From positions 10,106,001-10,170,000 of the forward strand of contig JAWMAR010000028.1 in the NCBI GenBank assembly GCA_036785375.1: DNA of 64,000 nt. Direction: 5' to 3'. This document shows, one piece after another, positions 1-64,000 of this stretch. Source of the DNA: Leucoraja ocellata (taxonomy: Eukaryota). The notes under the pieces are model-generated. The model saw only the letters and a list, made by a program, of their open reading frames with translations, made no database searches and was not told the DNA's origin. The first letter of the stretch is position 1. Every line of letters starts with the position of its first letter. Position numbers and translations under genes: made by a program.

Positions 1-600
1 TTTTAGTTCAGTATTCATTCTTCTCGAATTGGCCCCCATGTTGCCTGACGTTAGACTCTTATCCCCTACTAAACTCCCAGTTCTATTTCTTATTCCTGAG
101 ACTTCAGTAACCTCTCCTGTGCTCTCCTTCCATTTAACTTTAACCCAAACGTTTCCAATCTGAAATCTGCTGAAACATTCCACCATTTAGTTTAATCCAC
201 AGCACCAGTTATGTGATTCACCAGAACCCTGGTCCCAATAGTGTTCAGGTGGAGTCTGTCCCATCGGAACAGCTCCCTCCTTCCTCAATACTGATGCCAA
301 TGTTCCATGACTACTTCCACACTAAACTTTGAGCCAGCCATTCATCTCTTTAATCTTATCCAATGCCTATGCCAATTTGCACATGGCTCAGGTAGCAATC
401 CATAGCTTAATTCCATTTTGGTTCTGATTTGTAATTTAATCCCTATCTGCTCAAATTCTCCCAGCAGAATCTCTTTCCTTGTTCCACTTCCATCATTGGT
501 AGCCACAAGGACTCCGACAACTGGATCTTCCCCCTCCCACTGCACATTAATCTGCAGGTCAGAGGAAATGGCCTGAACATTTGAACAAATGTCCTGAACA
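1..600 (-). mobile_element. Degenerate CR1-type LINE, ORF1 (SGNH/GDSL esterase-like) region
   Basis: Minus-strand ORF 342..674 contains WEGEDPVVGVLVATND...GLLPEPCANWHR, resembling the esterase domain of fish/chondrichthyan CR1 ORF1p. Confidence 0.6.
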
Positions 601-619
601 TCTGTTCTGAAATGTCCTG

Positions 620-975
620 AACAGATGCAGGAAGATTGTTCCCAATGTTGGGGAAGTCCAGGACAAGGGATCACAGTTTAAGGATAAAGGGGAAATCTTT
701 TAGGACCGAGATGAGAAACATTTTTTTCACACAGAGAGTGGTGAGTCTCTGGAACTCTCTGCCACAGAAGGTAGTTGAGGCCAGTTCATTGGCTATATTT
801 AAGAGGGAGTTAGATGTGGCCCTTGTGGCTAAAGGGATCAGGAGGTATGGAGAGAAGACGGGTACAGGATACTGAGTTGGATGATCAGCCATGATCATAT
901 TGAATGGTGGTGCAGGCTCGAAGGGCTGAATGGCCCACTCCTGCACCTATTTTCTATGTTTCTATGTTTCTATGA
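620..975 (+). mobile_element. CR1-type LINE 3' end (5'-truncated)
   Basis: ORF 636..875 (FFTQRVVSLWNSLPQKVVEASSLAIFKRELD) is the CR1 ORF2 C-terminus; ends in a (TTCTATGT)n tail. Confidence 0.85.
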
Positions 976-1699
976 ACTTGGGCACCAGGCAGGCAACAGC
1001 CTTTTGGGCTCTTGATCCTTGCGAGAATGAAACTAAATGTCATGGCCATCTCCTATATCTATTCCTGTATCTCCCGCTGGCAATTGGGAGGCCTGCAGTA
1101 GAATCCAATCAGGGTGATTGCACTTTTCTGATTTTTGAGCTCTAGTCATATTGCTTTGGTATCCGCCATTAATGCAACGCCACCACCTCCTTCTCCATCA
1201 CATCTTTTTTTATTTTTTTTATTTATTAGAAGTAAGTACAATACAGTGGTACAAAAATTATGCTAATATAATACATTCTCTGTACAACTTCCTTTTTTTT
1301 TAGAAAGAGAAAAGTAAGAAGAGAAAAAGGAGAAATAGGTTGTGGAAAGTGAAGGAATGAAAAACATTTAAAGAAAATAGTGAAAAAAAAGAATAATTGA
1401 AGAAGGAGAGCAGGAGGGAGTTTATTCAATCACCACAAGGAGATGAGTTTTTTATATTCTTTCACATCTGAAATATTAAAACGTGGGAACATTAAACAGC
1501 TAGACCCATCCCTCTCACAACTAAGACTCTGTAATGGTCACCACATCATTGTTCCATGCACTGATGCAGGCTCTATATTCATCTTCTTTACCTACAATAC
1601 TCCTTGCATTTAAATAAACACACTTCAGCGCACCATACTCACCATGTTTATTCATCTGTTCCAGCCTCTCATTCCTTTCAGACTTACTAAACATCTTCT

Positions 1700-1915
1700 T
1701 GTGACCATGTGTGTTTCCTCAGGGTGCTCCTGATTCTTGCCACATTCCAAAGCTGCGTGCATTGGTAGCTAACTGGCCACTGTAACCTGTCCATGGTATG
1801 TAGATGAACAGCAGAATCTGCAGTGAGCTGTTGGGAATGTGGTTTGAATGAAAAAAAGTATTAATATAGGATTAGTATAAATGGGTACTTGATAGTAAGT
1901 GTGTACTCAAAGATC
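1700..1915 (+). mobile_element. Old HE1/V-SINE-like fragment
   Basis: Diverged match to the V-SINE body (gtgtttcctcagggtgctcc...ccacattccaaag) seen in younger copies elsewhere in the window. Confidence 0.45.
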
Positions 1916-2214
1916 CTGCTTCCATGTTCCAGATGGAAGTGTCTCAACTTTCCACATTCTTCCACAGATGCTCCATGACCGGCCAAATTCAGCCAGCAGT
2001 TTAATATTTGACCCAGCCTCTCAGGTCTCCTGCTTCCATGCTGTATGACTCAATTAATGTATTTGTAAAGTTGTCCGCATCTTAAGAATTAATTTTTAAA
2101 AAGCCATTTAACTGAGGAAGAACTTGCACCGCAACATGGGCAAATAAGGAAGAATGGTTGGTTTTCCTGAATTGGCATATTTGGCATCACATTATCCTTT
2201 TTGAAGGAAGCATA

Positions 2215-2835
2215 ATTAAATTGAGTATAGAAGCTGGGATGTAATGTTAAAATTGTACAAGGCATTGGTGAGACCAAATCTGGAGTATGGTGTACAATTT
2301 TGGTCGCCCAATTATAGGAAGGATGTCAACAAAATAGAGAGAGTACAGAGGAGATTTACTAGAATGTTGCCTGGGTTTCAACAACTAAGTTACAGAGATA
2401 GGTTGAATAAGTTAGGTCTTTATTCTCTGGAGCGCAGAAGGTTAAGGGGGGACTTGATAGAGGTCTTTAAAATGATGAGAGGGATAGACAGAGTTGATGT
2501 GGACAAGCTTTTCCCTTTGAGATTAGGGAAGATTCAAACAAGAGGACTTGACTTCAGAATGAAGGGACAGAAGTTTAGGGGTAACATGAGGGGGAACTTC
2601 TTTACTCAGAGAGTGGTAGCGGTGTGGAATGAGCTTCCAGTGGAAGTGGTGGAGGCAGGTTCGTTGGTATCATTTAAAAATAAATTGGATAGGCATATGG
2701 ATGAAAAGGGAATGGAGGGTTATGGTATGAGTGCAGGCAGGTGGGACTAAGGGAAAAAAAGTTGTTCGGCACGGACTTGTAGGGCCGAGATGGCCTGTTT
2801 CCGTGCTGTAATTGTTATATGGTTATATGGTTATA
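2215..2835 (+). mobile_element. CR1-type LINE 3' portion
   Basis: ORF 2244..2750 LYKALVRPNLEYGVQFWSP...[13 protein letters not shown]...FFTQRVVAVWNELP; (GGTTATAT)n tail. Confidence 0.9.
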
Positions 2836-3310
2836 AATAAACATATTTTTTTACGAGGTGTATGTCTGGACACAGGAAAACAGTGAAAGTCACAGTAATC
2901 TACGCAGAAAACGATTCTACTTAAACAAAGGAATAAAAGAAATGCCGGAAGTTCTCCAGTTGTACAATTTTATTTATCGTTACCATCACACTGATGCAAA
3001 ATGGAACAGTTTTCTATAATTTCACAGAAAATATGGAAATGATATTGAGCTAAATTTAAGGCAACTAGAACCTCAGTAAATTGAAATTAACAGAAATGTC
3101 ATTTTATTAGAACTGAAAAATGCCTTTACTTGGAAATTCGACATTCTTGGCCCTATTTGTGCTTCACTTTGTGAATGAGAGGATGTGTGGTATTTGCTGA
3201 ATGGAATTACCTCATAGATTTTCAGAGAAATAAAGTTATCGAACTTGTTTCCCTTGGTTTATAAAACACAGGAAGTGTCAGGGAAAGGATATTTGGCAGA
3301 GCAATTGATC

Positions 3311-3510
3311 NNNNNNNNNNNNNNNNNNNNNNNNNNNNNNNNNNNNNNNNNNNNNNNNNNNNNNNNNNNNNNNNNNNNNNNNNNNNNNNNNNNNNNNNNN
3401 NNNNNNNNNNNNNNNNNNNNNNNNNNNNNNNNNNNNNNNNNNNNNNNNNNNNNNNNNNNNNNNNNNNNNNNNNNNNNNNNNNNNNNNNNNNNNNNNNNNN
3501 NNNNNNNNNN
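3311..3510. other. Assembly gap (200 N)
   Basis: Run of N; ORFs spanning it are artefacts. Confidence 1.
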
Positions 3511-3958
3511 TAAATATAATACAAGTGGATCAAGGGAATTTTCAGTCAATTTTGTGGCTCAGTAAAAATGTTTGGATTATCGCTGTATCTGACATTATCC
3601 AGGAAGCACAACAGACTAAAAACGTGGAAAGCAAGGTCAATCCAGGATAGGAATGGTGGTGATATGTAGAAAGCCAAATATGAAGGACATGTTCTCATCT
3701 GTAACATATGAAAGATCTTCATACCTGTCCTGTGCGGAATAGGTTAATGGGTTATTTATATTTACCTCAAGTTTCACCCCAGCAGCCTCACATCATCCTC
3801 TGACATTTCCATCACCTCCAATGTGATCCCACCACAACTCACTCACATGTTCCCATCTCCACCCCTTTCTGCCTTCTGCACAACTCCTTGGTTCACTCAT
3901 CCCTTCCCAGCCAAATCCTCCCCCTCCACAGGTACTTTCCCCAGCAACGGCAGGAGAT

Positions 3959-4638
3959 CTCTGGAACTCTCTGCCACAGAAGGTAGTTGAGGCCAGTTCA
4001 TTGGCTATATTTAAGAGGGAGTTAGATGTGGCCCTTGTGGCTACAAGACAAGGCTCTGCAGAGAGTAGTGCGTTCGGCCGAACGCACTATGGGAACTTCA
4101 CTCACCCCCCTGCAGGAACTATACAACAGGAGGTGCAACTCCAGAGCAAATAAAATCATGAGAGACCCCTTCCACCCCTGCAACGGACTGTTCCAGCTGC
4201 TACGGTCAGGCAAACGCCTCCGTTGCCATGCGGTGAGAACGGAGAGGTTGAGAAGGAGTTTCTTCCCAGAGGCAATTCGGACTGTAAACGCCTATCTCAC
4301 CAGGGACTAACTCTACAGAACGTTTTTCCTTCCATTATTTATTATGTAAAAGAATATGTGTGTTAAGATTGTGTTTATAATTTGTTTGGTTGTTTTGTTG
4401 TTTGTCTTTTGCACAAAAGTCCGCGAGCATTGCCACTTTCATTTCACTGCACATCTTGTATGTGTATGTGACAAATAAACTTGACTTGACTTGACTTGAC
4501 TAAAGGGATCAGGGGGTATGGAGAGAAGGCAGGTACAGGATACTGAGTTGGATGATCAGCCATGATCATATTGAATGGTGGTGCAGGCTCGAAGGGCCGA
4601 ATGGCCTACTCCTGCATCTATTTTCTATGTTTCTATGT
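3959..4638 (+). mobile_element. CR1 3' fragment split by a Rex1/Babar insertion
   Basis: ...gcccttgtggcta (4043) resumes as taaagggatcagggg (4501), matching the uninterrupted copy at ~820-840; TTCTATGT tail at ~4622-4638. Confidence 0.8.
4044..4500 (+). mobile_element. Rex1/Babar-type LINE 3' end
   Basis: KALQRVVRSAERTMG...RDPFHPCNGLFQLLRSGKR...RSFFPEAIR; AATAAA followed by a (CTTGA)n tail. Confidence 0.8.
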
Positions 4639-5114
4639 ACCACCTGTCCTTATGCATCCTCCCTCGACTCCATTTAGATACCTCGCCAGTCCTTCCAGGT
4701 GAGGCAGAGTTGCACATGCACCTCCTCTAATCTCATCTACTGCATCAGATGTACCCAATATGGGCTCCTGTACACTGGCGAGACAAAGCATAGACTCAGC
4801 GGCTGTTTGTTGATTACCAGGTCAGCTAATGTACCAAATATGTGAATTAGCACCAGGATCATTCACTCCTTAAACCTGTTCTGGCATTCAATAATATCAT
4901 AGCCAACCTAATCACAACCTCAACTTTGCATTCCCATTCACCAGTAACTTTTCATCCCCATACTTATTATATATCTTCTGCCTTCAAATATTTAAAGACT
5001 CTACTTTACTGTCCTGTGAGGAAGTGCGGTCTGAGAAGCACAAACCTCTCACAGAAAGTATTTCACTTCATCTCTTCATGTTTAAATTCAAATCCCTTAT
5101 TTTTTTAAAATCAA

Positions 5115-5680
5115 TGACAAGTCTCACTCACTCCCTCATCTCTCCACTCCCACCAGGCAAGAGGAACATAAGTGTGAAAACGCACACCTCCAGATTTAGG
5201 GACAGTTTCTTCCCAGCAGTTTTCAGGCAACAGAACCATCCTATCACCAACTAGAGAGCGGTCCTGGCCTACCTACCACCTGACTCATTGGAGACCCTCG
5301 GACTATCTGTAATCAGACTACTGGACTATCTTGCACTAAACGTTATTCCCATTGCTCCACATCTGTACACTGTGGATGGCTTGATTGTCATCATGTATAG
5401 GAAGGAACTGCAGATGCTGGTTTAAACCGAAGATACACACAAAATGCTGCAGAAATTCAGCATCTCTGGAGAGAAGGACCAGTCTGAAGAAGTGTTTCGA
5501 CCCGAAACGTCACTCAATTCTTCTCTCCAGAGATGTTGCCCGTCCCTCTGAGTTACTCCAGCATTTTGTGTTTCTCTTGTAATCATGTATAGTCTTTCCG
5601 CTGACTGGATAGTACATGACAAAAAAGCTTATTGCTGTATCTTGGTCCAGGCGACAATTAATTATGGTAAACTAGATCTA
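5115..5680 (+). mobile_element. Rex1/Babar 3' tail interrupted by a Penelope-derived hairpin insertion (5401-5576)
   Basis: KTHTSRFRDSFFPAV motif. The insert is flanked by a 16-bp duplication ttgt(c/a)atcatgtatag (5385-5400, 5577-5592). Confidence 0.7.
5484..5512 (+). ncRNA. Minimal type I hammerhead ribozyme-like motif (Penelope-associated)
   Basis: agt-CTGAAGA-agtgtttcgaccc-GAAAC-GTC-act; core intact, stem II has mismatches. Confidence 0.45.
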
Positions 5681-5747
5681 GATTCTCACACAAGAGGAAA
5701 CATCCTCCACCCTGGACCCTGTCACAATCTCTATTTCAAATAGCTGC

Positions 5748-6810
5748 TCAGAATCAGAATAGTCAGAATCAGAATAGTATTTTATTTGCCAAGTATGTTT
5801 TGCAACACACGAGGAATTTCATTTGCCAAGTTGGTCCTACAAATAAAAAGCAACAGAACACCCAAAACCCATTTTAACATGAACATCCACCACAGTGACT
5901 CCGACACATTCCTCACTGTGATGGAAGTCGAAATAAAGTTCAAGTCTCTTCCCTTTGTTCTTCTTTGTTGCTCCTCTTGACATACAATACAATACAAATG
6001 TATTTGTCATTTGAACCTCGTTGAGGTCCAAATGAAATGTTGTTTCTGCAGTCATACATACAAAAATAAAAAGACCCAAGACACAACACAATTTACACAG
6101 ATCCATCACAGCGCATCTCCTCCTCGTTGTGATGGAAGGCAAAAACGTATCTCTCCCCTGCACTCCCCTCTTCCCCCCGATTGTCAGAGTCAAGCCCCCG
6201 GCGGGCGATGGTAATTGTCCCGCGGCCATTAAAGCCGCGCCGGGTGATGCAAGACCGGGTCTTGTTGTTGGAGCCCCCGGCGTGCGCTAGCAAAGTCCCG
6301 CGGCCATTCCAAGCCGCGCGGGGCGATAATGTAAGGCCCCGCTCAAGGTAATCTTCAACCCCGCAACTCGGGCGGGAGAAGTCGTTGTTGCAGAAGCCCC
6401 GAAAAGCGGTCTCCCAGCAGGGACCCGCGGGCTCCCGGTGTTCCTGTCTGTCAGACCTGCGGTTGGAGCCTCCGAATCTCCGGGGGTCGGGTCACAGCAG
6501 CGCTCCACCACCGCTCCTCCCGCTCCGGACTCGGCCAGCTCCGCGACGGTGAGTAGGTCCGCAGCTCCGCGACTGGAGCCCCAGGTCATTCCTGCTGGAG
6601 GCCGCTCCACGTTGCAGCCCAACGACAACGGAGACCCGACAAAGAAAAGGTTGGGTCTCCCGTGCAGGGGAAAGATTTTAAAGTTTCCCCCGCCCCCCAC
6701 ACACATACCCCGTCAAAAAAATAAACAAAAACTACATTAAAACGAGTCAGAAAATAATAAAAAGACAGACGGACTGCAGTGGCCGCTGCGATGTGAGTCG
6801 TACCGCCCAC
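5748..6810 (-). mobile_element. GC-rich non-autonomous retroposon, two stacked 3' ends
   Basis: Two related tails (5748-5980 and 5981-6170) share the atccaccacag...gtgatggaag block and end in short tandem tails; CpG-rich body to ~6810; a related plus-strand copy lies at 54560-55340. Confidence 0.5.
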
Positions 6811-7029
6811 CTTGACATCCAGGTCATCTGGTAATTGTGAAGACAATTGTTATTTCCTGCTTCAGGAAAGTATTGAATAGAGATGGAAGTATTTAAAGAA
6901 TGGAAGTTTTCAAAAAAGTACCACTACAATTGCGGCTGAGATAAATGGTGGTAAGTGAAACATATCACATTAAATTAGTAAACAGGGAATAAGGTCATTA
7001 CAATCCATTAGGAAGCAACATCCCAAAAA

Positions 7030-7686
7030 GCAGCCTCCACAGTCAAAAAGGTTAAAGAAAGCACAACAGAGGATGTACTTCCTGCAGCAGCTGAGAAAGC
7101 ACAATCTGCCACAGGCAATGATGGTCCAATTCTATACGGCATCGTAGAGTCTGTCCTCACTTTCTCCATCATGGTCTGGTTTGGGCTCGACCACCAAGCA
7201 CGACACCCGGAGGCTGCAGCGAATCGTCCGATCAGCAGAGAAGGTTATTGGCTGCAACCTTCCCTCCATTGATGAACTGTACACTGCAAGGGCCAGAAGC
7301 GAGCAGGCAAGATCATCTCTGACCCCTCTCACCCTGGCCACAAACTCTTTGAATCACTTCCCTCTGGAAGGCGACTCCGGATTGTCAAAGCTGCCACAGC
7401 CAGACATAAAAACAGTTTTTATCCACGAGTAGTTGATCTACTCAACAACCAAAAATCTGTAGCCTCCCTTTGATCTGGTATTTTGTTGGTTCACATGCTT
7501 GATCAATGGTGTTTTATCATTAATGTTTTATTATTATTAATGGTTAGTGTTTTCTGTAATTAGTAACTGTTACTGTATGTCATGTTGTTACTTGTGGGCG
7601 GAGCACCAAGGCAAATTCCCTGTATGTGAATACTTGGCCAATAAACTTACTTACTTACTTACTTACTTGCTTACTTACTTACTTAC
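7030..7686 (+). mobile_element. Rex1/Babar-type LINE 3' portion
   Basis: RRLQRIVRSAEKVIGCNLPSIDELY; AATAAA plus (ACTT)n tail at ~7640-7686. Confidence 0.8.
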
Positions 7687-7834
7687 TGTTTCTTAGTATT
7701 TACAAAAACAATTTGATTTCAGGAATATGAAGCATGATTTCACGTCTGTAGTACAGGGTATAGACAAAATTTAGGGCAATGTTCAATGAAGAGGAGAAAT
7801 GTGCCAAGATACACAAGACATTAATAAAGTTGGC

Positions 7835-8155
7835 ATAGAGTCATAGTCAAAGAGTGATACAGTGTGGAAACAGGCCCTTCGGCCCAATTAGCCCACACCA
7901 GCCAACAATGTCCCAGGTACACTAGCCCCACTTGTGTGCGCTTGGACCATATCCCTCCAAACTATGCTATCCTTTTACCGGTCTAACTGTTTCTTAAATG
8001 TTGGGATAGTCCCAGCCTCAAGTACCTACTGTGGCAGCTTGTTCCATACACCCACCACCCTTTGCATGAAAAAGTTACCCCTCGGATTCCTATTAAATCT
8101 TTTCCCCTTCACCTTGAACCTATGTCCTCTGGTTCTCGATTCCCCTACTCTGGGC
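7835..8155 (-). mobile_element. CR1 3' fragment
   Basis: Reverse complement of the CR1 end (ggaaacaggcccttcggcccaa...). Confidence 0.7.
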
Positions 8156-8949
8156 ATGAAGTTGCCATATTAATTTCATGTCAAAGAAAATGGTCCATTA
8201 GTTGGTGTCATTCCCCACACACAAGAAGTTGGTGTAGTTGTAGGAAGTCAATTATTCCAGCCAAAGCACATGAGGAATTAGAGGACAGTGTCCCACGACT
8301 ACCTCTCTTCAGCTGACACATCATAAGGTTAATGGTTACATGGTTCAATAGTTTCTTATTGTCATATGTACCAGGTACAATGAAATATATTTTTTGCATA
8401 CAGATCAGCAAGACTACCCCCATATATCAGAAGTGAGGACTATCACTCATGGCACTACAATATTCAATTGCATCGTTGACTCCTCTGAAAATGAAGCAAT
8501 CCGCACCTGCATGCAACCAGACCTAGAAGGCATCAAGTATGGGCTGATAAATGTAAGGATGTCTGTAGTTTATGCAATATAACCGTAGGCTGGTATGTCA
8601 TCATATAGTGTTGGCTGTGCCCAGATTAGATTTGGACCGCACACAAGTAAGGTAGAAGTTCTGTTTAAGATTGTTTGCTACTTTAGAACGTCATTAAGTA
8701 TATCTTCAGCCTCTGAATACACGATCACGTTTTCTTTTCTTTCTTTATTTTATTTATCTGGGATTTTTAGGAGATGGGATACATCATCAAAGGAATTTAA
8801 AGACTCTACTATTCTACTGGACATAAGATCCCCTGTCATTTACTGTTTTGTTTTAACTGCCCCAAGAAGATGTTGATGAGCTGGAATACCTCCAACATAG
8901 TAATCCCACTGGCCTCTGGCAAATAAAACTCTGAGTTCAAGGTGGTCAT

Positions 8950-9180
8950 TGCAGTCAGTGTGCAAGTGCTCGGCAAAGCGCTCACCTCGTCTACGCTTAG
9001 TCTCTCCAGTGTAAAGAAGGCCACGTTGCAAGCACCAAATGCAATAGACAAGGTTGGAGGGGGTGCATGTGAATCTCCGATGTTTGGTGCCCTGGACGGT
9101 GGTGAGGGAGAAGGTATAGGAACAAGTGCATCATCCTATGGGTGCAGGTGAGAATGGGTGGGGCAGACAAATGGGACATG
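8950..9180 (-). mobile_element. Penelope GIY-YIG fragment
   Basis: ORF 8840..9031 GLLYTGETKRRRGERFAEHL (YIGET motif). Confidence 0.7.
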
Positions 9181-9309
9181 GAGTCAAACCAATAGGAAAG
9201 GTGGCTCAGCCGTGGCTAATCAATGTAAAAGGGTTTATAAGGTTGCCAGAAAAAAATCCTGCGTTTAAGGACAATTACAAAATACACCAAGAGATATAAA
9301 AGGATAAAG

Positions 9310-9735
9310 TATTCAGAATTCAGTATTTTCAGTATTTACTTTAGTCATTTTAACTGAGTACTTACATGCACAGAAGAAACAAAAAATTGTTTCTCAATCA
9401 GTTCCCATCTGTGCAGTTAATAAAAACAGAATAAATACATACAACTTTAAAATTAAAATTAACACATCTAAAAATAGGCCTAAAATTTGAACTAAAAACA
9501 GACATTCAGACCAAACAGTGGCTTGCTTTGACAGGCATCCAGGTGTCAAAGCATGGGCGAGGTTAGTTGTGTTGGTGTATGATGTACGGGGAGGGGACAC
9601 AGTCCGTTAATCAGTTTTATTGCCTGTGGGAAGAAGTTGTGTAGCATCCTGCTGCTTTTGCAGCTGATGCTCCTGTATCTCTTCCCATGTGGCAGAATGG
9701 AGAGATGTGGTGTGATGGGTGATAGAGGTCCTTAA
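9310..9735 (-). mobile_element. Rex1/Babar-type 3' fragment
   Basis: Reverse strand encodes an ...RYRSISCKSSRMLHNFFPQAIKLIN-like end followed by a tail. Confidence 0.5.
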
Positions 9736-9759
9736 TAAGAAAATAGAGTACATGGGTGG

Positions 9760-10740
9760 TCTAACAAGAAATGTAAAAATATATTGTTAAAGCGTCTGTC
9801 GTTATATGAAGAGGAAAATGTTAGCCAAAGTTAACGACTTTACAGATGAGATATGTACATTTAATCTGTCTTCAGTTTTCACCAGCATCTGCAGTTCCTC
9901 CCTACACATGTAAATTATATTGGAAGAATAGGAAATGACTGAAATCTTTTGTAGTTATGTTCACAGAAGAAGATGGAAATTATCCTGGAAATAGTCGGGA
10001 AAAGCAGTGCCAAATAAATAAGGAGTTGGAATAAATAACATTAGCTAAAAGTAGTATTAGGCAGATCAATGGAACAGATAGTCAACAAATTCTGATGACA
10101 TGCATGCCAGGTTTTTGAAATAAGTCGACATGGAGAGAGTGGATGCATCTGGCCAGCTTCCGAAATTCCACAGATACTGGAACCCATTCCCACAGACAAG
10201 ATGGAGAGAGAGAGAACAGAGAAGAGAAAAAAACAGGGAACTGTTAACTAAATGGTCTAATATCAGTCGCTGCAACAATGGTAAAATCTATTACTAAGGG
10301 AGTGGAAACATAATAATATAATAATATCCAGCAGAGTCAATTTGGATTTATAAAAGAGGAACGTTTGATAAATTACTGGGAGTATTTTGTAAATTGTCTT
10401 TTTAGGTTGTCACACAGAGATAGTAACGTAACTGGCTGAATAGATAAGGGCAAAGATATTCACATGGTGTGCTTTGATTCTTACCATAAGGAATGAGCTG
10501 TGTGGTGAATCTGTGGAATTCTTTGCCTGTGGGGGGCTGTGGAGGCCATCAGTGGATATTTTCAAGGCAGGGGTGGGTAGATTCGTGATTAGTACGTGTG
10601 TCAGAGGTTATGGGGAGAAGGCAGGAGAATGGGTTAAGAGGGAGAGATAGATCAGCCATGATTGAATGGCAGAGTGGGTTTGATGGGCCGAATGGCCTAA
10701 TTCTACTCCTATTCCTTGGCCTTGTGACCTTATGATCTTG
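9760..10740 (+). mobile_element. Highly degraded CR1 ORF2 remnant plus a younger CR1 3' end (~10495-10740)
   Basis: Decayed RT-region motifs; gtggtgaatctgtggaattctttgcc...gggccgaatggcctaattct. Confidence 0.55.
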
Positions 10741-11139
10741 TCTCAGTGACTCATCCAAACTAAAGAAAAACAAAGCCATTTGCTGTTCAAAAACGGAGCC
10801 TTTGTGAAACTGTGACTTGCAATTCCTCCAGTTACCATATTTCTTATTCAAGATTGTGATCAGGTTTATTGTTTTCCTCTCATGGATTTACTCAGGCCAT
10901 GCCAACCGCCTGACAATGACAGCAGATATGATTTATATCACAGTTCAAACCTGGGCTGAAAACTGAACTGAACAATGACAGGAAAGTGCATGACCACAGG
11001 GTTATTTCCAAAATTACAACACTAGTCGAAACCAGAGTGGAAAGTGAATCTGCTGCCAATCAATCCTTCCGACCATGCCCCTGCAAACGGCTGCAACTGT
11101 TCTTATGCAGCCTATGAATATGATTAGTCTGGAAATATG

Positions 11140-12710
11140 GTTCGGACAATTAGTTTGGAACTATCACAGCATGGCTTGGGGACAGCTCCATCCAAGACCG
11201 CAAGAAATAGCAGAGAAATGTGGACGCAGCCCAGACCATCACACAAATTGACTCCGTTTATACCTCACGCTGCCTCGGCAAGGACAGCAGCATAATCTTC
11301 TCCCATCTCCCACCGGGGCAAAAGGTATAGAAGTGTGAAAACGCACACCTCCAGATTCAGGGAGAGTTTCTTCCCAGCTGTTATCAGGCAACTGAAACAT
11401 CCTACCACAACCAGAGAGCAGTGCTGAACTACTATCTCCCTCATTGGAGACCCTTGGACTATCTTTGATTGGACTTTACTGGCTCTATCGTGCACTAAAC
11501 TTTATTCACGTTATTCCCTTTATCATGTATCTGTACTCTGTGAATGGCTCAATTGTAATCATTCAATTTGAGTATAGGAGCAGGGAGGTTCTACTGCGGT
11601 TGTACAGGGTCTTGGTGAGACCACACCTGGAGTATTGCGTACAGTTTTGGTCTCCAAATCTGAGGAAGGACATTATTGCCATAGAGGGAGTGCAGAGAAG
11701 GTTCACCAGACTGATTCCTGGGATGTCAGGACTGTCTTATGAAGAAAGACTGGATAGACTTGGTTTATACTCTCTAGAATTTAGGAGATTGAGAGGGGAT
11801 CTTATAGAAACTTACAAAATTCTTAAGGGGTTGGACAGGCTAGATGCAGGAAGATTGCTCCCGATGCAGGAAGATGCTCTCCTCTCCCCCTCTCCTCTCT
11901 CCCCTCTCCTCTCCTCCTCCCCCCCTCCACCCCTCTCCTCTCCCCCCTCTCCTCTCCCCCCTCTCTTTCCCCCCTCTCTCCTCCCCCCTCTCTCCTCCCC
12001 CTCTCTCCTCCCCTCTCTCTCCCCCCTCTCTCCTCCCCCCTCTCTCCTCCCCCTCTCTCTCTCTCTCTCTCTCTCGCTCTCCCCCCTCCCCTCCATTAGT
12101 GTGAGTGTGGGAGGGGGGGGGTAGTAGTGTGTGACGCTGCATGCCGCCTCCCCCCCCCCACAACCACACGTTGGGGGAACAGACCCAACGGGTCTGCACT
12201 TGGTCTAGTAATCTCTAGAATTTAGGAGATTGAGAGGGGATCTTATAGAAACTTACAAAATTCTTAAGAGGTTGGACAGGCTAGATGCAGGAAGATTGTT
12301 CCCGATGTTGGGGAAGTCCAGGACAAGGGGTCACAGCGTGAGGATGTGGGAAATCCTTTAAACCGAGATGAGAAAATCTTTTTACACACAGACAGTGGTG
12401 AATCTCTGGAACTCTCTGCCGCAGAGGGTAGTCGAGGCCAGTTCATTGGCTATATTTAAGAGGGAGTTAGATGTGGCCCTTGTGGCTAAGGGGATCAGAG
12501 GGTATGGAGAGAAGGCAGGTACGGGATACTGAGTTGGATGATCAGCCATGATCATATTGAATGGCGGTGCAGGCTCGAAGGGCCGAATGGCCTACTCCTG
12601 CACCTAATTTCTATGATTCTATGTTTCATTGTCTTTCCGCTGACTGGTTAGCACGCAACAAAACATTTCCATTGTTCCTCGGTACACGTGCCAATTGTCT
12701 AAACTAAACA
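11140..12710 (+). mobile_element. Rex1/Babar 3' fragment (11140-11560 and 12627-12710) interrupted by a CR1 fragment (~11561-12626)
   Basis: Host tail ...attgtaatc | attgtctttccgctgactgg...; CR1 peptide [19 protein letters not shown] in ORF 11444..12124. Confidence 0.75.
11876..12208 (+). mobile_element. Non-autonomous Helitron 3' portion with CT-rich tract
   Basis: Polypyrimidine tract 11876-12093, then hairpin CAGACCC-AAC-GGGTCTG (12180-12196) and CTAG (12205-12208) followed by T. Confidence 0.6.
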
Positions 12711-12961
12711 GTCTTTTGTTAAGTATATTTTCCTGGAGAAATATACCCTTATTTCCTTGAGGGTGATGGATGTAATTTTTGGTATTGAGTTTTATTTGTA
12801 CTATAAAGAGGCGTTGCTTTTCCCTGTAAGTTAACTTATTTTTATGTAAATCCAGTCACTTACCTTATCCTGCTTTTTATGTGGTGGAAGGAACTGCAGA
12901 TGCTGGTTTAAATCAAAGATAGACACAAAATGCTGAAGTAACTCTGGAGAGAAGGTATGGG

Positions 12962-12990
12962 TGACGTTTCGGGTTGAGACCCTTCTTCAG
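12962..12990 (-). ncRNA. Minimal hammerhead ribozyme-like motif
   Basis: Minus strand CTGAAGA-AGGGTCTCAACCC-GAAAC-GTCA inside a Penelope-derived hairpin element (~12885-13075). Confidence 0.45.
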
Positions 12991-14504
12991 ACTGTTCTCG
13001 ACCCGAAAGGTCACCCATTCTTTCTCTCCAGAGGATGCTGCCTGCCCCACTCTGCTAACGTGTCTATTTTCTGCTTTTTTATTCATTGGCTGACGAAGGA
13101 GCTAAATTCAATTGAGACAATTCATATTCATAAACTTTTGCATTGGTTTGCACAGATATATTGAGTTGGAACAGAATGCACACTTGCCATTCACAGATCA
13201 GTGAATGTCAGATGGTGAGACCAAGTGGTTCTGTCTATAAAATGTGAGATACTCCTGCAGAAGGAATTTACGTAACTCAAGGAAGAGCAAGGGCCAAAAG
13301 AAAGTATCAAAATTTAATTAGTGCAGGTTCCAGGAAAAGTTGGACGATTTTGCATTTTAAACCTTTTTGTAGCCAAAGGCAATATGAAGAGAATAATTTG
13401 CTTTTGATCATTAAACAAAAGGTTTCCTGATCATTGTATAGCATTTTATAGCTCCTGTTACTGTTACAGGATGACACAGCCCAACATGGGCCATGTTATT
13501 TCATCATTTGGAAATCTCTATCCTGGAGAGATGAACAATGAAATAGATTTAAGTCTGTGACCGATTTCTGGTCACACGGGGAGTGAAGAATTAGAAATGG
13601 GAAAGGAGTAGGATTGAAGGTCAAGATTAGATGATTTCATTGAAATGCAAGGCAGACTCAATGGACTCTCTGGCCAACTACTGCTGCTGTTGGTTGTGTT
13701 CACATGAACTAGGAACATCAACATGAGACGGGATTAGTAACAAAAACATGAACATGAGATTAGTTTATCATCACATGAACCCACGATCAGGAAATCTGGC
13801 AGAAATGCCAGTGGTAGAGACCGCCCCAAAATTACAGACCAGTCGGCGATCGTTGCACAAAACAACAGCTTGCTCCATTTTTTTGCTCCAGTCACTATGG
13901 AGCAGCCACCGGCGAGAAAAGAAGATCTGTGGTTAAAACCAAAAGTTGTTCCATCATGTTGGGATTGGGAGGCTATAAAATGATTTGGAATATAATTTAA
14001 ATCCTAGCGTCATGGACAGATGGTATGAAACAAAACAAACAAGGCCTGCTGGAACTGTAAATAACAACTCATATTTTTTTGGCAGCACAACGGTAAGAAA
14101 AATAGTCACAATGAAGGAAATAACGTGTCTCGCAGAAAGAGAAGGGAAGCAAAAATCCACACAAATTGTGCGGACCTCAAGGTCAAAGGGACTTGGAAGC
14201 CTAACATTCCTTGCCTTGAGTAATCCTGGCCATGACAGTGTCCTGAGATTAGCCTTATCTCCTGCGGGTGATGTGGGGTGAGACTGATGGCTGCAAGAGG
14301 ACTTAAATTAACTTAATTATGAGAATTGAAACAATAGCTTTTGTCCAAGTCAATAAACTTAATTTGATCAAAAGTTGGGGATAACAATTGGACTAGAAAT
14401 GAAAATAAAGAAAAGTTTAGTCTTCCAGAATACACATCAGGGTTGCCAATAAAACAGGAATTTATCGCTACCCTCCTTCTTACAATTGTCACAGGCTGTA
14501 CATT

Positions 14505-14720
14505 ATAGAGTCACAGAGTGTGGAAACTGGCCCTTCCGCCAAACTTGCCCACACCAGCCAACATTTCCCAGCTACACTAGTCCCACCTGCCCGCATTTGG
14601 TCCATATCCCTCCAAATCATGTGCCTGTCTAACTGTTTCTTAAATGTTGGGATAGTCTCTGCCTCTACTACCTCCTCTGACAGCTCATTCCATACATCCA
14701 CCCCCCTTTGTGTGAAAAAT
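14505..14720 (-). mobile_element. CR1 3' fragment
   Basis: ORF 14489..14701 VWNELSEEVVEAETIPTFKKQLDRHM. Confidence 0.75.
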
Positions 14721-15444
14721 TAAGGAATCAAACCTGCTTCATATGGTTTTGCTGTAAACTTAAATAGAAGGAAACCTGTCCCTTGGCTTTTCTGAATAAA
14801 TAAAGTCAGAATGCTCTGGATGAGAATTCTTATTCTCTGAAACTCTGAAACATCTGAAACAATTCAGAGCAATTTTACCAAGGAACGAATTGAGCAAATA
14901 AACTCGCAGCTAGGCTATGGTGGGAGACTTGGTGAGCTTTTAGCAAGAAACAAATCTGTGACTTGTCGCTTCCTCCACAGTCTGTGAACTCATATATATT
15001 TGTAAATGAGACTAAACATGCTTCAAAATCATTCACATTAGACTGTGCCAGCAACAATCTACCTTTATTTAATGCTTTAAATCATCTTTTTAAATCCAAG
15101 GCATGTCCCAGAACTGCCAACATTTTGAGCTAAAGAAGATATTTAGAAAATTTAAAAAAAATACAAATCTGGAAATCTGACATAAAAAGCAATAAATGCT
15201 GGAAACACGCAACAGGACAAGCAGTGTGCTGTAAGGAGAGTTTTTCTTAACCCCCTTGGGAGGAATTTCGTCCAGAATATCTGTCCAAGGATATTTTCTG
15301 ATTGGCTGGGTGTTCAACTTTGTGTGTGTGATTAAAGAGAGATGTTTCTGTCCAGATGTTGTATCTAATAGTCTGATAAGACAGAAACTATGCATGGTGC
15401 AAGGGTGCGGCTGCAAGGATATTTACTTTTGGATGTGGGACGAC

Positions 15445-15667
15445 AGATGGCGGCAATGGGCTAAGTGTTCGGCTGGCGACCTGAAGGTAGCCGGTTCGAA
15501 TCCCGCTTGGAGTGCATACTGTCGTTGTGTCCTTGGGGCAAGACACTTCACCCACCTTTGCCTGTGTGTAAATGTAATGTAATTATGTGAAGCACTTTGG
15601 GGTCAATGCAAGTTGACTAAAAATGTGCTATATAAATAAGATTTATTATTATTATTATATTATTATG
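15445..15667 (+). mobile_element. tRNA-derived SINE
   Basis: A-box-like tggcggcaatgg, B-box GGTTCGAATCC (~15493-15503), central gtgtccttggggcaagacactt block, 3' aaatgtgctatataaat plus (TAT)n tail. Confidence 0.7.
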
Positions 15668-15873
15668 TAATGTTAGGGAACTCGGAGACAACGATAGGAG
15701 TTGGAAAAAACAATGTAAAGGTGATCAGAGGGCCGGGGGAGTTGGGTTGACGAGGGAATGGGTGGCAAAGACGGCAGGAAAGTGGCGAGGCCGGAAAATA
15801 GCAATCCACCATATTCACAAAATGCTGGAGTAACTCAGCGGGACAGGCAGCATCACCGGAGAGAAGGAATGGG

Positions 15874-15903
15874 TGACGTTTCGGGTCGGAGACCCTTCTT
15901 CAG
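15874..15903 (-). ncRNA. Minimal hammerhead ribozyme-like motif (best-preserved copy)
   Basis: Minus strand CTGAAGA-A-GGGTC-TCC-GACCC-GAAAC-GTCA: intact core, perfect 5-bp stem II, GTC triplet. Confidence 0.55.
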
Positions 15904-16280
15904 ACTTCTTCTGCCCGAAAAGTGACCCATTTCTTTTCTCCAGAGATCATGGCCGTCCGAAGGGGGGTGCGTTGGGTGCGACCGCACCCCCCTTTTTTCC
16001 CCACTAAGAAAAAATCACACAAAAACAGAAGAAGAAAAAATCGGGGGAAAAAAGAAAGACAAAAACGGGGGAAAAAGAAAGACAAAATCGGGGAACAAAA
16101 TCAACGTTCCCACTTTGGATACGGCCAATTCTCTGTTCTCCGTCGCCGGGTAAGAGTGGGTGAATCTGAACCCAACGGCTGTAATCCCAACACCAGACGC
16201 CGCTGCGGTGGAGCCCGCTGCGCTCGCCTCCCCCCGCCACCGGGGCCCAAGCCATCTTCCCCCCACACCACCCTGATGAC

Positions 16281-16512
16281 CCCCGCTGGGTCCAGCCACT
16301 CCCGCTGGGCCCACACCCCCGCTGGGCCCACACCACCCCCGCTGGGCCCATGCCACCCCCGCTGGGCGCACACCACTCCCGCTGGGCCCACGCCACCCTG
16401 CTGGGCTCATGCCACTCCCACTGGGCCCATGCCACCCCCGCTGGGCCCACTTCACCCCCGCTGGGCCCACGCCACCCCCGCTGGACCCATGCCACCCCGC
16501 TGGGCCCACGCC
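16281..16512. repeat. GC-rich minisatellite, ~19-20-bp unit (CCACCCCCGCTGGGCCCAYG), ~12 copies
   Basis: Tandem units read directly; source of several spurious Pro/Gly-rich ORFs. Confidence 0.9.
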
Positions 16513-16924
16513 ACCTTCGTCCCCCCCTCCCCCCGCAAGAATAAGGGGTGATGTGAGAGGGGGAGAGAGAGAGGGGAAGGGAGGGGAGAGAGATGGGGGA
16601 TGGGAGAGGGAAAGGGGGATTATCTTTAGTGAGATTGCAAAATTAAGGTAGGTTTTAGAGCTATTATATTTCTCCTCTTATGAATAATATTAAACAATAT
16701 CAAATAATATCAAACAATTGGAACTGCTTTCTTTTCCTTGATAACAAAACTGAAAAATATGAATTCCATAGTTTGTGACATAAATACACATTTTTATGGG
16801 ATCATTATATACAGATGTAACATTTCAATTTCGAGATCGGGGGGTGGTGGTGGGGCGGGGGGGGGGGGGGGGGGGGGGGGAAATATGCGTCAAGCCGATA
16901 GCCTAATCGTTAAAAGAGTTAAAA

Positions 16925-17940
16925 GATAGCCAATTGATAAAGAGCTGAGAAGAGAATCAGAGGCTGCCAAGGAAAGGTACTCTGAGAAGTTGAGGAGCAA
17001 GTTCTCAGCTAATGACTCTTCTTCAGTTTGGAAGGGCATGCAAGAAATCACCAGCTATAAGAGGAAAGCCCCCTGAATGAGTTTTACTGCAGGTTTGAAA
17101 ATCAGAAACGTAACCCTGGTACCCCTTCCCCAACAATCACAGCCAGACCCCAGTCTGCAAAGAATGGACCCTGCATCCTCTCCTTCCCATTCACCACTTC
17201 ACACCTACTTAAGGTAAGACTCCAGTATGAAAAGAGTGGACCCTTTCCCACCCCAACTAACACTTCACACCCACTCACAGCCTGACCTCAGTCTGCAAAG
17301 ATTGGGCCCTTCTAACACCCACCCCACTCCAATCACCACTTCACACCCAATTACTCATTTTTAACCAGTCCCTGCCTGCTTTCAAAGTCTCCACTATTGT
17401 CCCTGTACCCAAAAAGGTAAGGATTACAGGTCATAATGACTACAGGCTTGTCGCACTGACCTCTGTAGTCATGAAGACCGTTGAAAGGCTTGTGCTGGCC
17501 AAGCTGAAAAATATCACAATCCCTCTGCTGGACCCTCTGCATTTTGCATATTGTGGATGATGGAGTCAATCTGGGCCTGCACTTCATCCTCCAGCACCAA
17601 GACCGCCAGGGAACCTATGCGAGGATTTGTTTTATTGATTTTAGCTCTGCATTCAACACCATTGTGCCAGAGCTACCACGCTCCAAACGTTCTGAGTCGA
17701 CTGTGCCTGAACCCCTCAGTCGGTGGATCACCAGCTTTCTGACAGACAGGAAGCAGCATGTGAGGTGGGAAAGCATATCTTCGGACCCGCAAACACTCAG
17801 CATAGTGGCACCGCAAGATGCATACTCTCCCCTCTCCTCTCCTCTCGCCACACCAATGACTGCACCTCCACAGACACCTCTGTCAAGCTTCTCAAGTTTG
17901 CGGATGACACAACCCTGATTGGACTGATCCAGGATGGGGA
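16925..17940 (+). mobile_element. Rex1/Babar-type LINE RT fragment (degenerate)
   Basis: TYARICFIDFSSAFNTIVP...WITSFLTDRKQHVR and [16 protein letters not shown] (FADD catalytic motif); frameshifted. Confidence 0.85.
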
Positions 17941-19160
17941 TCTCTGTACTCTTTTCAGTTTGACATCTCTCCTATAACATGGTGCCCAGAACTGAACACA
18001 ATATTCTAAATGCGGTCTCACCAAGGTCTTATACAACTGCAACATGACCTCTCAACTTCTATACTCAATACTCTGACTGATGAAGGCCAAAGTGCCAAAA
18101 TACTTTTTGACCACCTGATATACCTGTGACACGACCTTCATCAACCATTCCTTTGCCCACCTGGCTAATTGATCCAGATTCTGCTGCAATATTCGCAACC
18201 ATCTTCACTATCTGCAAAACCACTCACTTCTGTATCATCAGCAAACTTGTTAATCTTGCCCTGTTCTGTGACGTTTCACAGAGTGCTGGAGTAACTCAGT
18301 TGGCCAGGCTGAGTATAGAAGTTGAGAGGTCATGTTGCGGTTGCATAAGAAGTTGGTGAGGCCGCATTCAGAGTATTGTGTTCAGTTCTGGGCACCATGT
18401 TATAGGAAATATGTCATCAAACTGGAAAGGGTACAGTGAAGATTTATGAGGATGTTGCCAGGACTAGAGAGCCAGAGCTATAGGGAGAGGGTTGAGTAGG
18501 CTGGGACTCTATTTCATGAAGCACAGGAGGATGAGGGATGATCTAATAGAGGTGTATAAAATCATGATTTGAATAGATATGGTTGAGTCTTTTGCCCAGA
18601 GTAAGTGAGTAAGGAGCAGAGGACATAAGTTTAAGGTGAAGGGCAAAAGATTTAATAGGAATCTGTGGGGTATGCTTTTCACACAAAGGGTGGGAGGTGT
18701 ATGGAACAAGCTGCCAGAGGAGGTAGTTGAGGCAGGGACTGTCGCAACATTTAAGAAACAGTTAGACAGGTACATGGATAGGACAGGTTCGGAGGGATAT
18801 GGATCAAACGTGGGCAGGTGGGACTAGTGCAGATGGGACATGCTGGGCCGAAGGGCCTGTTTCCACACTGTATCATCCTATGACTCTATCTTTCCCTCTC
18901 AACCCATTCTCCTGCCTTCTCCCCATTACCTCTGACACCCGTATCAATCAAGAATCTATCAATCTCCTCCTGAAAAATGTCCATTGACTTGACCTCCACA
19001 GCTGTCTGTAGCAATGAATTCCACAGTTCACCACCCTCTGACTTAAGAAATTCCTGCTCATCTCCTTCCTAAAGGAATGTCTTTTAATTCTGAGGCTGTG
19101 GTCACTGGTCCTAGACTCTCCCACTAGTGGAAACATCCTCTCCAAATCCACTCCATCCAG
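17941..19160. mobile_element. Cluster of CR1 fragments (minus 17941-18260, plus 18310-18885, minus 18890-19160)
   Basis: ORFs 17797..18045(-), 18636..18827(+) and 18948..19151(-) all carry CR1 ORF2 motifs. Confidence 0.75.
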
Positions 19161-19369
19161 GTTTTTACCAGGCTGGGACAGACGGCAACAGCTTCACACC
19201 ATGTCCCAAAGCTTGTGTCCGGTCCTGCATCACCCAAGGCAGCAGAGACGTTATAGGAGAGGGCAAGCATCGTAACAAAGTAGCTCACGATGGTTTGGGT
19301 AACATTCAGGAATGTCCATGCATGTCACATCATGAATATTACTGAAGAACGGTCTTGACCCGAAATATA

Positions 19370-19625
19370 ATCTATACCTTTTCTCCCGAAATGCTGCCTG
19401 ACCCACCGAGTTACTCCAGCACTCTGTGACATGTCACCTATCCATGTTCTCCCACAGATGCTGCCTGACTCGCTGAGTTACTCCAGCACTCTGTGACATG
19501 TCACCTATCCATGTTCTCCACAGATGCTGCCTGACTCGCTGAGTTACTCCAGCACTCTGTGAAACATCGCCTATTCATATTCTCCGCAGATGCTGCCTGA
19601 CCCACTGAGTTACTCCAGCACTTTC
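19370..19625 (+). repeat. Tandem array of ~66-bp Penelope-tail unit, ~4 copies
   Basis: Units start atgctgcctgac at ~19391, 19458, 19524 and 19590; preceded by a degenerate CTGAAGA...GAAA motif at 19342. Confidence 0.85.
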
Positions 19626-19774
19626 TGACTATTTTCCCTTCACCCATCTGCCCAAGCCCACTCTCCCCCCTCCTTTCCTATGTTCCTTTCCACCCATAAA
19701 CCTCTCTCTGCCTTTACATTTCAATCCTCTTTCAAATCTGCTCTACTTATCTACATGCATTTTTCTTCACTTTT

Positions 19775-20020
19775 TAGTCATAGAATGATGCAGTGTGGAA
19801 ACAGGCCCTTCAGCCCAACTTGCCCACGCCGACCGACATGTCCCATCTAAACTAGTCCCACTCACACGCGTTTGGCCCATATCGATCTAAATCTGTCCTG
19901 TGCATGTTCGTGTCCAAATGTCTCTTAAACAATAGGATAGTCCCAGCCTTAACTACCTCCTCTGGCAGCTCGTTACATACACCCAGCACCCTTTGTGTGA
20001 AAAAGCTACCTCTCAGGTTC
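19775..20020 (-). mobile_element. CR1 3' fragment
   Basis: LRGSFFTQRVLGVCNELPEEVVKAG in ORF 19852..20070. Confidence 0.75.
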
Positions 20021-21534
20021 CAGTTAATCTCTGAAATATTGGTCATATATTTGGTGCAAAAATGCTCCAATATAAGGCTCAGAATGCATCAGAGAGCATC
20101 TAAAACCCATGAGCTTGCATCGAGGGACACTGGCATCGGGGGACTTCACGCTTCGCGCTCGTGATGTGCACATTAAGTTTTTTGTAATCCTGTCATGCCC
20201 TTTTTTGAAAAGCTTCGTACGGGCTGGAGATGCTGGCTGTCTCGCTGAGTTACTCCAGCATTTTGTGTCTATCTTCCGTGTAAACCAACGTCTACCGTTC
20301 CTTCCTACATATTGACGAAAGCGGCTATCTTCTATGACGGGCTGAAGGGCAGCAGTAGCGACCTATTGCGTGAGATTGGAAGTGTTTAAGAAGGAACTGC
20401 AGATGCTGGAAAATCGAAGGTAGACAAAAATGCTGGAGAAACTCAGCGGGTGCAGCAGCATCTATGGAGCGAAGGAGATAGGCAACGTTTCGGGCCGAAA
20501 CCCTTCTTCAGAAAGCGGTTTCAGTTTGGCAGGAAGACCTAAAGTGCTGGAGTAATAACTCAGCGGGTCGGGCAGCATCTCTGGAGAACATGGATAGGGA
20601 ACGTTTCAAGAACATTTCCTATACATACAATACTTTCGTTTTCATATCCCCTTTCAACGCTTTTGTCATGAGTTATCTGATTTCTTTCATAATCCCCGGG
20701 ACGTTTCATTCTCCGGCACTTCCAGACAGTGTGAAAGTACCTGGCTATCTATAACGTGCCTGTAACGTGACGATCCAGTTTGGGGGATTTCGGCGGCGCT
20801 TTTGTTTGTCTCGGCGATGGAAAATGGACCATTCCCTCGGGACCGCTGGAATTTTGTACAATCCGAAGATCAAAATCGGTCCAAAAGGAAGTTGAATGGT
20901 TGCTTGACCCAGAGGGCGGGGGGGGGGGGGGGGGGGGGTGGAAAGTCCGACTTTGCAAACTAGTCTTAGTGGCGGAGATTTTTTCCGCTTCGTTTTGCAC
21001 GTTAGAACCAAACCAAAAGATATTTAAATACGAACAGCAAGCAGCTTAGTTCTATTTGATGTGAAAAAATCTAGATTTGCTGCAAACATGTCCTCATCAC
21101 TTTGAAGCAAGCTTAATATTTTGCGTTGGACACCTGGCTTCTCGGCGGGTTGACGAGTTTGAATGAATATACTGCCAACCCACACACCTTGCAAACCCTC
21201 TCTCAGCGAGCAGTAGAGGCCTATTTTGCAGCGGTCGATGAGGTCGAACTCTTTGCAGGTCATCTGGCAGACACCTGGCAAGTGGAGGCTTTCAAAAAGT
21301 GAGTTAGCAAGAGCACAGGCGAAACGTGTTCATGTGTTGTAATGGTCAAGGCTGGCACATTTACGCAAGCAACCTGACTCAATCAGTGGAAGAATGGGAT
21401 CGAAGGCTGGCCCTGACCGCTGGATGCAGATTGGGTCAACTCACCAGCTGTATCTTATCTCTATCAGTGACAAGTCAGCAAACTACACCGGTCTCTGCTC
21501 TTGATTCCGCCCGGGTTATTTACTGAACGGTGCG

Positions 21535-21776
21535 AAATAAGGCCATAGGTTATAGGAGCAGAATTCGCCCATTCGGCCCATCGAGTCTACTCCGCCATTC
21601 AATCATGGCTGATCCATCTCTCCCTCTTAACCCCATTCTCCTGCCTTCTCCCCATAACCTCTGACACCCGTGCTAATCAAGAATCTGCCTATCTCTGCCT
21701 TAAATATATCCATTGCCTTGGCCTCCACAGCCTTCTGTGGCAATGAATTCCGCAGATTCACCACCCTCTGACTAAA
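21535..21776 (-). mobile_element. CR1 3' fragment
   Basis: FSQRVVNLRNSLPQKAVEAKAMDIFKAEIGRFL in ORF 21627..21869. Confidence 0.75.
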
Positions 21777-21850
21777 TCGATGGGCAACTTGGGCGCTGTA
21801 CATTCCACCCTGAATCCCTGTTTGATTCCTGAATCCACGTGTCGTTGCAG

Positions 21851-22153
21851 CTCTGTCCGACACACTCATCGTGGAGACTGTGGGCAGCCTGGAAGTTGGT
21901 CAGAGAGGCTCCGTGAGATGTACGGTCCCCAAAGTCTACCCCGCTCAAGTGGAGGTGGAGTGGCTGAAAGGAACAACATTGCTGAAGACCGACAGCTTCC
22001 GTGACTACACAGAGGAAGAAACGGCGATGAACTTCACCTACGAACTGACGGCTGAATTGCGAGACTCGGGACAAGAGCTGACATGCCGAGTGCAATTACT
22101 CACGGGGAACCAACCACGCAAGGCTGAGGGGTCGCTAACGTTACAGGTTCACT
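21851..22153 (+). CDS. VCAM1: VCAM1-like Ig domain exon (domain 2/5 type)
   Basis: ttgcag| acceptor and |gtaagt donor, phase 1-1. Peptide LSDTLIVETVGSLEVGQRGSVRCTVPKVYPAQVEVEWLKG...DSGQELTCRVQL...LQVH resembles VCAM1 D2 (GPLEAGKPITVKCSVADVYP...LLKG...DIGKVLVCRAKL...LQVY). Sits next to GPR88/CDC14A. Confidence 0.75.
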
Positions 22154-22271
22154 GTAAGTATGGAGACAGAGATATTACATTGAGAACGGAATCACAGTCA
22201 TAGACGTAGTCTGGACAATGGTTTAAGTCGCCCGCCTTTAATGTAGTGAATTATCCCATCTCCTTCTACAG

Positions 22272-22538
22272 ATGCTCCCACGGGGATTGTCATTACTGCA
22301 GAGCCCTCTGCCACAGTGAGAGAGGGTCAGGATGTTCGGCTAACCTGTGCTGCAGACAGCAGCCCCGCTGCCACGATAGTGTGGAGCAAGTTATCCGCCG
22401 GCAACTGGTCAGTCGTGGCCGAGGACCGAGCGATTCTGCACCTGTCACCGGCCCTGTTCGGGGACACGGGAATGTACCGCTGTGAAGCCGGCAATAAACT
22501 GGGGACAATCACCAAGGAGGTGGAATTCCACGTTCAAT
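22272..22538 (+). CDS. VCAM1: VCAM1-like Ig domain exon (domain 3/6 type)
   Basis: ttctacag| acceptor and |gtgcgt donor, phase 1-1, in frame across a 118-bp intron. YAPTGIVITAEPSATVREGQDVRLTC...PAATIVWSK...DTGMYRCEAGNKLGTITKEVEFHVQ resembles VCAM1 D3 (PSTKLQEGGSVTMTC...IFWSKK...DSGIYVCEGVNLIG...KEVELIVQ). Confidence 0.75.
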
Positions 22539-23068
22539 GTGCGTGGGTTTCACTATAGGGAGGTTTCACGGCAGTCGGGTCACAACCCATGACCCATACT
22601 GTTTCCACGCGACGCCAACTGGAGTACACGCGATGAACTGCAGGTAGGCACTGACCATTGTTTCCAGCGTAGCGGGCCCGTTAAAACCCGCTGAAATTGT
22701 CAATTTTTGTGCTGTAAATAATTATGGAAATCGGGATAAGCATGAGCGACATTTATCCTACTTCAGAATTCCAAAATGAGGAGAAATTATGGTAGATAGA
22801 AGCGAGAGCGGAAGGGACAACAACAGCTGAAATGCTTGGCGAACATTGGCCGTTTGCTCACTGCATTTCATCAAAAGTAAGGCATTACTTGTGTTTTTTC
22901 TTGATTGCTTTGGCATCTAAAAAGTTTCAGGAGTGATAAATCTGGCTGTAAAATTTAAAAATGGCCCATGGTTATCAAGTGGGGTTTTACATACAAAAAT
23001 AAAACGCCACTGAAGCAAAATGTACAGAGAAGATTTACCAGGATGTCGCCAGGGGTGGGAGGGTAACC

Positions 23069-23210
23069 GTTGACTTGGCCTCCACAGCCTTCAGTGGCAA
23101 AGAATTACACAGATTCACCACCCTCTGACTAAATAAATTCCTCCTCATCTCCTTAAAGGAACGTCCTTTAATTCTGAGGCTATGACCCCTCGTCCTAAAT
23201 CTCCCTTCTG
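23069..23210 (-). mobile_element. CR1 fragment
   Basis: ggcctccacagccttc...accaccctctgactaaataaattcctcctcatc, same family and orientation as 21535-21776. Confidence 0.65.
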
Positions 23211-25024
23211 CTTATCCACTTTTTTTGTTACATACAGTGTTTGCTGGCTTCCAAAGTCATTGTTTTGAGAAGATGATAACGACACAATGTACTGAACTGC
23301 TGCAATCTCCACGAGTCAGGGTGTTTCAGGGATTAGACGCGCCGACTCTTCAACTTCCAATTGCGCTTTTCCGAGCAATGTGCACTAATGCACTCGCGTG
23401 TTTCCTTGTCAGAAGTACCCCGTGACCCCCGTTTGAACAAGGCTAGCAGTTTACAGCAGTAAACATGGATTTCAAACATGCGTAGTATAATCAATCTCCC
23501 GTGGGAGATATGTCCTGTCATTTTGTGACAGATGGGCGTGTTGTTCCCCGAATAAGACTGAAGCGGGACTAACAAACGCCAAGAGTTCTCAGCAGCGACA
23601 GGGAAGCAGCCGGGGGGGCTGCCGATGTGGACCCTCCAACTTGTCTCCTCCCTTCACACTTCTGTCCAAGAACTTGCCATTTGTTTTGCCAATGGATCAA
23701 TTGACCCGCTGTAGTTGCTGAAACATGATGTTTGCAACCTGGACGTTTTGAGGCCGTTCTCCGACTAGTTTCACTGTCCTCCTCATTAATTTCACTGATT
23801 GTCACCTTCCCGTCAGCCAACCATGAACCATTTCCTTGATCAACGCCTGCTTTGATCTGTGGTTTTCACACCTTACCCTTCCATATTTCTAGACTCCCAT
23901 CTCCATTGATATCACTCACAGTCTCTAGAGATGCTGCCTGTCCCGCTGAGTTACTCCAGCATTTTGTGTCTATCTTCGGTGTATAACCAATGTCTGCAGT
24001 TCCTTCTTACATATTTCGGCTTGGCTCGGTTATCTGGAACCAAGCGGCCCAGCCGCTGCGGGGACTAAGATCGAGAGGGATGATGACCCAGATTCAACTA
24101 GCTTCTAAATCATTCATTACTTACATAGTGCCTCCAAATCTCAGTGACTATCTGGGACCAGTCAGCGAAAGATTACACAAGTAAAACATCTAGTGATTGG
24201 GATAATTATTAAAGGTCAGGGTCGATTTCAAAAGGAATTAAGAATTATTTTATATAAAAGTAAATTACAGGTGACATGCAGTCAAATTGGGTAACAGCAG
24301 TGCAGTCAAACGTAATGTTTCAGGTACACACAGCGTAATGTTGCAGGTACACAAGAGACTGCGGACGCTGGAATCGTAAGCAAAAGGCAAACTGCTGGAG
24401 GAAACACAAACTGCTTCAGTCTGAAGAAAGGTCCCGACCCGAAATGTCTGTCCAAATCTGCAGTTCCTTCCTGCACTGTTTTGAGGCAGTGTTTGATGAT
24501 AATCTACTCCTGCCCTATGGAGGTGTATTTTAACGTAGTCCCCTACCTTGGCTCACTTGCATTTCAAACCAGTCACATTTGAACCTATGCCTGATATCCC
24601 CACAAATACATCTGCAGAGGGATCACTGGACAACAATGAACACATTGATCTCGCTGCAAGACCACTTCCCTCAGTAGGAAGAACATGGGTGGACTGAAAC
24701 CTCTGTTCCTGACCTCAGGATATCCCCGAGAGCTTTCCAGCTAATTAAAGATTTCTGCAGTGAACACACTGTTCCCATATAGAAAACAGCACATGCAGTT
24801 TACATGCAAGTTCCCATAATGGCGATATGATAACGATATGTCAGCTTGAGCTAGTGATTCAAATCAGTCTTAAATCATTATTACGTTCAGCTTAGAATAT
24901 GTACAGCTCATTTAAAACCAAATACTCAAATCAATGTCACCAACTAATTGGATTTCCAAATATGAGCTTCAGTCAACATAGACCTCTTTCAGGGACTCTA
25001 GGTGAAATCACATGGTGGACAGGA

Positions 25025-25250
25025 GCGCCACTGTGGTGCAGCGGTAGAGTTACCTTACAGCACTTTCGCTGCCGACTACGGGTGCTGACTGTACTGAGTT
25101 TGTATGATCTCCCTGTGACCGCGTGGGTTTTGCCGAGATCTTTTGTGTCCTCCCACACTTCAAAGACGTGCAGATTTGTAGATGAATTGACTTGGTATGA
25201 TTGTAAATTGTCCCGAGTCTGGTCGGCGCGAACTATCTCTAAACTAAACT
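25025..25250 (+). mobile_element. HE1-type V-SINE
   Basis: tRNA-like head (ggtgcagcggtagagt), V-domain (gagtttgtatgatctccctgtgaccgcgtgggtttt), tatctctaaactaaac tail. Confidence 0.7.
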
Positions 25251-26584
25251 ACAAGAGTATTTGCAGTTTGTTTACCACATGCCATAATCTTGTAAAATCT
25301 CAAGGCATTGAAAGGTTTACAAAAGGTTGGAGTCTTGCTTATGTGAGTGACCTAAAATATCCAGATAATATTTTATAAAGGTTTAAAAAGACATAGAAGG
25401 TTATAAAGTAGCAGGAACATACTCAGCAACACTCACGATTGTCATCACCCCTTTTCCTGGCCTCAGGCACACAGATTGCTGTTCTACGGTACAGACAGTT
25501 CAAGCTCATCGAGTGCTGCTACACTGTTCAGTATGAGATGTTTAATAATCCATTAATTATGTGATTGCAAACTTTTCTGCATTCATTGCAAAAATCGATG
25601 CTATTCAATACAACATCTGCCTGCTGATTTACTATTCGAATATATACCGTAGGGTACTGATTTTGGATGTGGTACTGATTTTGGATGATCAGCCATGATC
25701 ATATTGAGTGGCAGTGCTGGCTCAAAGGGCTGAATGGCCTACTCCTGCACCTGTTTTCTATGCTTCTATGCTCAGCTGGTTGAAAAGGAACTCGTGGCCC
25801 CATAAAAAGAAAAATAGGGAAGTTCTCTCCCGCCCCTTGGACAATGTGGATTCTTCAATCTATATGAGTAGAAGCTGGTATCATGCCTTTACTAATTGAT
25901 GTTTGGGGAGCTTGCTGTGGGAACATTGGCTTCCACATTTCCTCCTTTATGACTAAACTGCACTTCAAGAGTACTTCACTGGCTGCCTGGTGCAATCGAA
26001 CCTACATGGAACTGACTGCCTCTGACTATTATTCAAATATATACTATTTATATCTCCAGCCACCTTGTTTCCTTGTTAGAATGTCTTTGAAATATAATGG
26101 GGTACCAAAGAAATCTGTCACCATCCATACAGCACTATGGGGGAGAGGATGACTTAAACCAAAGCTCATCATTTAGGCACTCTCCATAACTTTCTGAATT
26201 TCATAACTAGTTTCCCATTAAAACCCCATGCTGTTCCGCTGTGATTAGTGGCATTATTGCTACAATTTAATTAAATGAATATTCTTTCCTTTTTTATGTC
26301 TTTCTCTGTGGTTTCACTTCCTGAGCCTAGACCACATTCATCCTGGAGAGGCAACAAATTCATCCTCCATGATAATTCTACACACTGGTGCCCAGTAAGG
26401 ATGGTTTATCAGCCCTTTACTATGCTCCATAAATACTCACAACTTTGCAGCCATATTCTGCTCTTATTCCATTTACAAGTGTTCAGACGACACCGCAATA
26501 GTGCGCCCAATCTCGAACAATGACAAGGGACTACTGGAAGGAGAAGGAGAGCTGAATGGTGTCAAGACAACAACCCTTCCTTGA

Positions 26585-27368
26585 ATGATACCATTAATTA
26601 TCAGAGGGGACTGTGTGGAGAGGGTGGCGGATTTCCGCTTCCTGGGAATCCATATTGAGGAGGACCTGACGTGGAGCGTGAACACCTCTGCGCTGCTGAA
26701 AAAGGTCCAGCAGAGACTGCACTTCCTGAGGGTGCTCAGGAAGAATAACATCACTCAGAGACTGCTGCTGTCCTTTTATCGGTGCTCCATTGAGAGCATC
26801 CTAACATACTGTGTATGCGTGTGGTACACCAGCTGCACAGCAGCTCAGAGGAAAGCGCTCCAGAGGGCCATTGACAACGCCCAGAGGATTGTCGGCTGCC
26901 CTCTCCTTACCTTGGAGGACTTACACAGTTCCCGCTGCATTAAAAAATCCCTGAGTATTATAAAGGACATTTCCCACCCCGGACACTCCCTGTTTGAACT
27001 GTTGCCGTCAGGCAGACGGTACAGATCTACAAGGACAAGGACAAACAGACTTAAAAACAGTTTTTACCCCACTGCTATAAAGGCACTAAATGTAGCTGCC
27101 GGAACGCAGGAACGCAGGGGCGATACATACTAAGGGACTGTGGTACACTGTGAAATCGACAGAAGGATGGAGGGTTGGGTGTTTATGCATGCTATTTTCA
27201 TGATATTTATTTTAGTTGTTTATCTTTTTTTAATATTTTACCTTGTATGTATCGTTAGCTTTTAGAAATGTTTGAATGGTGCACTGACTGGCTGACATTT
27301 GTAAATTTCGTTGTACATGGTTCATGTTACAATGACAATAAAGAAACTATTCTAACTATTCTATTCTA
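26585..27368 (+). mobile_element. Young Rex1/Babar LINE 3' portion with open 182-aa C-terminal frame
   Basis: VERVADFRFLGIHIEEDLTWSVNT...QQRLHFLRVLRK...FYRCSIESILTYC...HPGHSLFELLPSGRRYRS...NSFYPTAIK; AATAAA plus (CTATT)n tail. Confidence 0.9.
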
Positions 27369-27757
27369 ATGTCAGCAAGATGAAGGAGCTAGTTACCGAC
27401 TGCAAGAAACGAGGTGATGTACACGCCCCAAGTCAGCATCAAAGGTGCCAAAGTGGAGCCAGTTTCCTATCCTAAGCTAGGTGACCAGCCATAAGTGGCA
27501 ATATAGATAATGCTGGTAGAAGCATTCGCTAGGGCAGACAAGGAGAGAGAAAGGGTTAACATTTACTGCCACTGATCATCTGATTTTCAGGATATTGGAG
27601 ACATAATATTTTTTAAATGCAGAAACAAGAAAAAATGAACAGATAAAGAACAAGTTAGTGCTTTTCCTAGGTCTCTACTGTCTGCTATTTACACCGCCTC
27701 TAAAGGTCCATCTTTTGAATCTTTGTTTATCCTACCCATTTTGCCTTGAACCATCAT

Positions 27758-28000
27758 CTAGTTTAGATGATACAGCGTGGAAACAAGCCCTTCGGCCCAC
27801 CGAGTCCCACCAGCCGAGTCCCACCAGCGATCACCCCCAAACACCAGCACCTACACAATTGACAGAAGCCAATTAACCTACAAACCTGTAGGCCTCTGGA
27901 AGGTGGGAGGAAAACCACGCGGTCACGGGGAGAATTAACAAACCCAATACAGTACCCGTTGACAGGATCAAGGCAGCAACTCTACCAGCGCGCCACCGTG
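27758..28000 (-). mobile_element. HE1-type V-SINE
   Basis: tttagatgatacagcgtggaaacaagcccttcggccc...aagccaattaacctacaaacctg...cacgcggtcacgggg. Confidence 0.7.
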
Positions 28001-29130
28001 CCGATATGTTCTCGATATTTCCCCCCCGTGATCTAGAGGTAGATGCCCTGTCCCATTTCAAGGCCAGTGAGATGTAGGGGTATAAAATAAAACTACTCTG
28101 CTGCCAATCTAAAAGCGGTTGGTGGAATGAGGAGCGGGTGAAAAAACATAAGATTGGTATAAATTGATGTCTGATAGTTTGAAGGGCCTGTTTTTTTCTG
28201 GAGCACGGGGGCTGAGGGGAGACTTGACAGGGTAATATATAATGTTGAGAACCTTTCTCCCGGGGTGGAAATGTCAAAGGCTAAAGGGGGTCGTGTGTAT
28301 CTGGAACGAGCTTGCAGGAGGGGGGGGGGGGGGGCAGATACGATTGTGGTAGTTAGAAGGTTTTATGATAGGCACAATGATATGCAAGGAATGGAGGAAT
28401 ATAGATCATTTGCAGGCAGCACGGATCAACTAAACTGCACTTCAAGAGTACTTCACTTGACTATTATTCAAATATATACTATTTATATCTCCAGCCACCT
28501 TGTTTCCTTGTAAGAATTGCCTTTGAAATATAAGGGGGTACCAAAGAAATCTGTCACCATCCCTACAGCACTACTGGGGGAGAGGATTAACTCATGTCTG
28601 GCACAGACAGGGTTTATCTACTGTGCTGCACTGAATTGTGTGTCGTTTGCGATTACTCTATTTACCAATGGAAGCATGATTGTGGGAGTGTTACCAAGGG
28701 CAATAAGGGACAACTTAAAATTCAAAATTTAATTTTAACAACCAATATATTCATCAGATAATTGTTGGTTTACGCTATTATTGGATTCTAACAATATTCA
28801 AATGACAGCGCTGATGCCTGCAATACCTGGAAAAAATGTGTGTTAAACTGTCATCCTTCAATCAAAACCTGCTGTTTACTGCCAACTCATTGCCACGTAC
28901 TTATCCACTCACCACTAATCCTAAAATAGCGCCCCGCCACTCCAAAAGCGCACTGATATTGAGTTCTGAGCCTGATGGAACTGGTCGTGAGAAGAGGCAG
29001 CATCTTGGGAAGGCGCCAAGCACGACTGGAGCAGAGGAAGGCAAAGTGGCCCAGAGGTGCCACGGCTCCAGTTCCCAACCTCCCGCATCCAAACCCCCGG
29101 CCTCGGCTGCTGTGTGTGTGTGTGTGCGTG

Positions 29131-32100
29131 CAGAGGTGTAGTCTACGTGATACGCAGGTATATGCCGTATACCCACTAAGAAAGCTCCAGCATTTCCGTA
29201 TGCCCACTTAGAAATGCGCAATGACACGTATCAACTTCGATAGTGACAGAAGTTCTGTTTATTTTATGAATGAAAGTATGACAGTTCTGTCACAGAACCA
29301 TCATACTTTCATTCATAAATTCAACCTGTGCGCTGTGTCTCTGTCAGAGTCGCACTTTTCCTTGTCGGAAGTTGGAAAGTCCCGAGTTCCGAGTACAATG
29401 GAACGCAGCATTATAATAGCCATACAGAGGCTTCCGTCCATGGCCCGTGCCCGTGACCTTGGTGACCGCCCGTGACCTAGACCTGACGTCACGTCACCTA
29501 GACGACAGCGATATCAACTCAGTCGGCACCGAGGTGATGTCCAGCGGCTCAACAGTAAATATGAAGCAGAAGCAACAAACTACCCTTCCCCATTTAAAAA
29601 AAAACAAACAAGCCTGCTGCTGCCTCGGACGACACTCCAGCAGTCACTAGGACGTTAGATGAAGAAGAGGGAACTACAGCGGAGCCTGATGCCAGCAGTG
29701 TATCGGGTAAGTGAAAGTCGTATACAAGTGAACTTTAGCAGATATTAGACTACTAGCTACTAGCTTATAAGAGATTTCCCAAACTGAATGAATACCACAC
29801 ATATATTCACTAAACGGCCTTGCTAGCTCAATCTTGTTGTAGTAAAGTAGTAAATAACGTAGTTATTACACATTTTACTGTGAGTGTGTGTGTGCTGAAT
29901 ATCTCCTTGTTCCTTCTAGATGATAACTCCTGGCCAGCCCTATGGACTGAGAGTCAGGCTAGGGAGTTTAAAAGCAAGCATTCTTGGTTAGAATGGCAGG
30001 ACAGAAAGTTAGGTAAATATCAGCCAACTTGTAAAGCTGCTATAAACACATGAAGTCAACTTTATGCAAATGAGAGTATAGCTGGTTTATTTTCATCTTA
30101 AAGATACATTAATTTCACTTTTATACAATTAAATTATAATGATATTGTCACAGTGAAGCTTATTTACAGTTCATTCAATTATTTTGAATAGATTCTTATC
30201 CAGTTCAGAAGGTGTTATTGCTAATATAGATTCAAAAAAGACTACTTGTATGATGTTAATTAGTCATGTTTTTGTTTACTTCCAGGTTGTGCTATTTGCA
30301 GCTCAACAAAATCTACTGGCGTCTTAACAGAGAAAAGAATTTCCATATCTGAGGAGTGGGCGATGTTTAAGATCCTGTCATCAGGCTCAAGCAGACCAAC
30401 AGCCCTGGCCTCCTTGAGAAACAAGATCAGACAGCATGGGATGTCCAGGGCACACGAAATAGCTCAGGAGCTCACTGAAAAGGGTGGACAGGATTTACTT
30501 GGGAATCTTGTGAGAGCTGTGTCACACACTGTGTTAGCTGAGACAAATACTGTATTCAGAACAGCATATTATCTTTCCAAGATGAACCGAACTTTCTCTG
30601 ACCATGACGATCTCATTGAGCTTCAGGAAAAAAATGGTGTCAACATGGGCACAAGTCTGCACTCAAGGTTCAGTTCAACAAAAGTTGTGGAACACATAGC
30701 AAAAAAGATGGAGACAAAAATAGTTGACAGCATTGTGTCATCTTCAAGCAAGCTGTCTGTTCTCATTGATGAGGCAACTTCTCTCAGCCATAAATCAGCC
30801 ATGATTGTCAATGTGAAGGCCTCTTTAGATGGAGCTACTCCTGAATTTGTTTTTTTGGACCTGGTGGAGCTGGAAAGCCAGAGGACAGAGTCTATAGAGG
30901 AAGCTCTATTAAACTGTTTGGACACTGCAGGCTTTAGTGAAGAGTGGCTTCAAAACAACTGGATCTCATTTGTTTCTGATGGAGCCAGTGTTATGTTAGG
31001 CAAAAACTCTGGTGTGGCAACCAGGCTGACTGCAAGGTACCCTAACCTCTTCACATGGCACTGTATGAACCACTGTCTAGAACTGGCTGTAAATGATGCT
31101 GTGGATGAGGTTCAGGCAGTCAACCACTTCAAAGTTTTCATGGACAAACTCCACAATCTCTACAGTCAGTCCAATAAAAATTCACGGGAACTTATAGAAG
31201 CAGCACAAGAAGTGGGCTCACAAGTCCTGAAGATTGGCAGAGTTTTAAACACCCGATGGGTTGCCAGCAGTTTCTGTTCTGTAAAGGCTGTGTGGAGGTC
31301 ATACGAAGCACTTAACAGACACTTTGAGAATGCTGCAGGAGATCAAACAGGAAACGGCAAAGAGAGGCAAACCTACAGAGGCCTGGCACGTCGTATGCAA
31401 AGCAAGGAATTTCTTTGTGACCTTGGACATGTATGATGCACTATCTGAACTTTCAAACCTGTCCCAGCAATTACAGGCCCATTCAATCACACTTTTAAGA
31501 GCAGAACAGCTGCTGAAGCGCACCATCCGAGTGCTGGCATCATTTAAAGATTCTCCAGGAGAGAAATTGGAGGAAGCATTGAAAGCACAGGCTTTGGGAC
31601 AGTTTGGATCAGTGTCCCTGGAGTCAAATGCTAAGCTCATGCCGATCAATACAAAGCAGTTCCTACAAAGTCTGATCAACAACATGGAGAAGCGGCTCTC
31701 ATTTAAGGATGAAATTCTTCATGATCTCAGCATTGTGGATTCAAGCACCTGGCCATCAATACCTGGCCATCAACACCTGGCATGGTGAGTCACAGGTAAA
31801 ACGACTGTGCAGGCGATTCAATCTTTGTCAAGAACAAGCTGTCAATGGAATGAGAGATTTCATTGAGCACCCAGAGAGTGAAACTGAATGCATCAAACCA
31901 CTCATCCACTGCATGCAGACCATCCCTTGCAGCACTGCAGAGTGTGAAAGGTGCTTCAGTCTGATGAATATTGTGTACACAGACCAAAGATCTAGAATGT
32001 TGTTGTCTAGTGTCAGCAATTTGATGATGATCAGCATCAATAAGCCTTTTTGAGCCAAGCAAATATGTATCAACATGGTTAGGAAGCCATCGCTCTGCCA

Positions 32101-33101
32101 CGCAAGCAAGAAGGCAGAGCACACCTCAGATGCCTGAGTACAAGCAAATTTGGAAAGTTTTGTAAACTAGCAGGCTACTACATTTAAAGTGAAAAACAAT
32201 TGTTGACAAAATCCCCTTTAGTGGAATACAAACACTTTTCCATACCTGCTACAGTAGCAAGTATGGAAAACTGTTTGTATTCCACTAAATATCCATGTAA
32301 CTGTGTATTCACCTTTGTTTGTGACTTTTTTACAATGAAGGGATTGTGGTGTTTGTTTTATTTTGCATGGGTCATGCGCCCTCCGCTGGTCGTTTTTGCG
32401 GATGTACTGTTTTTCTTCTCTGTTAAACACTGAACAGATGTTATTTGCATAGGACTTACTGTGATTGAAAACGTGTATTTTGTGATGCTGTGTGATTGCT
32501 GTATTAAGTATGAGTGTGAGACGCCTTAGAACAGTTGCTGATATGTTTTATTTATTTTAATTTATTATTTAAGTATTTTTGTATGGGAAACATAATTCTA
32601 AAGAACATGTTTTTATTTTGTATTTTTGCATTTATTGTTTCTTATATAGGGTATTTTATTTTATTGAGTTGTAATTGTTTCTGACAAATGACTAACTCTG
32701 TTTTTTCTTGTCTCAAAACTCTAAACAGAGCATGCAGCAGCAGCAGCAATAAATGTCCTGTGCAAAAGACTCAAGTATCTCGTCGTCTCCTTAGCACATT
32801 AGTACTGAGGCCAGGCCGGTTACATATACAGTAGTACAGTGTTTATATAGCCAACAGTTATTTATTTATTGATGCTTTGTAGTTTATTTGATGCTAGTGC
32901 CTAATGGTGATTTTAATTTGACTGTTTATTGTCCTAGAAACTGATGACAATATCGAGTGTTGAATAATCTCAATTACTTATGGTGGTTGTAGGCTACTGT
33001 ATGTGTCAGTGAGTGTGGCGGTGTTTATAGGACGGGTGTGGAAGAGACTAGAAGGGAATCATCACAGTATACCCACTACAAAAAACTAGACTACACCACT
33101 G
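29131..33101 (+). mobile_element. Full-length hAT DNA transposon (KIAA1586/ZNF862-related), 3971 bp
   Basis: 15-bp TIRs CAGAGGTGTAGTCTA (29131-29145) and TAGACTACACCACTG (33087-33101), one mismatch; 8-bp flanks TGTGCGTG / TGTGTGTG; subterminal GTATRCCCACT at 29167, 29198 and 33067. Confidence 0.9.
29561..32165 (+). pseudogene. Three-exon hAT transposase, KIAA1586-like, frameshifted
   Basis: Predicted exons 29561-29706, 29920-30012 and 30286-32165 with GT-AG introns. Zinc finger WLEW..KLGCAIC...HGMSRAH; catalytic motifs LIDEATS, SDGASVM, CMNH, TRW, TAECERCFS; ends QIWKVL*. Frame breaks near 29600, 31430, 31770 and 32050-32130. Confidence 0.8.
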
Positions 33102-33499
33102 TGTGTGTGTGTGTGTGTGTGCGTGTGTGTGTGTGTGTTCAGCTCGGTCAATCTGTGGCCTTCTTGATTTCTTCCAAGTGCCACGGTTTCCTCTCGCAGA
33201 TTACACGAGTGCCTCAATACTTAGAAAATAAAACAATTAAATGGTTGTCAGTGTCCAATATCAGTATTTACTTTAATGTCATTTTAACTGAGTACTTACA
33301 TACACAGATTGGTTGGGGATAACGTGAGTAATCACCATCTCTCGTGTTCCCGAATCCCAGGTATCTCCGAAGGCTCCTGAATCTAGACTACATAGTGAAA
33401 TCTGCCCATCTGCCCATTTCCCATTCCCGGCTTCCCCGCCGCCTCACAATCCTATATACTTTTTTATAGTCTATACAACTATACTATACTTATATACCT

Positions 33500-33740
33500 T
33501 CGGTCCACGCCGACCAATGATTCCCCGCACATTAACTCTATCCAAAACACACTAAGGGTAATTTAAAATCATTCCAAGCCAATTAATCTACAAACCTGTA
33601 GGTCTTTGGAGTGTGGAGGGTAACCGGTGCTCCCGGAGAAACCCCACGCAGGTCACGGGGAGAATGTACAAACTGCGTACAGACAACACCCGTGGTCACA
33701 ATCGAACCCGGGACTCTGGCAGCAACTCTACTTCTGCCGA
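33500..33740 (-). mobile_element. HE1-type V-SINE
   Basis: aagccaattaatctacaaacctgtaggtctttggagtgtggagg...cacgcaggtcacggggagaatgtacaaact. Confidence 0.7.
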
Positions 33741-34916
33741 CCTAGTTTCGATATGCATTCACCCACATCTCCTGCACCCGACAGCCCATTCTAACATGGA
33801 ATGGTGCTGGAGTGAGGAGAGAGATCTTTTCACATTTCTCGTGAGATGAGTTTTTAACAGTGTTGCCTGTCTGTCAGATGGTATCCTGGACAGCTATGTA
33901 AATGCCCGTGGACTATGAACCATTTAAAGGAACCGAACTCCAATTGCAACAGAAGCAACATCCTAAAGGTAAGACCCCCTGCCTCAAATTCACACTTGGC
34001 AGCGGTCAGCTCCAAAGATCTTAGATTAGCTCCGTGCCAACAACGCGACAGTTTGCATCCGAAATGTTGGCGCAATTTATACACAGGAATCAGTTTTGAA
34101 AATTGTGGCTGTAAGCGGCAGATCTTGGAGTGTGTGTATGCGCCCGACGCGACGCCTTTCCCAATTCCCGGATCGCATCTTGGGTGAGCCTTCAGAGTGC
34201 TCGTGGTTCTGGATGAAAGCATCTTCTTCATCATTTAATCCAGAAAATATATATATCTTACACAGTAAAAAATCTTGCTCCAATTTCAAAGCGTGGCTTG
34301 AGGGAGCTGCAAATCGAAGCAAAAGCTTCCGAAAATAAACCTTCTATAAAAGTGAAAAGTGACAGTAAAAAGAAACTCCAGGTCGAACACCGAATTTCTG
34401 GCAATTGGTTGTCCGCCCCCTCCTCTAATCCGGACAAGATCATGAGAGCGCACCTGGAAGACCCTCGGATGTGCCCCCGAGTTTGTGTCGCCTGGGCCGG
34501 GGTGAGGCAGTCGGGATTTCCGCGGGCATCCCGTTAACTGGCGTCCAAGAAATGCACGTTTTTGCTGGACAATTAATTTGCATTTAATATATTCATTTTA
34601 TTTAATTTTCTAGCAGTCCATGCGCTTCTGAGGGGTGGGGGGGGGGGGGGGGGGGGGGGTATATTGAGTCGGTCAGAGGCGTATCGTTGTACCATTAATA
34701 CGATCTCCGTTGATCCGGGAAAACCAATAATACAGGGAGTCTCTGGAATTAAGGGTGCCGGAAAATCGGCGTTCGACCTGTAACTAAATGTTCAAAGAAA
34801 TGCATTTTTGGTTTTAGTCTCGCAGGGGAACTTATACACATTTTGAACACATTCTGACATAATAAATAAAAAGGTGGGATGTGCCTCGCCTCCTTCCTTT
34901 GTATATGCGTGAAGAT

Positions 34917-35503
34917 TTTCAAGATTCAAGATTCAAGAGAGTTTATTGTAATGTGTCCCAGATAGGACAATGATATTCTTGCTTTGCTTCAGCACAACAG
35001 AATATAATAGGCATAAATAAATACAGAACAGAGTAAATATATATATATATTTACCTTGACAAACCGACTCTTGGTATATATATATATACACTGACATAAA
35101 TAAACAGATAAAGTGCAATGGGCTATTAATGATCAGAATTTTGTTTGAGTTGAGTGGCTGATGACTGTGAGGAAGCAGCTATTCCTGAACCTGGATGCTG
35201 CAGATTTCAGGCTCCTGTACCTTTTACCTGAAGGCAGCGGAGAGATGAGTGAGTGGCCAGGATGGTGTGGGTCCTTGATGATGCTGACAGCCTTTTTGAG
35301 GCAGCGACTGCGATATATCCCTTCGATGGTAGGGAGGTCAGAGCCGATGATGGACTGGGCAGTGGCTGCAACTTTTTGCAGTCTTTTCCGCTCCTGGGCG
35401 CTCAAGTTGCTGAACCAAGCCACGATGCAACCGGTCAGCATGCTCTCTACTGTGCACCTGTAGAAGTTTGAGAGAGTCCTCCTTGACAAACCGACTCTTG
35501 GTA
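34917..35503 (-). mobile_element. Rex1/Babar LINE 3' portion
   Basis: ORF 35133..35543 FYRCTVESMLTGCIVAWF...KDPHHPGHSLISPLPSGKRYRS; (TCTTGAA)n tail. Confidence 0.85.
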
Positions 35504-36493
35504 AAACAATCGGAAGGTTTTTATTGGGGCCAGTCCTCCACACATCTTTATAAAGTCTGTATCGACTGTGGCGTATTCGTTCAGGTCCGTTGCCGAGTCC
35601 CTGAAATGTTTAAATGTTGTTCAAAAAGGTGAACTTTCAGACGGAAATGTCGTCTCCTTTTGACAGATCAAACCTCATTTCCCGACATAACTCCAGCAAA
35701 TACATTTGAGAATTGTTTCTCAAGACCAATTGTGCTGTCGTTTAGATGGCCTTTCCTCACACAGTTAGTCCAGAATTATGCAGCTCCAGAGGAGAAACAA
35801 TATCCTTTCTTGCTTTTCGATCGCCTAGATGCGTGAATTTCTTGTTAAGAGTAATAACCCTTGAAATGATGGAAGCACTTTGCAGATCAGGCAGCATCTG
35901 TGGAAAGAGAAACAAATGTAACGTTTCAGTTGTACTATGTGCAATGACAATAAAGTTGAATCTAACCTATCTAATCTAATCTAATGAAAGGTTTCAAATA
36001 CAAAATTTAGCTTTGAAATGTATTCCAAAATTAGCAAGCAACGAATGTACCCGAATTCGTGCGTGGGAAGGGCTGACATTATCCAGGAGCGGTGTTATGT
36101 TCTTCCTCCCACACTTCAGCGTGATATCTTTGCACTAAATGTTGTTCCCTCCATCCTTAATACGTACAATGTCAACAGCTTGATGTATTCATGTATAGTC
36201 TTTGACCGAATAGCACTCAAATAAAAGTATTCCATTGTACCTCGGTACACTGAAATGTTGGTTCTTGTCTGGATCCAATCCGTGAAAGATTGACAATAAA
36301 ATAGTAGGGACTACACAGCGATTAGATTAGTTTAAAAAGTGTCCAGAACCCCGATTATTGATCTGTTGGTAAGAATTTAAAACCACCAAGACAGATGAGG
36401 GTTGAAATACATCAATTAAATGAATAAATGTCGAATTAAATGGGAGGATGTTCATGGAAATACCGAACTCGAGTTAGAAAAAATAACATTTGC

Positions 36494-36499
36494 TTTATT
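36494..36499 (-). promoter_or_regulatory. Candidate GPR88 polyadenylation signal (AATAAA)
   Basis: First minus-strand AATAAA I find after the GPR88 stop; followed by U-rich sequence. Confidence 0.45.
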
Positions 36500-36608
36500 A
36501 CTGCCTCACCTCGTGTTCCCCTCCGGAACTAAACGCCCAGTGAGACTTTAAAAGTCACGTGCTATCCAACAAGAAGCCCAAACACACACCTACACACAAA
36601 TATGCAGT

Positions 36609-36609
<1 letters not shown>

Positions 36610-36656
<47 letters not shown>

Positions 36657-36662
36657 ACACAC
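36610..36662. repeat. (CA)n microsatellite
   Basis: Read directly. Confidence 0.95.
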
Positions 36663-36743
36663 AGCCACACACTCGCAAACACACACGGCCACAATCCTTG
36701 ATTGGCCTTTGCTGACTTTACCTTGCACTAAACGTTATTCCCA

Positions 36744-37063
36744 TATAGAAACATAGAAAATAGGTGCGGGAGTAGGCCTTTCGGCCCTTCGAGCCTACAC
36801 CGCCATTCAATATGATCGTGGCTGATCATCCAACTCAGTATCCTGTACCTGCCTTCTCTCCATACCCCCTGATCCCTTTAGCCACAAGGGCCACATCTAA
36901 CTCCCTCTTAAATATAGCCAATGAATTGGCCTCAACTACCTTATGTGGCAGAGAATTCCGCAGATTCACCACTCTCTGTGTGAAAAATGTTTTCCTCATG
37001 TCGGTCCTAAAAGATTTCCCCCTTATCCTTAAACTGTGGCCCCTTGTTCTGGACTTCCCCAAC
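36744..37063 (-). mobile_element. CR1 3' fragment inserted in a Rex1/Babar tail (36690-36743 and 37070-37195)
   Basis: ORF 36835..37062; tail atagaaacatagaaa at the left end. Confidence 0.85.
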
Positions 37064-37195
37064 TTCGGGATATCATATATCTACACACTGTAAATGGCTC
37101 GATTGTAATCATGTATTGTCTTTCCGCTGACACTGGTTAGCACACAACAAAAGCTTTTCACTGTACCTCGGTACACGTGACAATAAACTCAACTG

Positions 37196-37925
37196 AAACA
37201 CACAGACACACATACAGACACACACACGCGCACACTTACACCGACACACATACAGACACACGTAGGCACATACTCATACACACACTTACACAGACACACA
37301 TACAGACACACGTAGGCACACACACACTTACACCGACACACATACAGACGCACGTAGGCACACACACACTTACACATGCACACATACAGACACATGTAGA
37401 CACGCACATATTCCTGGGATGTCAGGACTGTCTTATGAAGAAAGACTGGATAGACTTGGTTTATACTCTCTAGAATTTAGAAGATTGAGAGGGGATCTTA
37501 TAGAAACTTACAAAATTCTTAAGGGGTTGGACAGGCTAGATGCAGGAAGATTGTTCCCGATGTTAGGGAAGTCCAGGACAAGGGGTCACAGCTTAAGGAT
37601 AAAGGGGAAATCCTTTAAAACCGAGATGAGAAGAACTTTTTTCACGCAGAGAGTGGTGAATCTCTGGAACTCTCTGCCACAGAGGGTAGTTGAGGCCAGT
37701 TCATTGGCTATATTTAAGAGGGAGTTAGATGTGGCCCTTGTGGCTAAGGGGGTCAGGGGGTATGGAGAGAAGGCAGGTATGGGATACTGAGTTGGATGAT
37801 CAGCCATGATCATATTGAATGGCGGTGCAGGCTCGAAGGGCCGAATGGCCTACTCCTGCACCTAATTTCTATGTTTCTATGTTTCTATATACACACTTAC
37901 ACAGACACACACACAGACACACATA
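37196..37925. repeat. Degenerate CA-rich minisatellite (~40-bp unit) interrupted by CR1
   Basis: acacgtaggcacacacacacttacacagacacacatacag-like units at 37196-37410, resuming at 37888-37925. Confidence 0.75.
37411..37887 (+). mobile_element. CR1 3' fragment
   Basis: ORF 37419..37790; (TTTCTATG)n tail. Confidence 0.9.
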
Positions 37926-37975
37926 TCGCCGGTAAATCAGCATGTGTAGTTGTAGTTACGTTTGGTTCATTGTGG

Positions 37976-39004
37976 TCACCGGGACACTGCGTGTATCGCC
38001 GGCTCAGCCTCGACCTCCGCCCTGGACAGGTCGATGCCGAGAACGGTCCGCAGGGACTTCCTGAACTCCTGGTTCTTGCGGGTGTACACGTAGGGACTGA
38101 GGACGAAGAGCAGCGCGAAGGGCAGCCAGGCGAGGTTGCAGAGCAGAGCGGGCACCGGCTCAACCAGCCCGCAGAGCAACACCCACACCAAGGGCTCGGT
38201 GCTCAGCAAGAAGGCGCTCAGCACGAAGGAGACGTACAGGCGCAGTTTCTTGTCCTTCCTGGCGCACGGGTAGGACAGGTTGTTGCCGTGGAAGTTGAGC
38301 ACGCTGACCCTGTTGACGCTGACCTGCACCCGGCGCAGTATTTTGTAGTAGGCGTACAGCAGGACGGCGGTGTGGGCGAGGATGGAAGCGGCAGTGACGG
38401 CCGCAGCGTAGGGGCACAGTGTCAGGGAGCAGGAGCAGGAGCAGCCACCACGGGAGGAGGCGGCGGCGAGACCCGGGTAGAGCAGGCAAGCGCCGGGTCG
38501 GGGACGCCCCAGAGCCGCTGCCATCAGCCAGGGCAGCAGCAGCAGCACGGCAGCCGCTAGCCAGGAGCTGGCGATCATTGCAGCCGCGTTCCTCCTGCGG
38601 TACAGGTCCCGGTAGGCGGCCGGAGCCTTGGTGATCAACGCGTAGCGGTTCAGGGCGATGAGCGAGTGCGAGAAGAGAGAGGCGAGCAAGGCAAGGAGCA
38701 GCAGCGCGGCGGCCAGCGAGCGCCAAGAGGCCGGGCCAGCAGCTGCCCGAGGCGGCCGAGCCAACGCCAATGCCACCGCCTCCTGGGGCATCCACAGGCC
38801 GCACACCAGCAGGTCGGCGGCGCACACGTTGACGATGAAGGCGTTGCTGGCGCTGCGGAGTTTGCGGACCGAGTACACCAGGTAGATGACCAGGAGGTTC
38901 CCCGAGCTCCCGGCCACCGCCAGCAAGGCGTAGGTGACAGCCCAGGAGATGTTCTCGCCCAGCGCTCCGTTGCAACAGGTGGAAGAGTTGGAAGAGTTGC
39001 CCAT
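37976..39004 (-). CDS. GPR88: G protein-coupled receptor 88 (orphan class A GPCR), 342 aa, single coding exon
   Basis: Starts MGNSSNSS. Diagnostic blocks VIYLVYSVRKLRSASNAFIVNVCAADLLVCGLWMPQEAV, SHSLIALNRYALITKAPAAY, RRVQVSVNRVSVLNFH, FLLSTEPLVWV and YTRKNQEFRKSLR match recalled human GPR88. Lies downstream of CDC14A on the same strand. Confidence 0.95.
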   Translation of the reverse strand: MGNSSNSSTCCNGALGENISWAVTYALLAVAGSSGNLLVIYLVYSVRKLRSASNAFIVNVCAADLLVCGLWMPQEAVALALARPPRAAAGPASWRSLAAALLLLALLASLFSHSLIALNRYALITKAPAAYRDLYRRRNAAAMIASSWLAAAVLLLLPWLMAAALGRPRPGACLLYPGLAAASSRGGCSCSCSLTLCPYAAAVTAASILAHTAVLLYAYYKILRRVQVSVNRVSVLNFHGNNLSYPCARKDKKLRLYVSFVLSAFLLSTEPLVWVLLCGLVEPVPALLCNLAWLPFALLFVLSPYVYTRKNQEFRKSLRTVLGIDLSRAEVEAEPAIHAVSR

Positions 39005-39018
39005 TCTGCAGACCCCGT

Positions 39019-40407
39019 GTCCCGGTATCTGGGCACTGGAGGTGGCGGTGTCTGGGCACTGGAGGTCCCGGTGTCTGGGGACTGGAGGTCCCGGTGTCTG
39101 GGCACTGGAGGTCCCGGTGTCTGGGCACTGGAGGTCCCGGTGTTTGGGGACTGGAGGTCCCGGTGTCTGGGCACTGGAGGTCCCGGTGTCTGGGCACTGG
39201 AGGTCCCGGTGTCTGGGCACTGGAGGTCCCGGTGTCTGGGGACTGGAGGTCCCGGTGTCTGGGCACTGGAGGTCCCGGTGTCTGGGCACTGGAGGTCCCG
39301 GTGTCTGGGCACTGGCGGTCCCGGTGTCTGGGCACTGGAGGTGGCGGTGTCTGGGCACTGGAGGTCCCGGTGTCTGGGCACTGGAGGTCCCGGTGTCTGG
39401 GCACTGGAGGTCCCGGTGTCTGGGCACTGGAGGTCCCGGTGTCTGGGCACTGGAGGTCCCGGTATCTGGGCACTGGAGGTCCCGGTGTCTGGGCACTGGA
39501 GGTCCAGGTGTTTGGGGACTGGAGGTCCCGGTGTCTGGGCACTGGAGGTCCCGGTGTCTGGACACTGGAGGTCCCGGTGTCTGGGGACTGGAGGTCGCGG
39601 TGTCTGGGCACTGGAGGTCCCGGTGTCTGGGCACTGGAGGTCCCGGTGTCTGGGCACTGGAGGTCCCGGTGTCTGGGGACTGGAGGTCGCGGTGTCTGGG
39701 CACTGGAGGTCCCGGTGTCTGGGCACTGGAGGTCCCGGTGTCTGGGCACTGGAGGTGGCGGTGTCTGGGGACTGGAGGTCCCGGTGTCTGGGCACTGGAG
39801 GTCCCGGTGTCTGGGGACTGGAGGTCCCGGTGTCTGGGCACTGGAGGTCGCGGTGTCTGGGGACTGGAGGTCCCGGTATCTGGGGACTGGAGGTCGCGGT
39901 GTCTGGGCACTGGAGGTCCCGGTGTCTGGGCACTGGAGGTGGCGGTGTCTGGGGACTGGAGGTCCCGGTGTCTGGGCACTGGAGGTCCCGGTGTCTGGGG
40001 ACTGGAGGTCCCGGTGTCTGGGCACTGGAGGTCGCGGTGTCTGGGCACTGGAGGTCCCGGTGTCTGGGCACTGGAGGTCGCGGTGTCTGGGCACTGGAGG
40101 TCCCGGTATCTGGGCACTGGAGGTCCCGGTGTCTGGGCACTGGAGGTGGCGGTGTCTGGGGACTGGAGGTCGCGGTGTCTGGGGACTGGAGGTCCCGGTA
40201 TCTGGGGACTGGAGGTCGCGGTGTCTGGGCACTGGAGGTCCCGGTGTCTGGGCACTGGAGGTCGCGGTGTCTGGGCACTGGAGGTCCCGGTGTCTGGGGA
40301 CTGGAGGTCCCGGTGTCTGGGCACTGGAGGTCCCGGTGTCTGGGCACTGGAGGTCCCGGTGTCTGGGCACTGGAGGTCCCGGCGTCTGGGCACTGGAGGT
40401 CCCGGTG
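39019..40407. repeat. 23-bp minisatellite (TCTGGGCACTGGAGGTCCCGGTG)n, ~60 copies
   Basis: 1389 bp of tandem units with only point variants; translation period is 23 aa (three units). Confidence 0.97.
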
Positions 40408-40569
40408 CACCGGCCGCCACTCTCAGCCTTGCAGATCAGGTGGACAGGGTGCCAGCCAGGCGTGTGTGCGCACTCGCCCTCCACTCCACCCCAGGGGCGC
40501 TCAGATTACAAACACACACACACACACTTCGCATCGTCTGCGGCAGCAACAGCCCCCGCCCTATCACTA

Positions 40570-41005
40570 GTGCCAAAGCTACCGTCACTCACAGTCCCAA
40601 TGCCCATGATATTGAAAGTCCCAATGTTCCTGTCACCCTGTCCCAGTGCCTCTGACACTGGCTGTTCCAGTGTCTCCATCACTGATAGTCCAGTGCCTTA
40701 ACATTCCACAGTGCCCCTCTCACTCAAAGATCCACTGTCCCTCTCACTCTGTCCCAATGCCCCTCACACTCCCAGTCCCAAAGCCCCCGTCACTAATAGT
40801 CCCAGTGCTCTGTTACTCACGGTCCCAATGCCCCTCTCACTCGGTCCCAGGGCCATTTCACTCGAAAACCCAGTCCCCCTGACACTGACAGTCCCTTTAT
40901 CCCATTCACTAAACTTCCCAGTGCTCCATCACTACGCTCGATTGCACCTATCACCAACATGCTCGCTCACAAATATTCCCAGTGCCTTGTCATTACGTGT
41001 CCCAA
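40570..41005. repeat. Degenerate low-complexity repeat (TCCCARTGCCC / CTCTCACTC motifs)
   Basis: Recurrent gtcccaatgccc, tcccagtgc and cctctcactc words. Confidence 0.55.
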
Positions 41006-44000
41006 CCACATCATCAGTTGTACCCTGTCGGTGAAAAACAGGACATATCTATTCCAGCCATTTCCCAGTAATTGGTTTGCTCTCAGTTATCAACAAAGCA
41101 AGGAAGGGTGTCAGAGAGAATACTACCACAGGCGAACTCGCCAACAACCTGCTCATTACAGTCCAGCATGTGTTGACCAGGACCACCCTGCTCCAGAACC
41201 CATCACACCATTGTTCCAAATTGTACCACCCTAGCTCAATTCAGAGCTTAGGTGAGAATGGCTTCCTTGTCAAAAATCATTGCATTTAACTGAGTGTAGC
41301 ATCAACGAGTCCTGGTAAATCAATGTGCACAAGAGAAAAAAAGTTGGGATTACATCATTAGATGATGCGATGTCTGTTCGGGAATCTGGAAACGACAGGG
41401 GAGAAGCTGTTCCTGAACCTGATGGCACAAGCTGGTTATCTTTTGTAACTTCTGCCCAATATAATAGAGAAGAGGGGAGTGGCTGGCCCTTGATTTAATG
41501 GGCGGGTTTGCCAAAGCAGCTTGAAGTGTAGACGGAGTTGATGGGGGGAGGGGAAGGGAGGGAAGGGGGATGGACACATGTCCACAATCCTCTGCAAATG
41601 TTGTGTAGTCTTGGGCAGATCAGTTGCCAACCCAAGTTGTGTTGCATCCAAGGACGCTCTCTCTGGTGCATCTCTAGAATTTGCTAGGAATTATTGTGAC
41701 ATGTCGAGGTTACTTATATTGGTACCCTGTGTGTGACTGAATTCTCTCACCACTGCAATAACATGGTAGCTTAATTGATATGCTCAAATGATGAGAGTGA
41801 CCTTAAATTCATCACTTTCAAACAAAGCAGAGAATCTACCATCACTAAACATTTTATGTAAAATCAACATTTATCAATCTTGCAATCTATCAAAAATAAT
41901 CTTCTATTATTTTTGATAGGAGAGCGATCCTGTTCTTATAAATTGCATCTATTTGTTTACAGAAGTTAACAGTTGTCCAGACACCTGGAGTTCTAGTTAA
42001 CTTTCGAAAAATTAGTTTTAGTTCAATGGTTTTGATAAGTAACTGGCAAAGATTGCAGCTGACCAGCAAAAACGTGACATGTTGGTATTGGATTCATGAA
42101 GACATCACCCACCAGATCTGCATTGTAGTCCGTTAGTTTGGGCTTTGTGTGCTCAAAGCAGAAGTTTGGGATCAAGAGCCCTCCCAAGCTTTTGAATGCG
42201 ACATTAGGTTTTTATTGGAGCAGTTGAACTTTTCCTGAAAAAAAAAGCTGCAGCTACAATGAGTTATCACAGTGTTCTGGAGAGTTGTGCTTCCTGCGAT
42301 ATTGAACGTGTTCTTAGAACTGAAGCCTTTAATATTTGTGCAGAATTCGATAGGGGTCTCCGACAATGAAGATGCTTCTTGTGACATGATTGGTAAGATG
42401 CTGTGACATGTGCTTCCTGCAGAAGATGCAAACCTCGGTGTCACCACATTGTGACCTTCTCCTCAGCTCGTGATAGTAGTAAGGGGTTCCCCTGAACGTG
42501 CGATTAGCCTTATTCCATGTCTCATTTCGTCAAATACTTGGTGGGTGTCATTAAAGGTGAGTTTCTCTTTGTTGATCATACCATCCTCCATAGAGTGGGT
42601 CAGGGTTCACACCTGAAAGAGAAGCAATCAAATCACAACAAGCAAAACAATAGAGATCAGACAGATGGTGGTCATCTCTACTACATGGATCTACACGACC
42701 CGTCGAACGAGATGTGGAAAGGCTCATTGAGAAGTGGGGGCTCAAGCTTGTTTCACACCATATATAATTTTCAAATTATTGAAAAGTTCAGAAAATTAAA
42801 TTGTCACCATCGGCTGCTGTTCTGCAATGTAAAGATAAACATATACAACAGAGACGGCTTAAACTATGACAGCATAACCCAACATTAAGACCATTGGAGT
42901 CATACACGGATAAGGACACCTTTACATTAAATATTAACCCACAGAAACATGGGATTTCAATCATTCTGCATATCACGTTTTGAGAAATCGCTTCCATATT
43001 TCACCTATTACTCTTTTTTTCCTCCCTTAGATACAAAATAAATGAAGAAACGAGTTTGAAGTAAAATAAAACATATTTCAAGTTATAGAAAAGTTATGAT
43101 CAACTCACTGGTAACTAACCATGTGCTGGGAAAGATGAAAATTCTGATGCTTAAGATTCTGGAAATCCTGAAATAAAATCTGATGGAAGGGCATTGGTCT
43201 AAACATTAGCGGATGCTCACTCTACAGATGTGGAACCGATTTGCTAACCATAATCTTACAAGCTAACTGTAGCTTAACTGTAACATAGTTAAGTTACATG
43301 TTATAAAAAAAAGCTATTTCTGCGTTATTTAGGGGCTTTGTTTTTTTAAGTTGCATTGAGATTGATTATATTTTAAAACTTTATAATTTTTTATTATTTT
43401 TATGTTTCTGTATGTTAGAGTCTTGAAAAAAACGTTGAAAACTTTGCTTTCTATTAAAAGTATTTCCACTGAACCATTGCAGGTGAGGCTTTCCTAGCGC
43501 ACCCATGTCACGCCATCATACAAGGCTCAAGGCCTTGCTCCTCTGCTCCAGGAAGTCTTGACTGGTGAGGTGGGCCTCCTTTACCATAAGGAAGTAGATT
43601 TGAGAGATAGGATGATAGAGGTAGCCAGAACAAGCCGTCTCCTCTCAAAAAAATCCATTGGGAGCAAAGTGGGTCAAGCATGTGTAGAATCCATTATTAT
43701 GTTAGGTGACAAAAGAGAAAGTGAGGAACATTTGATAATAGCTTATTGAGACAAGAATCCTTTGCAGATTCTACTATCAGATTTGAAGGAAGCAGGCACT
43801 GGATTTATAAAACATGATTAGTGGGGTATTTGTCTCATCTGGTAGTGGGTTCTGAAATGACTGGCGAAGTCAAAGTGGGATCCACAGGATCCACCATAAC
43901 TGAAACATGAAGTAGGTAGACCGATAGTTTGTGGGGTGGTGACTTCTTGCCTCATTCACACCTGATATACAAACCTGAGGTTTCGACCTGAAACGTCATC

Positions 44001-44544
44001 TATTCCTTCACTCCATAGATGCTGCTTTCCTCATCTGAGTTTCTCCAGCATTTTTATCTACCTTCCCAGTAGCATGCTCATTTTACATTATGAGTGCCAA
44101 CCAACCAGTGATTCCAAAGAATCAAGGGGGGCATTTACTTTTGTAAGGAGGCTTTTAGTACATCCTTGAAGGTTTTCCTCTGTTCACGGATAATTTGCCA
44201 GATTTTGCAGAGGCAGCATTAGTTTTATCTCTCTTGTGCATTAAGGTCCCTGCTATAAGTAATTTTAAGTCTCAGAATTATACACACGGTGCGTATGACT
44301 GCTACCTGATAAAACAGGAGCTTTTTCTCATTTGATCTTCAAATACTCTTGCCATGTGATGTTCAAAGAATGTTCTGGAACACTGAAAGGTGGGTGAATT
44401 AGAACATTGATGCCTGCCCTCTGTCCATAATGAGTTAAGTGAACCCAAAGTAATGGGAAGGAATTACTGTTTTCCAGGGAATCATCTCTTACGAAACTGA
44501 TTTGTGTCTGATCAAATTTTTTGAAGAAGCCAAAAAGGTTAGAA

Positions 44545-44945
44545 CAGGCTGGAGTAACTAAGCAGGTCAGGCAGCATCTCTGGAGGATATGCATAGGTGA
44601 AGTTTCAGGTCGTGACCCCTTCTTCAGATGAGGGCAAAGCCATAGATGTTGTCTACATAGACTTCCGCAAGGCATTTGAGCAAAATATGAAGCGCTGCTC
44701 GTTCAATTTGCGCTGGGCTTCACTCTGACAATGGAGGAGGCCCAGGATGGAAAGGTCAGATTGGGAATGGGAGGGGGAGTTAAAGTGCTGAATAACTGGG
44801 AGATCAGGTAGGTTAAGTCGGACTGAGCGTAGGTGTTCAGCGAAACGATCGCCAAGCCTGAGCTTGGTCTCGCCAATGTACAGAAGTTGTCAGCTGGAAC
44901 AACGGATACAGTAGTTGAGTTCGAACACCTCTGCTCAGTTTACCC
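44545..44945 (-). mobile_element. Penelope-like fragments including a hammerhead-like motif (~44598-44627) and GIY-YIG region
   Basis: Minus strand ...LLYIGETKLRLGDRFAEHLRSV-type codons; ctgaagaaggggtcacgacctgaaac. Confidence 0.65.
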
Positions 44946-45560
44946 AGGGTTGGGGAACAAGGAACTAGAGGACATAGGCTTAAGTTGAGTAGGAAAAGAT
45001 TTAACAGGAACCTGAGGACAACATTTCACACAGAGGGTAGTGGGTTTATGGACTGAGTTGCAGGAGATAGTTGAGACAGGTACTAGAACAAAATTTCAAA
45101 AACATTTGGACAGGTGCATGGAGGGGAATGGTTTAGAGGAATGTGTGCCAAACGTGGGCAGGTGGAATTAGTGTAGATGAAACATCTTGTTTGGCACGAA
45201 GTTGGGGTGAAGAGGCCATTTCAGTGCTTTACGACTGTGAATCATTGTGGACCTTTGGCCTCAGGTACTGTAGCAGAGGTGGCAGATTAGTAAAGCACCT
45301 TTGTCTGCTGATATCGTAAAAGTTCCATCCCTTTATCTTTCATTAAGGTGACAGGGGAAACATTTAATAGGAACATGAGGGGCAATTTTTCCACAGAGGA
45401 TGGTGGGTGTATGGTATTACTGCCAGAGGAACGAGGCAGGGACAATAAAAATGCATTTGGACAGGCACATGGTTTAGAGGGATATGGGTCAAACATGGGC
45501 AAACTGAACTAGCTTTGATTGGTCAGCGTGGATGAGTTGTTTCCTTGCTGTATGATACGG
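44946..45560 (+). mobile_element. Two degraded CR1 3' fragments
   Basis: actagaggacataggcttaag...cacagagggtagtggg; tttaataggaacatgaggggcaattttt. Confidence 0.6.
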
Positions 45561-45814
45561 ATTTTGAATTATTCCAAATACATATTTACAAGCATCACCT
45601 GAAACCACAGCTTGAACAGAGGTTGGGAAAAATGTTGGTTCTGGAGTGAAAGGCATTTTACAAAATTGCCCTGGATATGGGACCTTATCAAAACCTTTAC
45701 TGTAATTCATCTAGACTACCTAACTACATTACCCTTATTGACCCCCTTTGTTAAGTCTTTGAAAATTGAACCAAAGATACAGGTTTACTCTGGTTATTAG
45801 ACAAATAATTAAAT

Positions 45815-47816
45815 AGGGATTTGGTAAAAAACACTTTATTATACATTAATACTGCAACTGATCTCAAACAGCTCAGCAACACAATGAAAGACCTTAGTTG
45901 CCAAAATAGTGCTATTGAAGCAGTAAAAGCAAACACAGACACAATTACTTATTTAAATTGCAACTTTAATTGGGTACTTTAAAAAAATACTGGCCTATGG
46001 TTAAGAAAATTAGCATAAAAAATTTAAAACCTCATGCCGAACATGGAAAACACAAGAGCTTCAAGCTCTCTATCAAATATCTTTTCAAGAGGTAGAATCT
46101 TGACAATACATTTCCGCTGCCTACATATTGTTAAAATATACAACCATTATTTCAAACAGAAATTCCAGATTACAATGAGAAAGTATATCACAAACAAACA
46201 TTTCACAATGATTTTACAGCCATATTAAAATAGTTTTTTTATACAACACCACAAACAAGGTTTTGCTTAAGTTGATTTAAAATTTTCTTTAAAACACATA
46301 TTTAAAAATCAAAGGCTTTACTTTGAATACCTAGCTGCTCGCATCCACAATACATCTCTCAACTATGTTGTTTAAACAAAAGTTTTTTTTAGGTATCTTT
46401 CCAAGTTGCCTCACCACTTTATCAATTAGTCATTTGTACAAGCTAAAAAGTATTTTTTCCCAAATATGGACATAACCTGTCCAAAATATTTCATATTTTG
46501 AACTATACGGATCAGAAAGGGAGAAATAAAGAAATTACTTTTGATTTACTTTGTTGTTAGCTAAATGTAATGTTTACTTAAACAATGACAATACAATAGA
46601 TCATCTGGAAAGAACAGACCAAGTCCAATATGTTTTATTTAAAATACCACATATATAATATACATAAACTATCAAAGTGGGGAAAAAAGGTAAGAATTTT
46701 ATAAAACAGACCTTTGAACCAAAAAATAAATCTAATTTCACTTTCCATGCAGGTGTCATATTTTACACCTTACATTAAAAGTTTGTAACTGTACATTTAC
46801 ACACATCTTAAGTGAATTTTAAGTGCACAATTCAAAATAGGACTGAATTGTATAATCAGCTTCTTTAAAAAAAATAATTTCTGTAAATAAAATCTAATAT
46901 CAGAAATCTGTTTATTGTTGTAAGTTGTGTTTTATTCTAATTGAAGATTAAACTTTCAATATAATTTCTGTCCATCTAATTTGGGAGCATGGTTTATGTT
47001 CAGATTTAATTTTCACTTCTACACTTTATCCTTTCTTCCATAATGCCTCTGATCATTGTGACTCACTGATATTGTAGCTGACTGGACAATAGACGTGTGC
47101 ACACTTAAAACGACATTAAATTGATCTCTGTTCTTCTGCTGCTACAGAGCACCATATGACGTAAAATGCTCCCTTACGCAGCATGGCTACAAATAGCTAT
47201 ATTGTGCAACGTGAGTGCCGCAAAGTGCAAGTGGCAGCAAACACTGGAAAGCAAAGATTGTTATGTCTTAAGACTGTAAAACCTTATGTCTTAAGACTGC
47301 ATCCACCACTACTGCAACTGGGTTGTTGTTTAAGGCTATGGAAGAAGTACAGGATCATCTTCTACATTCTCATTGCTATAATGCACCTTGTTATGGTTCA
47401 TTCGGTGTTACATAAGCTTTGGAGGTTTATTATATTCCTAGGTTTTATTGTATTTAGGATCTTGCAGGATGCTTTCAAGAACCCAAAGTCTAGTCTTATT
47501 TGCAGCCATTCAGCTGTCAAGCTTCACTTGTCAGCTCATGTTAGTTAAATTACTGTTTATAACAGTGCAGCTAAAAGGAGAATTGATCATTGACTGGAAT
47601 CTTATAGTTCAGCAATACTGATTTATCAGCTCCCAATACTTGATGCAGTCATGAAAAGTCATTTCCAAAGTATTGCTGGTGCAATGCAGCAATTTCTGAC
47701 CCTTTACAAATTCTTAAAATAAAGGTTCCCTAGTTTCTAGCCCAAGAAGGTTAGTCTTCAGTTCAGTTTCCTTGCTTTTCAGCCACAATATTTTCCATTT
47801 TCAGCGTAGTGATGCT
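45815..47816 (-). other. CDC14A: Predicted CDC14A 3'UTR (~2 kb), candidate AATAAA at 45835-45840
   Basis: TE-free AT-rich block directly after the stop codon, ending at a minus-strand AATAAA. Confidence 0.6.
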
Positions 47817-47846
47817 TTAGTACTGAACATATTCAGACTGAAGTGA
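47817..47846 (-). CDS. CDC14A: CDC14A terminal coding exon (SLQSEYVQY*)
   Basis: ttttcttttgcag|TCACTTCAGTCTGAATATGTTCAGTACTAA; human CDC14A ends SLQSEYVHY. Confidence 0.92.
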   Translation of the reverse strand, partial: SLQSEYVQY

Positions 47847-48079
47847 CTGCAAAAGAAAAAAACTTCAGCTAAGAACATTTATATATTTTTTGAATGTTAC
47901 AGGAACATTTGAAAGTGTTCAATAGTACGTCAACAAAATCAATGCACTGACATGCTCAAAGGATTGACTCAAGGGTTGTTAACACTCAGCCAGGTTGAAC
48001 CATCGAGTTTTTAACACTTAGCCAGGTTGAATTGTAAGGGAGAGGCAAACCAGCAGAGCTCAAAATAGAAATACTGGGA

Positions 48080-49500
48080 TGAAAAGTAGGGGAAAGACTT
48101 GGGAAGAGTTCCTGGTCCAGACTCTTAGCATTCTCTTCTGGAGATCCACAACAGATGTTGGCTTAAGTTTAGAAAACAGTGAGATTATGGATATCGCCAT
48201 TAAATACATCCAAACTCAACATCCAGCCTCACTGTTGCTGGTTGGATATTTGGTGCTAGAAAAGGAATGGGAGGCTAACTTGTCAATTATTTAATCATGT
48301 TGTAGAAACGAATTCATACCTTTAGTAGAAAAAGGAAATCAAGCTAAGAATTAAGAAAAGTTAATTAAGGGTCTATTATTCAAGGGACACCATTTAATTT
48401 AGCTGCATATGTTATTTAAGACAGGAGGGTAATAATTAAGTAATTTTAAGATGGCTATCTTATGTTTGGCAGTTAGGAAACTATTAACATCTATTCTAAA
48501 AGGAGAGTAATGTGCTTTCATTTAGAAATAGATTAATCATTAAAATCTATTCAAGGAAAAATAATGTGCTTTAATTTAGAAAGAGACGAATTAATCATGC
48601 ATTTAACAGAAGTCTCATGTTGACTAACTTAATTGAATTTTTCAACGAGTTAACAAGAAGGGTTTGATGTGTTCCACATAGATTTTAGCAAAGATTTTGA
48701 TTAGATTCCAGTAGCAGCTTAGTCATAAAAGTGAAACCTTTTCTTTGTTCGCTGAGCTAGAGATTATACGAGTAGGGATGCTACTCTGGAATTATATGTG
48801 ACTTTACTGAGACAAGAGATTAAGTGCAGTGGCGCTGGTTGTATTACGGATAAGATGCAATTGTTTTCAAGAGAGATCAAAGAAAATTTAAGAGGACGTT
48901 GCAAATATTGAAAAATTGTAGCTATGAGGAACGATTTCAGAGGTTAGGGTTGCGTTCGTTGAAAGATAAAGCTTAAGAAATACACAATTTGGGTATAAAA
49001 AGTTGCAAAGTGCCCAGAAAATGTAGAGCCGTAGTTAAACAGCACGGAAACAGGCCCTTTGGCCCACCTTGCCCGTGACAATCAAGCTGGCACACTGGGT
49101 TAGTCCATTTTTTTGGCATTAGGACCAATTCTTGTATCGGGGCAAGCATGTTCCTGTCAGGGTGAAGTGAAAGGCAGGCAAGTTTAAGGAACCCTCAAAA
49201 GAGATGTTGAAGCTCTGACCAGGAAAAAGGAGACATACATCGTATTTGATTACCATGAATAGGAAGGATCTACTTTTCTTAGTAGCAGAGTTCAAATCTA
49301 GGCCTCTTAGGTTTTGTTTTTAAGTACTTGGTAAAAGCTAAGAGGGGAGAGGAAGAAAATTCTGTCACTCATTACTTTCAGAGTGTAGTTGAAGAGTCAT
49401 GGACCTGCGGGCTCCAGCTCAAGTGCGAAAAGAAAGCATTAGGTCGAATATAGTTTTTGTCTGACATGGGCCGAAAGGCCTTCTTCTGCATCACAAATCA
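48080..49500 (+). mobile_element. Ancient, heavily decayed CR1 ORF2 remnant with small inserts
   Basis: Residual motifs tcatgttgactaacttaattgaatttttc, gattttagcaaag and tgggccgaaaggcct. Confidence 0.5.
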
Positions 49501-52022
49501 TTAAAGTGTTAATAATTAATTCAAATTAGTGAAAAATCACTTGTTTTCTGAACTGTCCACAAAAAAATGAAACATCACACAAAAATATTAACTTCACAGA
49601 TCAACCTTCAGAATGTAGGGACTTTTCACTACTGCTCACTGAGCAGCCAAACTCATAATATTTTGCTTGCCAGTGATCAAAGGTAATTTCTTAAATTAGA
49701 ATAGATTTGTCTGGTCTTCCTCATTTCATCCATTCTCCAAATATAAACAAAAAAGTTATAACATCGATCAAAAAAGAATCCATTTAACTTGTCTATGCTG
49801 GCTTATTTCTTTCTTGCAAGTAACAGCACACATACGTTAAATGGTTACAGTTCTAGACCCAAAAAGGTGCAAAACTAGAAAGCAAAATACTGCAAATGTT
49901 GGAAAAATGAAATCAAAATGGAAAATACAGAAATATTCAGCAAGCCTGGCAACACAGGTAGAGAAAGAAACTGCTAATGTTTCAGGTCAATGCCGTTTTA
50001 GAAGAGAGAAGGAATATCTGAGATGGGTTGGAGACAAAAGAGATATCAACTGATAGAAATTGTGGACTAGTGCGAGATAAGCTGGTGAATCCTTGCTAAT
50101 TGCAGCAGATCTAGCAGGGGGTGGTATGAACGGAGAGGGGAAGGGGAACAATGCAAGGACTGAAAGATATAGATTTCTTTAGCAAGTGTCTGAGTTGCTT
50201 TGAACCAACATAAAAAAAAGCATGTGAATTAAGTGGTAATAATACATGACACATTTACATTTCTATATATTGTAGTGCATATTTAAATCGCACAAAGAAC
50301 TTTAGGGAAAAAGAGTGATCAGGATCTTGGTAATTAGAAATGATTGACTGGAAGTATACACATTTCAACTCCTCTAGGTCACGATGAATACATAGCAAAG
50401 TGCTTTATAAATAGCACTTTAAAATGTTATTCAACGCCATATTAGCAAGTAGAATTTTGTTTCAGTGAAAAACATCTACTGCTCAAAATGATAAAACGAA
50501 TTACCAAGCAATTGGTTTTATACCTTAAGGAGATCATTGCACTCATAAAGACTTCAGTACATTTACAAAATGCATTTCTTTTTTCAGGATTAAAAATTAA
50601 TGAGGATGTAAAAAACATAATGCAAACAAGAACAAATAACATCTACAAGACTTTCCCGCAGTTAACTACTGTTTATAGTTTGATCTGGAGTAATGTATTA
50701 ACCTTGGGAACAGTTTTCCACAGATGGACAGTATCAAGAATTGATAAACTGGCCACCCTACCTTCTAGGTTTCAAGATAATGAATGATCAGACACCTCAT
50801 GTCTATCCACCTATTACTTGCCAGACCTTGTCTGGTCTCTTCCACCTTTCATTCCCCCCCCACTACAAACATGAATTGATAAACTGACCACCCAACCTTC
50901 TATGTTACAGGATAATAACATGGAAGGCAGTGTGGAAAGTGATTGGCATATCAAAGCATTCCAGCAGACTGAAGGAGTTAAACCAAGATTTGAGTACTAT
51001 TATACAAGTGACAGTGAGCCAGTTTTCTGGACTGCATGTCGCATTGTTTTTGATTGGAAATTCATCTGCCGGTGACAGCTAAACATGGTGAATTGACAAT
51101 TTAATGGAAGAGAAATCCCCCCCCCCCCTCCTAATGTGGGTCTCCGTAATGCTATTTGCATATGGTTAGCACAGTTACACGGTCATGCTAGATCATCAGT
51201 CCGTAAAGTAAATTATGTAATGCAGGTTTTGGGGCAGGACATACACACAAACATCACACAAAGTTATTTAAGTAGAACTAAGAGGAGGGCTCACATTACC
51301 TACTGTAAAAAAAGACACAATTGCTAGAGTAATTCAGCGGACTAGGCAGTGCTTCTAGAGAACATAGAGAGGTTGAGTTGAAATCCATCAGGTCAGAAAC
51401 GTTGCCTATCAATGTTCTCCAGAGATGCCACCTGTTACTTCAGTACTTTGTGCCGGTATTGGCAAACCAACACCTGCAGTTTCTTATATCTACACTGTCT
51501 GCTGGTACTTTTTTTAAGGGGTTAAATATAATTTAATGTATCTTAAAATTATTCTATTTTGTTAAAGCCTAGATCTGAAAAAAATCCATGAAAAAGTCAA
51601 ATGCCATAAGCAGAGCAGAATATAAAGTCTGGGAGGTCAGAAGATTAATTCTTAATTCAAACCACCCTAAATCTTGAGTCATATCATCTGTGGAGCATCA
51701 GTCCTTTACTGACACAGATTTGAATGGATTTCAGGAGACTGCTTCACACCTACGTGCAAGGTGGCTTGACATAAAGTTTTAATCAAGTAATTGACTTCAA
51801 TGGCATATCAGCAGAGCACAATTCTGCTGTAGTCACACGGCAATTATGATTTAAAAAAATTAAAATTCTGATAAATTAGCAAATTTTGTGTAAATTAAAA
51901 TTCAAAGCGAAGAGCACTATTTTAGCTACTCCACACACAAGATGCCATTTTACCTCAATAAATGGAAAAACAATAAAAACCTTTTATGACAGCTTGTAAA
52001 GCACAAATGCATGTAAACTTAC

Positions 52023-52344
52023 GGGATGCGAGCGACTTAGGTATCGCATGGTGCCAGGACTGAGGCCACCGTAGGTGGTTCTACAGATGTAATCATCCTT
52101 CGGACGGGAACAAGGATTGATGGGGACAATGCAGGAAGTACCACTGTAGGATTTGCTGCAGTAGTTGTTGTTATTCAGTTCTTGGTACAATCTCGCAGGA
52201 ATCTGCGAGTTGTTATACGGCTGGTTGGTGGAATAACCAGCTGCAAAACTTGGCCTAGGAGTTGATGTCATGAAGTTGTCAGGTTCATCAGGGGCAGCAT
52301 ACAGATTCCCTAGTGAACTGCCTAGCCTGGAGTTTATGGAGACG
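52023..52344 (-). CDS. CDC14A: CDC14A penultimate exon
   Basis: cccatttag| ... |gtaagt; VSINSRLGSSLGNLYAAPDEP...YQELNNN...YGGLSPGTMRYLSRSHP versus human [21 protein letters not shown]...YPELNNN...RFLSRSIP. Confidence 0.92.
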
Positions 52345-52831
52345 CTAAATGGGAAACAGACAATGGGGAAACAGGACATAATGCACATGGAAAACAATTA
52401 AGATGAAACAAAAAAAAGCATTCACATGAAAAATTTATCAAAAATATACTTCAAATGCTAAAACATGGTGTAAAATTATTCAACATTTTAAACTCACAGC
52501 TGTAATCAAATTCAATAACTTTGTGACAAACATTTTTAGCTGTTAAATCTTACCATTTCAAATGTCACATTATGACAAACATACTAGATGTTCTAGAAGG
52601 AAGACAATGACAGCCATTCACGTATTAACAAAGATCCATCTCCCAGCAAGAAATGGTGCAACTTGCATTGCAACCCAAGAGAAAAATAAATGTTTAGAAA
52701 TTTAAAATACCATGCTCTAAAGATGATTATTTTTTGGAATTTTTGCTTAATGCTTACCAAAAAGAATAATTCACCTATTTAGTAGAACAACAAACTATGA
52801 GGTAATGAACACTTCAAATTCTGCATTTTTG

Positions 52832-54130
52832 TTTAGAGATACAGCGGGGAAACAGGCCCTTCAGCCCACCGAGTCCACGCCAACCAACGATCCCCTACAC
52901 CAATGTTTCTCAACCCTTTTACCCTTGCGGAACCCTTGAAATAATTTTCATGTCTCATGGGTCCCCTGAGTTTGGGGTTGACGGGCCTGCCGCCATTTTG
53001 ACTCGCTTCACAACGGCAATCTCTGGCGTCACAACAGAGACCCATCAGCCGTGCCTGCGCAGTTGGGGGAGGATTGCGGGGCCGGGATCGCCATATCAAC
53101 ATCCAGCATTGTGTATAGGTGAGGGTGAATATTGCATATAGGTGAGTGGGAATATTGCGTTGGGAGGGGGACCCAACGGGTCCACACTTGATCTAGTTCA
53201 GGGGTGTCAAACTCATTTTAGGTCACGGGACGGATTAGGCAAAATGCAACTTCATGCGGGCTGGATCAGTTGTGCACGCGCGAACTCACGCTCCCTCAGC
53301 TTTAGTTGCCTTCGTTTTTTCAACCTCCTCTCATGTTCCATAACTACAAAGTGTTTCACTTTTACGAGTTCTTATAAAGAAGATTGCCTAGCAAACATTA
53401 CTTACAAGAAAGTTGTGATGAGAGAGAGAAAAAGCGATGCTATTTTGGCTAAGATTGTTTTGGGAGCCACACCCTTTCCATTAATAAACCATTTGAAATC
53501 GAACATTAGCACACAAGTGTCGACCTAACGAAACAAATTGTTAGCGCTGGCATCCAAGAGAGACTCCGGGTTGTGGCCTCACCCAGTCAGTGCGGGTTTC
53601 TGGGACGATCGGGAGACAGGGAAAGGCCTAGAACAGAAATGCTTTGCGGTCGGCTGAGCTCTCCCCTGCCATGCTGCTCCACACGGTGTAAAGAGAAAAG
53701 TATCCATCATGCAAGCCCGCATCGCTACAATGTTGTTTTTGTTTCCTCATAGCGTTTGAACCCAGCACCCAGCCGCTCCGCACTGCGCAGCCTAACTCCA
53801 CTCAGCGCCCACCCCCTCCCTCATTGGCCACAGCTGACTGCCCAGAGGGTGGTACCTTCTCCTATAGGGAGACAAACAAAGCATTACTTACAAGAAAGTT
53901 GTGATGAGAGAGAGAAAAAACGATGCTATTTTGGCTAAGATTGTTTTGGGAGCCACACCCGAACAGCCCGTTTGTCTGGCTCTTGCCGCGGGCGGAACCC
54001 CCCCCCCCAATGGAGCACCCAGAAAAATCCCACACGGCCACAGAGAGAATGAAGTCTATACAGACAGCACCTAGTCAGGATCGAACCTGGGTCTCTAGCA
54101 CAAGGCAGCAACTTCACCACTGCGCCGCCT
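52832..54130. mobile_element. Composite nest: minus-strand HE1 SINE (52832-52900 and 54010-54130) containing hAT-MITE ends and a Helitron 3' end
   Basis: CAATGTTTCTCAACC at 52901; hairpin GGACCC-AAC-GGGTCC (53169-53183) plus CTAG (53193-53196); CAGGGGTGTCAAACTC at 53199. Confidence 0.6.
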
Positions 54131-54559
54131 CAATGCACCACACTGGAAAACCAAGGCTATAATATGTTGTTCAAATTCTATTGACTACTCAATTCTCGAC
54201 TATTCAAGAACACCAAAATCAGGTTAACTAGAACATGGCACTACTAATAGAAATGTTAATAAACTTAATAACAAACAGAAGGAAATAAATTGAGATCTTC
54301 GAGGGCCTGTTAGGTTACATTAATTGCTTGGCATTTATCAGCACTTTCTAAAAACGATTAAGTTAAACATCTAAGCCTTCCAAAAATAAGCCTTGCAATA
54401 GATTAAAATACAGAACGTTATCCATGATAGATTCAATAAACATGATTCATGAAGAATTTTCAGAAGCAGTTTCATTATGAAGGAAAAACTGAACCACTTC
54501 CAAAGTTTTGTATATTAATTCTGAGCGTTTACATACATTTTCAATAAACATATTTATGC

Positions 54560-55340
54560 AGTCAAAAGAGAGACTGTAAATAAAAATCAGGCCACTGAAG
54601 GTCTTGGTAGAGACAGGGGCCATCTATCAATCTTTTTAATTAATTTAGACAATTCCTCTGTCCTTGGATAAGAACAGTCACCACCGGGTGCCGCCAGCAG
54701 TCTGTGTGTGTGTGGGGGGGGGGGGGGGAGAGAGAAGGGGGGAGTTGGGGGAAACTTTCTAATCTCATACTTCGACGGAGATGCGATTTTTTTTCCGTAT
54801 CGTAACTCCGTCCGCACTGCGGCTTAACATAGAGGAGTTGGCGGCCTTTGCTGGAGACCGATTTCGAGAGCTCCACCGCGGGTGCCTGTGGACTTTAACA
54901 TCATGGAGCCCGCAATCCGTTTGCTAAGGATCGACCTCTGAGCACCACCACGGGAGTCTGCGGGACTTTAACTTCATGGAGCTCGCGGATTCTGGTCGGA
55001 AACAGACTTTGTGAACTCCAAGCTGCAGGAGTTTCGACCGCCACGACGCAGGAACTTCGATCGCCCCGACGCGGAGGCTTCAACCTCTGGTTGCGGGACC
55101 ATCGATCATCGAGATTGTAGATGGTTTGACTGCCCCAACAATGGGGGAATATAAGAGGAAAAAGATTGGACTTTATTGCCTCCCATCATAGTGTGGAACG
55201 TGGGGAATCCGCTGTGGTGGATGTTTATGTCAACTTTGATGTAGTTGTGTGTCTGGTTGGGTTTTTTTTTTAGTTTGGCTGTATGGTAATTTGAATTTCA
55301 CTGTACCTTAATTGGTACATGTGACAATAAACTAACCTTG
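54560..55340 (+). mobile_element. GC-rich non-autonomous retroposon with Rex1/Babar-type tail
   Basis: Internal repeats gactttaac(a/t)tcatggagc; tail tttcactgtaccttaattggtacatgtgacaataaac. Confidence 0.5.
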
Positions 55341-55954
55341 AGAAAGCAGTGTTTCAGTCACTAAAAAAAGCCACTATGTTCTTTTGAATGGGTAAATTTG
55401 CCACAATACCCTCTAACAATTCTTAATACAAATACATGTATCATACTTCACTTACTTAAAAATAAATCCAACTACTCTTGGTAGTTCAGCCAATGTAGCC
55501 AAACTCAATGTGAGCCTTGATAAGGGTCATCAATATGCCATTTGGTCCCTTGTAGCGCAACTGATCCGGTATCATTTGAGACATTTGATAGAAACAAAGC
55601 AAGATTTTCTGGCTTCCCAAATCTTTACTTCACTACCCTTTCAGGTCTGAGAAACTCGGGCAATAAACAGCATCCATCGTTATAACAACCGAGTCGGTTA
55701 TATAAAATAAAACAGCAATTTAATAAGAACTTCTTCTGCAATTTAGTCTACTCTTTGTTGTTTGAATAATTCAATGGTATACTGTATTCCATGTTAATAA
55801 AAAGCAGGTAAATTTTTTAAAAGTCAAATTATATGCCAAGTAAATTTACCCATGTTTTGATGAGGGAACAACAATAATGTCTTTAGTTTGTGTGCTTATG
55901 TCATTAAATTAAGATTTTTCAGACATTATCTTATTAAAAATAAAAGTGCTTCAC

Positions 55955-56080
55955 CTTTTGTTATTACTGTTTAAGGGCGAAGGGCTTCTGTTAATTCTCC
56001 TCGGACTTGCAGAAGCAATTGAGATCTTTGATGATTTCAGAGGTGACATTGATCCTTGCCCAGTACTTAAATAATTGATC
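55955..56080 (-). CDS. CDC14A: CDC14A internal exon (126 bp)
   Basis: ttttaacag|G ATC...AAA AG|gtgaag; INYLSTGQGSMSPLKSSKISIASASPRRINRSPSPLNSNNK versus human [32 protein letters not shown]; phases match both neighbours. Confidence 0.85.
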
Positions 56081-56699
56081 CTGTTAAAATAGTGCCGCAC
56101 AATTAAACTTGCTTAAATTACAATAATAGATCATAAACAAAAATATTTTCCATGTGAATCATTGCATTTGTTTTCTAAATCTGACCTCCGTTCACAATTA
56201 TTGAAGTCAAGGAGCCACAACAAGAAAACACAATAAAAGTTATTTTATTAGTTGTGGTAATTAATGTGCAATATGTAAATCAATTAATTGTAATGAATTA
56301 GAATTCTCTAAATTAATTTCACCTTGAGTCAATAGGATTTTTAGATTACGGTGAGCCAATAATTTGCATGTTTAGAAATAAACTTAAATAATCAGACCAA
56401 TTATCCCACAGTTGTTTGTGGAGCTTAATCTGATATTGGTTTACTATTGTCATGAGTACCGTGAGATACAGTGAAAACTTTGTTTTGAGTGGTGTCCAGG
56501 CAAATCATTCCGTACAATAAAACCCTACATGAGAGTAACAGGCAGTGCAAAAAAAGGAAGAAAACTGAGTGCAGTACAGCTGCAGAGAAATTGCAGATAA
56601 ACAAAAAATTCAAGGGCCGCAACAAGGTAGATCGGAAGATTGCGAATGCATTCGTAGTTTATGAGAGGTCCATCCAAGAGTCTGATAACAGTAGGGAAG

Positions 56700-57381
56700 G
56701 TAGATAAAAATCCTGGAGAAACTCAGCGGGTGAGGCAGCATCTATGGAGCGAAGGAAAAGGTGACGTTTCCGGTCGAGACCCTTCTTCAGACTGATGTGG
56801 GGGTGGGTGAGGGTGGGAAGAAGAAAGGAAGAGGCGGGGACAGTGGGCTGTGGGAGAGCTAGGAAGGGGAGGGGAAAGAGGGAGAAAAGCAAGGACTACC
56901 TGAAATTGGAGGTCAATGTTCATACCGCTGGGGTGTAAACTACCCAAGCAAAATATGAGGTGCTGCTCCTCATAATTTGCGGTGAGACTCACTCTGGCCA
57001 TTGAGGCCCAGGACAGAAAGGTCGGATTCGGAATGGGGGGAGTTGAAGTGCTGAGCCACCAAGAGATCAGGTTGGTTATTGCGAACTGAGTGAAGGAATT
57101 GGGCGAACCGATGTAGAGCAGCTGACACCTAGAGCAGTGGATGCAATAGATGAGGTTGGAGGAGGTGCAGGTGAACCTCTGTCGCACCCACCCAACTCTC
57201 CCACAGCCCACTGTCTCCGCATCTTCCTTTCTTCTTCCGATCCCCACATCAGTCTGAAGAAGGGTCTCAACCCAAAACATCACCTTTTCCTTTGCTCCAT
57301 AGATGCTGCCTCATCCGCTGAGTTTCTCCAGCATTTTTATCTACCTTCAATTTTTCCAGCATCTGCAGTTTCTTCTTAAAC
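56700..57381. mobile_element. Penelope insertion with inverted arms and 16-bp TSD, inside a minus-strand Rex1 fragment
   Basis: Minus arm to ~57180 (RFTCTSSNLIYCIHCSRCQLLYIG), plus arm 57185-57381; GATAACAGTAGGGAAG duplicated at 56684-56699 and 57382-57397; hammerhead-like motifs at 56762-56790(-) and 57254-57282(+). Confidence 0.8.
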
Positions 57382-60188
57382 GATAACAGTAGGGAAGTTG
57401 TTTTTGAATCTGATGATACATGCTTTTGGCTTTTGTATCGTCTGGTTGTCACGTTTCCAGTATTACAACGATGACCACACTTCTGAAATTTACATTGCCT
57501 ATGAAACATTTTGAGGCATTCTTTAAGTCATGAAAAGCATTGTATGAGACTCGGGAAGTTTTCCTCTTTCGAATGACATAACTGAACTGGTCAAAGCAGT
57601 CTGCAATAAACATTATGGTGGATTTCTTCTCATGTCATACAATTTCCTGAACAACAGATGAGGGTAAGAAATTATCACATTCTCAGGAGGCCTGCCAGTG
57701 TCCTAGATATTCTGATTTAACAGAAAATAAAAGCAGACAAGTAGCAAATCCTCATTGAATCATGGTATAAAAGAACAACATGGAGTGCAGGAAATTAATT
57801 ATTCCAAGTTTAGTTTAGTTTAAAGATACAGCGTGGAAACTGGCCCTTTTGGCCTACCAAGTCCGCGGAGCAACGATCACCCATACACTAGTTTACATCC
57901 CTACCACTATAGGGATGAAGATAAGGAGGAAGAGAAAACAAACTTTTTTGGATTTACCTACACAGTCCCTAGTTAAAAGCAAAACAAATTTGAAAATTCC
58001 AGCACTCAAGTCTTGTTACAAATGAAAACATGCAGACACATTTTGTTTTGAATTATCACATAAAATCAAAAAATACTGCTTGCTAGACATGGGGGGAAAA
58101 AAATCTGATTTTCAGAACATATTGGCACATAAGATTTTGACGTGGTGAGATGTTCGAGAGATACAGCAAAACATTCACACTAGCATAACCAAAAAAAAAA
58201 AGATGGGCATACTCCAATTGGGCAAGTAAGATGAGAAAACCCACAATCAAACAGTCACTGAGCTGGCTAGGTTCAGTACAACTATGGTGAGAATAGGTCT
58301 CAGGAGGGCTTAACGTTTAAAATGAGAACTGTGGAATTAAAATGGCAGGAAACTGAAAGCATGTGAAGGATAGGAAAGAATATGGTTTTTGGTTGAAGAA
58401 TAAAAAGGGAGAATTGGCATTGAATAGAAATCAAGGCAGCTATTAGAATAGTTGAGTCTAAAGATTACATACAAGGATTTCAGTGGTAAAGGAGCTACAA
58501 ATCAACAATGCCTAGGCTCTGTTCAAGATTATATCGAGATAACATGGTTTGGGCCACGATGACCAGAGAAAGATGGAATCACTGGTAAGGAGGAAGATTC
58601 TGCAAGGGGAAATCAATAGCAGGAAATGTGAACTTGTATTCTGATGTTGATATCCCACTCTGCAACATTTCCTTGGGCGGCAATCTAAGACTTTTTTTTG
58701 CATGATGGTGACAAATCTGTATGCTCTAGCTTGTCAATATCAACCAGAAATGGAGAGAATGATAGGTCTGTGAGAGTTCATAAGTGTCAGGCCAAGAAAC
58801 AGAAGTTATTATTGAGGATATCCAGATCAAAATAGAATCAAACCAGTACAAATCTGCTGAGAAGGATGAAGGGCAGTGCAATCAATAACAGATTCCAACA
58901 AACAGGTGAAAGAAACACACGTTTCTGAGCATCATGTATTTTTACAGTAAGACTAGCGTCACGTGGACTTCTTTTGGAAAACTAACCATTTCAGGTTTTG
59001 TAAGGCCACCCGTTGCTGTCACCATATACAGAATCTTTTCGTGGGCAGGTTTTCCTAACTACCTAGGTACAATTATGTAAAATCAAGGCTTTTGACAAAT
59101 CAAAATAGTTTGATATTTTTAAAATGTAGAGGTTATATTAAATAAATCATATCAAAATCTACATAGGATGATTGAACCACATACTTTATTACCAGCAAGA
59201 AAGTCAAGTAGTGACAATTATAGGTGAACAATAATAATCTGCAGAATCAAGAAACCGATAACCTGCAGAATCAAGTAGTAATTTCCAATTAAACAACACT
59301 TTTCATAGTGAACTCTAGTTAAAAATTTAGCCAGATTCTTTGACATGTTAAGCGAGGCTGTGATCGTCAAAATGAGAGCTCATATCCATTCTTTTGGTAT
59401 CCCCTTAATTTGCCTTCATTGGTCTAACTCCCACTCTCTATGAGCCTAATCTATGCCCTGATCTTGCACTTGCATATGTTTTTCATCTATAGTGGCTCCC
59501 AGCTCACCAACACCTTGATCTCATTACGTTTTGACTTTCCTCTAACTTTCTTTGAAATAAATTCTAAGTCGAGCATTTTAGGCCTCTTTCTTTGTGCTTC
59601 TCCATTGGCAGCCATACCTCCACAAAGAAAAACCGAGATACCTTGTTTCTCAAAAAGCGGAGCTACTCCAGTATTTTGTGCCTATTTGAGATATTTAGGC
59701 TGGAAATTGCAGTGTTTAGGCCTTGAATAACTGAAGGCCCTTCCCCATAAAGCTGTATCTTCAACCAAGCATCATTCCTTTAACTCAATATTCTTGTAAC
59801 CCCTTTTTAAAAAAACAAGATGCAGTGACTCAGTCAGGATTAGATTTTCATCCTTGTGTTATTTACAGCAGAAAGGATTGAAATTACCTCTAAATTAAGA
59901 TCTGATATCATACCATATGGAAACTGCATCAAGGTTTGGTTGGCAGACTTGAAACAGGTGTTTACTTTTCCTAAAATGTAACTTGCAAATATTGCAAAAA
60001 AGTAAAAAAGGTATACTTCTATAAATAGTATAATCACTACAATTCAACTACCATAGGTGTGCAATGAATCCATTTTTAAGGGGATTTGAAATGTGCAGTT
60101 TTGTTCAAAACTAGCTCAATTTCATCTTTATCTGTTCAGTAATTATTTAATAATGTACTTAAGCCTGAAATACAATAAATACAGTTAC

Positions 60189-60236
60189 CTGAAGGGTTGC
60201 GATGGCGATCTTGAATGAATTTTCATATCTTCTAAC
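60189..60236 (-). CDS. CDC14A: CDC14A internal exon (48 bp); upstream exons lie beyond the window
   Basis: ttattttaaag|G TTA GAA...TTC AG|gtaact; LEDMKIHSRSPSQPFR versus human SDDTKGHPRAVSQPFR. Confidence 0.85.
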
Positions 60237-60754
60237 CTTTAAAATAACAAACCATACTATAATTAATTCTTATAAATAGCCATCGTTCATTTATATTTTA
60301 ATCCATGTTTGGAATACTGAACATGCATAAAGCCTCATCCATGTAAAGATGACATTGCTTTGTTCCACTTTTATTTTTTGCAGGCAGGAAATGAAAACAG
60401 CAGATCATTTGTCTCTTCAAAATCCTTAACTACATTAGTGTAATCATCTTTCAAAATATACTGAAAGACTTCTTTGATCCCTGTAATTCGTACTGCATTC
60501 ACCTTTGAAGAAACATTAACAAATAGGATAATGATAAAGAATGACATCATTCTTTCCATTTAATTGAACTGCACTATGCAAATTGCAACTTGATTATTTC
60601 TAAAACTAAAGTGCGACCCTACATGAGGAAGATGAAAGACCAGACATTGGTGAACTAATGTTTGCCTTTTTTTTAAATAAACTAACAGTTTATTTTTGTG
60701 CAGTAGCTGCATTTTTTTAATTAAAAAAAAAAAACAATGACCAAAGACTTGGTG

Positions 60755-61235
60755 GATTGGATTCAAAATAGGCTTGGACATATAAGACAGAGTGTCGTAG
60801 TGGGGAGATGTTATTCTGACTGGAGGTCAGTAACTAATGTTCTGCAGAGATCAGTGCTCCGACCCGTTTGTGGATGAAAACATAGGTGGGCTGATTTGCA
60901 GATGATGCAAACATTGGCAGAGATGCAGATTGTGAGGAAGGCTGTCAAAGGATTCAGCAGGGTGTAGATCAAAGAGAAAAATAGGCAGATAAATGGCAGA
61001 TGGAGTTTTATCCAGTCAACTGTGAGCACTTTGGAAGGTCAAATACATGAGGAAAGTATACAATTAATGGCAGGGACCTCAGGAGCATTGATGTAGAGAT
61101 GGATCTTGCAGTGCAAGTCCATAGCTCCTAGAAAGTGGCAACACAAGTACACAGGTGCAAAGGAGGTTTGCCTTCATCAGTCTAAGCACCGAGTACAAAC
61201 GTCATGAAATCTTATTGCAGCCGTACAAAACTATA
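60755..61235 (+). mobile_element. Degenerate CR1 RT fragment
   Basis: tttgcagatgat (FADD) and aaatggcagatggagttt (KWQMEF) motifs. Confidence 0.7.
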
Positions 61236-62548
61236 ATAATTTGAGGACATGATTTCAGTAAAGTAAATAAGTTCATTCTCTTGCAAAGGATAATTAATTA
61301 AGTAGTATTATTCACTTTTATGACTATGTACATCAAACACTAAAATTAGCCAAATGTGTTGATTCTCAGACTAAACAATCTTGGGCAAGGAAATATGAGT
61401 TAGTATGTTAGGTCCTGTACAATAAGTGTATTATAGAATAAGCATAACAATCTACTGGTACATATACCCTTTTACCCTGTACTGCCAGTTTTTACAATTA
61501 TTTCAATGACATACTAATTCAAAATTTGTATGTGCTGAACATTATTTAAAAAAGGAAAGCATTTGATTTCCGTTTCTATTGCAATATCTAATCTTTTTTT
61601 CTATAATGAATGATAAATCTTTGTCATTATTTCCTGGTTGACCCTCCAGCAACATTCTTCATTGTGTACGGCTGCTCAGTCAGTTTGGTAAACTAGCTCA
61701 ATTGTTTGTATACATGGTGTTTATTTATTTGCATCACAATTTGTTTGGTAGAGATTTGTAAATTCCATAATGGTGAATTTCTGTCACCCTATCTGCTATA
61801 ACAGAGGGGTAGACAATACTCGATGCTGAGCATTACCTTAAATTGCAGTGAGACAACTACCAAAGTTGAAAAATTCTTGCAGGTCGGTGTGTCCAGGAAA
61901 TCATTAAATCTCTATGGGCAGTGATTTATCCTTGATCATAAATTATATGCCGGTGTTATACAAGTAATTAAAATCAGGGGGAATGAACAGTGAAGAAAAA
62001 TAAAGCCAAAGACAAATCAGACCCGTGAACTACATGAGACCAGTGGAAATGATACAACATTACAGCACAATTTCTTCTCTGATACTCTACCATAACAACA
62101 TTTGTATGGTATCTTTTAATATAATTAAATGACACCAGACACTTAATAAATGAGGTAGTGAGAAAACCGACAACAAAATACAGAGACAAGAATAAATAAC
62201 CAAAGGTTTGGAATTTGAAGGAGCATTTAAAAAAAAGAAAGGTTGAAAGGCAGAGAGTATTAGGGAGAGAATTTAAGCTTTGGGTGAAGGTAAGTGGCAA
62301 CATTGCAATTAAGTTGAGATTTTGAAGCCAGAATTGGAGCGCAGACCTAGAAGATAAAGGGGGCGAGTGAACAAACTGTAAAGTTAAAAAGTTCAAAGCA
62401 CATGTGAACCTGGATGATTTTATGGAATTGAAAATGTATGATCTAACCGATGAAACTCAGTAGGTCAAGCAGCATTTCTGGAGAACATGGATAGGTGATG
62501 TTTCCGGTCCTTCCTATGATTCAATACGTACTTTCATTGCAAGTAATT

Positions 62549-62760
62549 GAAACAAAGAACTGCAGATGTTGGTTAATATACAAAAAGGACACAAAGTGCT
62601 GGTGTAACTCAGCAAGTCAGGCAGCATCCGAGTCAAAAGAAGGATCTTGACCTGAAACATCATCGATGCATTTTCTCCAGAGATGCTGCCTGGCCTGTTG
62701 AGTTACTCCACTACTTTGTGTCCTTTTGTGTATTAACCAGCATCTGCAGTTCTTTGTTTC
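62549..62760. repeat. Penelope-tail-derived hairpin element with ~80-bp inverted arms
   Basis: 62549-62628 is near-complementary to 62682-62760. Confidence 0.8.
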
Positions 62761-63054
62761 TGCATGAAGAAGCACATGATCACAAACTGCTATGTCATCA
62801 CCAAGGGTAAAAACAATCTTACTCAGCTTCATACCATTTCCTGAGATATTTTTGGGGGGGCAGTGAGAGTAGGCAGGGAGGGCAAGGGCAGGTAGGGAAG
62901 GAAAATTGGGAAGATAAGCTAATTGGGAAGATAAGCTACATTTTAATAATTAAACCATGTAAGTAAGCAAGAACAGTTCAACCTAGTTCCTACAACATTG
63001 GAGAATTGAGCTGTCAACTTTAAGGCAGAAAGAAGAGCAGTGAATGTACACTAG

Positions 63055-63520
63055 AAAGGTAGACAAAAATGCTGGAGGAACTCAGCGGTGAGGCAGCATC
63101 TATGGAGAGAAGGAATATGCGACGTTTTGGGTCGAGACCCTTCTTCAGACTGATGTCAGGGGGGGGGCGGGGGGGGGTCGGAAAAAAGAAAGGTAGAGGC
63201 GGAGATGTAGGCTTGTGGGAGAGCTGGGAAGGCGAGGGGAAGGAGGGAGAAAGCAAGGACTACCTGAAATTGGAGAAGTCAATGTTCAAACTGTTGGGGT
63301 GTAAACTACCCAAGCAAAATATGAGGTGCTGTTCCTCCAATTAGCGCTGGGCCTCACTCTGGCCATGGAGGAGGCCCAGGACAGGAAGGTCGGATTCAGA
63401 ATGGGAGGGGGGTGTTGAAGTGCTGAGCCACCGGGAGATCAGGTTGGTTATTGCGAAGTGAGCGGAGGTGTTGGGCGAAGTGATCGCCAAGCCTCCGCTT
63501 GGACTCGCCGATGTAGAGAA
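63055..63520 (-). mobile_element. Penelope 3' fragment (GIY-YIG end and tail) with hammerhead-like motif at 63121-63148
   Basis: Minus strand tacatcggcgagtccaagcggaggcttggcgatcacttcgcc (YIGESKRRLGDHFA); ctgaagaagggtctcgacccaaaacgtc. Confidence 0.8.
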
Positions 63521-64000
63521 GATGTAGACATTAGGTAGGAGGTAGATTAAAAAAAAAGAATAACTAAAGATAAGTTGCTCAGCACAGAGGTTCAGTTAAA
63601 AGGTAGGGAACAATATCAAATGCTGGGGGAAAATTGCTCAGAAATTTGGCGAGATAATTAGATGGATAGTAAAAGAAATAGTATCTTAATTAGTTGCTCA
63701 AAAGATGCTCAAAACTAATGTACAAATTTGAGGAAAGGACTACAACTAGGTATGTTACAAAACCTACCCGAATTGTCCATGAGAATCTGCCCCCAGGCCG
63801 TGTGTGTGATTTTGGTGCTGTTTAGAGGGGGCGGGTTTAAAACGCGATTTTTACTAGGCTGTTGCAATCGAAAATGTTCAGCCTAGTAAATCATTAACGG
63901 AAAATCGCTGAAAGACCCCGTCGCAAAAGGTATTATTAGTTTTTATGGCCTTGTATAATAGTTATAGTAGTTTAAAAACCACTCTCTCAACCCGCGACCT

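What the first reader, a model, noticed from the sequence alone, without database searches (positions are those of the whole stretch)
39005..40440. Stop-free 23-bp minisatellite abutting the GPR88 start codon, in frame with the receptor
Seen: ~60 copies of a 23-bp unit end 14 bp upstream of the GPR88 ATG. The array has no stop in any of six frames and no ATG on the coding strand. Because 23 is not divisible by 3, all three coding-strand frames give the same 23-aa peptide (QCPDTGTSSAQTPGPPVPRHRDL), so copy-number change alters only which frame joins the receptor. One frame runs 472 codons from a GTG at 40420 into GPR88; that frame is closed by a TGA near 40438. Inference, three options: (a) a 1.4-kb C-rich VNTR 5'UTR affecting translation; (b) a Pro/Thr/Ser/Cys-rich extracellular extension via a non-AUG start or an upstream spliced exon; (c) an intronic array removed using the tctgcag|aATG acceptor. 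Annotation pipelines may predict a false 800-aa GPCR here.
Basis: partly seen in the sequence, partly recalled or inferred. Interest (0 to 1): 0.7.

Follow-up and report, generated by a model that had tools for sequence, protein, structure and literature searches.

The report
Length-variable repeat before skate GPR88
In a skate, a 23-letter DNA repeat just ahead of the brain receptor gene GPR88 has 60 copies in one assembled version of the gene and about 14 in the other; it is likely ordinary non-coding DNA in the gene's leader, and its lack of stop codons is what chance often gives such repeats.

Summary
The open frames are not informative. 42% of shuffled units of this composition are stop-free on both strands, three frames giving one peptide is arithmetic for any unit not divisible by 3, and variants show no avoidance of stops (P=0.44). 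New here: the genome's second, probably allelic, copy has only ~14 units, so this is a variable repeat, and a second skate carries it too. All 16 aligned orthologues begin at this Met. The extension has no signal peptide, the repeat RNA folds worse than shuffles, and the proposed acceptor lacks a branch motif. RNA reads were too few to place the array. Best reading: a non-coding VNTR, probably in the 5' leader. One point favours translation: both versions keep the upstream GTG in frame with the receptor (chance 1 in 3, and it depends on one 22-bp unit that may be an assembly error). Ordinary kind of feature; low interest.

The parts
39019..40407 (-). 23-bp minisatellite, 60.4 copies, 69% G+C, C-rich on the coding strand; ~14 copies in the second version on G000:C569 (L001 ~6258-6591)
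37976..39004 (-). GPR88 coding sequence, one uninterrupted ORF, 342 aa; ATG has A at -3 and G at +4
39005..39018 (-). 14-nt spacer between array and ATG; holds the proposed acceptor (CAG ending at 39006), which is weak
40408..40570 (-). Unique 163-bp segment 5' of the array, 64% G+C, 10 CpG (o/e 0.65, against 0.38 for 40571-41000), with a GC-box-like run near 40552-40560; candidate promoter/start of the leader (inferred; motif label recalled)
40418..40420 (-). GTG in the receptor frame (A at -3, G at +4); in frame in both versions; a CTG lies two codons earlier at 40426
40436..40534 (-). ATG at 40534 to TGA at 40438-40436: 32-codon upstream ORF in the receptor frame (window version). In the C569 version the TGA is absent, the ATG is out of frame and opens 437 codons through the array into the receptor gene, and a new 3-codon uORF sits at the TGA site. 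Relevant only if transcription starts 5' of these codons (untested).
40512..40527 (-). (GT)8 microsatellite; one unit shorter in the C569 version and in organism B; sets the frame of the ATG at 40534

Best explanation
This is a locus-specific 23-bp tandem repeat, 60 copies in one assembled version and about 14 in the other, directly 5' of skate GPR88; it is likely non-coding and most likely lies in the gene's 5' leader or start region, so the receptor would still begin at its conserved ATG. Shown: the array, its length difference, its presence in a second skate, the conserved Met. Inferred: the array grew and shrank by ordinary minisatellite duplication; transcription starts in the CpG-rich segment just 5' of it or within it; the sense RNA has no AUG and weak structure, so ribosomes would scan through to the ATG at 39004; any effect is a quantitative, allele-dependent change in GPR88 level. 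The open frames are a by-product of a T-poor unit.
For: Stop-freeness is ordinary: 42% of shuffles are open on both strands; 11 distinct substitutions seen in both versions, none makes a coding-strand stop, expected P=0.44; 2 of 8 minisatellites in 284 kb of this genome are open in all six frames (this one included) and 6 of 8 in at least three. A turbot 'hypothetical protein' with 23-aa period is explained by one 23-nt unit read in three frames in 64 of 204 windows, 0 of 1000 shuffles. Length varies fourfold between C28 and C569, which are collinear at 93-98% over ~55 kb; C569 is a gapped scaffold. 16 of 16 aligned orthologues from skates to a bird start at this Met with an M-x-N start. The extension's best 11-residue hydropathy is 0.6 against 1.96 in the receptor's first 60 residues. 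The repeat RNA folds worse than 200 of 200 shuffles (z +3.2); -29 to -43 kcal/mol per 150 nt against -112 for (CGG)50. High G+C and CpG content end near 40570. The 39005 acceptor lacks a pyrimidine tract and branch motif.
Against: No RNA read spans the array-ATG junction (0 in 3 RNA runs), so 'leader' is not shown. L. erinacea has two RefSeq accessions for the same 340-aa protein, which suggests transcript variants differing in UTR structure and so possibly an intron; mammalian GPR88 has coding sequence in exon 2 (PMC3960057, PMC4987659, passages). Both versions keep the GTG in the receptor frame (1416 and 357 nt). Database starts are pipeline predictions that default to Met, so their agreement is partly circular. 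A 1.5-kb leader would be long for a vertebrate mRNA (recalled). The baseline of 8 arrays is small and not randomly sampled.
Confidence: 0.6

Rival explanations
1. The array lies in a 5'UTR intron: a non-coding first exon upstream is spliced to 39005 or to a CAG in the last units, and the repeat never reaches the mRNA.
For: Mammalian GPR88 has two exons with coding sequence in exon 2 (PMC3960057, PMC4987659, passages; that the intron is in the 5'UTR is recalled). Two RefSeq accessions for one L. erinacea protein. CAG directly before the ATG; candidate donors at 40592 (7 of 9 consensus) and 40527 (6 of 9) (consensus recalled).
Against: 7 of 16 pyrimidines and 2 T at the acceptor; no T-N-A in the whole window array; 119 AGs in array plus spacer. 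No splice joint or loose end at 39005, but depth there was 0. The A-G-A before ATG is equally explained as start-codon context.
Confidence: 0.25
2. A near-cognate start (GTG 40420 or CTG 40426) makes a longer GPR88 with a Pro/Thr/Ser-rich repeat N-terminus whose length follows the allele, like the poly-Arg extension on FMRP.
For: GTG has A-3/G+4 and is in frame in 2 of 2 versions although they differ by 46 units; a 22-nt unit in the short version keeps the frame. No change at the GTG is listed for organism B (65 rows of that table were not shown).
Against: Chance of the shared frame is 1 in 3, and the missing base is in a CC run, a typical assembly error site (not checked against reads). Two of every three copy-number changes break the frame. 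No signal peptide, which long-tailed GPCRs usually have (PMC3894963, passages). Weak RNA structure, unlike CGG repeats (PMC9410890, passages). No extended GPR88: 15 hits of 327-361 aa, 0 hits at 600-2000 aa (weak), the 13 best of 1237 hits align from residue 31 or earlier of their own sequence. No Pfam family for the extension, 0 hits.
Confidence: 0.07
3. The 60-copy length, or the difference between the two versions, is an assembly error, or C569 is a recent duplicate rather than the other allele.
For: Repeats are error-prone in assembly; no long reads were examined. The two versions differ at about 0.9% of aligned bases in the longest block and at 8 of 1029 coding bases.
Against: The long array has 14 unit variants with repeated blocks of 4-5 units; the short array has variants of its own. 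C569 stays collinear with C28 across a 200-N gap, and other GPCR hits also come in pairs, e.g. C50/C1714, C36/C924, C33/C1378. Organism B contigs enter the array from both sides.
Confidence: 0.08

Closest known systems
Human TYMS 28-bp 5'UTR VNTR (2R/3R; PMC7368113, passages read)
   Same: GC-rich unit not divisible by 3, just 5' of the start codon, variable copy number; reported to change translational efficiency 3-4-fold.
   Different: 2-3 copies against 14-60 here; TYMS repeat is known to be in the 5'UTR with a measured effect, neither shown here.
Human TRIB3 promoter 33-bp VNTR (PMC7425993, abstract and outline read)
   Same: Single-locus, lineage-specific repeat at a gene's 5' end with allelic length variation.
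   Different: The TRIB3 unit carries a defined C/EBP-ATF site and a shown expression effect; no site or effect is shown here.
FMR1 5'UTR CGG repeat with near-cognate (RAN) initiation (PMC9410890, passages read)
   Same: AUG-free, stop-free GC-rich repeat upstream of a neuronal gene, near-cognate codons 5' of it, one frame continuous with the protein.
   Different: CGG repeats fold very stably and keep the frame with any copy number; this repeat folds worse than its shuffles and changes frame with each copy; product would be a membrane protein without a signal peptide.
Minisatellite-derived predicted proteins, e.g. Scophthalmus maximus KAF0026990.1
   Same: 23-aa periodic sequence explained by a 23-nt unit read through three frames; similar composition (42% identity to the extension).
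   Different: Unrelated locus, not joined to a GPCR; that it is an annotation artefact is inferred.

Membership tests
GPR88 orthologue | Best match to GPR88 among class A GPCRs | tested here: met
   E 1.5e-56 to human GPR88, next family 1e-11; 7tm_1; 99% to L. erinacea GPR88
GPR88 orthologue | CDC14A upstream on the same strand | tested here: met
   CDC14-type exons on C28 at 10.189-10.223 Mb, - strand; a turtle gene model fuses CDC14A to GPR88; human order recalled
Minisatellite VNTR | Head-to-tail units of about 10-100 bp at one locus | tested here: met
   exact 28-nt pattern gives 60 matches in G000, 54 on C28 and 6 on C569, none elsewhere
Minisatellite VNTR | Copy number differs between alleles | tested here: met
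   60 vs ~14 units on C28 and C569; allelism inferred from collinearity, no population data
5'UTR VNTR (TYMS type) | Array retained in the mature mRNA | tested here: inconclusive
   3 read pairs on the coding sequence, none at the junction; one read enters the array from the 5' side on the opposite read strand
5'UTR VNTR (TYMS type) | Copy number changes expression | not testable with these tools
   needs reporters or allele-specific expression
Coding VNTR | Unit length a multiple of 3, or selection against frame breaks and stops | tested here: not met
   unit 23 nt; no stop avoidance, P=0.44; shared frame in 2 of 2 versions is 1 in 3 by chance
GPCR with long extracellular N-domain | N-terminal signal peptide | tested here: not met
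   maximum 11-residue hydropathy 0.6 in 477 residues; simple window test, no dedicated predictor
RAN-translated repeat (FMR1 type) | Near-cognate codon 5' of the repeat | tested here: met
   CTG 40426, GTG 40420
RAN-translated repeat (FMR1 type) | Stable repeat RNA structure | tested here: not met
   z +3.2, z +2.3 for the short version with its 5' segment; G4Hunter -0.62 on the coding strand; predictions only
RAN-translated repeat (FMR1 type) | Repeat peptide detected | not testable with these tools
   needs ribosome profiling or mass spectrometry
Intron with 3' splice site at 39005 | Pyrimidine tract and branch point | tested here: not met
   7 of 16 pyrimidines, no T-N-A in the window array; simple consensus counts, weak sites exist
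Intron with 3' splice site at 39005 | Spliced reads joining an upstream exon to 39005 | tested here: inconclusive
   no depth at the site; no RNA joints in 40385-43900

The most novel reading that the evidence does not exclude
The repeat is in the GPR88 leader and works as a phase switch on translation: repeat length and a neighbouring GT microsatellite decide whether upstream starts give a harmless 32-codon uORF (long version), a 437-codon ORF that overruns and mutes the receptor start (short version), or, from the GTG kept in frame in both versions, a receptor with a 119- to 472-residue repeat N-terminus. That would be a natural, allele-dependent counterpart of FMR1 repeat translation on a GPCR.
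Probability: 0.08. Interest if true: 0.7.

Novelty: new member of a known kind. Interest (0 to 1): 0.22.

Why it matters
As most likely read, it matters little: a polymorphic marker and possible expression variant at a skate brain receptor, and a caution that open frames in T-poor minisatellites are not evidence of coding. If the array proves exonic and translated, it would be a rare natural case of repeat-phase control of a receptor's start and a testable non-mammalian model of near-cognate initiation at repeats.

Tried and rejected
Selection against stops: not seen. Dispersed satellite family: exact unit only at the two GPR88 copies (exact pattern, diverged copies would be missed). Repeat peptide as a known domain: 0 Pfam families, 0 hits at E 1e-10; repeat-part hits are 20-42% matches to unrelated repeat proteins; of 4 looked up, three have a 23-aa period and the fourth is the turtle CDC14A-GPR88 model. 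False 800-aa model: neither the 342-aa nor the 819-aa sequence is in the collection; none. Acceptor at ~40428: its AG is changed in organism B. RNA: no RNA holder listed by the index. 7 of 24 listed runs were laid; only 5-25% of each raw-read run was read; tissues unknown; stretches held only one terminal unit each, so the array interior was not examined. The 69 reads of X9 and 13 of 15 of X16 are under 90% alike over ~35 nt and come from another gene. X6 (kind unknown) was patchy and uninformative. Protein atlas gave no answer. The bacterial promoter scan is irrelevant to this genome. Earlier-findings look-ups for relatives, sequence, nearby and words found nothing. Literature: no listed paper held 'gpr88' in searches with shark/skate terms (0 of 15; 0 of 40) or VNTR terms (0 of 10); these needed only two terms, so they are weak evidence of absence. 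One search gave nothing on GPR88. No supplements were read. No structure prediction was run.

Full report
Observation. The array is real and as described: period 23, 60.4 copies, 39019-40407, every in-register unit 23 nt long, 14 variants. It ends 14 nt before an ATG at 39004 on the - strand that opens a 342-aa class A GPCR. The receptor is GPR88 and is 99% and 97% identical to the little skate and thorny skate proteins, so the genome is inferred to be a skate's. CDC14-type exons lie 43-77 kb upstream on the same strand. All six frames are open across the array, the receptor frame for 477 codons back to a TGA at 40438.

Is the open frame more than chance? No. The coding strand of the array is 9% T. 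Of 200,000 shuffles of the unit, 67% have no stop on the coding strand and 42% none on either. Once a unit is stop-free, a homogeneous array is too, and a unit not divisible by 3 gives the same peptide in all three frames by arithmetic. Only 5 of 69 single-base changes make a coding-strand stop; 11 distinct changes occur in the two versions, so seeing no stop has P=0.44. In 284 kb of this genome (the window, 4 flanking, 4 arbitrary and 14 GPCR-centred 10-kb stretches; period 7-100, at least 5 copies and 120 bp), 2 of 8 arrays, this one included, are open in six frames and 6 of 8 in at least three. The same effect appears elsewhere: a turbot hypothetical protein hit has a 23-aa period that one 23-nt unit read in three frames explains in 64 of 204 windows, against 0 of 1000 shuffles.

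A second version. The genome holds GPR88 twice, on C28 (the window) and C569. C569 is collinear with C28 at 93-98% over about 55 kb, is a scaffold with 200-N gaps, and rejoins C28 175 kb further on across such a gap; other GPCR hits also come in pairs. It is most likely the uncollapsed other haplotype. Its array has about 14 units, one of them 22 nt. The exact unit occurs nowhere else in the genome. Contigs of another organism (B, 27 differences over the 1.1-kb coding stretch) align into the terminal unit from both sides and break 16 and 31 letters further in, as expected if it has the array too; its length there is unknown. So this is a single-locus VNTR shared by at least two skates.

Translation of the array. 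Against: 16 of 16 aligned orthologues start at this Met (partly circular, since pipelines choose Met); the ATG has strong context; the extension has no hydrophobic segment (0.6 against 1.96), whereas long-tailed GPCRs usually carry a signal peptide (PMC3894963, passages); no extended GPR88 was found, the one long hit being a turtle CDC14A-GPR88 gene model; two of three copy-number changes break the frame; the repeat RNA is less structured than 200 of 200 shuffles, unlike the CGG repeats that support near-cognate initiation at FMR1 (PMC9410890, passages). For: the GTG at 40420 has A-3/G+4 and is in frame in both versions (1416 and 357 nt), the short one only because of its 22-nt unit. That is a 1-in-3 coincidence and the missing base may be an assembly error, but it is the one result that points the other way.

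Upstream starts differ between versions. An ATG at 40534 gives a 32-codon uORF ending at the TGA in the window version. In C569 the GT repeat is 2 nt shorter and the TGA is gone, so the same ATG opens 437 codons out of frame through the array and over the receptor start, and a 3-codon uORF appears. Organism B has -2 and +5 indels there and no listed change at the TGA (not all rows shown). This instability looks like unconstrained sequence; it would matter only if transcription starts 5' of 40534.

Leader or intron. The acceptor at 39005 has 7 of 16 pyrimidines, no T-N-A branch motif anywhere in the window array, and 119 AGs upstream of it in the array and spacer. The acceptor near 40428 is lost in organism B. 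G+C and CpG stay high from the coding sequence to about 40570 and then fall, which suggests a start region directly 5' of the array. On the other side, mammalian GPR88 has coding sequence in exon 2 (PMC3960057, PMC4987659, passages) and L. erinacea has two accessions for one protein. RNA did not decide: of three RNA runs laid on the coding sequence, X13 gave 4 reads and X16 2 reads at 99% or more, none at the junction. Upstream, X14 and X15 gave scattered reads in unique DNA whose first mates all lie on the - strand, opposite to the X13 pairs of the same study; one runs into the array; no RNA joint was listed. If the libraries are of the usual stranded kind this is low-level antisense or divergent transcription; orientation was not verified.

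Verdict. A length-variable, most likely non-coding minisatellite at the 5' end of skate GPR88, probably in the leader (0.6), possibly intronic (0.25), unlikely to be translated into the receptor (0.07). It works like the TYMS and TRIB3 5' VNTRs at most (PMC7368113 passages; PMC7425993 abstract); no expression effect is shown. Two earlier AI notes on this genome describe other gene-proximal minisatellites; I did not check them. New member of a known kind; interest 0.22.

Noticed in passing
window 38949-40655 (+): A + strand ATG inside the antisense of the receptor's N-terminus opens a 568-codon ORF through the whole array; probably a by-product, but a gene finder could call it.
   Followed up: no
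window 40385-43900: Sparse RNA reads of runs X14 and X15 in unique DNA all have the first mate on the - strand, opposite to the GPR88 coding-region pairs of X13; possible antisense or divergent transcript, one read entering the array.
   Followed up: partly
window 40590-40955: Degenerate ~23-24 bp repeats 5' of the array (69% self-similarity; TRF 40638-40698) whose units resemble the main unit's GGGCACTGG word in the opposite orientation; copy number also differs in C569.
   Followed up: no
window 40460-40527 (-): The GT microsatellite and a downstream CA-rich run are predicted to pair into a long hairpin in the putative leader (seen in the C569 version).
   Followed up: no
window 39019-40407: Each consensus unit contains CCAGACA, the core of the Smad CAGA box (label recalled, from no call); 9 of 53 unit changes fall in it or its CAGACA core region, so no clear protection; untested.
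   Followed up: no
window 11877-12089 and 16279-16515: Two other GC-rich minisatellites open in 6 and 5 of 6 frames.
   Followed up: partly
G000:C569 vs C28: C569 skips C28:10156061-10331398 (about 175 kb, including the CDC14-type exons) at a 200-N scaffold gap; the GPR88 coding sequences differ at 8 bases and one residue, L37F in TM1.
   Followed up: partly
window 38426 region; GPR88 residues ~186-192: A Cys-Ser dipeptide repeat in the second extracellular loop is one unit longer here than in L. erinacea, A. radiata and organism B, and absent in sharks and other rays.
   Followed up: no
window 17508-17915, 26585-27130, 30264-31433: Transposon-like remnants: weak RVT_1, ALKBH8_N-type motif, weak DUF659.
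   Followed up: no
P0030, P0023: Database gene models that fuse CDC14A and GPR88 sequence (turtle, named; a second unnamed one), probably annotation chimeras of neighbouring genes.
   Followed up: no
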